Positions 1 through 64,000 of a stretch of DNA of 64,000 nt are shown piece by piece; positions within the stretch are counted from its first letter, which is position 1; each line of letters starts with the position of its first letter. The DNA lies in NCBI GenBank assembly GCA_964016885.1, contig OZ024747.1, positions 27,714,001 through 27,778,000 of the forward strand, given 5' to 3'. Both the position numbers and the translations under genes were made by a program. Under the pieces are notes generated by a model. It was not told the origin of the DNA. It saw only the letters and a program-made list of their open reading frames with translations, and searched no databases. The stretch comes from Eledone cirrhosa (Eukaryota).

Positions 1-789
1 TAGTATATTGAAATCTGCTCTCTATTTCTGCTTGATAGATAATCTTGTAGAGTAATGACAGGAATAATAATACGCTCAAATTTTATACCACATTGAGAAT
101 GTTTTCCGTGAATTTAGAGTTTGCAGAGTGAATCAGTTGGATTCGCATGGATGTTTGTAGCTGTCACATAAACATATGAATTTTTTTAAAACTAAACATA
201 AGATAATTAATTTTCACACATTATGGATACTTGTCTCATTCAGGAATACTGATATTTACAATATAGTGTAAGTTTCATAAATACTAATGCATTAAAACAT
301 AGGGTTTTTGCGCCTCGAATATGTCTGGCTATTTTTAAATTTTTTCTCTCGCTATTTTTTTTCCTCTCTCTATATTTTTTTCTCTATATATATCTCCCTT
401 ACATTAATACCTGAGCTAAATAAATAAATAAATAAATAAATAAATGTATCATTGATACATTTACTCAAAATGACCTCCCACTACCTAATTTTCTATATAT
501 ATATGTATCTATCTCTATTTCCTCTCTCTCTATATATATATGTCTCTTTCTGTTTCTTTACATGAAGTTCTTCGCTTTATCTATCTTTCCATCTCTCTAT
601 TTTGTTCCATGCATTTCTTCTTTTTCTTTTTCTTCTTTTCTTCCTTTGCTTCGGTTTGTCTTTCTTTCTTTTTTCTCTCTTTCTTTCTCTCTGTATAAAA
701 TTTTTTCACTGCCAGCGTAAACCTCTTCAAATGAAGTCGGTGTTATTACGGTATGTCGAATCTATTTGTCTATAAAACTGTTTATATTG

Positions 790-855
790 TATTTTGTCTG
801 ATGAAGGCATAGCATATTGTTAATATGATATCCCCGAAATATATATAATGAAATA
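790..855 (+). ncRNA. Type-I hammerhead ribozyme motif (family A) in a short Penelope-like remnant (~690-990)
   Basis: TATTTTGT-CTGATGA(798-804)...GAAA(836-839)-TATATATA-ATGAAATA. Helix I pairs with wobbles, helix III is palindromic, helix II is weak. Same family at 30353 and 43511. Confidence 0.6.
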
Positions 856-1071
856 AATATGGTTTTATAAATATAGTTTTCCATTTATTTAATATTGTAA
901 ATATACTCCAAATATTTGTCGAGTGCTTTTATATCAGTTATAAATATTTACTAGTTGTAACCCAACAATTTTAAATATAACTTTACATATATAATATATA
1001 TATATATATATATAATATATAATATATATATATATATAATATATAATATATATATATATATAATATATATA

Positions 1072-1123
<52 letters not shown>

Positions 1124-1999
1124 CACACACACACACACACACATAGATAGTGAGAGAGATCATATCAAATATGACCATATATTTTTTGTTTAATCTACGA
1201 TGAATTTAGTGTACGTATATCTACAGATTATAAAGCTTGCTTTGAAAACGTTAATAAATGTGAAAATATTTCCATTACTCTCTTTATACACAAAACTTAA
1301 AAGATGCCTTCAAATGTTTCACGTCTAGCTAGCTGATCATCAGAAAACAAGTACTTTTATCATTCTGCCTTACGAAGAAAATGCTATTTAGATTAAACAC
1401 AAACCAGAACACAACTAAAGTGGCCGGTCTAATCTAATTTGCATCATGTGCATATACCGTCGACGTAATGAATAAAATAATTAATATGTATGCACAGTAT
1501 ACGAAAAGGCTTTTAGAGCCTTGATATATCCGGATCTGAAGTCCCTAAGGCAGTCTGACATTGTCTTGGCACTAATGACACCGCGGAAGTTGCCAGAACT
1601 TATGCAATGACACTGGCGCCAAGCTATACCAGTCCTTGTCCTTCCATTGAGCAACATCAATGTTGTCAAGAGGAAGAAAACATTGTAGTGTAGCCCCACC
1701 CGCTAGACTTTGTTTCCTCATAACTTTCTTAATAATGCATATATTTTTGTTGTTGTTGATCAAAGCGAGGAAGCGGTACACAGTAAACTCCATAAAGACA
1801 GTGTGCAATTTAAAATACTACAAGTATTTTAAATTGCACACATACTTTATGGACAACCTGTATATGTCATCATGGCATGGGTTGAGTGGGTTGTTACATC
1901 CGTGGCTAGACTGGTCGGAGAGACCTAATCTTGCTCATACGTTGCAGATTTAGCATGGCTTCTATGGTTGATTGCCCTTCCTAACACCAACCATTATAT

Positions 2000-2165
2000 A
2001 TGAAAAGATTCAGGACCCCGACGGAGTTCGGATCAAGCTGTTGAAACGGCCGGAGCTCAGCCGTCGGGGTCCTGAATGTTTTTCATATTACCCACTCTAC
2101 TACCCCAAGTATCGAGTACTCTGGTGAGTAATGGTCTAACTGGTTTTTACCACCTCCAATCATAT
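2000..2165 (+). repeat. Short TA-embedded dispersed repeat (family E) with a 5' fold-back
   Basis: GAAACGG..GAGCTCAGC(C/T)GTCGGGGTC...ACCCACTCTACTACC.CAAGTAT.GAGTACT is shared with 42830-42890, 49881-49945, 50432-50565, 56940-57085 and 58470-58510. Confidence 0.7.
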
Positions 2166-2245
2166 ATATATTCATTATCATGGTGAAGTGATGAGTCTTG
2201 TTACTCTGAAGTTTCACCTAACCTATGTTCTCACTGGATCATGAG

Positions 2246-2299
2246 ATTGTCTGATGATCCTGCGAATAAACAGGTCAGGTGAAACTCGCGAGTAACCAT
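2246..2299 (+). ncRNA. Type-I hammerhead ribozyme motif (family K)
   Basis: CTGATGA(2251-2257)-TCCTG...CAGGT-GAAACTCGCGAGTA. Palindromic helix III ACTCGCGAGT, GUA cleavage triplet, helix I partly eroded. A related fold-back copy lies at 25185-25290. Confidence 0.6.
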
Positions 2300-2382
2300 T
2301 AATAGAAAAAATATTTAAACAGAATACTCATGCTCACATCCGTCAACATCACTTGGGTATATATATATAGATAGATAGATAT

Positions 2383-2502
2383 GTTTCTTTATTAGCCACA
2401 GGGGCACAAAAGAAGGGGACAAATATATATAGAGAGATAGATAGATAAATAGATAGATATGTTTCTTTATTAGCCACAGGGGCACAAAAGAAGGGGACAA
2501 AT
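2383..2502 (-). mobile_element. Two ~42-bp 3' tails of a Tx1-like LINE within (GATA)n
   Basis: The minus strand reads ...CCCCTGTGGCTAATAAAGAAAC followed by (ATCT)n, twice with a 78-bp period. It resembles the 3' end of the full element at 34280 (CCCTTGTGGTTAATAAAGAAAAC). Confidence 0.55.
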
Positions 2503-2529
2503 ATATAGATAAATAGATAGATAGATAGA

Positions 2530-2624
2530 TAGAGTCCTCTAAAAATGTATACACACTTTGAAAACCTGTACAGGTAATATTTATTAGAATGTTGTTTAAG
2601 TGTGTATACATTTTTGGGACACTG
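2530..2624. mobile_element. Tc1/mariner-type MITE (~95 bp)
   Basis: TIR of the form CAGTGTCCCAAAAATGTATACACACTT with a TA flank. A second copy lies in the opposite orientation at 58296-58421. Confidence 0.6.
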
Positions 2625-3699
2625 TATACATACTCACTGTATACATACTGTTTTACATACATACATAACTATACCATTCAAGAGTGGGAAGGGGGTGAAG
2701 TGTATGTGTTTATATATATATGTATGTGTGTGTGTGAGTGCGTGTGTGTGTGTAGGTGCCTCTACCTACACTGTTCCGTCTCCTGGAGTACCTCACTCGA
2801 TCTTCTCAACTATTATTATTATAGTGATTTACGTTGAGGCGACCACATTTCAAATTTCACACATACACCCACCCACGTGTGTGTGTGTCCCCCCCCCCCC
2901 CCCGACCGTAATATATACAAACAACTTTTACTTAAAATAAATATATATATATATAACCAAAGATTAGTATGGTTCGTTGATTAGTCAACAAATACAATTT
3001 TACAATAGATTAGAAGCACTCAACATATTTATACACACACATAGTAGGTTCCGTAAGCTGTTGGTCACGCCTTGAACAACATACATTCACATGTCTGCTC
3101 TATAGCTTTTAATAATAGTAAGAACCTAGCTCTTAGTCACGGCATGAACATCACACATTCACACAACCATGTGTCTATTACTAATAATAAGAGCTAAGCT
3201 CTCGGTAACGGCATGAATGTCACACATTCACACGTCTGTCGTATTAGAAAATACATCAATTGTCACAGTAGAGTAAGGGGTTAAAAGCTGAAACAGACTA
3301 AGAGTTCGCATCCTGGTTTCAAATCCTATACATGTCTTCCTCTATCTCATTACACAATTTTCTACAACGGAAAGAAACATTAACAATACAACTTCCAATT
3401 ATATATCCTTGTTCATTCTTCCAATTAACTTGAGTTTTGTTTTTAAATGAACATAGAGGATTGTGTGAGAAAAAGAAGGTTTAGGGGTCGGGTATGGTGT
3501 ATGTTAGGTACTCAGCTGACATATAAACTAATCGACAGTTAACAAGCTCCGGTTAGACATTAACTATACTATACAATGTAAACGATTGAATGATTAAGAA
3601 AACATTTTTATACAAGATTAGAAGTGATTTAATTTCTAAAACACTAAAAATATGTGTTTATGTATACATCATATTCTATTTTGAAACCATTTGGCCATA

Positions 3700-3865
3700 G
3701 ACTGTAGCATGGTTGTGTTGTTTAGAAGTTCGTTTCACAACCGTGGTTTCGGGTTCAGTCCCACTGCGTGGTACTTTGGGGAAGTGTATTCCACTGTAGC
3801 CTTGGGTTGACTAATGCCTTGTGTGTAAAGTTTGGTAGACGGAGACTGAAGAAACCCGTCGATAT
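3700..3865 (+). mobile_element. tRNA-derived SINE, 5' part (older family)
   Basis: A/B-box-like head (GGTTCAGTCCC) followed by a CORE-like segment. Related copies at 48010-48125 and 60180-60290 (minus). Confidence 0.6.
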
Positions 3866-3881
3866 TATTATATATGTATGA

Positions 3882-4066
3882 GTGGATTGGCAGTATCGGT
3901 AGGGAGTCGGACGCCATGCTTTCCATCATAGTTACGTCCCTTTACGATCTGAGTTCAAATCCCGCCGAGGTTCACTTTGCCTTTCATCCTTACGGGGTCG
4001 ATAAAATAAAGTACCAGTAATGTACTAGGTATTTGCTGGCCTTGTGCCAAAAGTAGAAACAATTAT
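3882..4066 (+). mobile_element. tRNA-derived SINE with a Meta-type central domain
   Basis: B-box GAGTTCAAATCC, then GCCTTTCATCCTTACGGGGTCGATAAAATAAAGTACCAG, then tail GGCCTTGTGCCAAAAGTAGAAACAATT. At least 8 copies occur in the window. Confidence 0.85.
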
Positions 4067-7000
4067 TATGTATGTGTGTGTAAAAGTAGAAACAATTATT
4101 ATGTATGTGTTTGCCCGTGTCTGTATTTATGCCTGTCACAATGTTAGGACTACCCATTCTTCTTCTCTCAGTACATATATAAAGTTGTAAACATTCTTAC
4201 TCACCTCCATGCTTGAGGAATGTATTAATTGTTTTGGTTAGTTATGTTTAATACACCTCTACTTAATTGTTGGCGCCTCTTTAGTAAAATCCGTATTTAG
4301 GCTTGTTAAACAATCCATAAATTACTATTGTAAAAGTATCAATATTAATTACTCCATGCTTCTATTTGTGACTTTAAATCTCATGTTTCATAAGCTAAGA
4401 ACATACATAAATCCGGTTGTTATAAGCACCGAGTAAATATGCGCTCGTGTGAACTATCAACTAATGTGTCCAGGGTGTTTAGCTGGGCATACAAAACTGA
4501 AATGACCAACTTAATGTCTTATCTTTGACCCTGTGTTTGTGTTTTTTTTTAATCTCAGTTAGATGTGAACCTGACCAGTGAGAAGCTGTTATTGCCTGGC
4601 CATGACACCCCTGCCTCGAGAAAAACCTATTACAACAGGGCAGAGGAGTGTTGCTCATTGACAGAGAGAGAGTGTGTGAGTGTAGGAGTCATTTCCTCTA
4701 AGCGTGAACCTAATAAAACTTTGTAATTTTGCATCCCTGTGTTTGTTTTGTTTCTTTTATCAATTATAAATATATATGAATGTATGTGTGTGTATATAGT
4801 GAGAAAGAGGAGAATTAGATAGAAATGAGTAAAATATAGGAGGGACGGAGAAATGGAATAAATGAAGGAGGGAGTAAAAGAGTGTTTAAGTAGAAAGCGA
4901 AAGAGAAGTAAAGGATGGGAAGGAGTATTTAAACAGAAAGGGGTGGAGAGGAATCAGAGCGAAAGAGAGTGTTTGTGTGTGTGTGTAAATAGAGAAGAGG
5001 GGGAGATAGAGAAATAATGAGCCGGTGTGAAAAACAAGAAAGAGAATGAGGGCAAGAAACAAATAATAAATTGAGAGTAAAAGTAAGAGTAGGAACGGGA
5101 GGGGAAAGATACAGAAGTAATAAGTAATGGGTGTGAAATATAGATAGAGAGGGGAGAAAGAGAGAGAAGAAGCAGACAGACAGAGAAAGAGAGAGAGGGT
5201 AAAATAAACAAGAGAGGCGGAGAAAAGTGATCGGCTTTGAAATAGAAAAAATAACTTTGGTGTTGAATCTGAACCGAAGACATTAGTGGAGTGATATACA
5301 TGTGTATGTGTGTAGCATAGTTTTTATTTTTTATTTTTGTGTCTGGGTGTATACACGCTTGTAATTTTCTGTTTGTATGCGCGCATGCAAATACCTGTGT
5401 TTGTGTAATTTTCTGTACATGTGTGTGACTATCATAGCTACTGTAGTGTGACTATATATATAAGTATGTGTTAACTCTTTATATGTCTGGGGTATGGATT
5501 TTGTGCAATCTCTAGCATGACGAACAAAATACCTCACCTGCTTTTTTTTATGTTCTAGGTTCGATTCCAAGTCGACTTTGCCTTTCATCTTTCCGGGGTC
5601 CCAGAATAAGTCTTTCTGAGATGATCTAAGCAACTATAGACACCTACCCACCCACATCCTCTCCTTCAAATTTGAGGCCTTGTACTTATGCTAGAAAACA
5701 ATATTTCGTGTTTATGTCTCCAAGTTAATGTAGGTTCGATTCCAAGGAGTTAGGCAGGCTGATAGTGTCAGCAATAGGAAGACCAACTTTCATTGGTTCT
5801 GTCTGACTATCGGCGACTATCTTTTTTATATATGTTTGTATACGCACTTGAATATTTAGCGCCCTTGGCGAGCTCTACAATGTGCGCCCACTTCTCCCAG
5901 TTATACGTCCCATTGTTTCAAATAAAATCATTTCAGCTTACAGTTTGGCAAGCTGACAAACCTAGATTTTGACATTTCTTGTCCTAACCACTCTGAATCT
6001 GCACTTTAGACAACTGCCTAGTTGGCCTTAAAGGTAACACATGCCTTATATATGTGTGAGAGAGAAGAGGGGGTAAGGACTTGGAGAAGGGCTAGGCCCG
6101 CCATTACCTGATTCAAATGATTGCAACAGAGCAACCTCTGCAAAGTGTACCCAAGGTCAAGGTGGTGGTGTTAGATTGGATGATGAATTAAGTCTACCAC
6201 CGTTGTAAGTAGGCCATAGCAGGATTTGAACTAAAAACACAATAAGCTGGGACAAATACCACAAGGCATACCATCTGATAAAGTAATGGTTCTGCCAGTT
6301 CAACACCCGAGACTGGTGGTACTTTATTTCATTGACCCAGAAGTATGAAAGGCAAAGTTGACCTCCATGGGATTTGAACTCAGACTGCAAAGAGCTGGAA
6401 CAAATAAATGTCTTTTTTTTATATATTGCTTAGTTTTCTTTTGTAACTTTTTCTTCTGTTGATTTGACCAAGCTGACGAATGAAAAGAGGCATTCCAGCT
6501 GTCGCACTCCTGTCTTCAAACATAAGTTTATCAAGGACTACACTATCCAATGTATACTTTTTAAGACAGTAGGCTGTGATTCCAGAAATAGTTGACTAGG
6601 TTTAGCAAAATATCTCTGGATTTAGAACCAACTCACCACCACAGTTACATTAATCCAGTAGTCTGGTACCAATGTATCATCACTGTTGCACCAACACACT
6701 GTCATTGCACCAACACAGTATAATCTTTGCATCAATGCACCACTACCATTGCACTATCCCACCACTGTTGTATCAATATCCCACCATACACCAATGCACC
6801 ACATGTGTTGCATCAATCCAGTGCTCTTAGTCCTATGCACCACTACTATTACATTAATGCATTTCCACTGTTACACCAATGCACCACCCATTACACCTAC
6901 ATCAATTCACCGCCTTGCACTAACACTGTTACACCAATCCACCACCAATGTTGCACTGATGTGAACACTTCGATAATGGACTAGTGACTAACAGTTTAAT

Positions 7001-7669
7001 GTGGATATTAAGGTTATCTTCGTTGAACATAACATATTTCTCTCTCTCTCTCTGCTTGTATGTCCTCATTACCACCACCACCACCATCTCTTCCACCAGT
7101 TCCCTCCTTTTTCTTTATAATTGTCTATCTCCCAGTAACACCACCACCACCATTCATTAAGTCTACTTACTTTAAACTGTCTTTATGAAGGTGTATCAAT
7201 GTCTTGTCTTTTTTGTATACCACTTCACTAATCCTTTAAAACCTCCCCGCCCCGTCTCCTCGGCTATAATTGCTCCAGACAACAGTTTCAACCTAACACA
7301 CAACACTACGAAATACACATCACTCAACATATAACGCACACAAATTAGCAGTGGCGGTGGGGGTTCTGAAAGTACAATTCCCCACCTTATCCCTTCCCTA
7401 CTTACTTCCCCCATCCCTACCTTGCTCAGTCATCTGTTTCCGCATCTCACCCATGCTAACATGGAAAGCCGGGCACGCCCCACCTCGTATCACGATAAAA
7501 TGCTCGGATGGTGTTCTAAAGCATGGAGGCCATGCTAAAATAGAACGTATGAGTTAAGTGTAATAACCTGTTTGGCTTGGACTCAGAGCAAGACAGCTCG
7601 ACAGAGAAAACATACATTTAAGGATGATGATGATGATTCACTCCCCCTCCCTCCCCTTTCACATCCCTG

Positions 7670-7900
7670 ATGCACTGGTGACATGATAGAACACACCCAA
7701 TCCACCCTGTAAAGTGGTAGTGCTGATGCCACGCCCCCTAAAACACCCAGTCAACCATGTAAGATAGTCGCACTGGTGTAACGACCCCCCCCCCCCCCCA
7801 AACAGTCCACTTTGTAAGTGGTAGTACTGGTGCTACGAAAATAACTCCCAGTACACGCGGTAAAGTGGTTGGCGTTAGGAAGTGCGTAGAAAACCAAGCC
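7670..7900 (+). repeat. Tandemly reiterated SINE 3' module (4 degenerate units)
   Basis: Repeats of (g)CTGGTG..ACG...CCCAGT..AC.CTGTAAAGTGGT ending in GGTTGGCGTTAGGAAG. Confidence 0.55.
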
Positions 7901-8149
7901 AAAAATGGAATCGAAATCAGTGTTGCTGCATATGCAGAAATTTTATTTGCATATTACAATTGTTTCGATATCGATCAGCTCAGGGTACAATCAAGGGGAC
8001 GGGACCCCGACTCTTTTTCGACATCGAGCTTATATGTGCAAAAACACATCTAACACACACACACACATATTTATATATGCCCAGATTCAAATATAGACAC
8101 ATTTCTATATATTAATAATAGAGCTTCAGCGTTGAGCGAGTTTTCTGTT

Positions 8150-8180
<31 letters not shown>

Positions 8181-8210
8181 AGATCAAAAGATGGTTAAAA
8201 GAGTTCCAAG

Positions 8211-8281
8211 TATTTTATTATGCGCATTTCAAAAACAAATATCATCATGAGATGATATCAGCGTTTTCATCAGATAAAATA
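8211..8281 (-). ncRNA. Type-I hammerhead ribozyme motif (family B)
   Basis: Minus strand: TATTTTAT-CTGATGA-long helix II-GAAATGCGCATA-ATAAAATA. 8-bp helix I and palindromic helix III ATGCGCAT. Confidence 0.75.
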
Positions 8282-9149
8282 GGGATACATGATATGAAGG
8301 TTAAAAAACACTTGTGAATAGTGAAGTTTTAAATCAAGATATGTTGATTTAAAACTTCACTATTGTATATAAACTGAATAAATGTAAATGTATATAAACT
8401 GAATAAATGTGTTTTAAGACAGGCAACAAATAACGGCTATCTAGTCTGTTTAAAAAGATAGCCGAGAGAATAATTGGAATTCATGTCAGCCGATACCAGC
8501 CATCATTGAGTGTCGTGTTACAACATAATCAGATGACGACAGCAGCATTGACGAGAGAAAGCTCCTTATCTTAAACATGAACTTCTGGCTTCAGCTGATG
8601 ATAATATAAACAAAAATTTCAACAACAGACGAGAAAGACGCCTGTAGCGTGGTAGTGCGTTATGACGGCATGCCTGAATGATAATAATGTTGACAGGAAC
8701 GGGGAGTGAGCAAATAATATAGTTTCGCCATCGAAAATATAAAACATTTACTCCGATATTATTCACACATTTTTATGCATTTAAACTATTCTAATAAATA
8801 TATCACTTTTGCACTCATATTTCTTTTAGAACGCGCGCGCGCGCGAGTAAGTATGTATGTATGTCAGGTCGGGTCTCTCATAGGTCCGGTTCCTGTCTGC
8901 TACTGCTACCATATAGCCGTGTACAACCTGTTTCATGTTCGGGTTGTCGGCGACTAAACCCGCTCGCCCATCAGTCCCTATACTTAGTATATTCTGTGGA
9001 ACACACAGAATCGAAGACGAATTCATATACTAAGCATATCCTTTCGATTACAGAGTCAGGCTCAATCTATAATAGGTCTTGCCTCGAGCTGATTGATACT
9101 GAAACATATGTAATATGTTATGATGCAACACTAACCATTGTTCCTTATA

Positions 9150-9189
<40 letters not shown>

Positions 9190-9191
<2 letters not shown>

Positions 9192-9815
9192 TAGCAGAAT
9201 GGCCCGGCGTTACTCGGGATTTGCTCTAGAGTTCTTATATATTTGATATATATTTATCCTTATCGAGCCTCGTGAAATAAATAAGTTTGTTTATATTTTG
9301 TTATTGTGTATGCAAAAATATCTGTACACGGATATATAATTATATATATATATATTAAAATAACAGATTAAAATTTAAGCAAAGAATCGCTGCTTTCACC
9401 CTTAACGGGATCTTCTGAAACTAAAAAAAAATCAATGTGAACGCAGAAGTAAATATTTCGAAAAACGTTACACACTATATATATATACACACACTATATA
9501 TACATATATATACACACACACAGATAGCGTCGTCATAATGTCGTAATGCAGACAGCCAGACATACAGACAGATATTATAAGGGCGCAACGTTATATCTAT
9601 GTATCTATCTAAAAAGACAGACTAAGAATTATAGAAAGATCGCTAAATCGTCTAATGCGGTCCCTGGGGCATTGAAAATTTGAAATCATTTTTTTTGCTT
9701 AAAACACTCACAGGACGAAGTATTACATGTGTAAAGTTTGAAAATAATCGGTTGGGTGGTTCTCGAGTTTTAGGGAGTCAGACAGACAGACAGACAGACA
9801 GTCTCTGTTTTATAT
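9190..9815 (-). mobile_element. Non-autonomous Helitron
   Basis: Minus-strand 3' end CCCGAGTAACGCCGGG hairpin plus CTAG. The 5' region carries (TGTC)n after a TA run. Confidence 0.6.
9372..9422 (-). ncRNA. Hammerhead-like motif with a CAGAAGA core (U4A)
   Basis: AGTTT-CAGAAGA-TCCCgttaaGGGT-GAAAGCAGcgattctTTGCTT-AAATT. The same core occurs at 13955-14005. Confidence 0.5.
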
Positions 9816-9820
9816 ATATA

Positions 9821-10330
9821 TACTAGCAGAAAACCACCCGGTGGGCGGTTTTCTGCTAGCAAATCTAGTGTATATACTGATATTGTTGAGATTTGGATGA
9901 GAAATGTTTTCGGCACCACATGTTCACCGTCTCTCGGTGTGTCTTTTATGCATGTATAAATATATATGTTATCTATACGGTGAAATCTTTGAAATAAATA
10001 TATGTTAAAACGAAAAAGGAGAAAAAGAGATTAGTGACGGAAATATAAACGTTATGATACATAAACGTTATGATATAACGATGGAAATATATAAACGTTT
10101 ACGATAAAACGATGGAAATAGAAACGTTTATATATAATGATAAGCCGAAACACTCGTAAGCCGAAACACTCGTAAGTCGAAACACTCGTAAAGCGAAACG
10201 TATAAATAAAGATTAATGTAATGAATTTGAAAAGCATAGAGATTTGAAACCGTGTCTATTTGTTTCCTTGGCATTTTTTACAGACGGACAGACAGACAAA
10301 CAAACAGAGAAATGCCCATTATATATTATA
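9821..10330 (-). mobile_element. Second non-autonomous Helitron-like element, abutting the first
   Basis: TACTAGCAGA end plus a (GACA)-rich opposite end. The terminal 37 bp (9823-9859) form a near-perfect palindrome. Confidence 0.5.
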
Positions 10331-10594
10331 AGTAGACTTGGCATGGTGTCAAGTCAGAACCGCCTGGAACTGGTTACTCTGGCTTGTGCAATGTGTCTCT
10401 ATAGCAACCAGCGATTCCCTCGGCCTCAGTGACCAAAGTCAGTGGAGAGGGGAAGGTAATGTTTCTATAGCGACAGTGTTTCTCTTGGTAGTACCAAAGT
10501 GGAGAAAGGAAGGAGAAGGTAATATTTCTGTAGCACCTACATTTGAGTTTTAGGGAAGGACAGACAGACAAACATAGAAATGCCCATATATTTC

Positions 10595-10632
<38 letters not shown>

Positions 10633-10638
<6 letters not shown>

Positions 10639-10930
10639 TAAACAAATAATGAATAAACAATTCCTTATATTAAACAAAAAAAGTTCATTATTTAACGATC
10701 GTTTCTAGGATATATATGTGTTAGAGTTGGCATGCATATTCAACAGATCTATGTACAAAATTATACAAAATTATACAAACTATCAAGATTAAATATACAT
10801 ACCAACACATATTGTGTGTGTATGTATGTATATGTCTATGTGTGTATATATATATGTATGTATGTGTGTGTATGTATCTATGTATATGTATGTATGTACA
10901 TATATGTCTATGTATGTGTGTATGTATGTG

Positions 10931-10969
<39 letters not shown>

Positions 10970-11169
10970 TTATTTTTTTTATATATATGTGTGTGTGTGT
11001 ATGTGTGTGTGTGTGTGTATATATATCTTTGTATATGTGTATGTGTATGTTCGTGTAGGTGTATGTGTGTGTATGACTATATATGTATGTGTATGTGTGT
11101 ATGTGTGTATATATATCTATGTGTGTGTACATGTATGTATGTGTATGTATGTGTATGTGTGTATGTGTG

Positions 11170-11230
<61 letters not shown>

Positions 11231-11541
11231 ATGTATATATATATATATATATATGTTTCTCTATTTGTATATGTATATGTGTATGGGTATATACCTTTTT
11301 CTTTGTATGTCTGAGTTGTGTGAGAGTGTAGTGGTGTTTGTATGTATATACCGATATATAGATGCGTAAGTATTTGTCTGTATGTATGTATATATGTCTG
11401 TATGTATTTGTGTGTATATATAGGTATGTATGTGTATATCTGTATGTATATATGTATGTAAGTGTATGTATATGTGTGTGTATGTGTGTATATATATGTG
11501 TGTCTATATAGTATGTATGATTATATGTGTATGTATGAGTG

Positions 11542-11584
<43 letters not shown>

Positions 11585-11742
11585 ACATATATGTGTATTT
11601 ATATGTATGTGTGTATATGTATGTATGTGTGTATATGTATATGTTTATATATGTGTGTGTATGTATGCTCTAAGTGTGGATGTGTGTATATGTATGTATG
11701 TGTTTGTATATGTGTATGTATATATATGTGTGTGTGTGTGTG

Positions 11743-11781
<39 letters not shown>

Positions 11782-12765
11782 TCTTGATATATTTCTTTTT
11801 TCTTTTTTCTTTTTTCTTTTTCTTTTCTTTCCTTTTTAATGTTTATTTATTATTTATTATTTATTATTTTTTATTTTCTTAGTTTATAGATACATCTATA
11901 TTAAGCAGTCAGCCCAAACCGTTGAATACTGACCTCTCCCCCCCCCTCCCACCTAATTTCTGTATCTTTATCTAAATGTGTGTGCCAGTGTTTATGTGAG
12001 TGAATTAATATCCATGTGCTTAGGATTTTATATCCACATATATATATGTGAGTGGGGGTGTGTGTGTGTTTGTATGTTCGTAGTTTATGTGTATGTTTAT
12101 GCATATACGCGCGTGTATGTGTGATTGTACGGATATGTGTTAGTATGAAAATATGTGTATACACTTATTTCATATTTATGTATCTATACGCATCTTATCT
12201 GTGCATTATAAACTTACAGAGACATTAACCTTGAAATTTTGTATTTGCATCCATCCTTTTTGTATGCGTATACAGGTTGTGCATACATTTTTGTAAAATA
12301 TGTGTAAGGGTTGTTACATGTATATACACACACCGAACTGCATTAAACCTTTTGTATTTTCATTGGTCAATTTTGTTCCCAAACGGACCTGAAAGTTTGA
12401 ATTGTTGTTATTATCAATAAATATATTTCATTATTTCTGAAGACGGCGTATATATGTGTTGGTATGTATATTTAATCTTGATAGTTTGTATAATTTTGTA
12501 TAATTTTGTACATAGATCTGTTGAATATGCATGCCAACTCTAACACATATATATCCTAGAAACGATCGTTAAATAATGAACTTTTTTTGTTTAATATAAG
12601 GAATTGTTTATTCATTATTTGTTTAATATTTTATCTTGACTCTGTATACCGTTTATCTTTCACCGAAAGTGATTTTTCATTACATCTCTTCTTTCCATGA
12701 TATCCGGAATACATTGAGTTCTTCATACGGATTGGACACTACCGTAAACTCTTGGTAGATTTATC

Positions 12766-12770
<5 letters not shown>
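10633..12770 (+). mobile_element. Penelope-like non-autonomous element with ~180-bp inverted repeats
   Basis: 10633-10812 is the reverse complement of ~12453-12633. Both outer flanks are (TA)n. The element contains a hammerhead at 12427-12580, and its tail is shared with 15620-15820. Confidence 0.6.
12427..12580 (+). ncRNA. Type-I hammerhead motif with a 115-nt helix II (family C)
   Basis: TTCATTATTT-CTGAAGA(12437-12443)...GAAACGATCGTT(12559-12570)-AAATAATGAA. Perfect 10-bp helix I and palindromic helix III. The insert base pairs TATATATGTGTT with AACACATATATA. Confidence 0.6.
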
Positions 12771-12834
<64 letters not shown>

Positions 12835-12982
12835 CACACACAGAAATGTATATATATTTCTTAGAACAAAATTATTATTAATGTTTTGCTGTTCATAACA
12901 ATTGGAATTGAAAAGTTACTTTTGAAATTATTAGTTATTTTACTAATGCTTAGATATGTAAAAATGAAGCAATGTTTCTAAT

Positions 12983-13172
12983 AATTGTTTCTACTTTTGG
13001 CACAAGGCCAGCAATTACCCAGTACATTACTGGTACTTTATTTTATCGACCCCGTGAGGATGAAAGGCAAAGTTAACATCGGCGGTATTTGAACTCAGAC
13101 CGTAAAGGGACGTAACTCCATGCTATGAAGCATGGTGTCCGACTCTCTACAGATTCTGCCAATCCACCGCCC
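12983..13172 (-). mobile_element. tRNA-derived Meta-type SINE
   Basis: Reverse complement of the 3882 family, full length. Confidence 0.85.
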
Positions 13173-13612
13173 TAATGTCTGTACGTAATGAGGGAGTGAG
13201 AGGGGAGAGAAAGAAAGGCAGAGGTGAAGTGACGAAGTCACTCTCTCCTCCTCCTCCTCCTCCATCTCCCCATTCGTCACAGCGATAGAGGGGAGAAATG
13301 TTAGTGTGTTACAAAGAGAAAGAGTGAGAGTGAGAGAAACAGACAGTCTAAAAGAGAGGGATAGCTGGAGAGAGAGAGAGAGATAGCAACCACGCGCGCA
13401 CGTGTTTCCACTGTCGGACAGACAGACAGAGAAATTGCTGGTTATATATTATAAGGAGTTATAATATTGCTGGTTATATATTATATGTAGGAGGTGAGTA
13501 ATATTGTAGAACAATAAAACTATGCATACATCAGATAAGTAGCACTCAACAGTTGGTAGAACTGGAGTATATATAAAGAAGAAATTAAAAGGTGGTTAAA
13601 AAAGTTCCATAC

Positions 13613-13680
13613 ATTTTATTATGCGCATTTCGAAAACAACATCATCCTGGGACAAAAATTGTGTTCTCATCAGATAAAAT
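13613..13680 (-). ncRNA. Type-I hammerhead ribozyme motif (family B)
   Basis: Minus strand: ATTTTAT-CTGATGA-GAAC...TTTTC-GAAATGCGCATA-ATAAAAT. Confidence 0.7.
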
Positions 13681-13736
13681 AAGGTAACATGATATGTGGC
13701 CTAAAAACACTTGTGAACATATATATATAGTAATAA

Positions 13737-13925
13737 TAGTTTCTAGTTTTGGCACAAGGCCAGCAATTATCCTAGTATATTACTGGTACTTTATTTTATC
13801 GACCTCGCAAGGATGAAAGGCAAAGTTAACCTCGGCGGTATTTGAACTCAGATTATAAAGGCCCGTAACTCTTTGCTGCAAAGCATAGCGTCCGACCCTC
13901 TACCGATACTACCAATCTACCGCCC
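13737..13925 (-). mobile_element. tRNA-derived Meta-type SINE
   Basis: Full-length copy. Its 5' end is followed by a short inverted copy of itself (13927-13945). Confidence 0.85.
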
Positions 13926-13943
13926 ATGGATTGGCAGTATCGG

Positions 13944-14062
13944 TAACAGATTAAAGTTTAAGCAAAGAATCGCTGCTTTCACCCTTAACGGGATCTTCTG
14001 AAACTCAGAAGATCCCGTTAAGGGTGAAAGCAGCGATTCTTTGCTTAAACTTTAATCTGTTA
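13944..14062. repeat. Perfect palindrome (58-bp arms, 3-nt loop) containing a hammerhead-like motif
   Basis: TAACAGATTAAAG...GATCTTCTGA-aac-TCAGAAGATC...CTTTAATCTGTTA. Confidence 0.9.
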
Positions 14063-14087
14063 TTTTAATAAATATATATATACACAC

Positions 14088-14120
<33 letters not shown>

Positions 14121-14170
14121 TGTATGTATGTATGTATGTATGTATGTATGTATGTATGTATGTATGTATG

Positions 14171-14760
14171 TGCTACTGGTAACATGTATCCCAGTACAAC
14201 CTGTCTCATGGTCGGGTCGTTGGCGACTAAACTGGCAACCCCACCAAGGTCTCTTGGTGAGGAGGGTGACTTTGGACATCCTGCAGGACTAAAAACAAAA
14301 CCTGTCAAAGGGCAAAGAGCTCTTAAGAGTCAATGGCCATCCAAAATCACCGGGAGAGATGACCCCTTAGCCTTTGTCAAGGCAGAATTCTAGGAGAAGG
14401 AAAACTCTGATATAACACCTGCAACTCTGATGGTATCCAATGATGTTGACTTGTTCTTCTTTTTGGTAAATATCATCTTGGTTAAGAGAGTGGGACTGGC
14501 TTTGTGCAGTGCCTTTGCTCACTATAAAAGCTTCACGGCACAGGCATTGCTTTATATCTGGAGATCTCTCTGCACTTGTTGTCACATGGTGCCATGGGCC
14601 CAGCACTATGTGTCAATAATTGTCACAGGTGTAGTGTTTGTACCAGAGTTTCCAAGTCGCTGGCTTTACTAAAAAGTCACACTCGTTCAGCGCATCGGTA
14701 GGGGTTCTCCTACATGGATATAAAGTAGTGGCCGTACTCGAAAACGAGTTGGCAGCCACC
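14171..14760 (+). mobile_element. RTE-5'UTR-derived non-autonomous retroelement flanked by (TATG)n
   Basis: Shares TGCTACTGGTAAC...GGCGACTAAACT and CTAGGAGAAGGAAAACTCT motifs with the RTE relic at 51360 and with 8860-8970 and 26380-26600. (TATG)n lies on both sides. Confidence 0.5.
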
Positions 14761-15083
14761 ATGTATGTATGTATGTATGTATGTATGTATGTATGTATGT
14801 ATGTATGTATGCATGTATGTATGTATATGTATGTATGTATAGTTAAAACTTAGACGGGAACAAAAACAGAGAGGCAGTACAAATAAGAGTTTATTAGGTT
14901 CACGCTTTTGATATATATATATATATTGGAATAAATGCTCTGAAATAGCGATATATATGTGAAGATAGACATAGAATATTCGAAAATATTCTGTATGTTT
15001 ATAATAAACATTTTGAAGACCTAATCGCTATAGAATAGAATACGTCACGTATTACAATTAGATTCTCGATAAAAGCAAGGGAA

Positions 15084-15126
15084 GTAACCTACGCGTTTCA
15101 TTCTTATTAGAAATCTTCAGGATTAC
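15084..15126 (-). ncRNA. Type-I hammerhead ribozyme (family D, copy 1)
   Basis: GTAATC-CTGAAGA-TTTCTaataAGAAT-GAAACGCGTA-GGTTAC, enclosed by a 16-bp inverted repeat ATTCTCGATAAAAGCA/TGCTTTTATCGAGAAT. Confidence 0.85.
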
Positions 15127-15393
15127 ATATCCAGTGCTTTTATCGAGAATGACACAGCTAGAGACTTATAGAATACTTAGCTGTGTACAGGAACTGGTTT
15201 GAAAGAGCGGTTGCCGGTCCGGCAGAAATTAGAAATTGGAATAAATGCTCTGAAATAGCGATATATATGTGAAGATAGACATAGAATATTCGAAAATATT
15301 CTGTATGTTTATAATAAACATTTTGAAGACCTAATCGCTATAGAATAGAATACGTCACGTATTACAATTAGATTCTCGATAAAAGCAAGGGAA

Positions 15394-15436
15394 GTAACCT
15401 ACGCGTTTCATTCTTATTAGAAATCTTCAGGATTAC
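15394..15436 (-). ncRNA. Type-I hammerhead ribozyme (family D, copy 2)
   Basis: Identical to copy 1, 310 nt away. Confidence 0.85.
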
Positions 15437-15820
15437 ATATCCAGTGCTTTTATCGAGAATGACACAGCTAGAGACTTATAGAATACTTAGCTGTGTACAT
15501 ATATATCGCTATTTCAGAGCATTTATTCCAATTTCTAATTTATATTTCTAAATATATTCCTTATCTGATATTTTGTAACTAACCCTACATAGATCGATAA
15601 CGAAATATGCGTACGATGTATTATTATCACCTAGAAACGATCGTAAAGCAGTGAAGTATATTTCTAATGACTTGAATTTTTATTTCATTGTTTTAACTTA
15701 TATCATGACTCTGTTTTCCTTCTGATGTTTTATTGTTTCCCGAGATTTATTTTAACCTACAACATTTTCAACAAATGGATTACATTGAGTTCTTCATGCA
15801 GACTAGACCCCAGAACTTTC

Positions 15821-15889
<69 letters not shown>

Positions 15890-16079
15890 CAGTCTACCCA
15901 TTGTGATGTCCCCCAACCTGTGTAAGATTTGAATTAAATTTCGAATATATTCTACTTCAATTTAATACGTTTTTAATCCTCTGAAGATGGAGAAGTACAA
16001 ACTATATTTGTATATTATTTTGTATATATAGATCTTGATTATACGAATTTTCACGAAGCACTCTTCGAATAAAAAGCTA

Positions 16080-16213
<134 letters not shown>

Positions 16214-17048
16214 GTGTGTGTGTGTGTGTAGTGTAGTGTATAGTGTAGGAAAGATGATAAATGAAGACGTGTGTGGGTCGAACTGCGATCAATACTACAC
16301 GTTTTGAAGTATCAGGTTCATATACATCACATATCCCCATCATTGTCCACTGAATGAAAAAGACTGGGAGCTTTTACACATCTGCCGGCGTCATGATAGT
16401 TGCTGAGGTAGCCGTAGTCCATAAATATATTATTGCAACCTGTAGCCCAGATTTATGGAATTCAATTTCCTTACAAACTGATTGTTCATCTTGTCTTTGA
16501 TTTATTTTTATTTTTATTTATTTAAAATTCAATAGAGGAATTCATAATTGATAGAGGAAGGGGTGGATGGATGAAAGAAAGAGAATGGTGGAAGAGTCGT
16601 GGAAAAAGACTGACAGACAAAGAGAAAGGGGGAGAGATCACGAGAAGGAAATACATCAGGTGGATGTTAGATAAATGATAGACTCGAATTGATGTCGAAA
16701 ATAGTAAACAGACATGCATTAGATAAATCTCAAACATAAAACTCAGTTCTAGGGTTCGTACAGTGAATATCTTAATTTATTTCATATTCACCTTACATTT
16801 GCGCAAGGGATATTTTCGGAAATATACCTGTGGGAAGAAACACTGGTATAAATGCTACACACATATAATGATTTTCAAAGAAAATAATCTATCTCAAAGA
16901 AAGTCTCTATATTGAAACAGTATAAAATCTATAGTGGATAGTTGTAGAGACAGCATTATATGTATATTTGTCTTGGTTTGTTGTGTTTACTTCGAACAAA
17001 CAAGAGGATGCAATAACATAAAGTGTATTAGTTTCACGCTTGGAGGAA

Positions 17049-17126
<78 letters not shown>

Positions 17127-17799
17127 AGACTTTAATGCTTCTGACGAAGAAAGTGATAAATGTTTTACGGTTGACTAAACATTTCTGGGTATATTTTAAC
17201 AACGCTATTTTAATTTTAATGCTGGTCTTGTGTGAGTATACACACACACACACATACGCACTCACACATACACAGCCACACACACACACTCCCATACATA
17301 GACAAAAGCACTCACACGTGCGCGCGCGCACACACACACACACATCGACAAACACAACACCCAGTTAAAACAAAAATATCGAAATCTTGAAATGTATCCA
17401 GAAATACATAGTCAACCGTAAAAAACGCCACTTTCCTCGTCAGAAACATTATAATCTTTCTTTCTACCTCTATAACAAACACAACTAAACAGCTTACATG
17501 CTATGGTTCACTGATTAAATCAGAAACATTTCAATATATATTGCACTTTTCTTTGTAAGCAATGCTTTCTGTACTCTCAAGATATGGTTATACTCTTAAA
17601 AAGAGAGTCAATCTATAGTAAGTAATCACAAAAGGCAGTAACAATTTGGACACTCAAATTGAAGATACATTTTAAAGTCAGAAAGTATCCTAGGATACTG
17701 CCTCAAGATCGTATTCAGCGTATAAAAGCAGGATGTAAAAATCAACTATAATAATTGAATGAAGCTAAGGTTGTTAAATTAAATCCCTCCACTATAATT

Positions 17800-17911
<112 letters not shown>

Positions 17912-18070
17912 GTGTGTATGTGTGTGTGATTGTGTTTGTGTAAATCGAGAAGCGACTGTTATAAAAAAAAGGTACTCAATACGTTAGTATAGGTATGTTC
18001 ATTTTATTATAGAAATGCCTTCTACAGGACTAGAACTGTTTCATTTGTAAGAATGGATTTAGCCTTAGAT

Positions 18071-18216
18071 CAATGGTTCCCAAAGTGGGTTCCGTGAAAA
18101 AAAGGTAGAGGAGTATATTTATATTATGACCATATAACAGAATTAGACTTTGGGGTTCCCCCAAAAGTTTCTGAACCAAAATGGATTCCGCATTTGAAGA
18201 AGTTTGGGAAACCTTG
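18071..18216. mobile_element. hAT (Buster/Charlie-type) MITE
   Basis: TIRs CAATGGTTCCCAAAGT / AGTTTGGGAAACCTTG. 8-bp TSD CCTTAGAT at 18063-18070 and 18217-18224. Confidence 0.85.
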
Positions 18217-18704
18217 CCTTAGATCAAAGGTTCTTAACGGGGGGCATATGCACCCCCAGGGGGCGTTTCGGATATCCTGGGGGCGTTTGAGAGCAAGGGG
18301 GCATTAGGGGGGTGTTTGGAGCTTTGGAGTGCACTGGAAGGCTCTTTACTTTGGTAAGTTTTATAAGCCATATTTGTATGTCTTTGAGACAGCCAGTGTA
18401 AATGCATTTGAATGAGCATGCAGACAGCATAACTATGGTCTGACCGCAGCTGTGAGCAGGTGTGCAGGCGTGTTTAGACATTACCCGGCAATTGAGATCC
18501 TAACAATGGAAAAACCCACAGTCAACTGGGTCAAGGACACTTCAATCGCAGCCAGTTAGAATCTTGTCTTTTCTTCACCGATAACAATGTATTTCATGTC
18601 TGAAGTTATTGACTCAACCGTAACGAGTTAACACTATGTAGATCTATTTTATTTCCTATTGTATAAATAATATTACAAATAAAAAAAAGAAGAAAAAACA
18701 CAGA

Positions 18705-19172
18705 AGCGGGTAGCACACACATCTAGGACCACACACAACACATAATCAGATAATACACACATCTAGGACCACATACAACACATAAGCAGGTAATACACAC
18801 ATCTAGGACCACATAAACACATATTCAGGTAATACATACATCTAGGAACACATAAGCAGGTAATACACACATCTAGGACTACATGCAACACATAAGGAGG
18901 TAGCACACACATCTAGGACCACATACAACACACAGGCAAGTAATACATACATTTAGGACCACATACAACACATAAGCAGGTAATACAAACATCTAGGACC
19001 ACATACAACACATAATCAGGTAATACAAACGTCTAGGACCACATACAACACATAATCAGGTAATACAAACGTCTAGGACCACATAAACACATATTCAGGT
19101 AATACATACATCTAGGACTACCTACAACACACAGGCAGGTAATACATACATCTAGGACCAAATACAACACAC
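18705..19172 (+). repeat. Minisatellite, ~39-bp unit, ~12 copies
   Basis: Unit approximately CACATAAGCAGGTAATACACACATCTAGGACCACATACAA. Confidence 0.9.
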
Positions 19173-19174
19173 AT

Positions 19175-20236
19175 TGTATCATGTGCTACGGATGACGCTA
19201 GAGCAATGGTCGGCCAACATAAGGGTTTCGTCACTCTTCTGAAGAGAAAATCTATCTGTATTTGTTGTTCATTGTGTCATTCATCGACAACACTTGGCTG
19301 TGAAGAAACTCAGCAAGCCACTGAGCAAGTCCTTGCAGGTGGCCCTTGATGTCATCAATTTTATCAAACGGCATTCCCTCAATGAAAGAATTTTCCGGCA
19401 ACTGTGCCAAGATAATGATGAAGAATTCGTCAAGTTGCTCCTTCATAATGAAGTAAGGTGGCTTTCAAAGGGCAAGTGCCTTACTCACTTCTTTGAACTG
19501 TTTGACTCTATCATTGAGTTTCTGCGAGGACGCAACACAGAACTGTACAAGAAAACCCTCGATGTGAGGCAAAACTGCGCCTACCTCACCGACATCGTCG
19601 ACAAATGAAATAGCGTCATTTTGGCTTTGCAGGGGAAGAAGATCACCTTGCTTAAAGCAAGGAATACTGTGAAAACATTCCTGGCCAAATTGAATGTCAT
19701 CGAAAGGAATCTTTGTTGACGGGAATTCTATAATTTTCCTAGTGTCGCCAATGTTCAAAACATTGTAAGCGATGACCAACTCCAAATTTATACCACTCAC
19801 CTCCGTGCGCTACAAGACAACATGAGAGAACAGTTTGTCGATCTTTTGCCGATAGACATTCCAATGTGGGTAGCAGATCCCTTCATAGCTAACGTCGATG
19901 ATTTGGACGTTATATTTCAGGAAGAATTCATTGAACTTCAAGCAGATGACATGATCAAAATTAGATTTCCCAAAATAGGTGAACCCCTTTTTTGGATGCA
20001 AGAGGAAATTCAGTGTCGATTTCCACACCTACATGCAGAGGCTAAGAGATTTGCTCTGCCTTTTCCAAGCTCATACTTAGTCAAGAGGAGGTTTGGTGCT
20101 GTTTCCAGCCTTCACAGTAAGGCTCGCAACCGCTACAATGTGATTACACGTGGAGATCTCCGGCTACATCTTACGAAAAATCCAGCCTGACGTCAAAGAG
20201 TTAGCTAGACTCTATAAAGTTCAAGGGTCCCATTGA
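19175..20236 (+). pseudogene. hAT transposase pseudogene (catalytic and dimerisation halves; ZBED/Buster-like)
   Basis: TDDARAMVG, HCVIHRQHL (CxxH), HNEVRWLSKG, PFPSSYLV..F, KARNR...DLRL. Contains stops and frameshifts, and the N-terminus is missing. Confidence 0.9.
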
Positions 20237-21818
20237 AATGAGGTCAAAGTTAAAGTAAGTTGATTTATCCGAAAACTTAGATATGCTATTGTTACAAAGC
20301 AAACTAACAATTTTTTTTATTTGTAGTTGCAGTCTGACTGGACGGGAAACCATCTACTACAATTCACTTACTCCTTTGTTGTATATATTTTAGCATTTAC
20401 TAATAAATATACCCTCCCGCGTGATCATGAAAACCCTCTTCCGTGGTCTCTAAGCTCACAAAGCAGAGGGGACATCAAGTTAGATATCAACATTTATTCT
20501 GTGTTTCATTAAAGGGAAAATTGGAAAGCTTTGAAATGATATAATTGCCACTTTCTTCCAGATAAGAGCACTCTTTGGATAGACAGAGTTGCTCTTGTAT
20601 AAATGTTCAAAATAGTTGGTATCGCCTGGTGGGAATATAACAAATTCAACTGGTCCTTATTCATAAAAAAGAACATTTATGTTCCTTTTTTTGAAATTTA
20701 TATATTTCCTTTCAAGGAATGTATTTATACTCTCAGCTGCCTGCAATGGTATCTTTGGAATATTGTTAATCAATTTTTTAGCAATCTACAGATATCAAAA
20801 TCAGTAGTATATTGAAAAATGGAAAAATAGGGTAGGGGGACGTTTCGTGATTTCGAGGGACAAAAGGGGGCGTTTGGCCTAAATGGGTTGAGAACCTGTG
20901 CCTTATATAAACCACATCACGAGAATTAGTATAAAATTTAGCCCTGGGTATAAATTGAAGCACAAGAATTAATGTAAAATTTAGCCCTGGTCAAGTCTTA
21001 GCTCTAATACTGTATATATTATTGAAATAGCTTCAAGATCCCTCTGGTGTTCATAAATTATCATATTTTAATTGTATATAGCTGTTTATATTATCAACAG
21101 CGAGATTGACGAAGGATTTATAAGGAAATAATATTAAATAGCTGGGGAGGGAGTAGAGGTCTATATGTGTGCAGCTGTGAACGTGGGTGTATGTGAGAGG
21201 TTGAAAATTCATTTGTGAATATATTTAAAAAAACCGCGATAATATTGCTTTTTGCTGAACTCCTTATTGTAGAGTTTTTTTCGGAATGTTTTTGACTGTT
21301 GTTTCATGTAAACAAACATTCGTCTTATTCTGACGTCACCAGCCCTGTTTTTCCACATGTGCGTTTTATTTTCATAATCACGCATGATGGTAAACTAGCC
21401 TGCTTTTAAATTCCCTTTTTGGCATATTAATCAGTGAGAATCTGGCTATCATGTTGAGCTCTGCTGAGGATCGTATTCCAACCGTGACCATCTCTACTGA
21501 AAGTTTACGTGAAATAGTCTTTTTCAAGACTATACAGAGCATTTGTAGTTGTCCCAAATTGAAGGATGAGTATTTTAAACTTTATTTTATCATGAGTTAA
21601 AGCTCTATTGGTTTTTCCCTGGATTTCACTAAATTCTGTTGGATAAATCTATATCCTGATTCTTTTTGAATTGAGTTTGAATTATTTTTCCCGCACCTTA
21701 CGTTAACTATTTTCCCATTTTGACGCTATAGTCACTTATATATTATGGAATACTGTTGGCTTCTTGCTACAATACTTTCTATACCTTTCATTTATATATA
21801 TATATATATGCGTTCGAG

Positions 21819-21876
<58 letters not shown>

Positions 21877-22322
21877 TCTCACTCTCTCTCTTTTTCTCCC
21901 TCTCTCTCTCTCTTCCACTTGTCTCAACAGTCACGACCTTCTCTTGGTTCACTTTTAAAACGAGAAGTGGTGTCAATCTCATCAGGAATCACGAATACAG
22001 ACAACTTGAATTGCTGTTTAATATAGAAACATATTTATCCTGTATATTATATGAAGAATAGCAGAAATATATCTTGCGTAAGGAAGTGCGTGCGTGTGAG
22101 CGCGTGTTGCGTTTCCTATTGTATCTAATCAATATATTCAAATATATGAAAAAGTGATATTACCACGGGGAAGATGATTTTCCCATATCACATAGATAAG
22201 GCTTAAATGAACAAGGCACCACTAATTTTAATGTTTTTATTTGTAACATGATTTATTTCGAAATCATGCGCAACTATGAACAAAGATGCACATATGACGC
22301 AGTATGTTGTGTGCAAATGTAA

Positions 22323-22405
22323 TAATTGTTTCTACTTTTGGCACAAGGCCAGCACATTACTGTTACTTTATTTTATCGACCCCGTATGGATGAAAGGCAA
22401 AGTTA
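22323..22405 (-). mobile_element. 5'-truncated Meta-type SINE
   Basis: Tail and central domain of the 3882 family. Confidence 0.75.
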
Positions 22406-22488
22406 GTAATGATATTTACTAACCTGTGTTGGTATTAATCTCAGCTAGTGCCGATCCAAACAAGGCTGGCTAGCGAGTGTGCGTGACA

Positions 22489-22586
<98 letters not shown>

Positions 22587-22942
22587 TGTATATGCCGACG
22601 TACAAGTCGATCTGGCGCATAGGTCGACCCCTAAAGTTCTCAGGTGTAAATCATGTTTAAGAACTAAGGCAAATCATTGATATCAATATAATCTCTACGT
22701 TAAATATACTTAACAAATATGAGTTTCAGAAGCAAATAATTGTGGTGGGCTGCTAGAGTTATGGTAAGTGTTGTACAACGAGTGTTAGGTAGGCAGTTTC
22801 ATTGTTTAGCCCTCAGTGATAAAGGTTCACATTTTATATTCGGCAGACAAGTTGACCCCTGGTTTTGGAGAGATCTTTTAGGCTCCAAATGCATATACAG
22901 TATATATATATGTATATACAGTATATATATATGTATATATAT

Positions 22943-22976
<34 letters not shown>

Positions 22977-22977
22977 G

Positions 22978-23013
<36 letters not shown>

Positions 23014-23392
23014 TATAGTTAAAAGAATAGAGGTGTAACACACAAGTTATTATATATTGGTAAACGGAATAGAAAATGCTGACAAATTGTTCACAGTTGA
23101 AAAATGGTTTAATTAGGAATAAAAGAGTATTAGTAATTGTATGGGTTAGTATTCAGTTGTGGTTTTAAGTTTTTAAGTTTTTACCGGTTGCGCATTTCTA
23201 AATGCTTTTCAAAAATAATTTTGAGATATAGTGTCCGTGTTGTTTGCTCTGATCTGATTAGTTTTGGGAATTCTACCTGTTTTTATGTTAAAAAAGTGGC
23301 TCCAGCGCTACTTTGGTGTTGCAAAAATTCTTGTGTATATATGTGCGTGTGAGAATGTGTGTGTGTGTAGGGGTGGACCAGTATTTTTGGTC

Positions 23393-23433
<41 letters not shown>

Positions 23434-23434
23434 T

Positions 23435-23486
<52 letters not shown>

Positions 23487-23649
23487 CACACACACACATA
23501 CACGCGTACATTAACATACAAAGAGACTCTCTCTCTTTCTCTCTTTTTCATTCTCCTTCTCTGTCTCCTCTCCCTCTCTCTGTGTCTCTCTTCCAAACTT
23601 CTCTCTCACAACCACTATCTCTTTCTCTCTATCTTTCTCTCTCTCTCTC

Positions 23650-23855
23650 TCTCTCTCTCTGTATGAAGGTACCCGGAAAAACTCTATATCTCGGAACCTG
23701 TACTCCGATTTACCCGAAACTTTTTTTATTCCATTTGTATTCCCATTTCAGGGTCAACTTCCCTTCAAAGTATTTTCCCATTATGCGCCCTTTTGGCTGT
23801 ATTACATTACAGACAAGCAAGCAAGCAATCACAGAGTTTTAGTAGTATATAGATA
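23650..23855 (-). mobile_element. Non-autonomous Helitron-like repeat
   Basis: GAAGGTACCCGGAAAAA...GGGTCAACTTCC...CCCATTATGCGCCC is shared with 48905-49040. Microsatellite and TA-rich end. Confidence 0.5.
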
Positions 23856-26800
23856 GAAATGACTTCTACGAGACTAGAACTGATGATTTCATACGAATGA
23901 AATAAAGGTAAATAGAGCTAACACTATGAGCCACACCTAAAATATCATCCAGACATTAATATAATCAAAATCACATTCCCAAAAGTTCTTCCTGTCTTAT
24001 GCACATATCTGTGAATGAATTCGTATGTATGTAGTACCCCCACTCACACATGCGCCATAAGCATATACTTACACACATCGTCCTAATAGAAGTATTTAGA
24101 GATAAACGCATAGGATTTATTTATTTTATACTTGTAACATGATGGCAGTTTATCGACATCACACTGTGTATATTTATGTTAAAAAAAATACTTATTTCCT
24201 GTAGCAGTCGGTGTTATTCGTGCCAGCTGGCTGCAAAGGTAGTTAACACTGTTTTCACTATTGAACAACAGACTAACGTCCGTCTTGCAATGAGATAACA
24301 CTGGTTTCGCTATTGAACATTACCATAACGTCTGCTTTGTTCTGAGGCAACGTAATGTCAGTTTGTTTGTGTCACACAGAATTTCTGATTTCCGGGTGAA
24401 TGCATATGAAATGAGACTACTTATTCTGGTGTCATGAGATGAATTCTATCGCAAATGTTTCGTTATGTGCCTAGGACAGACTGTTATACACCTAAGGATG
24501 TTCCAGTTCACCTTGGAATTTGGACAATATTATTGTAAAATAGGGGATATGGATATTTCATGTGTGTGTGCAGCGGCGGTGAAACTGGGGGCATGGTCTG
24601 CCCAATAATTATATTCTTCTCCTCAAACTACCAAAAACACACACTTATTTGTATATGTGCTACAATTTATGTACATGTTATGTAGAGACAGATAGAAGAG
24701 ATAGATATAGATATAGAGAGGGGTAGAGTTTGGTTTTAATAGATACAGGGGGGGGGGGGGGGGGTTAAAGAGAATTTTGTGTAATAGACATATAGAGGAG
24801 GAGAGTTTGGTGTCACTCTCGGGTCCCAAATAACAGGATAGGTGACAATAATGGGTTGGGGGAGGGGGCTCGGATATCTATAATTGTATAGTGTACGTTT
24901 GTAAATATGGGATTTCTTGTAATGTTCTTCTTTTGTCATAATGTTTTTTGTAAAATAAAATTATCATTAAATTCGCCAGTCTCTGTATCAATATGAATCA
25001 CTTACAATACAATTTCGCCGAAGATAGATTAGCAAAATTTAATAAGCGGGTGGGGGAAATCTGACAAATTAATAAGCATGGGGTGAGGACCTTATTCAAG
25101 ACCTGAGAGGAGTATGTGAATTATTGACGGATGTAAGAATGAAAAGTCAATACCGAAGTACAGTCTAAATATTCCCTTATTATGGCTAAGCCTTGTTACT
25201 CTGGAGTCTCACCTGCGTGTTCACCAGACAAGACTGGTGATCCAGTGAGTGCGCAGGTGAAACTTTAGAGTAACAAAGCTCACCAATAGCGGTAATACAT
25301 GAATGTATATATATATATATATTTATTTAGGTTTGTTGGTTCACCACTGGATAATATATATATATTTATAGGAAATGAATAAATTGGGTATAATACCAGT
25401 TTCTTACCAAATGCGAAGAAGCTCGATATATTAATCCCTTAGGAAAGGGCAAAGAGCATAATTTTTTTTAATTATATATATACAGTGGCGGTGGAACTGG
25501 GGGGGGGGGGGGGGGGGGGCATGCCTCCCTCCATTAATTATATTTTCTCCCCAAACTACCAAAACACACATCTACAATTTATGTACATGTTATGGTTATC
25601 GCATATCGAAGTTTTCTGACTAATTTAGAGTGTAAAGAGCTAAACTAATCACTACAACAATTCAGAAATGCTTCCACGACTCCTGGTGTGAATGTATGTA
25701 TATATATATATGTATATATATACGTATATATTATAATTAAGTTTAACCTATGTATGTATAAATATATACATTGATTATGTTACTCAACACAGAAAGCTCA
25801 CAGCATAATGTTTTTTTTTTACAAATTTAAACTATATAAAAAAACATTTTTCATATATGAAGTTGTGAAACAAAACTAGTATTATGTACATATATATAGA
25901 ACAACAAATAATATATATTACTTACTTAAATATAAATTCTCATACGGCCGTTTCATAGAAATCCAGAATACGGTGTCTATAATCGATTCTAATGATTGGT
26001 ATCTATCACCAATTATCGATTTTTGCAATAAACATCATTAAGACTTCGGAAAATTTCCATTCGTCAGTGAGAGCTTCGGGTCTTTCCTATATAAATCTCA
26101 CATTGCATACTAAATAGCAATCTGTCCAAGCAAGATGCTCAAAATAAAAGCACATAGTGCCAAAAATTAACGTCTTACAGAGGGCAGATATTTTACGGGA
26201 CTGGTCATAAAGAACGCTAACGATAGCAACCAAACCAAGCCCCTATATGGCACTCTACAAATTTAAAATTTATATACTACAGCTATGTTTAATCTATATA
26301 TATATGAAAATATATGTTGGTAATGTTACTCAACATAGAAAACTCAATGAACATTAAACTCAGAGCAATAAAAAATATGCCTGAGTGCATGGTTAGCCGA
26401 CAAGAAGTGAGAGACTCTTGGTTCTTATTAGAAGGAAAACTCTGATGTAAACCCTGCGACGTGATGGCAGCCAACAATGTTGACTTATTCTTCTTTTTGG
26501 ATATTTGTCACCGTTGTTCAGAGAGTGGGATTAATCCAGTGCAAGGCCTTTCTTCACTTAAAAAACGTTTCAAGAGCAGGCACTACTTGATCTAAATGAC
26601 TTACACGCGTGTTGCACGAGCATGGTCTTTTCTTTTTTTTCTTTCACTGCAGCATATGCTGAAAGGAATCTTAGTCCTTGGCGGATTAAAAATGTATGTT
26701 CGTGCCACCCATGTATGAGAAAAAGGTCAAGGGATGGCAGTTCTCGAAACTGAGATGCAACCATTATATAATGGCTGATAAAGGTCACAGTTATTGTATA

Positions 26801-27611
26801 GGACTGAAATATTTGTTGACTATGAAAAATTTACGATATTATGCTTATGTAAGGAAAGTAAGGACCTCCATAAAAGGTTACCAAAGATGGGAGGAGGCAT
26901 GAACTCGACATTTGCTGGGAGTGTTTTGGTTTCAGCTATGTTTAGTTCATAAGTAAAGGGTGGTGTGGCATTGTGATGTAGGGTTGATGTAGTATAACAT
27001 TGTGTAATGTTGTTGTGGTGTGATATAGTGTTGTGTGTGTAGTGTGGTGTGATACGGTGTGGTATATAGTGTTGTAGTGTGGTTTAGTGTGGTGTAATGG
27101 TGTTGTAGTATTGAGAGTTTTGCTAATTCAGAAATGGATTACATATCTGAATTCTTTTATGAAAGTTGTCGAAACAAAGACTAGTTCAAGCACGGGCATA
27201 CTAATTCAGTGTATGTTGTCTAGAAATGGCACACACTGTTTCTTATCAGTCATGACCCCTCTATATCCACTAAAATATAAAATAAAGTTTAACCGATTTG
27301 ATACTAACCTGACTGAAACCATCCTTGGTTCTACGTGACAAAAATGTGTTTTAAAGTGGTTGTATTTATGTAAAAAAAAAGAAAAGATTCTACCATAATT
27401 TTATATAAGAATCTCTGTTATGTTATGTTACACAAGTACCATCTTAATGAAATAATAATCCTTGCAAATTCTTCATTAACCCTTTTGATACCAAGTCACC
27501 TGAAACCGTCCCCGGTTCTTTGATAGAAAACTGTTTTAAAGAGTTTAAATTTATCTAAGAAAACCTTCCATCATAATTTTATGTAAGAATCTTTCTGTTC
27601 TAATCACCAAC

Positions 27612-28200
27612 TGATGGGCAGAGGCAGACTGAGGTGGGTGTAGATAGGTGGATGTAGGTGATGGGTGGTGGCAGATTGGGGCGGGTAGAGATTGATGGGA
27701 GTAGGTGATGGGTGGCGGCAGATTGAGGCGGGTAGAGATGGGGGGGTAGATGATGGGTGGTGGCAGATTGAGGCGGGTAGAGATGGATGGGAGTAGGTGA
27801 TGGGTGGCGGCGGATTGGGGCGGGTAGAGATGGGAGGGGGTAGATGATGGGTGGTGGCAGATTGAGGCGGGTAGAGATGGATGGGAGTAGGTGATGGGTG
27901 GCGGCGGATTGGGGCGGGTAGAGATGGGGGGGGTAGATGATGGGTGGTGGCAGATTGAGGCGGGTAGAGATGGATGGGAGTAGGTGATGGGTGGCGGCGG
28001 ATTGGGGCGGGTAGAGATGGGGGGGGGGAGATGATGGTGGTGGCAGGTTGAGATGGGTGGGAGTAGGTGATGGGTGATGGCAGGTTGAGGTGGTTGGAGG
28101 TGTGTGGAGTTAGCTGGAGGTAGGTAAGAGTGGTAGAAATGGTTGGGGCTAGTTGGAGATGTGTGGAGGCAGCGAGTGGAGGAAAGTTGAGACGGGTGGC
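27612..28200 (+). repeat. G-rich minisatellite (~40/80-bp higher-order unit)
   Basis: GATGGGTGG(T/C)GGC(A/G)GATTG(A/G)GGCGGGTAGAGATGG... repeated. Confidence 0.9.
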
Positions 28201-28729
28201 AATGGGAGCACATTAAATAAACAAATACAATTTATTGATTTGTGGGAGGAATATTTTTTTATTCATCGAAATATTTTTGTCTTTCAATGGAAACTGAATT
28301 CTTCATAAAATTCCCATGATCTCTCTTGAACTAACACAGCAACAACAGCACAACACCAACAATAACAATAACAACACTACCACCACCACCACTACCAATA
28401 ACAACAGCACCACCACCACCGCTACCAACAACAACAATAAACAAACAAACAATTAGTTAACTATATGGAAAATACAAGAAAAACAACAAAGATAAAGGAA
28501 TAAATATATCAGGTATCTGGGGGTGGGGTTTCAAGAAAGGATAAAAGAGTGGAAGAAAAAAGAATGAGAGAGAAAAGGAGAGAAAGAATGAAAGGACAAG
28601 GCAATAAGGAATTGGTTAATTCAATATTTGGAAGGAATAAATGTGAGGAATATAGCTAGGAGGTGTTTTCTGGTGAGATTAAAACTCTCTGGCAATTTTT
28701 GGAGAGATGAAGATATATAGTAAGATCTG

Positions 28730-29500
28730 GGTGGTGTAGTGGTGAGGTGGTGGTTTAGGTGGTGGTGGTGGTGGTGGTGGTGGTGGTGTGGTGGTGTGGT
28801 GGTGTGGTAGTGTGGTAGTGTGGTGGTGATTGTGGTGGTGGTAGTGTGGTTGTGGTGGTTTAGTGGTGAGGTGGTGGTTGTGGTGGTTGTGGTGTGGTGG
28901 TGTGGTAGTGTGGTGGTGGTTGTGGTGGTGGTAGTGTGGTTGTGGTGGTTTAGTGGTGAGGTGGTGGTTGTGGTGGTTGTGGTGTGGTGGTGTGGTGGTG
29001 TGGTAGTGTGGTGGTGGTGTGGTGGTGTGGTGGTGTGGTGGTGTGGTGGTGGTAGTGTGGTGGTGGTGGTTGTGGTGGTTGTGGTGGTTGTGGTGGTTTA
29101 GTGGTGAGGTGGTGGTTGTGGTGGTGTGGTAGTGTGATGGTGGTTGTGGTGGTGGTAGTGTGGTGGTGGTTGTGGTGGTTTAGTGGTGAAGTGGTGGTTG
29201 TGGTGGTGGTAGTGTGGTGGTGTGGTGGTGGTGGTGTTGGTGGTGCTGGTGGTGGTTGTGGTGGTGGTAGTGTGGTGGTGTGGTGGTGGTGGTTGTGATG
29301 GTGTAGTGGTGAGGTGGTGGTTGTGGTGGTGGTAGTGTGGCGGTGTGATGGTGGTAGTGTGGCGGTGTGATGGTGGTAGTGCTGGTGATGGTGGTGGCGG
29401 TAATGATGTAGTGGGGATGTGGAGTAGGTAGTTCTAGTGGTACTGTAGTATTGGTGGTGGTGGTGGTGGTGGTGGTGGTGGTGGTGGTGTAGTGTTGTTG
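28730..29500 (+). repeat. Degenerate (GTG)n low-complexity tract
   Basis: GGT/GTG/GTGTG iterations. Confidence 0.9.
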
Positions 29501-29886
29501 TTGTTTGTGTTGTGGTGGTAGTGTAATGATAATTGGAGATAAAGAAGTGCGGTAAAATTTAGGTATTTATACATACAACTGCTACTTTGATATAGTCGGG
29601 GTGTAGTGTAGTGGTTGTGTTGTAGTGGTGTAGTAGTGACAGTAGTGTAGTGGTTGTGTTGTAGTGGTGTAGTAGTGACAGTAGTGTAGTCATGTGATGT
29701 TGTTCTGGTAGCCATTGCAGATAAAAAGAAAAATGTATATGTAGATGAGATAGAAAGAACTGTATGTATATGTATATATGTGTGTGTATGTTAGATAATT
29801 CCGAAGAAAAGGCATAGAAAAAAAGAGTGCTCTATGTATAGAACAGAGCTATTTAATTAGAAAGTGAACAAGACAATATATAACTA

Positions 29887-29954
29887 CTCCTTTACCAAAG
29901 GTTTCAGGACCCGAGACAATATTAACATGCGTCTAAATCGTTCATCAGACGGAG
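29887..29954 (-). ncRNA. Type-I hammerhead motif (family H) in a fold-back (29858-30032)
   Basis: CTCCGT-CTGATGA...GAAACCtttGGTA-AAGGAG. The opposite arm reads ATGGAG, which restores helix I. Confidence 0.6.
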
Positions 29955-30033
29955 ATGTTATATTAATATTGTCTAGTGTCCTGAAACCTTTGGTAATGGA
30001 GTGATTATATATTGTGTTGTTCACTTTCTAATA

Positions 30034-30080
<47 letters not shown>

Positions 30081-30092
30081 ATATATTATATA

Positions 30093-30123
<31 letters not shown>

Positions 30124-30547
30124 CGATATTAATAAATGGAAACTATATTTATAAAACCATATTTATTTCATTATACATATTTCAAGGATATATACCAGTT
30201 TTATAAATAAACATTGACGTACCCTTTCAAAATGCGACCGTTACTTTTGGAAGACATCAGGATAGTTTATGACTATCCTGATGTCTTCCAAAACTAACGG
30301 TCGCATTTTGAAAGGGTGCGTCAATGTTTATTTATAAAACTGGTATATATTGTATTTTGTCTGATGAAGGCATACCATAATTTAACATGATATCCTTGAA
30401 ATATGTATAATGAAATAAATATGTTTTTATAAATACAGTTTCCATTTATTAATATCGTATATTTACTCCAAATACTTGTCGAGTGCTTTATATCAGTTAT
30501 AAAAATATTTGCTTGTTGTATCCCAACATTTTAAATAGAATTTTTGC

Positions 30548-30550
<3 letters not shown>
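30124..30550 (+). mobile_element. Penelope-like fold-back element (family A) between (TA)n tracts
   Basis: Inverted arms centred on GGATAGT-ttatg-ACTATCC (~30260-30278). Hammerhead at 30353-30417. Confidence 0.7.
30353..30417 (+). ncRNA. Type-I hammerhead ribozyme motif (family A)
   Basis: TATTTTGT-CTGATGA-AGG...CCTT-GAAATATGTATA-ATGAAATA. Confidence 0.65.
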
Positions 30551-30578
<28 letters not shown>

Positions 30579-30842
30579 ATTATATATATATATTATATAT
30601 ATATATATATTATATATATATATATATTATATATATATATTATATATATATATATATTATATATATATATATATATAAATACAATATCGGAGAAAGCTTT
30701 TTAACGATACTCCGGCCAATTTCCAACTCACTCAACAAACATTAGGAAATAAGTGATTATATTCCTAATTAAGCGTTCGGTGTGCTAACTAAAAGTATTG
30801 CGTGGAAAATTGGCTGTATTATTTCATATGAGACATATCGAA

Positions 30843-32876
30843 TATATGCCGAATATCAGTTGAATATTGGGAGACAAAATCCAGGTGTCGGAGTTCTCTC
30901 GGTGAATGTCGATCAGGTTTGGTACGGAACGCATAAATTAATGGTTTATGGTCCGTGTAGATCACAAAATCTGATCCTTCGAGCATGTGCCGAAAATGCT
31001 TAACCGAAAGATAGGTTGCCAAGAGTTCGCGGCCAAAGGTACTGTATTTCGTTTCTGCCGGTTGCAACCGCTTAGAAAAGAAGGACAAGGGTTGCCACAC
31101 GCCGTCGACATGTTGTTGTAGAACGCCTCCAACCCCCGTGTCTGATGCGTCCACTAGCAGCGAAAGAGGAGCGCCAGACCTGGGGAAAACGAGCATGGAA
31201 GCGTTTGCCAACATTTCCTTCAGGCGGTTAAAAGATGTTAATTCTTCCTCGTTCAGAGTGATCTCTTCGTTTTTGCGAGTCCAGTTACGAAGAAGGTCCG
31301 TGAGGAGTCTGGCTGCGTCGGAACAATGAAGGATAAACCGCCTATAAAAATTCACCAGACCGAGGAATTCACGCAGTTTCCGAGTGATTGTAGGTGCAGG
31401 AAAACTGTGGATAGCTTCTATTTTCTCGGGAAGTGGACGAATGCCGTCTTTATTGATGATGTGCTCGAGAAAGGACAGTGAAGGAACGCCGAGAAGGCAC
31501 TTGCTGGGGTTGATGATGATACCGTACTCAGCCAAACGTCGGAAAAGGAGATCTAAGTGCTTCTCGTGTTCATTCTCAGAAGCACTTGCTACCAGTACGT
31601 CGTCAATATACGCGTATACGAAGGGTAGATCGCGTAACACGGTGTCAATGAACCGTTGAAAAGTTTGTGCAGCGTTGCGCAGACCGAACGGCATTCGTAG
31701 GAATTCGAATAAACCGAACGGTGTTGTGATTGCGGTCTTCGGAATGTCTGCAGGCTCCATGGGTATTTGGTTATATGCACGCACCAGATCTACCTTGGAA
31801 AAGATACGTGCGCCTTACAGAGAGGCAGAAAAATCGTGCAGGTGAGGTACAGGGTAATTATCGGGCACTGTAGAATTGTTAAGTGCACGATAATCCCCAC
31901 ATGGTCGCCAATCATTCTCGTTTTTTTTTGGAACAAGGTGTAGGGGTGCAGACCAGTTGCTGGAGGAAGGGCGAATGATTCCGAGGTCCAGCATGTGTTG
32001 GAACTCCTGCTTGGCGATTCTCAATCGGTCTGGAGGCAGTCTCCTTGGTCGGGCAGCTGTGGCTGGTCCCTTTGTCTCGATGTGGTGCGTGACACTATGC
32101 TTAATGGGACCATCCTTAAATACCGGGCGAGTGATGTCTGGGTATTTCTGGAGAATGCCGTTGTACTGCGAAGGCTCTTACTGGCACATTACAGGGCTCA
32201 CTGTGGATTGCGTCGTAAATACACCTCTCACAGTGAGGTTTGTGGTGGTGTCGATAAGCCTCCGGTTCTTCATATCCACCAGAAAGTTGAAGTGGTGGAG
32301 AAAATCGACTCCTAGGATCGGGGTCGGCAGGTCTGCCACGACAAACACCCATTGAAAACGCCGCCTCAGGCCTAAATTGAGGGTCAGAGACTTCTCCCCG
32401 AAAGTCGGAATTGACGATTGATTCACTGCCTGCAGAAAGGACGGGGTTGGGTGTCTTTTGCCCGAGATCAGTGAAACCGGAATAACACTGACCTGGGCTC
32501 CTGTATCCACGAGGTATCGGATGCCTGTCGCCTGGTCGTTAATAAAAAATAAACGACTTTTCTTTTCAGTACCAGGGGTGAACGTCGTCGCCAGGCCCTG
32601 AGTGGCATTCCGGAAAGAGCACGGGGCTTTGCACTTAGATGCCTGTGCGCCGAAATTTGTGTGATACCAGCAGAGGTTGCCAGGTACACGATTTTGACTG
32701 GGACTACTGGATCTTCGACTGTGAAAAGGCCTGGATCGACTGTTGCTGCGTCGCCGGTGTGTTTGAAAGGTCAAGTTCTCTACTTGATTCGAGAGGGCTT
32801 TAATTTGACCAGCCCGCTCTCTGATCATAGCCCGCAGCTCTGAAATCTCGGCCTCTGTCGTTTGTGACATGTCCAT
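30843..32876 (-). pseudogene. Ty3/Gypsy gag-pol pseudogene (CsRn1-like): Gag C-terminus, protease, RT, RNase H
   Basis: One frame with two in-frame TAA stops (32178, 31815). Motifs: CHCC Gag CWYHTNFGAQASKCKAPC, protease LVDTGAQVS, RT YIDD, RNase [15 protein letters not shown]. The sequence breaks after DIRHI and has no integrase. Confidence 0.95.
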
Positions 32877-32916
32877 ATTGATATTTTCTTAGGTGCTGTC
32901 TAGTTGCGCGTTCGAC

Positions 32917-32932
32917 TCACGTCGGGTCACCA
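32917..32932 (-). promoter_or_regulatory. Primer-binding site, tRNA-Trp type
   Basis: TGGTGACCCGACGTGA lies 2 nt after the LTR end. It matches the tRNA-Trp PBS TGGTGACCCCGACGTGA except for one missing C. Confidence 0.8.
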
Positions 32933-32934
32933 AT

Positions 32935-33419
32935 TGTAGCGACGTGGTTAGTCAGTCTAGTCACTACTTCTGATCAGATCCGAGAATAGTCCTTAGAAGG
33001 ACTGTTATCGCATACGGTCTGATCAGATATGAAGATAGCCCTTAAAAGGACTGCTGTCGCATATAGCCCTTAACTGAACTGTTGAGGATGGACAGACGAA
33101 AGCACAAGTTGAAAGGACGAAGCAAGGCGAGATGTAAATTCGATCAGTTATTTATTTTCACATGAAGCAACGATACGGGGTACAAGGCGTGTGTGAGTGA
33201 CAAAGCGTGGCAGAGTAAAGGAACAACGATGCGCTAACTGACTCTGCCAAAAGTCGACTGGCGAAAGTGTTAGGAACCAGTGTATGGCGTTTAGGTTCTT
33301 ATTCTGGTAGGTCCTAATTCTGGTAGGTTCTAAGGGTTCTTTTGTTTCACGTTGAAGTAGCTAGCTAACAGGTAGATGGCGCTGTATATTTCACAGCTGT
33401 TATTTCCGGTGGCTGTACA
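32935..33419 (-). mobile_element. 5' LTR (~485 bp) of the Gypsy element
   Basis: TGTA...TACA termini on the minus strand, AATAAA near 33150, adjacent PBS. The outer flank is (CA)n(TA)n. Confidence 0.75.
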
Positions 33420-33437
33420 CACACACACACACACACG

Positions 33438-33514
<77 letters not shown>

Positions 33515-33735
33515 CGTAACGCGGAGTTACTGTAGGTTCACCCGGGTGAGCAGTCGGTATCGAGGTGTAGAGCTAGACAGAGTGTAGTATAATAATACAA
33601 GGACGAATGGTTACTCCTTCGTTGCCTTTATTGGTTGGTGACGCGCGTTTCTCTACTGATCAGCTCAAGGTTCGATGTATCGATGTGACCCGACTTTCTA
33701 AGCCAAAAAAGTGACCAAGCTAAGCGGGTCAAACA

Positions 33736-33771
<36 letters not shown>

Positions 33772-34522
33772 ACCAAGCTAAGCGGGTCAAACAAACAATA
33801 TATATATATATATAATATATAATATATATATATATATATTGTTTGTTTGACCCGCTTAGCTTGGTCGCTTTTTTGGCTTAGGTGGTTAATGGCTTCTTAA
33901 CTTAACCATCGTCTCAGTTTTGTATGGCCTTTTTAACTTATGTTTATAGCTCTGGTATCTTCGTATCCATTGAGCGCTTGCCAACACAATCGGAAGTTGC
34001 GTTTCGCTAATTTCTACTCGCCGCCGAAATGCGATTCTCGCATTTCGGCGGCGAGTAGAATGAAACGCGTAGGTTACTTCCCTTGCTTTTATCGAGAATC
34101 TCAAATTGGAATACGTGACGTATTCTATTCTATAGCGATTGGGTCTTCGAAATGTTTATTATAAACATACAGAATATTTTCGAATATTCTATGTTTGTCT
34201 TCACATATATATCGCTATTTCAGAGCATTATATCCAAATATATATATATATATATGATAATAATAATAATAATAATAATGTTTTCTTTATTAACCACAAG
34301 GGTTCACATAAAGTAGACATTAAGGACAGTACAGGACAATACAGGACGGTACAAATGGGCATTTCTGCGTGTAAAAAAACAGAGGTTGAAATAAAATAAC
34401 AAAGAAAAATTCCCCAATAGGGGGGAGACTTCCAAGGGACATTTGTGGAGAAAGCCCATTAAAAGACCACAGTGGCCCTGACCACCAGGGCAAGTGCCCT
34501 CTCCCAGTTTTCCACCTTTAAT

Positions 34523-37500
34523 TTACAGACACATACTCAGAGAAGGCCCATTCATTCGGGCCATACTTGCTTCTCTCACCCATCTTTCAACAAAATGCTG
34601 GGAAGAGAGCACTTCCCTCTCTACCCTGATTTTCCTTTTCAAATGAAATTTGAAAAAGTTAATCAGGGCATCACCGAAGAGGTAAGTGCTCGTCTTCAGC
34701 CCTTTCAAACGTGTCCACCATACTATCTCTTTCGCCATGGCCACCAGACAGATAAAAACTGCCTGCCCTTCCAGGCTAAAGGAAGGGGGCGGGGCAATCC
34801 TCACGATGGACTCAGCTGATAGCTGGATCCGTCCTACACGTGACAGCAGGTGTTCGACATAAACCCACAAGTCAGCAATGCTCGGACACTGGACGAGTGC
34901 GTGCAGGACGGTTTCGTCGCCCTGCGCGCATCTCGGACATGCCCGGCTGACGGCACCTCCATGCCTGTAGAGTTTATCCCGAACTGGCAAAGCTCCTCGG
35001 TAGCACTGCCAGGCCAGGGATTTCTGGAAGTTGTCCATAGGCCCCGGCCCGAAAGTCCTTCCGAAGAGATTGGCTAGTTGATTTTCGTCGACGCCTAGAG
35101 TTTCTCCAAGTACGTCGTCGCTCTTCCCCTCCACTAATCCCCTATAGAACGCCAAGGTGGAGTTTCCACCGATCACATTGCCCGATTGGTCGAGGGCTGT
35201 GAGCGCCTGAAGACATTCCAGTCTCCAAGCGCTCCCTCTCGGTCTTCGCTTGACCCAGGACTGCAGCTCCGTCAAGGAGACGAGCTGGGGAAAAACGCGT
35301 CTTGCAAACGGCGACCACACCTGATCACCGTCGAGGAAGAGGTGGAGATGTCGTAGCCTGAGCGCGTGTCTGCGCATCATCAGCCACGGCATGCCCAGCC
35401 CTCCACGCAGCGGGTGTTGACAGCAGATGGACCGCCTGACCATCGGAGCGCGTCCCTTCCACAAGAAGCGAAAGAGCAAACGCTCCAGCGCAGTCAGGCG
35501 GGGCTTAGGACAAGGTACGACGGTCAGGCGGTAGTAGATGACGGATGCGATGTACGCATTCGCCACCTCCGCTCGACCTTTCAGGGATAGCTTCCTCTCG
35601 GCCCATTTCTGGGTGAGAGAAGCCACCCTGCTCGTCACCTCGTCCCAGTTTTTGTCCGTCTGGAGGTCTGGACCGAACCAGACCCCTAGCAATTTAACCG
35701 GTCCGTCCGTCCAGCGCCCGACGACGCTGTTGGACGGCATGGACCTGCCTCTCCAGGTGCCGAGCTGCAGGCCCACTGACTTTTCCTGGTTGATCATTGC
35801 TCCTGTCACCGCTTCGTATTCTCTTAGTGTAGTGCCGATCGCCTCGATGTGTTTGGCGTTCGACACCACTACGGTGACATCGTCGGCATATGCTGACACG
35901 GATCTTCCGCATCCTAGTTCGCGCGGGACCCCCCTCAACGTCTCCAGCTTGTGCAGTAATGGCTCGAGAGTCAATACGTACAATAGGGACGAGAGGGGAC
36001 ATCCTTGGCGGACCGAGCGCATGATGTTGAACGGTTCCGGAAAGGTGACCGTTCACTCTCACTACAGAGCAGATGTCGCTGTGCATGGCAGCGATCCAGC
36101 CTCTGAAGACGGGCCCAAAGCCAGCCGCCCTCAGGACTGCCGTTAGGTAACGATGGTCGACCCTATCGAAGGCTTTCGACTGATCTAAATTGATCAAAGA
36201 CCCACCCGTGCCAGGTTCCCTAGCTACCCTCTCTACGATGTATCGCATGAGGTGGAGGTTGTCGTGGATGGATCTGTCGGGAATGGCGCATGTCTGTGCC
36301 TCTCCCACCAGACCACCAACGACAAGCGCCAACCTCTTTGCTAGCACCTTGGCCAAAATCTTGAACTCTGTGTTTAGCAGAGTTATGGGCCTAAAATTAT
36401 CTATGTCATCCCCCTTGTTCGGATCCTTTCTCAGCAGCGCCACCGCTCCTCGGCTCACAGAGCTGGGAATTCTCCCGTTCTGTTGCCAGTTGCAGTAGAC
36501 GTCCGCCAAGAGGCCTCCGAACAAGTTTGGCATTTGTACGTAAAGTTCATAGGGCAGACCATCCAAACCAGGCGATTTACCCCTTGTGCAACTAGTCATT
36601 GCATCCCGTACTTCAGCGGTTGTTATCGGCTTTTCGCAACACTCCGCCTCAGTGGCCGAAAGCCGCGGCAGTCCGTCGAGGTAGACACTAAAGTCCATCC
36701 CTCGATCCGGCCCGCCACTGCCCCCGAACAGTTGAGCGAAGTGTCGCTGAAAAGCTTCACACATTTGCCCGGGATCGAGTAGCATGCGCCCGTCGTGGTC
36801 CACCAAAGACCGGATCGTGGCTTTGTTGCCACGACGCGCCTTCGCCACTCGGGCCCATTGAACGGCTTTCGTCCCCTCGTGTCTGAGAGCACGCACCCTA
36901 GCTCTGACAACGCAGCCTTCGTGCTTTGCATTGAAGAATTGGTCAAGGGCCAATTTCGCCGCAAGTACGTCGGTCGCGATGCCTTTGCTAAGCGCCTCAT
37001 CTAATTTTCTAACTAATTCTCCCTCTGCTCTATTTTTCTCTATTGCTAAAGTCTTACTAAACCTAATGGACTCTATTCTAATTGCTCTTTTCAGAGCAAA
37101 CCACCACTTGTTGTTGACGATGGCCCCCGTCAACGCCCGCTTAACTAGTTCGCTAATCCGGTCTCTGTAGGCCTTGCGCGCTGGTAAGGACGCGTTTAGC
37201 TTCCAGTAGCCTGGTCCTCGTCTATGAAGCCTATCTAAGTCAAGCACACAGATCACGAATTTGTGGTCCGTGTAGCTGACTATCTTGAATTGTGGACAGC
37301 CTATGCTAGACCTATCTATTTCCCTACAAAATACTCTATCTAGATATGATCTGGATGACCCTATGCGATTTGTCCAAGTCCACATTGGTACATTCGGGAA
37401 ATCCATTCGGTACCTGTCAGACAGTTCAAAACGTCTGAGCAGGTTGGTGAGACTCTTGCACCCTCCTTCCCTATCCACTAATCCCACACAATCCCAGCGT

Positions 37501-37943
37501 GCATCTAAGATCCCGTTCCAGTCGCCCACTAACACTAAAGAGCGGGACGTTCCAAGAAAAGTCTCCAGACGCCGGAAGAAATCAGGCCGCCCTGCTCCTG
37601 TCGGGGCATAGACGGCCACTAACCTGAAAGCTTGCCCGTCTCCGCTGGTCACGTCCAGCACCACCAACTTACCTTCTGGGTCCAGGAAGATGGCCCGTAT
37701 GGCAAGATCCAAACCTCTCCGAAAAAGCACAGCAACTCCTCCCCCCGATCCCGGACGGCTGGGAGATGCGTACACATCGTAGCCGCCGAAGATCGGTGCG
37801 AAAGCCTGTGCTTCGGAGATTCTGGTCTCACTGATGGCCACTACATCTATGTTTAGTGACCTGAGGTCGTTGAGCAGGTGGCCCTGCTTCCATGACGACC
37901 CCAAGCCACGCGCATTTATGCTGCCTATTCTGAGTGAGGTCAT
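34523..37943 (-). CDS. LINE ORF2: APE endonuclease + reverse transcriptase + CCHC finger; one +1 frameshift near 36037
   Basis: SINARGL, SETR, GDWN, YLDR, TDH (APE); KSPGLDG, FRPITLLN, KAFDRV, RQGCPLS, YADD (RT); CPRC..ETVLHALVQC. Removing 1 nt joins ...GHLS to EPFNIMRSVRQG and gives ~1139 aa. Confidence 0.93.
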
Positions 37944-37977
37944 GTTGAAAAGGAGTGGAAAAGATGGGAAAGACCAC

Positions 37978-39892
37978 TTACCTTACTTCTCGTAGGGGAA
38001 GGACGGTTTTTCCATCCTTTTGACTGCTTGTGGCCTCCTCAGGAAGGATGTCCTTATAAATCCTCCTGGAGAGTGCTTGTCGGAAGTCTCCGATGTCTTT
38101 TGGGAATTTTTGTTTTAGTGTCATGTACGTTTTCTGTGTGATGCGAGTGATTTGTATGTGTGGAGGTGGTGTGAATTTTTGGGTTGTTGTGTAGTCTTTT
38201 TCTGTGATGCTGGTGTTGTGTTGGATGTAGTGTAATAATTGCTTGTTGTTCAAATTTAATGCTGTGTAGTGTGTATCGTTTTGGTTGTTTTGTTTTGTTT
38301 GCGTTTGTTGTGGGTTTGTTTCTGTTTCGCATTTTGGTGACTTTTGTGGTGTAGGTGATGGTGGTGTTGGAGTTAATGATGGTGATGGTGTTGGTGTTTG
38401 GGTTGATGGGTTTGGTGATGCTGGTGTGGATGGTGGCATATCTGTCCTAACTTTTTTGTTTCTTAGTTTATTTGTTTCCCTCTGTATTTTGTTTTTGGAG
38501 GAGGAAGGAAGAGAATTTTTTCTTTTTTGGTTTCTTTTTTTTTTTTCCGGATATCGTTTCCCACTCCTCGTCGTCACAATCTGTCTCCAGTTGTGATAGG
38601 CCGGGGAGTGGAAAATCCTCCACAGCCGTTAGTTTTGGTTGTGGTGTGGTGGATGGTGTAGGCGCTGGTGCTAGTTCTGAAGCGTTGGGTGGTGGTGGTG
38701 TTGGTTTTGCTGGTGGTGGTAGTGGTGTTGGTTTTGCTACTGTTGCTGGGGTTGTTGCTGTTATAGTTGCTTCTGTTGTTGCTGCTACAGTTGTTGCTGC
38801 CATCTCTGCTACTGGTGGTGTTGATGGTTGTGTCACTGGGGTGGGTAGGAGAGGTGGCCTCAATCTTTTAGCCTGAGGGCAGAAAGCCCTTAGGTGGGTT
38901 CCTTCACCACAAACGACACACCTAGGTCTTCTGCCCTCGACAATTACCGTGAGGTGGCTGCCGTCAGTGAGGTCTATTACCTCTGGGATCTCCTCAATGC
39001 TTTTTTGGTCCGCTTGGATTAGGAGCTCCATCCCAGATCCGGACCAGTTTTCCTGCTTTTCTTTTGCTATTGCTATTATTTTCGTGTTGGCTTCGATGCC
39101 GGCGAGGACAGCCGCTATTAGCCAGGGAATTTCGATGGCCGGTGGAACGCGGGTCACCCTGATCTTTACGAGTCTCTGGCCACAATAGCTTGGGACGAGT
39201 GTGAGGTCGTCACTTTTTAATGGGGCCATGGAGTGTTCTCTAGCCTCCTCTGGTGTTTCAAAGAACACATCCACGGTTCCATACTTTTGCCCACGTCTGA
39301 TGTGGGTTTTTCTTGCCCACACATGTCCCAAAGCTTTTTGGATTTGGGACTCGGATGCCCGTTCCACTCGGCGCGATTTTACATTTATTGTTCTATACGA
39401 CACGGTGCATAGGCGCCGATGCTCCATTTTATTAGGTGGGGGGGGGCTGACCCTGTACCCATCTTTCTTTACCATTTGTTTCGCATTTTCTAAATCCTCT
39501 TGAGTTACCGTGAATGCTTCGAATTGTTTTGCCACTATGGCGAAACTGAGGGTCGGTTTTATAATGTCATTGTTGTTGTTGTTGCTATCGTTATTTGTGT
39601 TAATATTAATTTTAGTTTCAGTTGTGGTGGTGGTGACGTCAGTCGTCTTTGGTGCGGAAGAGTCCATTTTGCTTAATTTCATTTCGACATCACGAGTTAA
39701 TTTATTTTTTTCTTCTTTTGTTTCTGTTGTCGCGGTGGTGGTGGGGGTGGTGGTTGTCGCGGTGGTGGTGGTGGTGGAGGCTTTAACACCTGCAGTCATT
39801 GGTAATGGCGGGAAATGAATGTCTGCCTGAGACAAATTTAAAATATTGCTACTGCTTATATTTTTTTTTTGTGTTGGCAAACGTAGTAACAT
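37978..39892 (-). CDS. LINE ORF1 (Gag-like, CCHC knuckle, Pro/Thr-rich); one +1 frameshift near 38535-38550
   Basis: CVVCGEGTHLRAFC knuckle. ORFs 38468-39892 and 37978-38577 overlap at TCCGG-A12, and removing 1 nt gives ~637 aa ending 34 nt before ORF2. Confidence 0.8.
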
Positions 39893-40180
39893 TTACAATG
39901 GTGGTGTCGGTGTGAGGTGTTATTTTGTGAGGAAGGCTTTCAGCTGCTTCGTGCAGAGGGGAATTAGCCATTTTTTTTCAAAGAAATTTTTGGATAATAA
40001 TAAAAGTTAAAATTTTGGGCACAAGGCCCCCAATCTTTTTGGGTGTCCTTTTCGGAAAACAATGTATGTGCGCTTATAAACAGTTAACAATAAAATTTTC
40101 CATAAATGACAATTTTTAACAAACGGAAATAACAAACCTTTGCAGAGCTCACGATGATACGATTTACTACGTAGGTCGCC

Positions 40181-40222
<42 letters not shown>

Positions 40223-40224
<2 letters not shown>

Positions 40225-40396
40225 AATTATTGTGTACAGTACTCAGGTGCACTACAACTCATCAAAGGTGAATGTATAGTGCATAGAATAATATACAAAT
40301 ATCAGGGAAGTGAATAGTGTATGAGTCATGATATACATGTGTGCGTGTGTATGGAGGAGGAATATTAGGTGTAGTGTTGGCGAATCTCAGGAAGCA
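40223..40396 (-). mobile_element. 3' end of another LINE (CR1-like) whose tail is the (ATT)n tract
   Basis: Minus strand: ...GTTGTAGTGCACCTGAGTACTGTACACAATAATTTC(ATT)14. The clade assignment is from recognition only. Confidence 0.45.
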
Positions 40397-40637
40397 TATA
40401 TATATATAGAGAGAGATTCGGCGAAAGAAGGAAAAGAAGCTGACAGTCTGTTTCACGCTGGTTGGCGTTCATCAGAGTCACACACTCCGCTGCTTCCGTC
40501 GAAAATTATAGAAGCTGAATTCTTATAGAATTCCAGTAATAATCAGGAGATTATATATTACATTTCCATCAGCGAAATCGTAATCTACGCTTGGAAAACA
40601 TATTTCTAAAATTTCAATTAAAAATGTGTACGATTAA

Positions 40638-40860
40638 CTCTTTAGCATTTACATTACTCTATATTTACTATTGTATTTTTGTTGTAAAAACTTTTTTTTT
40701 TCATATAATTATCTCACATGACTCGAATATATGAGATTTTGATGCTATTTATTTTGTGAACAATACCTTAACATCAGTATGAGCAGCCGGTTACAGCCGG
40801 TTTGAACAGAGAGAGTTGAGATAATCCTGGCCGGATATGGTCGGTTTAAATGCTAAAGGG
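40638..40860. mobile_element. piggyBac-type MITE
   Basis: TTAA TSD (40634-40637 and 40861-40864). TIRs CTCTTTAGCATTTA / TAAATGCTAAAGGG. Confidence 0.75.
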
Positions 40861-41184
40861 TTAAGAAAGTTACGAGAAACAGTCGATAGGGTGGCGGGCA
40901 CAAAATTGATGTTATGTTGGTAAAAAAGTGAAGAAGTAGTGAAAGATCTTTTATCATCTTTACTTTAAAGACAAACTAAACATATCGTTAACACTTCGTA
41001 GTAACCTATGTTTAACAATTATTTCATCACAAACCATCCCACCATCGCAACTGCCGCCACCATCGGAAACATCACTACCATTGCAGCCATCCGAGTTATA
41101 TATGTATCAGTTTATTATGGTGCACACGTTCATCATAGATGAGAGGAAGCCTCGTTTCACACGAATATCTTGTATCTTTGTGAG

Positions 41185-41304
<120 letters not shown>

Positions 41305-41663
41305 TACGTGTGTGTGTGTGTGTGCGGACATGATGCAAATGTTTCTGTTTAAAGAAAGATATTTCACACAACATAAAACCTGGCTTGCATATATACATCA
41401 TGTCACGCACACATACACACACACACGTATGTGTGTGTATGTGTGTGTGTTTGTATTTATATATACACACACACACATGTATATATATATATATATGTAT
41501 ATATATGTATATGTATATATATGTATATGTATATATGTATATGTATATGTATATATGTGTGTGCGTGTATATACACCTATATGTATATATGTGTATATAC
41601 ATACATACATACATACATACATACATACATACATACATACATACATACATACATACATACATA

Positions 41664-42342
41664 AAAAAGATAGCCCCGATAATAAACACATTAAAAGCTA
41701 CAACAATGTGGAAGACATCCATGTACATAATATAAAAGAGTACTGGTGGAATGTTCCAGTAAAAACCCCAATAAAATGTAATCATAACAGACCAGATATT
41801 ATGATATGGGACAGGGAGAAGAAAACATGCACAGTAGTGGAAATTAGCTGCCCAGCAGATGCCAATATAATATCAAAGATTAGTGAAAAGGAGAATATTT
41901 ATGCAGAACTGATGAGAAATCTGCAGATACTCCACCCTGATTACACCTTCAGATTTATGCCTGTGATTATTGGGGCACTGGGATATGTTAGTAACTGCCT
42001 CAATACAAATCTTGAGAAGCTAGGCTTCACAGGAACAGAAAGAACACAACTAGTTAGGAAATGATAAGTACAATCCATTAATGGAACAGTAAAAATGTGT
42101 AAAACATTCCAAAAATTTTGCATCTAATAACTGCATATACACATGTACAGATACAAAGCATATACACATGCACACATACAACTCAAAACATCCACATCCA
42201 CACATACAATAACATCCATATCTACACATGCATACATACATACATACATATCTACCTAGTTGATATGTATGTATGTCTTGTGTCTATGTTAGAAACCGAC
42301 TCTCTCTATTGGTAAAACTTTGTGAAATTATAAAACCAGAAG
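41664..42342 (+). mobile_element. 5'-truncated R4/Dong-clade LINE (restriction-like endonuclease C-terminus + 3'UTR)
   Basis: WWNVPVKT...[10 protein letters not shown]...VVEISCP...EKENIY...PVIIGALG. Premature stops at 42062-42067, natural stop at 42125-42127. (CATA)n lies on both sides. Confidence 0.85.
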
Positions 42343-42712
42343 AACATACATACATACATACATACATACATACATACATACATACATACATACATACATA
42401 CATACATACATACATACATACATACATACATACATACATACATACAATCATACCTACAAAATGGCTGACTGAATACACATGTATTATTCTAAAGAAAACA
42501 AATCTTTTCGGTTCCTTCTCTCTCTATCTTTCTATTTATCTTTTATTTCTCATTCTATCTTCTGAAAAAAGATTAGTGTCCGAAACGTACAGACTCCCTA
42601 CTATATCAAACGTTAAACTAATATAATTCTTCATTATATATATATATATAAAATAAACTACCATGACTAAATCTTAACCATCTACTATGTCAGGGTATGT
42701 CATGCATCATTT

Positions 42713-42779
42713 TATGTTATCTGATGAGGACGTACTGTTGAACTTAACTCAGTACCTCTGAAATATGTATAATAAAATA
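42713..42779 (+). ncRNA. Type-I hammerhead ribozyme motif (family I)
   Basis: TATGTTAT-CTGATGA-GGACGTACTG...CAGTACCTCT-GAAATATGTATA-ATAAAATA. Confidence 0.7.
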
Positions 42780-42903
42780 TAATTGATCACAAGAATATCT
42801 ATTTTGTTAATATTTTGAATTAATATATATAGTCCAGAATTAGCCGTCGAAACGGCTTGAGCTCAGCCGTCGGGGTCCTACTCGTTCCTATATATATATA
42901 TAA

Positions 42904-42952
<49 letters not shown>

Positions 42953-43054
42953 CAGAGGTTATATTTAATTTGTTGAGATTCAAGAAGCTTAAAAATTTTA
43001 TAACTGATATAAAGCACTCAACAAATTAGTGGAGTAAATATTCAATATATTAAT

Positions 43055-43241
43055 TGTTTCTACTTTTGGCACAAGGCCAGCAATTACCCAGTGCATTACT
43101 GGTACTTTATTTTATCGACCCCGTAAGGATGAAAGGCAAAGTCAACCTCGGCGGGATTTGAACTCAGATCGTAAAGGGACGTAACTATGCTGGAAAGCAT
43201 GGCGTCCGACCCTCTACCGATACTGCCAATCCACCGCCCTT
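43055..43241 (-). mobile_element. Young full-length Meta-type SINE with an 18-bp TSD
   Basis: TSD AATATTCAATATATTAAT at 43037-43054 and 43244-43261. The SINE interrupts a family-A element. Confidence 0.9.
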
Positions 43242-43510
43242 ATAATATTCAATATATTAATAAATGGAAACTATATTTATAAAACAATAATTATTTTATT
43301 ATATATATTTCAAGGGCAACCAAGGCAAATTATGGTGCGCTTTCATCATATAAAATACAGATTTGTTTTATATATAAATATTGACATACCCGGAAAAAAG
43401 ACAACCATAACGGTTGAAGTTCCCTGGATAGTGGAGATAATATTTTATTGAGGGTATGTCAATATTTATTTATATGGGTATGTCAATATTTATTTATAAA
43501 ACAAATCTGT

Positions 43511-43575
43511 ATTTTATCTGATGAAAGCGCACCATAATTTGCCTTGAATTACCCTTGAAATATATATAATAAAAT
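43511..43575 (+). ncRNA. Type-I hammerhead ribozyme motif (family A), in a fold-back element (42950-43620)
   Basis: ATTTTAT-CTGATGA-AAG...CTT-GAAATATATATA-ATAAAAT. The inverted arm carries a mutated core (ATGATGA). Confidence 0.72.
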
Positions 43576-43688
43576 CATCATGGTTTTATAAATATAGTTT
43601 CTATTTATTAATATATTGTATATATATATATATATATATATTATTCAAAATATTAACAAATGAAGATATTCACATAATCAAAATATAT

Positions 43689-43753
43689 GCTTTATTATAT
43701 ATATTTCGAAGGTACTGTGCTGTTTTTTCAGTACGTCCTCGTCAGATAAAATA
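43689..43753 (-). ncRNA. Type-I hammerhead ribozyme motif (family I)
   Basis: TATTTTAT-CTGACGA-GGACGTACTG...CAGTACCTTC-GAAATATATATA-ATAAAG. Confidence 0.72.
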
Positions 43754-44143
43754 TATGATTTGATATATGACACACCTCTACGGTCTTGATATTTCAATTC
43801 TTGTATTGGCAGTGAATTATTTCATCAAATCTCAACATTTATATACCACAAATAATAATATGATAAACTTAAAGAAGAAAAGGACGTGGAGCGAATTAGA
43901 GATATAAGAGAGGGTGTACAGAGGAGGAAGGCGAGAAGAAAAATACATACATTTAAATGAATAAAAATAAAAATAAATAAATGGATGGATGAATAGAGGA
44001 AGAAGAAAGGAGTAATAACGACAAAAGAGAGGGAACATAAAAATATAGAGGGATAGATAGAAAAAACCGTTGTTTTCAAATATTAGGTCAATTGAGGCAA
44101 CCAATCAATTAACATAACATATTAATCTTTGGTTATATATATA

Positions 44144-44190
<47 letters not shown>

Positions 44191-44318
44191 GTGTGTGTGT
44201 GTATATATATATATATGTATATGTATGTATATATATATATATATATAATTGGATGCTTAGTAAAATCGAATCTTTGGCGGTGTGCAAGCAAATTCGACAT
44301 ACTATATGAATGAGTTAG

Positions 44319-44356
<38 letters not shown>

Positions 44357-44359
<3 letters not shown>

Positions 44360-44995
44360 CTACCAGCAGTACCCAGCGTTGCCTGGGTAGGTAAAATAAT
44401 ATCTGCTTTGATGAAAAGGTGTTGATCTTAGCGACTGCTTCTCGATGACTCATCTATGGCCACAAACTGGGGCCATGCGGGGGAGACTGGTGATGACTTC
44501 TATCACTGAGAAACGCGGCTGACTGACGAAGGGGCATGATGAGGGAGGGAGTTTCGAATTTGAACGAAATCGGTTGAAAAATGTGGGAGCTAGAGCTGAA
44601 AAGGCGGAAATTTGAGTCTAAAAGTGGTATTTTTGAATATTTAAGCGGCTGCCACGGCGTCCCTGAACAACAAATGCAAAATATAAAGCCATTACAGGAT
44701 GTGCAATGATAAATTCTATTTTGCTTTAAAATTTGAACGAAATCGGTTGAAAAATGTGGGAGCTAGAGCCAAAAATCTTATTTTTCGATACCTAAAAAAA
44801 GGTGACCCCCCTATCGATTTTTATCTGCAGAATGACCCCGGAATAAAAAAAAACGATACGCTGATATATAGAAAACAATCCCCGATGACTATTTTATGAG
44901 CCTGTAAAGTTTCATGAAAATCGGTCGTAAGATGTAGGCCCATATAGGTAATACACAGACACACAGACACACATACTTAATTTTATATATATACA
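44357..44995 (-). mobile_element. Non-autonomous Helitron-like element
   Basis: CCCAGCGTTGCCTGGG hairpin near one end. AAAGTTTCATGAAAATCGG...(CA/GA) and a TA run at the other end. Confidence 0.55.
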
Positions 44996-45008
44996 GATAT
45001 ATATATAT

Positions 45009-45124
<116 letters not shown>

Positions 45125-45244
45125 GAGGTGAGTTTTATTGTAGCACAATAAAGCAATGCAAATATCGGTTAAGTAGCACTCAACAGTTTATAGGACTGGA
45201 GTATAAATAATATACAATCAAAAGATGGTTAAAAGAGTTCCATG

Positions 45245-45315
45245 TATTTTATTATGCGCATTTCAAAAACAAATATCATCATGGGATGATATTTGCGTTC
45301 TCATCAGATAAAATA
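45245..45315 (-). ncRNA. Type-I hammerhead ribozyme motif (family B, best-preserved copy)
   Basis: TATTTTAT-CTGATGA-GAACGCAAATATCATC-ccat-GATGATATTTGTTTTT-GAAATGCGCATA-ATAAAATA. Confidence 0.82.
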
Positions 45316-45579
45316 GGAAGATATTTTTTCAAAAACAAGATGGCGTAGGACAGAACAAAGGAGAGGCACAAAAACAAAGAAAAGAATCCCCAGTCACTGA
45401 AGAGGTCACAGAATGTGTGACGAAAGAACTTTGACAATATATGAACAACCGTCCGGTTATGGAACCAACCAACCGGAAATTTATAAATTCTTAAATTTAT
45501 AAATTTAATTTATAATAAATTGGAGTGAAAGCAACTGGCGCATGTGTTTCTTATTAGCAACATGACCCTCCCAAAGCAT

Positions 45580-45664
<85 letters not shown>

Positions 45665-46245
45665 TATATATATATATGCATATATATATATATATATATA
45701 TGCATATATGTATATATGTATGTATGCGTGTATATGTGCTTGTATATATATATATGTATGCATATATATGTGTGTGTGTATAAATAAACTCACACTCACA
45801 TATGGTGAAGTATGATCAGTGAGTGACATTTCTATTTGTCTATAACCGAATTGACAGACCAAGAACTATATTTACCATGTTACCATATTAGAACTAAGAC
45901 TGTTGGTATTTACCAGAACTGGGCTACGGTGCCACACTTTGGCATTTCACTGAGGTTCTTTTACATCACACTGTGAAAGGTTTACCTAATCCTAACTACT
46001 GGAACTGAGGGAGGGCAGTATAGGTTGGTTCATAGAGGCGGAAAGACAGGATAAACTGTGTTTGTGTATGTTTTTATATTTCATACATTGATGATTAGCC
46101 TGTATTGACAAAACTCCAATATCAGCCAAACAATATATTTATATATATATATTTGTGTTTGTAAGTATGTGTGCGTGAGAGAGAAAGAGAGAAAGAGAGA
46201 AATAGAGAGAGAGAGAGAAAGGGAGAGAGAGAAAGAGCGAGAGAG

Positions 46246-46299
<54 letters not shown>

Positions 46300-48140
46300 T
46301 GTGGTGTATGTGTATGTATAAGTGCGTGAGAGAGAGAAAGAGAGAGTGTGTGTGTGTGTTTGTGCATGGCCGTGTGCGTACGTGTGCGCGTGTAAAAGGT
46401 AAACGGAAACAACAAACGAAGTAAACAACACAGTACAATGAAGAAATATATTAGTAGGAGAAGAGTATATATATATATATATATATATATATAAGAATGT
46501 ATTGGAAAAGCCGGTACAACGCAAATAGGAAAATGGTGGGACTAGTTTAAGTAAGAATGATAAAACAATAGTGTTTACCCTATATTTCATATTTTAGATT
46601 AGAACCTCTTCATGAAATAAAGAAAAATCGGAGTGTATTGTTCTTATGAAGCTATCCTCTGTTATGTGACTGACAATAGTCGGCTTCGTGTAGCTCAGAT
46701 CTGTTGATAAGAAAGGCCTCTTTGATCCGCAAATAACTAATGTATGAGCTACTATATTTTTTGGCAGGTGACATTATATATCACATACAATCTCATGCAT
46801 ATTTCCGCATTCTTGATAAGACTAGTTAGAGCTTGTGCAATATATCGTTGGTGTATGTGGGTCGGGTTTTGGTGAGGACCCTGAGTGCACCAGTTATATA
46901 TTTAGATTTTCTCTACGGATAGCTTGACAGTTAGTTGCGGTTGTTCTCACATTGAAATGCGGCAGTTTTAGATTGCATATGTCATTCCTAGGAGCGTGTA
47001 CCCTCTCTGGAGATGGGTTGGGTTACGGGTGTTTTGTGAGAGATGCTGGTTAGTTGTCTTCAAAGAGGACTTTTTGGAGCTCTTTGATGCAGATCTTTTT
47101 GTCACTAGTTTCACTGCATCTCGTGTATCTGGGAGATCTCGTTCCGCATCTAGGCCATTTTGTTCTGAATGGCAAGGCAGAATCACAGTGCACAAATGCT
47201 TGCAGAGACCTATTTGGCTATTGAGATCAGTCTGCATATGTCACCTTTCCACTGACATACTTCCACCAACGGTACGACACACAACAAAGAATATCTCGTA
47301 AGAATATGACGCTTTTCTTCATTTGATAAAGAGTTACTAACCTCAAAATATTATGAAATACAGGGTAAAAACTATTATTTTACTTTTTATTACTTTATTC
47401 TATGCATTGCATATGCTTTTCCAATGCATTTTTATTTACATATCCTACAACGCTTCATAAATAAAAACAACACTGATGTGTGTGTATGTGAAATTATACC
47501 AGTGAATGCCATGCTTATGCATTATATATATACATATTTTAAAGTTGAGACAGTAAACAAAACAAAAAACAAAAAAACAACGTGGAAGCGAAGAGGTAGT
47601 ACAAATGTTAATATTAGTTTCACGCTTGAGAGTGTGTGTGTGTGTGTGGGGGGGGTTAGTATAGGTGAGCGTGCCTGTGTCAGTGTGTGTGTGCCTGTAA
47701 ATGTAAATGTATGTCTGTATGTATATGTCTGTGTGTGTGTGTAAGAATGTGTATATGTGTGTATGAGCGTGTGCATGTAAAGTCTCAATGTGGTTTGGAT
47801 AAAAACCAACATTTATTTCTAAGTGTTTTTAATTATATACCGACGCGGGCCACCCGTTTGACATTTCTACACCTTCAAGGAAAATACAAAATAAATATTA
47901 TTTAACATTCAAATTGTTTCAGTTTTTCGTTTGTTTTCATTTCTTTTTAAATGTTTGTAATAATTAAAAAATAACCCAAACATAAAGAAAACAAAATAAG
48001 AAAATATATTGGTGCAGACATGGCTGTATAGTTAAGGAGTCCGTATCACAACCATGTTGTTTCAGGTTAAACTCCACTGTGCATAAACATCTTCCACTAC
48101 ACTCTCGGCTTCACCTTGTGAAGAGTATATATATGAAGAG

Positions 48141-48242
<102 letters not shown>

Positions 48243-48549
48243 AATACAATAACAGAGATAGTTTAAAGCTAAACTCTGACTGGTAACCATCTCACTCAAC
48301 AAACATTAGGTTATATTAAAATATAAACCCAATTTAAGTGTTTGAGGTGCTAACAATATGTATAATGTGGAAAAACCAGTTGTATTATTTTATGAGATAT
48401 AATTAAAGTTAAAGTATATCTCTCTTTCCAAACAATTGTTTCATTATAAGTTTTCTACAAGTTTGGGAGAATATTTCCAATTTATGTAGAAGCCTAATAT
48501 ATATTCATGTAAGAATATATTTAGGTGGGCACTTATAAATCGTCAGTGA

Positions 48550-48622
48550 GGGGAATTAGCTCAGATAGTAGAGCGCTCGCTTAGCATGCGAGAGGTACCG
48601 GGATCGATGCCCGGATTCTCCA
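48550..48622 (+). tRNA. trnA-AGC: tRNA-Ala (anticodon AGC)
   Basis: 73-nt cloverleaf. Acceptor stem GGGGAAT/ATTCTCC with G3:U70, anticodon loop TTAGCAT, eukaryotic-Ala T-loop ATCGATG, TTTT terminator at 48637-48640. The D-loop has A in place of G18. Confidence 0.92.
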
Positions 48623-48812
48623 TGCGTCAAGATTTCTTTTATATATATATATATTCACATACACACATACACACTTAGAAACCCTTTCTATTTAGCAGGA
48701 TACAGTAATGCTGTATTTGTTTCTTTGACGTCACCGGTTATAATTTCATTTAACAACACCACCAGTTCTCTCTTTATCTCTCTCTCTCTTCCATTTTCCT
48801 TCTCAGTCTGCT

Positions 48813-48843
<31 letters not shown>

Positions 48844-49050
48844 CTTTCAATCTACTCTCTCACAACCACGATCTCTTTCTCTCTATCCTTTTCTCTCTCT
48901 ATTTAGAAGGTACCCGGAAAAACCCCGTATCTCGGGAATCCGTGCACCGATTTACACGAAGCTTGTTTTATTCCATCTGTATTCGCATTTCAGGGTCAAC
49001 TTCCTGTCAAAGTATTTTCCTATTATGCGCCCCTTTGTCTGTAACGATAA

Positions 49051-49463
49051 ATGGAAAAAATGAAATTTCATTTCTCACTCTTAGTACGTATTCGGTACGC
49101 CCGGCCGACTAACTCACTCGATATGCAAATTAGACTGCTCAGCCGTTAATATGCATAAGGAAAGTATATACTTTCAAACGTTCAATCAACTGACGGGAAG
49201 GTATACGGTGCTGATGACAGCTAATAAGCTAGAAGCTAGTTCATCGTTCCTTTGTCAGTGTTGAACAAAAGGGCAACGATGGTTGCCGAACACTGTACGG
49301 CTTAATTCGGGCTGTTTGTTTACAAACAAACCGAGCATTATAATAAATGTTCGGTACATATATATATATATGTGCATGTATGTATACATATATGTATGTA
49401 CGTATACATACTTATATTTAAGTATCAGCCGTACTAAGAGTGAGAAATGAAATTTCATTTTTT

Positions 49464-49467
<4 letters not shown>
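49051..49467. mobile_element. 417-bp element bounded by perfect 38-bp inverted repeats
   Basis: ATGGAAAAAATGAAATTTCATTTCTCACTCTTAGTACG (49051-49088) and its reverse complement (49430-49467). Confidence 0.8.
49205..49247 (+). ncRNA. Type-I hammerhead motif, slightly degenerate
   Basis: ACGGTG-CTGATGA-cAGCTaataAGCTa-GAAGCTAGTT-CATCGT. 6-bp helix I; A15.1 is replaced by G. Confidence 0.6.
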
Positions 49468-49501
<34 letters not shown>

Positions 49502-49507
<6 letters not shown>

Positions 49508-49842
49508 TTTACCCGGCGTTGCCCGGGGTTTGAAATGCAACAAAGAATAAACAAGAAACAAACGATAATATTAGTGATTTATCTTCAAATGAATCTGATG
49601 TTTATATTTCTGTCAATAAAGTTGGTTATCTCCCTTACATCAATTTTGCTACCGATAATTTTGATATCGATTTTTTATTGCTCAACGTGGGTCGATTTGA
49701 AAAGTTTTTGTGATGTGACCATCTTAGCGACCTGTGCAACGTGCACAGAAAATTTTGTCAAATTCGGTTGGTAATTGTAAAAGCCTTAGGTATCCAAAGT
49801 TGTACACAGACACACACACATCCTTGCTTTTATATATATAGA

Positions 49843-49845
<3 letters not shown>
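49502..49845 (-). mobile_element. Non-autonomous Helitron-like element
   Basis: CCCGGCGTTGCCCGGG hairpin end. The opposite end has (CA)n and a TA run. Confidence 0.55.
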
Positions 49846-49885
<40 letters not shown>

Positions 49886-50562
49886 AACCAGTAAGACCCC
49901 GACAGCTGAGCTCAAGCCGTTTCGACGGCTAATTCTGGACTAAATGAAAATTTATCCTGGTATTTAAATAGCCGATCTTCTCAAGGGGTAATTCCATATA
50001 TGGTCAAAGTGATTGTCAAAAATCAGTAGTAATTCTGTGGTTGCAAATTAGTAGGGGAGATGGTGGCTAAACCTGCCAGTAGGAGAAAGAGGGGAGGGGG
50101 TGGAGTAGCCCCAATCAAGCGTTTGTAGTGCCAGCTACAGCTGGGCATGAGGTCAAAGAAGATACAGGGGAGGGGGGGGGGAGGGGGGGGGGAGTCGGAA
50201 CGGTAGGTAGAACAATGGGAGGTAGAAATAATACTGAGAGTGAAGAAAAGCAAATAAGTGTAAAGAAAAACAAATGAGTGTAAAGAAAAAAGTAAAGTAA
50301 ATTAAATTCTACGACCTAGGTCTCTAGCTATTGTTAGTCTAGAAAAAATAAAGAAAGAAAGAAAGAAAGAAGTAAAGAAAGAAATAAAGAAATAACGAAA
50401 TAAGTAAAAGAACTAGGTGGGACGGAATAGGGAATTAGCCGTCGAAACGGCTTGAGCTCAGCTGTCGGGGTCTTACTGGTTCCTATTACCCACTCTACTA
50501 CCTCAAGTATTGAGTACTTTGGTGCGTTATGGTCCACCTGGTTCCTTACCACATTTCCTTCG

Positions 50563-50632
<70 letters not shown>

Positions 50633-51359
50633 GGGGAGAGAGAGAGAAATAGATCGATATAGATATAGATACATGTAAGTATATATATATGTGTGTGTGT
50701 GTGTATAGATGTAGATATAGATATAGATAAATGTATATATATATATTTTCACCCACACACATACACATACACACACACACATACACATTATATATATATC
50801 TTGCTACGCTCTACTTCCAGATAACATCGAGATCTAAGATCTACTTAACACATTTTGTCTTGCTTTGCTTGGATTTCTTGCATAAAACTTATGTAACAGA
50901 CAAGCAAATTCCATTCTTACCCCAGTTCTCTGCCACCAAAACATTTATTATTATTTTCATTATTTACCTCTCCCCACCAGCTTTTTTCTTCTCTATGCAT
51001 ATATACATGTGTGTGTGTGTGTGTATGCATGCATGTATGAATGTATGTATGCATATATGTATCTATATATGTATTTATGTATGTATATGTATGTATGCAT
51101 GTTTGTATGCATGTATGTATTTATGTATGTATATATGTATGTGTGTCTGTTTATATATGTATATATCTCTCGCTAACTCACTCTCTCTCATTTTATACAC
51201 ACAAACACACATGCGCGCGCACACACATACACACATACGCTCGCGCGCACTCACACACATATGCGCACACACACACACACGCGCGCGCACACACAGACAC
51301 CCACACACACACAAGCATAAATATATATACATATGTATGTGTATAAATATAGTATTAGC

Positions 51360-52920
51360 CTACTCACGAGTGTTACTGGTAACAAGTTGTTGCCGATTAA
51401 ACTGTTTCTTCTTATCAGGATTCCCTGGCGAGAAAGGTTGTTAGCTGGAGAAAAACAAGCCTAATCAAATAGACAGATGAACCCAATGTAGGACCATCAA
51501 TTATCTAACAATGCCACATGGACTTAGAACCTCCTGGTTAATGTTTTGCCTGACCACTGAGAATGCGTCACCCTGTATCTTCTGTTGAAGCATGTTTCAA
51601 TGTCCACAGCTACACTGACAATATCCCTGAGTAGGTGGTTTGGGCTCGATATTGGAAGACAGCCATACTAGGAGAATGACAACTCTAAGCATGGGCTCGA
51701 CATTGGAAAATAGCCAGACTATAAGAATGACAACTCTAAGCATAGACTCTCACTACGTGTGAGTGTTTGTGTAGAAGCGAAAGTTAAGGAAGTCAACTCT
51801 GACAGTAAATCGGGATGGAAGAGAACTCGGGGCCCACCGACCCTGTTCATTCTGAAGAGAACATGAAGACACAACGAATGAGTCACAACGAATGGGTAAA
51901 GCGGTGAACAATGTCTCTGGACCTTCCAATGTGCGTTGATCCATATGTATGGACGCATTCGAGGAGAAAATAGACTCTTTCTATTGCAATATGAAAGACA
52001 GCATATTATGATAATTGCTGGAGACTTTAACGCCAAGGTGAGAGAAAATTCCTTAGACAGGGAGGACTGCAGGTGTTATGGTCTTGGAACTCAGAACAGA
52101 GCTGGGGGAGTGACTTCTCGTCTTTTGTCACGACAACAAACTCTTTGTCATCACACTCTATGTCAACACACTCTATGTCAACAAACTCATGCTGATTGAT
52201 AATTCGCCGGGCGAACTCTAGAGATTGGGGGACAGAGTTAGTTGAGTCTCTAGTGTGTTTCAATTAGAGATCAACGTTAAAAAGACCAAGATTATGTCAG
52301 CCACCAAAGGAACAAGAACAGCTTACCATACTAAGGGGTCATGATAGTCCAGGGTGATAAGTTCAAGTACCTAGGCTCCATTATTGAACGAGTGGACTGC
52401 AACCAGGAAACAGAACAAGGCTCGGTGCAGTCTTGAGGTCACTCAATACGCCATGGAAAGATCGTGCCCTCAGCAAAAGCATCAAGCCGAAACATATGGC
52501 CAATATGGGTGTGAAGCATGGATCCTAAGGGTAGCTAACACCAAGTGACTAAGGGTGTACGAGACGACGTGTTACAGATAGCACTGTAAATCAGTTAGGC
52601 AATCATAGAACAAGCGAACCAGTCCTGAAGAATGTGGGGACGGAACGAAAGTTAATGACGATGGTCAGAAAACGAAAATTGCGATATTTGGCCACATTAT
52701 CGGATGTCCAGAAACTCTGCGACCACATCCTCGAGGACTTGGTGGACGGAAAACGGGCTAGTGGGTAAGAGAAACAAAGATGGAGTGATAACATTAAGGA
52801 CTGGACAGAGAGGACCCTGGCAGAGTACACTGCTGCACTACGTGGTCGCAATATGTGGCGAAGATTGGTGGTTGTCCCTGAGATCGTCGACCCTCAATCA
52901 CGAAGATAGGGTGGTGGATT
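51360..52920 (+). mobile_element. Degenerate, internally deleted RTE-clade LINE
   Basis: APE remnant IIAGDFNAKV...YGLGTQN. RT remnants INVKKTKIM and FKYLGSII. C-terminal YGCEAW, RKRKLRY and RWSDNIKDWT. Confidence 0.8.
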
Positions 52921-52934
52921 AGCAATATAATGAT

Positions 52935-53142
52935 AATCGGTAGAGCGTCGGACAAAATGCTTTGCGGCATATAGTTACGTCCCCTACATTCTGAGTTCAA
53001 ATCCCGCCGAGAGAGCTCTGCCTTTCAACCTTCCTGGGTCGATAAAATAAAGAACATAAGTAACAGTTACACATTGGGGTCGATTTAATTGACTTTTCCC
53101 TTCCTTCAAATTGCTGGCCTTGTGCCCAAATGTAGAACTAAT
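52935..53142 (+). mobile_element. tRNA-derived Meta-type SINE (longer subfamily)
   Basis: GAGTTCAAATCCCGCCGAG, central domain and GGCCTTGTGCC tail. Confidence 0.8.
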
Positions 53143-53390
53143 TATTATTATTACATTACTATTACACACACACGCGCACACACGCACACACACACACACA
53201 TATATATATTGCACGTTTCGAATGTTTTAAATGGTGAGGAGAGGAAAGGAAGAATCAACACCAATTCAACCATATTGAGTTTTCCTCTCTTCTCACCAAT
53301 GAAAAACTTAAGAAAGAGGAAAATATCTTTTCTTTCTTCTTTCTTGCTCCTTCCTCCTCTCTCCTCCCATCTTACACTTCTCTACTTCTA

Positions 53391-54262
53391 TCTTCCTCAC
53401 ACTTTCACTCACTCACTGTTTTTCTCCCTCTTCTCTTCATTTCATCCTGCACTCACGAACGCTATTTTTTCTCTCTCTGCTCAATGGCTTTCGTTCGTGT
53501 TGGTACTATTCTCTAAGCTCTCATATATTCACCTAGCTTATGCTAAACGAATAATTTTTGAAGCTTGTTTCTCCCCTAAGGTATGCTATTTTTCTGTTGT
53601 TCTCCTGTCTCACTCGCTTTACGCGTTTTAATTGTCCTAATAACCTTTTTGGTTATTATTGCACGAAGTGAGATATATGATTTTTAATGCAATGAAATAT
53701 CTATGATCTTCGGCAAATCACTGATGAGGGACTTATTTTATTACATGTTACCATGTGCGACCTGCAGTATTTTTCTCTATATTTTAATACATATATTTAC
53801 CACTGCGATTCTGTGTTTTTCTCTCTCTCTCTTACTGTTCCCCCATTCTCTCTGTTTCTCCCCCTCTGTCTTGTCCGTTACTCTTCCTCACACTTTCACT
53901 CACTCACTGTTTTTCTCCCTCTTCTCTTCATTTCATCCTGCACTCACGAACGCTATTTTTTCTCTCTCTGCTCAATGGCTTTCGTTCGTGTTGGTACTAT
54001 TCTCTAAGCTCTCATATATTCACCTAGCTTATGCTAAACGAATAATTTTTGAAGCTTGTTTCTCCCCTAAGGTATGCTATTTTTCTGTTGTTCTCCTGTC
54101 TCACTCGCTTTACGCGTTTTAATTGTCCTAATAACCTATTTTGGTTATTATTGCACCGAAGTGAGATATATGATTTTTAATGCAATGAAATATCTATGAT
54201 CTTCGGCAATCACTGATGAGGGACTTATTTTTATTACATGTTACCATGTGCGACCTGCAGTA

Positions 54263-54270
<8 letters not shown>
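53391..54270 (+). repeat. Near-identical direct duplication of ~390 bp, period 491
   Basis: 53391-53778 versus 53882-54270, differing only by a few substitutions and 1-nt indels. Confidence 0.9.
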
Positions 54271-54344
<74 letters not shown>

Positions 54345-54475
54345 CCACCTCTGTTACTGAAAACCAACAGAAAGTACCTGAAAGTAAATGACAAGAGCAG
54401 CCGATATATTGTGTGTGTGAGTGAGAGAGAGAGAGACAGTGTATGTGTGTGTATGTGTGGGTGAGAGAGAGTGAG

Positions 54476-54596
<121 letters not shown>

Positions 54597-54835
54597 CTGT
54601 CGTCTGTTGCCTCAATGAAAATGATGTCATTTGACATTATTGAAATATTAAAGAAATATTAATATAAAATTAAATATCACAATAAAATATATTAAGATAA
54701 AATAAAATATAAAAATAAAGGTTATTCCTACAGATTAAGTCATTTATTTGTTGAAATTTATTAAAAAGATCAACAACAATAACAATAACAATAACTACAA
54801 CAACAACTACAACAACTAACTATTAATTTTGATAA

Positions 54836-55130
54836 AAACGCTGCGCGCTGCACCTAGTTACCCCCACGCAGATCATCTTTGTGAACTCGACGCCACCATC
54901 TGACGCTGTACAGAACTCATCTGCAATGTCAGATTTCCACAGCGCCGGCTGGCAACTGGCGAAACTCCCAGAGAGCTTCGATTGCCTCGAGTTCCAATGC
55001 ACTTCGGATCTGGCACTACTGGCCTACTTTTCCTCAATCTCCTCTCAGCGACATATTGAGAAGGAGCCTGGACGTAGCTGGCTTCCCATCACAACCGGAG
55101 CCAGCAGGCCTTGACCGCGGAAACAGAAAG
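54836..55130 (+). pseudogene. CRE-clade LINE fragment (region downstream of RT)
   Basis: LRAAPSY..DHLCELDATI.RC.ELICNV, then WQLAKLP...SDLALLAYFSS, resembling the CRE motif W.QA.LP...GLG....DLALPAFLSS. Confidence 0.55.
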
Positions 55131-55525
55131 AGCCATAACGGAATTGTCCTCTTCCCATTCGAAGGATCATAAAATCAAAAATAGAATAATATTTTTTTTT
55201 TTCAAGTGAACTTATAACGACGACGACCACCACCACGACCACCAACCAACATCACGACCACCACCCTCTTTAGGAAAGCTTGGTGTAGATTAGGAATAAG
55301 TTGATAAAATTATGCCCATACCTTACCGTCGTCACTCTAAACATTATTTCCCATATCTTTATAAAACTTCTTTACATTGAATAAGACAGATTTCTAAAGT
55401 TTATTTTAACTCTTGTTTAAAAAATGGAAGGTTATATTGTAAAGATATAATACTTTCCCACTCATTATCTCATTTTCAGCACTTCATTATTGAGGAATAG
55501 AAAATATTTCTATTGTTCACATATA

Positions 55526-55610
55526 ATTGTTTCTACTTTTGGCATAAGGCCAGCAATTCCCCAGTACATTACTGGTACTTTATTTTATCGACCCCGTAAG
55601 GATGAAAGGG
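55526..55610 (-). mobile_element. 5'-truncated Meta-type SINE
   Basis: Tail and part of the central domain. Confidence 0.75.
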
Positions 55611-55977
55611 AACAAAAATACACATACACAAACCTACATACACACTCTCACATACAAAACCTACATACACACTCTCACATACACAAACCTACATACACAC
55701 TCTCACATACACAAACCTACAAACAGAATATGTCTACATACACATGCACATACACACACAACATACCTTCATATACAAACACACACATAGACATAGAAAC
55801 ATGCACACCCGCATCTATCAACATACACATACATATACACATACACATACAAACTTACGTGCGTGCATATATCTACACAGACACAAACACACATACACAC
55901 GCACATACAACACACATCATACACATGTACACATAGATACACGCACATACTCACAACCTACTTACATACAAACACAT

Positions 55978-56084
<107 letters not shown>

Positions 56085-56832
56085 TAACAAAGCCCTTTAC
56101 TAAAATAATATGCAGCCCGACAGAAGGGTAGAATAACTGTTGTATGTCATATTTTTTTAGATAAAATGGATAAAATGTAGAATGGGAGGGATCTCCGTCG
56201 GTTTCGACGATAAACAGAGGCAGATTAAGCTTACATGGGGCCCCTGGATGAAAATTTAATCGGAACACTTGTGTATTATTTATAGCAACAATAACACGTA
56301 ATGGAATAATAAATAAATGGATGAATAAATAAATGAATGAATAAATAAATAAATAAACAAATTTGAGCTCCTTTAAATATTGTGGGGTCCACATAATCTC
56401 TCCACCACCACTAATCAATTATTAGTGATGAGTATTCCAGTTCGATTAACGGAACTGCCTACTCGGTAACATGCTAAATTAACATGCTGAACATTCCACA
56501 GACACATGCACACTTAACGTAATTCTCAGAGATATTCTGCGTGACACAGTGTTTGGCAAGGCTGGTCCATTGTATTACTGGTAGAGACTATTTTGTATTG
56601 TTTTGTAAGTAACCGAGTATGTCACAGACACATTTACACTTACTGTAATTAATTCTCAGAGAGATTCATTTATTTGCAAAGGCTGGACCATTGAATTATA
56701 GGTACAATATATATATATAGGTACAACCCAGGACCTAATGATTGCGAAGCGTTCTTCTTAACCATTCGGCCATGTTGCGTCCACAATTATTATGTACAGA
56801 AAGAGAAAATCAACATTTCAATATATAGATAA

Positions 56833-56942
<110 letters not shown>

Positions 56943-57081
56943 CGAAGGAAATGTGGTAAGGAACCAGGTGGACCATAACGCACCAAAGTACTCAATACTT
57001 GAGGTAGTAGAGTGGGTAATAGGAACCAGTAAGACCCCGACAGCTGAGCTCAAGCCGTTTCGACGGCTAATTCTGGACTAA

Positions 57082-57112
<31 letters not shown>

Positions 57113-57114
<2 letters not shown>

Positions 57115-57810
57115 ATATCCTGGTGATATTTATTGTTTTGCACCGTGAAACTGTACAGTTAGGGCCATTAGAATAGGTAAATATTTATATTATATTTTTT
57201 AATTTTGATTAATTTTAATTGTATATTAATTTTGATTTATTTTGAAAAATTGGTTGAATTTTACTTGTTCTGCTTATCTTGATATTATGTTCTGGTATAT
57301 CAAATTATTACCATAGAACCACCTTAAATCATAGACACACTATATATTTCCGGGGGTACATTGTACCCTCAGATATATATTAACCTTTTTCAATAATCTC
57401 CATATGTAGAGATACAAATTTGTCGTTATAGTTAGTTACTAAAAATCTTTTTTTAGTGGCGAGCTATAGACGGCGAGTCTACGATTTCCCGCCTTCACTA
57501 TACACCAATGTATTTACGGGGCACTTTCACGACCTTTTAGACCTGTATTAGTTGGAGTGAGGTCATATATTTTGTCGTTCTTGGGGTTTTTAACCCTAGG
57601 ACAGGAAAATGCTTCTCTGATGATCGTTGCTTTTCCATTAATATCCTGGTGATATTTATTGTTTTGCACCGTGAAACTGTACAGTTAGGGCCATTAGAAT
57701 AGGTAAATATTTATATTATATTTTTTAATTTTGATTAATTTTAATTGTATATTAATTTTGATTTATTTTGGAAAATTGGTTGAATTTTACTTGTTCTGCT
57801 TATCTTGATA
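57113..57810 (+). mobile_element. Penelope-like/retrozyme-like partial tandem (172-bp direct repeat, period 526) between (TA)n tracts
   Basis: 57113-57284 is repeated at 57639-57810. A hammerhead spans the start of the second repeat. Confidence 0.7.
57612..57691 (+). ncRNA. Type-I hammerhead ribozyme motif
   Basis: TTCT-CTGATGA(57617-57623)-TCGTTGC...GCACCGT-GAAACTGTACAGTT-AGGG. Palindromic helix III ACTGTACAGT. Confidence 0.62.
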
Positions 57811-57880
57811 TATATATATATATGTTGATTTAAAACTGCACTATTCACAAGTGTGTTTTAACCTTCATATCATGTCTCCC

Positions 57881-57951
57881 TATTTTATCTGACGAAAACG
57901 CAAATGTTATTGCATGATGATATTTGTTTTTGAAATGCGCATAATAAAATA
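57881..57951 (+). ncRNA. Type-I hammerhead ribozyme motif (family B)
   Basis: TATTTTAT-CTGACGA-AAACGCAAATGTTATTG/GATGATATTTGTTTTT-GAAATGCGCATA-ATAAAATA. Confidence 0.75.
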
Positions 57952-57977
57952 CATGGAACTCTTTTAACCATCTTTTG

Positions 57978-58072
<95 letters not shown>

Positions 58073-58143
58073 TGTGTCGCGGGTTCAATCGGGGGTAACC
58101 ACATTAAGTAAGGTACTCAATACATAGCAGAGTTTAAATTTTT

Positions 58144-58254
58144 AATATACAAATGGCTTCTACAGGATTAGAACTGTTTCATTCGAAAGAAATCATCAGG
58201 GCTTTCTTGGTGATTTCCTTCAAATGAAACAGTTCTAGTCCTGTAGAAGCCATT

Positions 58255-58262
<8 letters not shown>
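58144..58262. ncRNA. Fold-back pair of degenerate hammerhead motifs (family F)
   Basis: The minus arm reads CTGATGA-TTTCtttcGAAT-GAAACAG...CTGTA. The plus arm keeps helix I but has core TTGGTGA. Related fragments at 17940-18055 and 23858-23900. Confidence 0.55.
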
Positions 58263-58295
<33 letters not shown>

Positions 58296-58418
58296 CAGGG
58301 TGTCCCAAATAATGTATGCACACTTCAACAACATTCTAATAAATATTGCCTGTACAGGTAATCAAAGTGTGTATATATTTCTTTTTTTTGTGTGTGTGTG
58401 TGGGGGGGGGGGCACACA

Positions 58419-58421
<3 letters not shown>
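58296..58421. mobile_element. Tc1/mariner-type MITE
   Basis: TA-CAGGGTGTCCCAAA...CACACTG-TA. Same family as 2530-2624. Confidence 0.6.
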
Positions 58422-58475
<54 letters not shown>

Positions 58476-58851
58476 AACAAGTATGACCCCCGATGGCAGA
58501 GCTCAAGCCGTGTGTTGCATATATATATATATATATATATATATGCAACACACTCACACACACAAATATATATACATGCACGGGCGCAGACACTCATACA
58601 AGGTAGTACTGAAGTAAATGTCTATATAATATTATAAAGGTGGAGAAAAAGTTTATATCAGTCTCTTACCTTGCTTCCTTGCCAACTGTGCTTCACATTC
58701 ACTGTTGTCTATTTGTGGAGCCAGATTGATATATTTGGTATCGATCTACAAAGTACTGTTTAGTCTGTCTATCTATCGTGTGTGGGGGAAGGGGTGTCTG
58801 ATATCGTTCTTACCATTATAGCGTTTAAATAGTAACCAAATAGTTTATAGC

Positions 58852-59215
58852 TTACTGTGAAATAGAATGTCATTGTTAGTGTGACGTATCCTAGATACAC
58901 TGTGATTGTGACGTCACTATAGTTATAACGTCACAAAGTAATGTCTGTTACTGTGAAATAGTACGTCATTGTTAGTGTGACAATTCTAGAAAGACTGTGA
59001 TTGTGACGTCACTATAGTTATAATGTCACAATGTCTGTTAGTGTGAAATAGAACGTCACTATTTAGTGTGATATATCTAGATACACTGTGATTGTGACAT
59101 CACTATAATTATAACGTCACAAATTAATGTCTGTTAGTGTGAAATAGAACGTCACTATTTTAGTCTGACAATTCTAGAGACAGAAATTATGACGTCACCG
59201 TCATTTTAACGTCAT
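58852..59215 (+). repeat. Minisatellite (~90-97-bp unit, ~4 copies) built from TGACGTCA-like subunits
   Basis: TTA(C/G)TGTGAAATAGAACGTCA...GTGATTGTGACGTCACTATAGTTATAACGTCACAA repeated. Confidence 0.85.
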
Positions 59216-59578
59216 GCTAGTCAATACAAGACAACCAGTTATAGTGTCCAAGATTCCCTCCCAGAAAGCAAATTTCACTTCATTCTGGAAACTTTTCCAC
59301 ACAGAGTAAAAAAATTATTTCACCGACAGATTTTGTGTAAATTCACAACGCAACAGTAGTAGCAGTAGTGATAGTGTTGATGATGTTAATGATGATGGCG
59401 ATAATGATAGTAACATGGATGATGGTAATTATCATATAAATGATGGTGATGATGATGATGATAATAATGATAACTCATTGGTATGAAATTATGACTTAGA
59501 CTTGTTAAATAAACAATTACAAATTTGGCAAATAATTACAACGATTGTTAACATTTAGTCAATAACAAAGGAAGCATG

Positions 59579-59646
<68 letters not shown>

Positions 59647-59859
59647 TATGTTTATATATATAGCATTCGCTGTGTAAAACATATGGAATCTCTATAGAAT
59701 GAAGCATCTCCAATTAATTGAAAAGATGGCAATATAATTACAAGGGTGTGTCTGTCTAGTAAAATATCTTTCTGTAGTGAACACACACACACACAAACAC
59801 ACACCCATGCTCACTACACACATACGCACTACACATACGCACACGCACACGCACGCACG

Positions 59860-59893
<34 letters not shown>

Positions 59894-62800
59894 CACATGA
59901 CAATGGTTTGGCACGGTTATAACATCATAACTTCAACAACTATAACTTATCTTCTAGCTGTATCTATACAATGAAATGGAATGAAATTTACAGCATCAAT
60001 GTAGGTTTAGCTGGCCACCTACGTGGCTCCAGCTTTTAAGGAGTTTCTGAGGTTTTTTAGTGATTAGGTTTCCAGTGCTACTTTCTTGTTGTTACAGCTC
60101 ATACTTGGGAAGGTTTAGTTAGTCTCATGTGAAGTTGTATCGTCATTTCTTGGGTGCTTTAATGATAGGGATCTCAATCCTATAATGAAATGAACTGTCT
60201 CGCTCAAGAACACAACGTTCGATTCAGGAATCGAACACACAACCTTGTGATTGTGAATCTAGCATCCTACCTATGAGGCCACGCGCCTTTACTTTGATGG
60301 TTTCGTTAATGACTGTAGTGAATATAATTGGCAGAGATTTGGCACAATTATAGCATCACAACTTCAACAACTATAACTTATATTATAGTTATATCTAACC
60401 ACGTTGATAGTTTCTTCAATGATTAATCCAATACATAACTACATTTCTCTATGTATACCGGGTAGTTATTTTGCCATTGTTTATACTAGTGGTCTCCTTC
60501 CTGGGTACATAAAAACCTAAAGTGTTCACTAAACTATTTGGGGGCTTCATGACAAAAAGGTGTTTCATACAGGGTTTGTTAATAAAGTTTAACAGTTATT
60601 CATGGCATTCTGAAGCTTCTAATTTAATGTCAATTTTTATGAAACGATATAATTTCTTTTATGAAGGTAAAAAAAAAAACAAGTTTAAGTTTTCTATGTA
60701 AGTCTCTTAGTAATATTTGGAGTTCGTATCGAAGTAAACTATGACTTTCATCCTTTCGAGATCGATAAAAAGTACCAGTCAGTACTGGGATCGATTCTTC
60801 CTCTATATCTTTTTCTTACTTCCTTTCTCTTCAGTTCTATCCTTCTCTGGAAGAAATCTGCCGTGTTCAGACCTGGGCTCCGTCAGGCTTTAAATGCCCA
60901 AGAGACGCCGTATGCCACTACGGCACCCCTACGACTCGATCAGGAGTTACAGGACCATACCACCCTATCGTAAATTATCAAGTTTATGGGGTTTTTATAT
61001 GTCTCTCGGTAATATTAGAGGTCAGTATCGGGAAATATATTAAAGGTTCCCAGCAGGTCCCTCAGTAACATTTGGGGTTCGTATTATGAAATATCAAATT
61101 TATGCATTCTTTTATAAATTTCTCAGTAATATTTGGAATTTGTATCGTGCAATTTCAAGTTTAAGGATTTATTATAAGTCTCTCAACAATATTTGGGGTT
61201 TGGTCGTGAAAAAAAGGTTGGAGACTACTGCATCAGTTAGTAATGTTTTTTTTTTAAAAATTAATATTTAATCACAACTGAGTTAGATGTAAGATGATGC
61301 ACCACTTTAATACACAAAATCCTATTGTACTATTTAAAAAAGAAGGATAGGCGTACACACACACGCACGCACACACACACGCACGCACACACACAAGCGC
61401 CCATTTTAGATTTCATTTTTAAGAGTTTGAGGCAAATTAAAAAAATATATAATTGTATGACAATATGACAAGAGAAATTGACGTCATACATGAATGTAGA
61501 AATGTCAGCAATTCAGAATCTAGTTGTTGAACTTAGCCAACATGACTCAGCTTCAAAATAATCATGACAGTGGTCTTTGGACTCGCTTTCTGTTACTTAA
61601 CCAGAATAACTAGTTATCTTGTGTTTGTTTTCAACATTTAAACATGTTTTTGATAGTAAACCGTCTGAAATTGCTTTTGGTTCTATAATACAAATCAGTT
61701 TACTTTAAAGGGTTTATTTGTCTAAAAAAAAAAAAAAAAAAAAAAAATCAAAATTTCATATAAGAACCTTTGTTAAGTTATGTTTCAGACATCAGCTTAA
61801 TAATGAAAACGTTAGTTCTATTACTAAATCTCTCCAAAGTCTTGATTATTTTTCAAAATTATTTGTAAATCATAGACAGTGTCTTTCATTAGAAATATGG
61901 TAATGAAAAGGTTATATTAGTTTGTCATTCAATTTTGCAACCTAGAACTTAATTAAATTCTCAGCTTCTTTTTATTAAATGCATTCGTGGATAATAGCCT
62001 CGTTGGATCTTTGGGTTGAATTAAATCTCCAACAGACCAATCAATAGCTCCCATGCCATGGATCGTTAACTCATGATAGAATTGTAGACTGCCATCATGA
62101 TATATGGCGTATCCTGGGCACTTAAGCCTGGTGGAGCCCATCTCTCTCCAGCTCGTACTCCCTCTAGAGACATAGGCTAAGAGCGCTTCTTGTGCATTTT
62201 AAACCTGACGGATCCCATACCCTTCCATATTTGAATGCAGCTGATTTCTTCTCGGGAAAGGGAGACAAAGAGAGAGAAAGCGAGATGGATAAGGTGACAA
62301 GTTAAGAAAGAGATAGAGAAGAAGAATCGACCCCAGTACTTAATTAGTACATTATTTATCGACCTCGAATAGATGAAAGGCAAAATTGACCTCGACCAGT
62401 GAGCTGGAACAAATACCACAAAACATTCTATCCGACGTTCAAACGAATCAATGTTTCACTGTGGAGGAATTCCGACAGATATGTCATGCGACAGTATAGT
62501 CATCTTATTCACCTCCATGTCTTCCTCCAAATTCCATTAATCTCTATTCAAAATAGCAGCCATCAGCGACATAAACGTTCACAACATTCACAACATTTAA
62601 TATAACTGATAGAATTATTGATCAAACAATCAGCCATGTGGAACTAGAATCAATAAAGTCGCACTGCGCAGTAGACCATGGCAGCCTTTTATTTCTAGTT
62701 TGAAATTATTCCACTTCATTTCTTAAACCGCTTCTGTATTTGATAACAGCATCAACACCCCAACACCCTAACACCCCATGTGTTCTCGTCCTTATAAAGT

Positions 62801-62924
62801 TAAGGACCTATTTATTTCCAGCCAAGAGTATAGAGCTTGCCCTCCCCTAATTTTTCTTTCTTTTCCTTTCTCTTTTCTCATTATGATATAATAAACGTAT
62901 TATACCCCGTCATGTATAGAATTA

Positions 62925-62991
<67 letters not shown>

Positions 62992-62997
62992 CGCGTG

Positions 62998-63033
<36 letters not shown>

Positions 63034-63659
63034 TGTGTGTGCGTGCGTGTTTTAAAAACACGATTATATTCCAATTTGATTATATTTATCAAGAATTTTT
63101 CGTATTTCCTAATTAGTTTTTATGCTTAGTTTGGAACAGAAGTGTTCCTAACTCCACGTGTGTCACGTGTAAAACAAACTTCTTTACATTGAACAAGACA
63201 GATTTCTAAAGTTTATTTCAACTTATGTTTAAAAAATGGAAGGTTGTATTGTAAAGATATAATACTTTCCCATACATTATCTCATTTTTTCCCATACATT
63301 ATCTCATTTTCAGCACTTCATTGTTGAGAAATACATACTTTTTAGACGGTTAACATGCACTTACAAAAGGTGCCATGCTGACACTATTTGCCCGTTATAA
63401 CTCCTGGCAGACAGAGGAAAGCAGGGTGTGAGCTCAGATTAGATACTTCAAAATATTTTGTCCGACGTTCTAACAATTCCATTAATACACATTCACCCCA
63501 TGAACTAGTACTTTATTTATCAATCCTGAATTGGCGAAAGTCAAAGTTGACCTTAGCGGATTTGAACTCAGATTAAGGTAAACCGGAATAAATACTGAGG
63601 GATTTAATCCGATCCCTTGACGACTCTGACAATTGGCCGCTCTATCGATATATATTAAC

Positions 63660-63770
63660 TGTTTCTACTTTAGGCACAAGGCCAGCAATTACCCAGTGCA
63701 TTACTGGTACTTTATTTTATCGACCCCGTAAGGATGAAAGGCAAAGTCAACCTCGGCGGGATTTGAACTC
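63660..63770 (-). mobile_element. 5'-truncated Meta-type SINE with a 17-20-bp TSD
   Basis: CTCTATCGATATATATTAAC at 63640-63659 and 63768-63787. Confidence 0.88.
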
Positions 63771-63835
63771 TATCGATATATATTAACGTTGCTCTATATT
63801 TCGTGTAAAACGTCAGTCACTTTAGAAAGAAAATG

Positions 63836-63964
<129 letters not shown>

Positions 63965-63967
63965 CGC

Positions 63968-63999
<32 letters not shown>

Positions 64000-64000
64000 G

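Follow-up and report, generated by a model that had tools for sequence, protein, structure and literature searches.

A high-copy hammerhead element in Eledone cirrhosa with the sequence features of a non-LTR retrozyme and the insertion anatomy of Penelope-like elements

Introduction

What kind of element repeats a hammerhead ribozyme every 310 bp without any protein-coding frame, and how does it move? The question arose from a 64,000-nucleotide stretch of the Eledone cirrhosa genome (assembly GCA_964016885.1, contig OZ024747.1, positions 27,714,001 to 27,778,000 of the forward strand; hereafter the window, to which unprefixed coordinates refer), which is AT-rich, microsatellite-dense DNA from an assembly of 3.0 Gb. 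A preliminary description of this DNA had proposed a tandem there as a retrozyme candidate, and our computational follow-up supports that proposal through sequence-level features shared with metazoan non-LTR retrozymes. A two-armed insertion anatomy of the type left by Penelope-like elements (PLEs), absent from that description, tells us most about how the element moves.

The array in the window

The exact 310-bp period extends over 265 bp (14925-15189 is identical to 15235-15499), and the main arm amounts to a full unit plus 265 bp, or 1.85-1.9 copies (Table 1). We number the unit along the minus strand, with q1 at 15499. The tandem had been placed at 14926..15541; its period holds, but the array comprises only 1.85 units, and the last 45 bp, a perfect inverted copy of 15226-15270, had been overlooked as a second arm. 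Exact repetition and folding both confirm two complete minus-strand hammerheads, with the predicted cuts at the sites originally given. The 16-bp perfect stem around each is likewise real (pair probabilities of 0.78-1.0 by folding), as are the two further hairpins that had been named.

Table 1. Coordinates of the 310-bp element and associated features in the window, with examples of the sister family elsewhere in the genome.
Feature	Position	Strand	Remark
Main arm, 310-bp element, 1.85 tandem units	14925..15499	-	outer end q265, long end class
Hammerhead 1, type I, palindromic helix III	15394..15436	-	predicted cut 15400/15399; from sequence and folding
Hammerhead 2, identical to hammerhead 1	15084..15126	-	predicted cut 15090/15089; from sequence and folding
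Predicted 310-nt cut-to-cut monomer, candidate circular RNA	15090..15399	-	deduced from both cut sites
16-bp stem closing hammerhead 2	15062..15150	-	15135-15150 pairs with 15062-15077
Identical 16-bp stem around hammerhead 1	15445-15460 with 15372-15387	-	
Internal AT tract, q232-239	15261..15268, also 14951-14958	-	short arm end class elsewhere in the family
Tail, q240-265, between the two end classes	14925..14950	-	central motif shared with the sister family (67% identical)
Inverted second arm, 45 bp, q230-274	15497..15541	+	3-nt microhomology, head-to-head with main arm
(AT)7 tract at 3' end of main arm	14911..14924	.	likely target site
Shortened copy, q86-264, 94.5% identity, older 312-bp subfamily	34057..34237	+	ends at (AT)n
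Sister family examples	L052:2433-2870, L131-L160		

A diverged copy that had been reported at about 34055-34235 also exists, with slightly shifted limits, but it lacks the 5' half of the ribozyme; it lies on the strand opposite to the array and is preceded by a 23-bp fold-back hairpin (34012-34060).

Both flanks of the array (14848-14911 and 15549-15800) are truncated pieces of other high-copy repeats, other copies of which run on into hammerhead-like motifs. Elsewhere in the window lie pieces of Gypsy-type LTR retrotransposon protease, RT and RNase H frames (30819-32888, minus strand) and a LINE of very high copy number, which has a gag-like frame and an APE endonuclease/RT spread over two frames (34523-39892). 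Fragments at 19243-20190 resemble hAT-family transposase, and one at 41740-42064 resembles the restriction-like endonuclease of R4/Dong-type elements.

Predicted ribozyme structure and folding

The hammerhead spans q64-106 and consists of a 6-bp helix I with one U.G pair, CUGAAGA, a 4-bp helix II over a U.U pair, GAAA, the palindrome ACGCGU, and the GUA triplet, with the cut predicted after q100. Its CUGANGA/GAAA/NUH core, its helix I of 6 bp and helix II of 4 bp, and its helix III of 1-2 bp with a palindromic loop are those of the canonical metazoan type I hammerhead, as defined with helix lengths and palindromic loop in the available text of PMC4209133. The same text calls the G10.1-C11.1 pair highly conserved; at this position the window has U.U, and some young haplotypes have A-U. 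The U.U pair leaves activity possible, because the axolotl hammerhead HHR_Amex2 is also reported with U.U at the base of helix II (PMC7229834). Plant LTR retrozymes have a type III hammerhead, two LTRs and PBS/PPT, whereas this element has a type I hammerhead in head-to-tail units. A scan of the whole window against Rfam at the gathering threshold gave a single match, a tRNA (48550-48622, plus strand, 55.2 bits), and no hammerhead.

The unit (310 bp, 34% GC) had been described as free of open reading frames, and in a 4-unit concatemer the longest stop-free frame is indeed 59 aa and the longest ATG-started frame 30 aa. A simple pattern search for Pol III A and B boxes and the octamer found none. 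Folded as a circle, the unit is predicted to reach -69.0 kcal/mol, compared with -46.0 +/- 4.5 kcal/mol for 100 shuffles (z -5.1); the antisense strand also folds better than its shuffles (z -5.7).

Cleavage as a dimer, raised in the preliminary description, gains computational support: for the window haplotype, which is among the family's poorest predicted folders, the double-hammerhead fold is predicted to lie 3.3 kcal/mol above the ensemble, compared with 8.2 kcal/mol for two single folds. Folding of a read-through transcript that includes the inverted arm widens the dimer gap to 14.3 kcal/mol from 3.3 kcal/mol without the arm; the arm is predicted to pair with the first unit and so to disfavour the dimer. 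From its two cut sites, the window copy could release a 310-nt monomer running from 15399 to 15090.

Family size and relatives

A 32-nt ribozyme core pattern with six free positions matches the genome exactly at 18,493 sites, and its reversed form at none, which excludes chance. The best 40 of 241 candidates from a DNA search with the unit were scored, and their full units are 98-100% identical. Flanks differ between loci and are unrelated, and together with the core count this establishes the dispersal that had been suggested from the diverged copy. At 310 bp per core, the family would span several megabases of the genome.

The identity of the 265 duplicated bases might point to an assembly duplication, an explanation to which we give practically no weight. 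With 18,493 core matches genome-wide, the array is no assembly slip; identity over 265 bp is unremarkable at the subfamily's private change rate of 0.22%, similar arrays with biological junctions occur at many loci, and the window's ribozyme haplotype itself has 961 exact copies in the genome.

Two relatives are also abundant. A 312-bp subfamily has 1,088 candidates. A sister family with a 315-bp unit, 67% identical to the 310-bp unit, has 2,735 candidates, and its copies are about 94% identical to one another. The sister family keeps the ribozyme core and the U.U pair, while helix II, helix III and the outer stem are rebuilt with other letters; its helix III is 3 bp long and non-palindromic, with a GUU triplet.

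We also observed a third related family of short palindromic head-to-head elements (L034:2490-2590, L089:7591-7687, L092:5216-5308), whose hammerhead has a 4-bp helix III and a helix II resembling that of the 310-bp family. An unrelated hammerhead-like repeat has four copies in the window (8279, 13679, 45313 on the minus strand, and 57883 on the plus strand) and occurs in L086 and L092 as well; its helix II carries a long insert and its helix III an 8-nt palindrome, and it is probably another dimer-type ribozyme family.

Judged by its sequence, the 310-bp family is, we are strongly confident, a high-copy and recently spreading non-LTR retrozyme.

Insertion anatomy

Our main sample comprised the 40 best-scoring loci and the window; of these 41, 32 were clean two-armed loci, 8 were single-armed (one of them at a contig edge), and 1 was complex and was excluded. 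The arms head away from a central junction, and (AT)3 occurs within 12 nt after 67 of 76 arm ends. These outer ends fall into a short class at q232-247, mostly q239 in the internal AT tract, and a long class at q260-274, mostly q265, which places the long end 21-35 nt beyond the short end at the AT tract. Among the clean two-armed loci of this top-scoring set, 30 of 32 have one long and one short end. The exceptions are the window, where the inverted arm also ends in the long class (long/long) and has no adjoining (AT)n, and one locus with a short end and an end of another kind.

As a check for bias, we took the first 17 loci of contig C1 by position instead of by score. Thirteen were two-armed and four single-armed, and all 11 readable two-armed loci were long/short; the other two were unreadable, one ending in a 33-nt fold-back and one running past the fetched stretch. 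Three loci added from the 312-bp subfamily contributed two two-armed insertions, both long/short. Pooled, the rule holds at 43 of 45 loci (p = 3e-11 against 0.5). In the sister family, 20 of 29 loci were two-armed, with the rule kept in 12, broken in 3, and unclassifiable in 5.

The inner (5') arm ends, by comparison, are scattered over the unit. Only 2 of 75 lie at the ribozyme cut site, which rules out run-off at a cleaved 5' end as the main route. Junctions between arms are clean in 25 of 32 loci, with a mean microhomology of 2.4 nt compared with 0.75 nt for random joins; seven carry 3-107 inserted bases, and two of the 32 are symmetric fold-backs. The arm with the long end exceeds the other in length in just 12 of 30 two-armed loci, so neither arm is a simple fold-back copy of the other, and a fold-back in which one arm templates the other is ruled out by these arm lengths and by the asymmetric junctions. 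Arrays reach 23.4 units per arm. In 41 + 20 loci, the arms are pure head-to-tail units, with no RT or GIY-YIG frame inside or beside them. Target-site duplications cannot be delimited, because (AT)n lies on both flanks (read by eye). Beyond the (AT)n, short inverted duplications, either of the flank or of a neighbouring PLE end, were seen at L047 and in the right flanks of L050, L108 and L116.

Inverted terminal repeats arise at each locus, as they would in a DNA satellite or foldback (MITE-like) element spread by extrachromosomal DNA circles or a transposase, with the hammerhead incidental, and on contig C14 DNA amplification did multiply one palindrome-mutant copy 19 times. The inverted repeats of this family, however, have random inner lengths and two unequal, PLE-like outer ends; their 5' ends spread across the whole unit, and the sister family rebuilds the RNA structure with other letters. 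We regard such a DNA element as highly improbable.

Coding Penelope-like elements in the genome

A genome search for GIY-YIG domains gave 10,597 candidates, of which 150 were listed and 85 loci were compared with the unit. All eight frames that we scanned match RVT_1, and six of them also match GIY-YIG (E 0.01). There are at least six GIY-YIG PLE families (L081, L052, L084, L083, L087, L091), and the L081 locus (G000:C1:145869000-145877500) retains a 938-aa stop-free frame with RT and GIY-YIG. The two longest near-complete PLE frames have a CxxxxCxxC motif ahead of the C-terminal GIY-YIG, a motif given for Neptune and Nematis in the available text of PMC8557442.

These coding elements share the anatomy of the 310-bp family. 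Three PLE families show two 3' end classes at (AT)n, and, read by eye, all 10 head-to-head pairs in these families whose two ends could be read are long/short (5 in one family, 4 in another and 1 in the third), a count that leaves out seven loci with an unread end and one that is not head-to-head. In one PLE family, the long end reads TTTCTAAT followed by (AT)n, the same 8-mer as at q265-272 of the unit. Beyond this, the 3' regions of the PLE families examined are unrelated to the 310-bp unit, and the hammerheads of the L081 and L052 families have an ACCGGU palindrome and a U3/A8 core, a variant described in PMC4209133. Among the 85 GIY-YIG loci compared, out of the 10,597 candidates, none had a PLE terminal repeat with homology to the unit. 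An apparent pseudo-LTR (pLTR) match behind the L052 GIY-YIG frame proved to be a nested sister-family copy, which 2 of the 30 loci in that PLE family carry.

Since no PLE 3' region in the 85 loci is homologous, the partner PLE is inferred from anatomy. On this basis we hold with good confidence that a PLE mobilises the family; the enzyme is likely of the Neptune/Nematis type and acting in trans.

The same anatomy, being that of PLE ends, would also be produced if the unit were the detached pseudo-LTR of an autonomous PLE yet to be found, with the arrays being 5'-truncated insertions of that PLE. Xenopus retrozymes do match pLTRs (Li, Clavereau and Pollet, bioRxiv 10.64898/2026.07.22.740005), and just 85 of the 10,597 GIY-YIG candidates were examined. 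We nevertheless find this improbable: there is no coding sequence between or upstream of the arms in 41 + 20 loci, and in the PLEs examined the 3' regions are unrelated and any hammerhead found has the U3/A8 core.

Clonality of the arrays

At 15 young C1 loci, 116 unit pieces totalling 30,849 bases hold only five deviations from the locus haplotype, in a count that leaves out the terminal q225-270. The 17 C1 loci yield 14 haplotype lists, a few of which reflect junction artefacts or partial cover. Variants confined to one locus are fixed through both arms at L267 (12 pieces), L271 (9 pieces) and also L016. None of 128 junctions has an indel at the cut site, and the marker q259 is uniform in 40 of 41 loci of the window's subfamily. 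Identical private changes were found in 38 of 331 comparisons within an arm and 19 of 164 across arms, versus 31 of 12,983 between loci; the pairs lack independence, and one locus contributes many. Private changes are not depleted in the ribozyme core (6 of 132, with 5.1 expected), as expected for changes that arise after insertion.

A new change that fills a two-armed array of many units implies a one-unit bottleneck followed by amplification, which matches rolling-circle copying of a monomer circle as proposed in PMC7229834. Three 340-nt contigs of the unit, one in each of runs X4, X5 and X6 and of the length of a closed 310-nt cycle, were rejected as evidence of circles or expression; a collapsed DNA tandem explains them, because the window's LINE is also collapsed there at similar depth.

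Older arrays contain imperfect periodic variants, with period 10 in one locus and period 2 with accumulating changes in another. The former (G000:C5:55922000-55936600, L096 + L031) has a 23.4-unit arm in which two changes recur at exactly 10 units, one of them absent from the terminal unit. Imperfect periodicity cannot be explained by a fixed circle, so multimeric templates or later DNA duplication contribute, and a strict single-circle origin of the older periodic variants is ruled out.

These periodic but imperfect variants agree with an alternative in which a PLE primes twice on a linear, largely uncleaved multimer, the hammerhead is weak or a protein-assisted relic, and arrays lengthen later by DNA duplication. 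At one locus, a 5-bp deletion occupies an identical unit index in each arm, which implies a template of several different units. The 2 of 75 5' ends at the cut fit uncut templates as well as circles, ribozyme cleavage is dispensable for PLE insertion in vitro (PMC11167929), and in the available text of bioRxiv 2026.07.22.740005 one of nine predicted Xenopus dimers was cleaved and eight were not. However, linear copying cannot lengthen arrays, nor can it spread a fresh point change through 9-12 units so that both arms become pure for it; young arrays with as many as 17 units are near-invariant, which leaves little time for two separate DNA expansions, and lineage changes are concentrated in the ribozyme (below). 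We therefore judge a linear template unlikely and favour a circular monomer as the probable template.

Ribozyme changes across subfamilies

Within-array divergence is 0.48% in the 312-bp type (a figure inflated by alignment noise near q254-262), 0.22% in the window type and 0.016% in the young C1 type, which orders the subfamilies by age from the 312-bp type through the window type to the young C1 type. Relative to the window haplotype, nine changes are common to at least two young loci, and eight of the nine fall inside the 43-nt ribozyme (p = 1e-6 if placement is uniform); among the eight, the one at N7 may represent the ancestral state. In run X1, which was not core-selected, six of seven listed unit differences are also in the ribozyme. 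All of the ribozyme changes are at tolerant positions: N7, loop II, U.U to A-U, U.G to U-A, and wobbles. Relaxed constraint on the ribozyme combined with strong constraint elsewhere would give similar clustering.

By secondary-structure estimates only, the cost of reaching a hammerhead-ready fold falls from 4.0-4.1 kcal/mol in old haplotypes to 2.3-2.7 and 1.3 kcal/mol in younger ones, and that of the double hammerhead from 3.3-3.6 to 0.7-1.9 kcal/mol, always 4-5 kcal/mol below two single folds. The younger haplotypes are thus predicted to fold better than the window's.

Mutants of the core are also present. Twenty-one G5-mutant cores occur at 20 loci and never in a pure array; the loop-position control for this count is weak, with 14 mutants at 8 loci and one apparently pure 3-unit two-armed locus. 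There are 32 palindrome mutants, none of them 310-spaced and one with a different palindrome; 19 are in one DNA-amplified cluster. This cluster (G000:C14:25021445-25322758), with its mutant cores at irregular kilobase spacing, is a larger DNA repeat that carries the element. It may explain the strand bias of the exact ribozyme haplotype copies (325/636).

If propagation passes through one circular RNA, successive subfamilies would be selected for a better-folding ribozyme. We put forward tentatively, and with some doubt, that a dimeric PLE enzyme copies a single circular RNA in both subunits and that ribozymes are selected in this way for better folding.

Proposed mechanism

The insertion anatomy, the copy number, the end rule, the clonality, and the matching anatomy of coding PLEs are direct observations. 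As a whole, we think them probably best explained by a retrozyme whose transcripts are cut to monomers, circularised, and pasted into (AT)n by a PLE acting in trans. Multimeric transcripts would self-cleave as double hammerheads through the ACGCGU palindrome, and a host ligase would close the 310-nt monomer. The PLE protein would then nick each strand of an (AT)n target, and reverse transcription would start from the two 3' ends, from one at the tail end (q260-274) and from the other at the AU tract (q232-239). Each cDNA would go round the template between 0.1 and more than 20 times, and microhomology would join the two cDNA ends, giving head-to-head arms of one haplotype. Every RNA step in this scheme, and the identity of the enzyme, we infer.

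If the scheme is correct, each insertion derives clonally from one RNA molecule, the genome records the whole retrozyme cycle, and natural ribozyme evolution has been caught across some 18,000 copies. How retrozymes come to be copied into a genome, and how PLEs come to make tandem and inverted one-tailed insertions, are open questions in the papers cited here. The family offers thousands of short, very young insertions with readable ends, junctions and unit haplotypes, and makes the proposal that PLEs mobilise retrozymes through circles directly testable with a 310-nt substrate and two predicted start sites. The genome further provides near-intact PLE frames and age-ordered ribozyme variants with predicted rising activity.

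Comparison with known systems

In L1 twin priming, two target ends prime on one RNA, leaving an inverted 5' arm and junction microhomology. The family differs in that its priming sites are fixed and 21-35 nt apart in a repeated unit, both arms are multi-unit, and two arms are the rule, not a minority.

Metazoan non-LTR retrozymes of coral, mussel and axolotl, and newt satellite 2 (PMC7229834; Cervera and de la Pena, 2020), are like the family low-GC tandems, with units of 170-400 bp, one type I hammerhead per unit, no ORF, and a short palindromic helix III with a predicted need for dimers. That study showed circles and proposed circle-templated tandem cDNA, whereas the circle of the present family is a prediction. 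Two-armed insertion, fixed long and short ends, (AT)n targeting and per-locus clonality are features of the family that the available text of PMC7229834 does not describe. Strict long/short pairing, two-armed clonal retrozyme insertions and cephalopod retrozymes were absent from the reports that we found, in a search with subscription journals mostly outside its scope.

EN+ PLEs of the Neptune and Nematis type (Craig, 2021, PMC8557442; PMC3846280; PMC11167929) resemble the family in their partial tandems, inverted 5'-truncated copy, 30-40 nt tail at a single end, targets that are AT-rich or (TA)n, a hammerhead lying 140-180 nt before the 3' end, and two start sites. The family differs from them in having no ORF, up to 23 units per arm, and no sequence homology to the PLEs examined. 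In the available text of PMC11167929 (Frangieh, 2024), a PLE protein predicted to be a dimer cuts and extends both strands, and two internal start sites define the PLE tail. Arkhipova (2013; PMC3846280) explains head-to-head PLEs by self-priming; only 2 of 32 junctions in the family are symmetric.

The inverted copy, one-sided tail and two start sites of PLEs are therefore already known, and a PLE origin of retrozymes has been argued in bioRxiv 2026.07.22.740005. With two consecutive units bearing complete hammerheads, the family falls within the definition of a retrozyme used there. The available text of that preprint mentions neither tails, nor head-to-head structures, nor molluscs. Li, Clavereau and Pollet reach the same conclusion as we do, a PLE as the mobilising partner, from co-occurrence and pLTR homology, mainly in vertebrates; in Eledone cirrhosa it comes from shared anatomy in the absence of homology.
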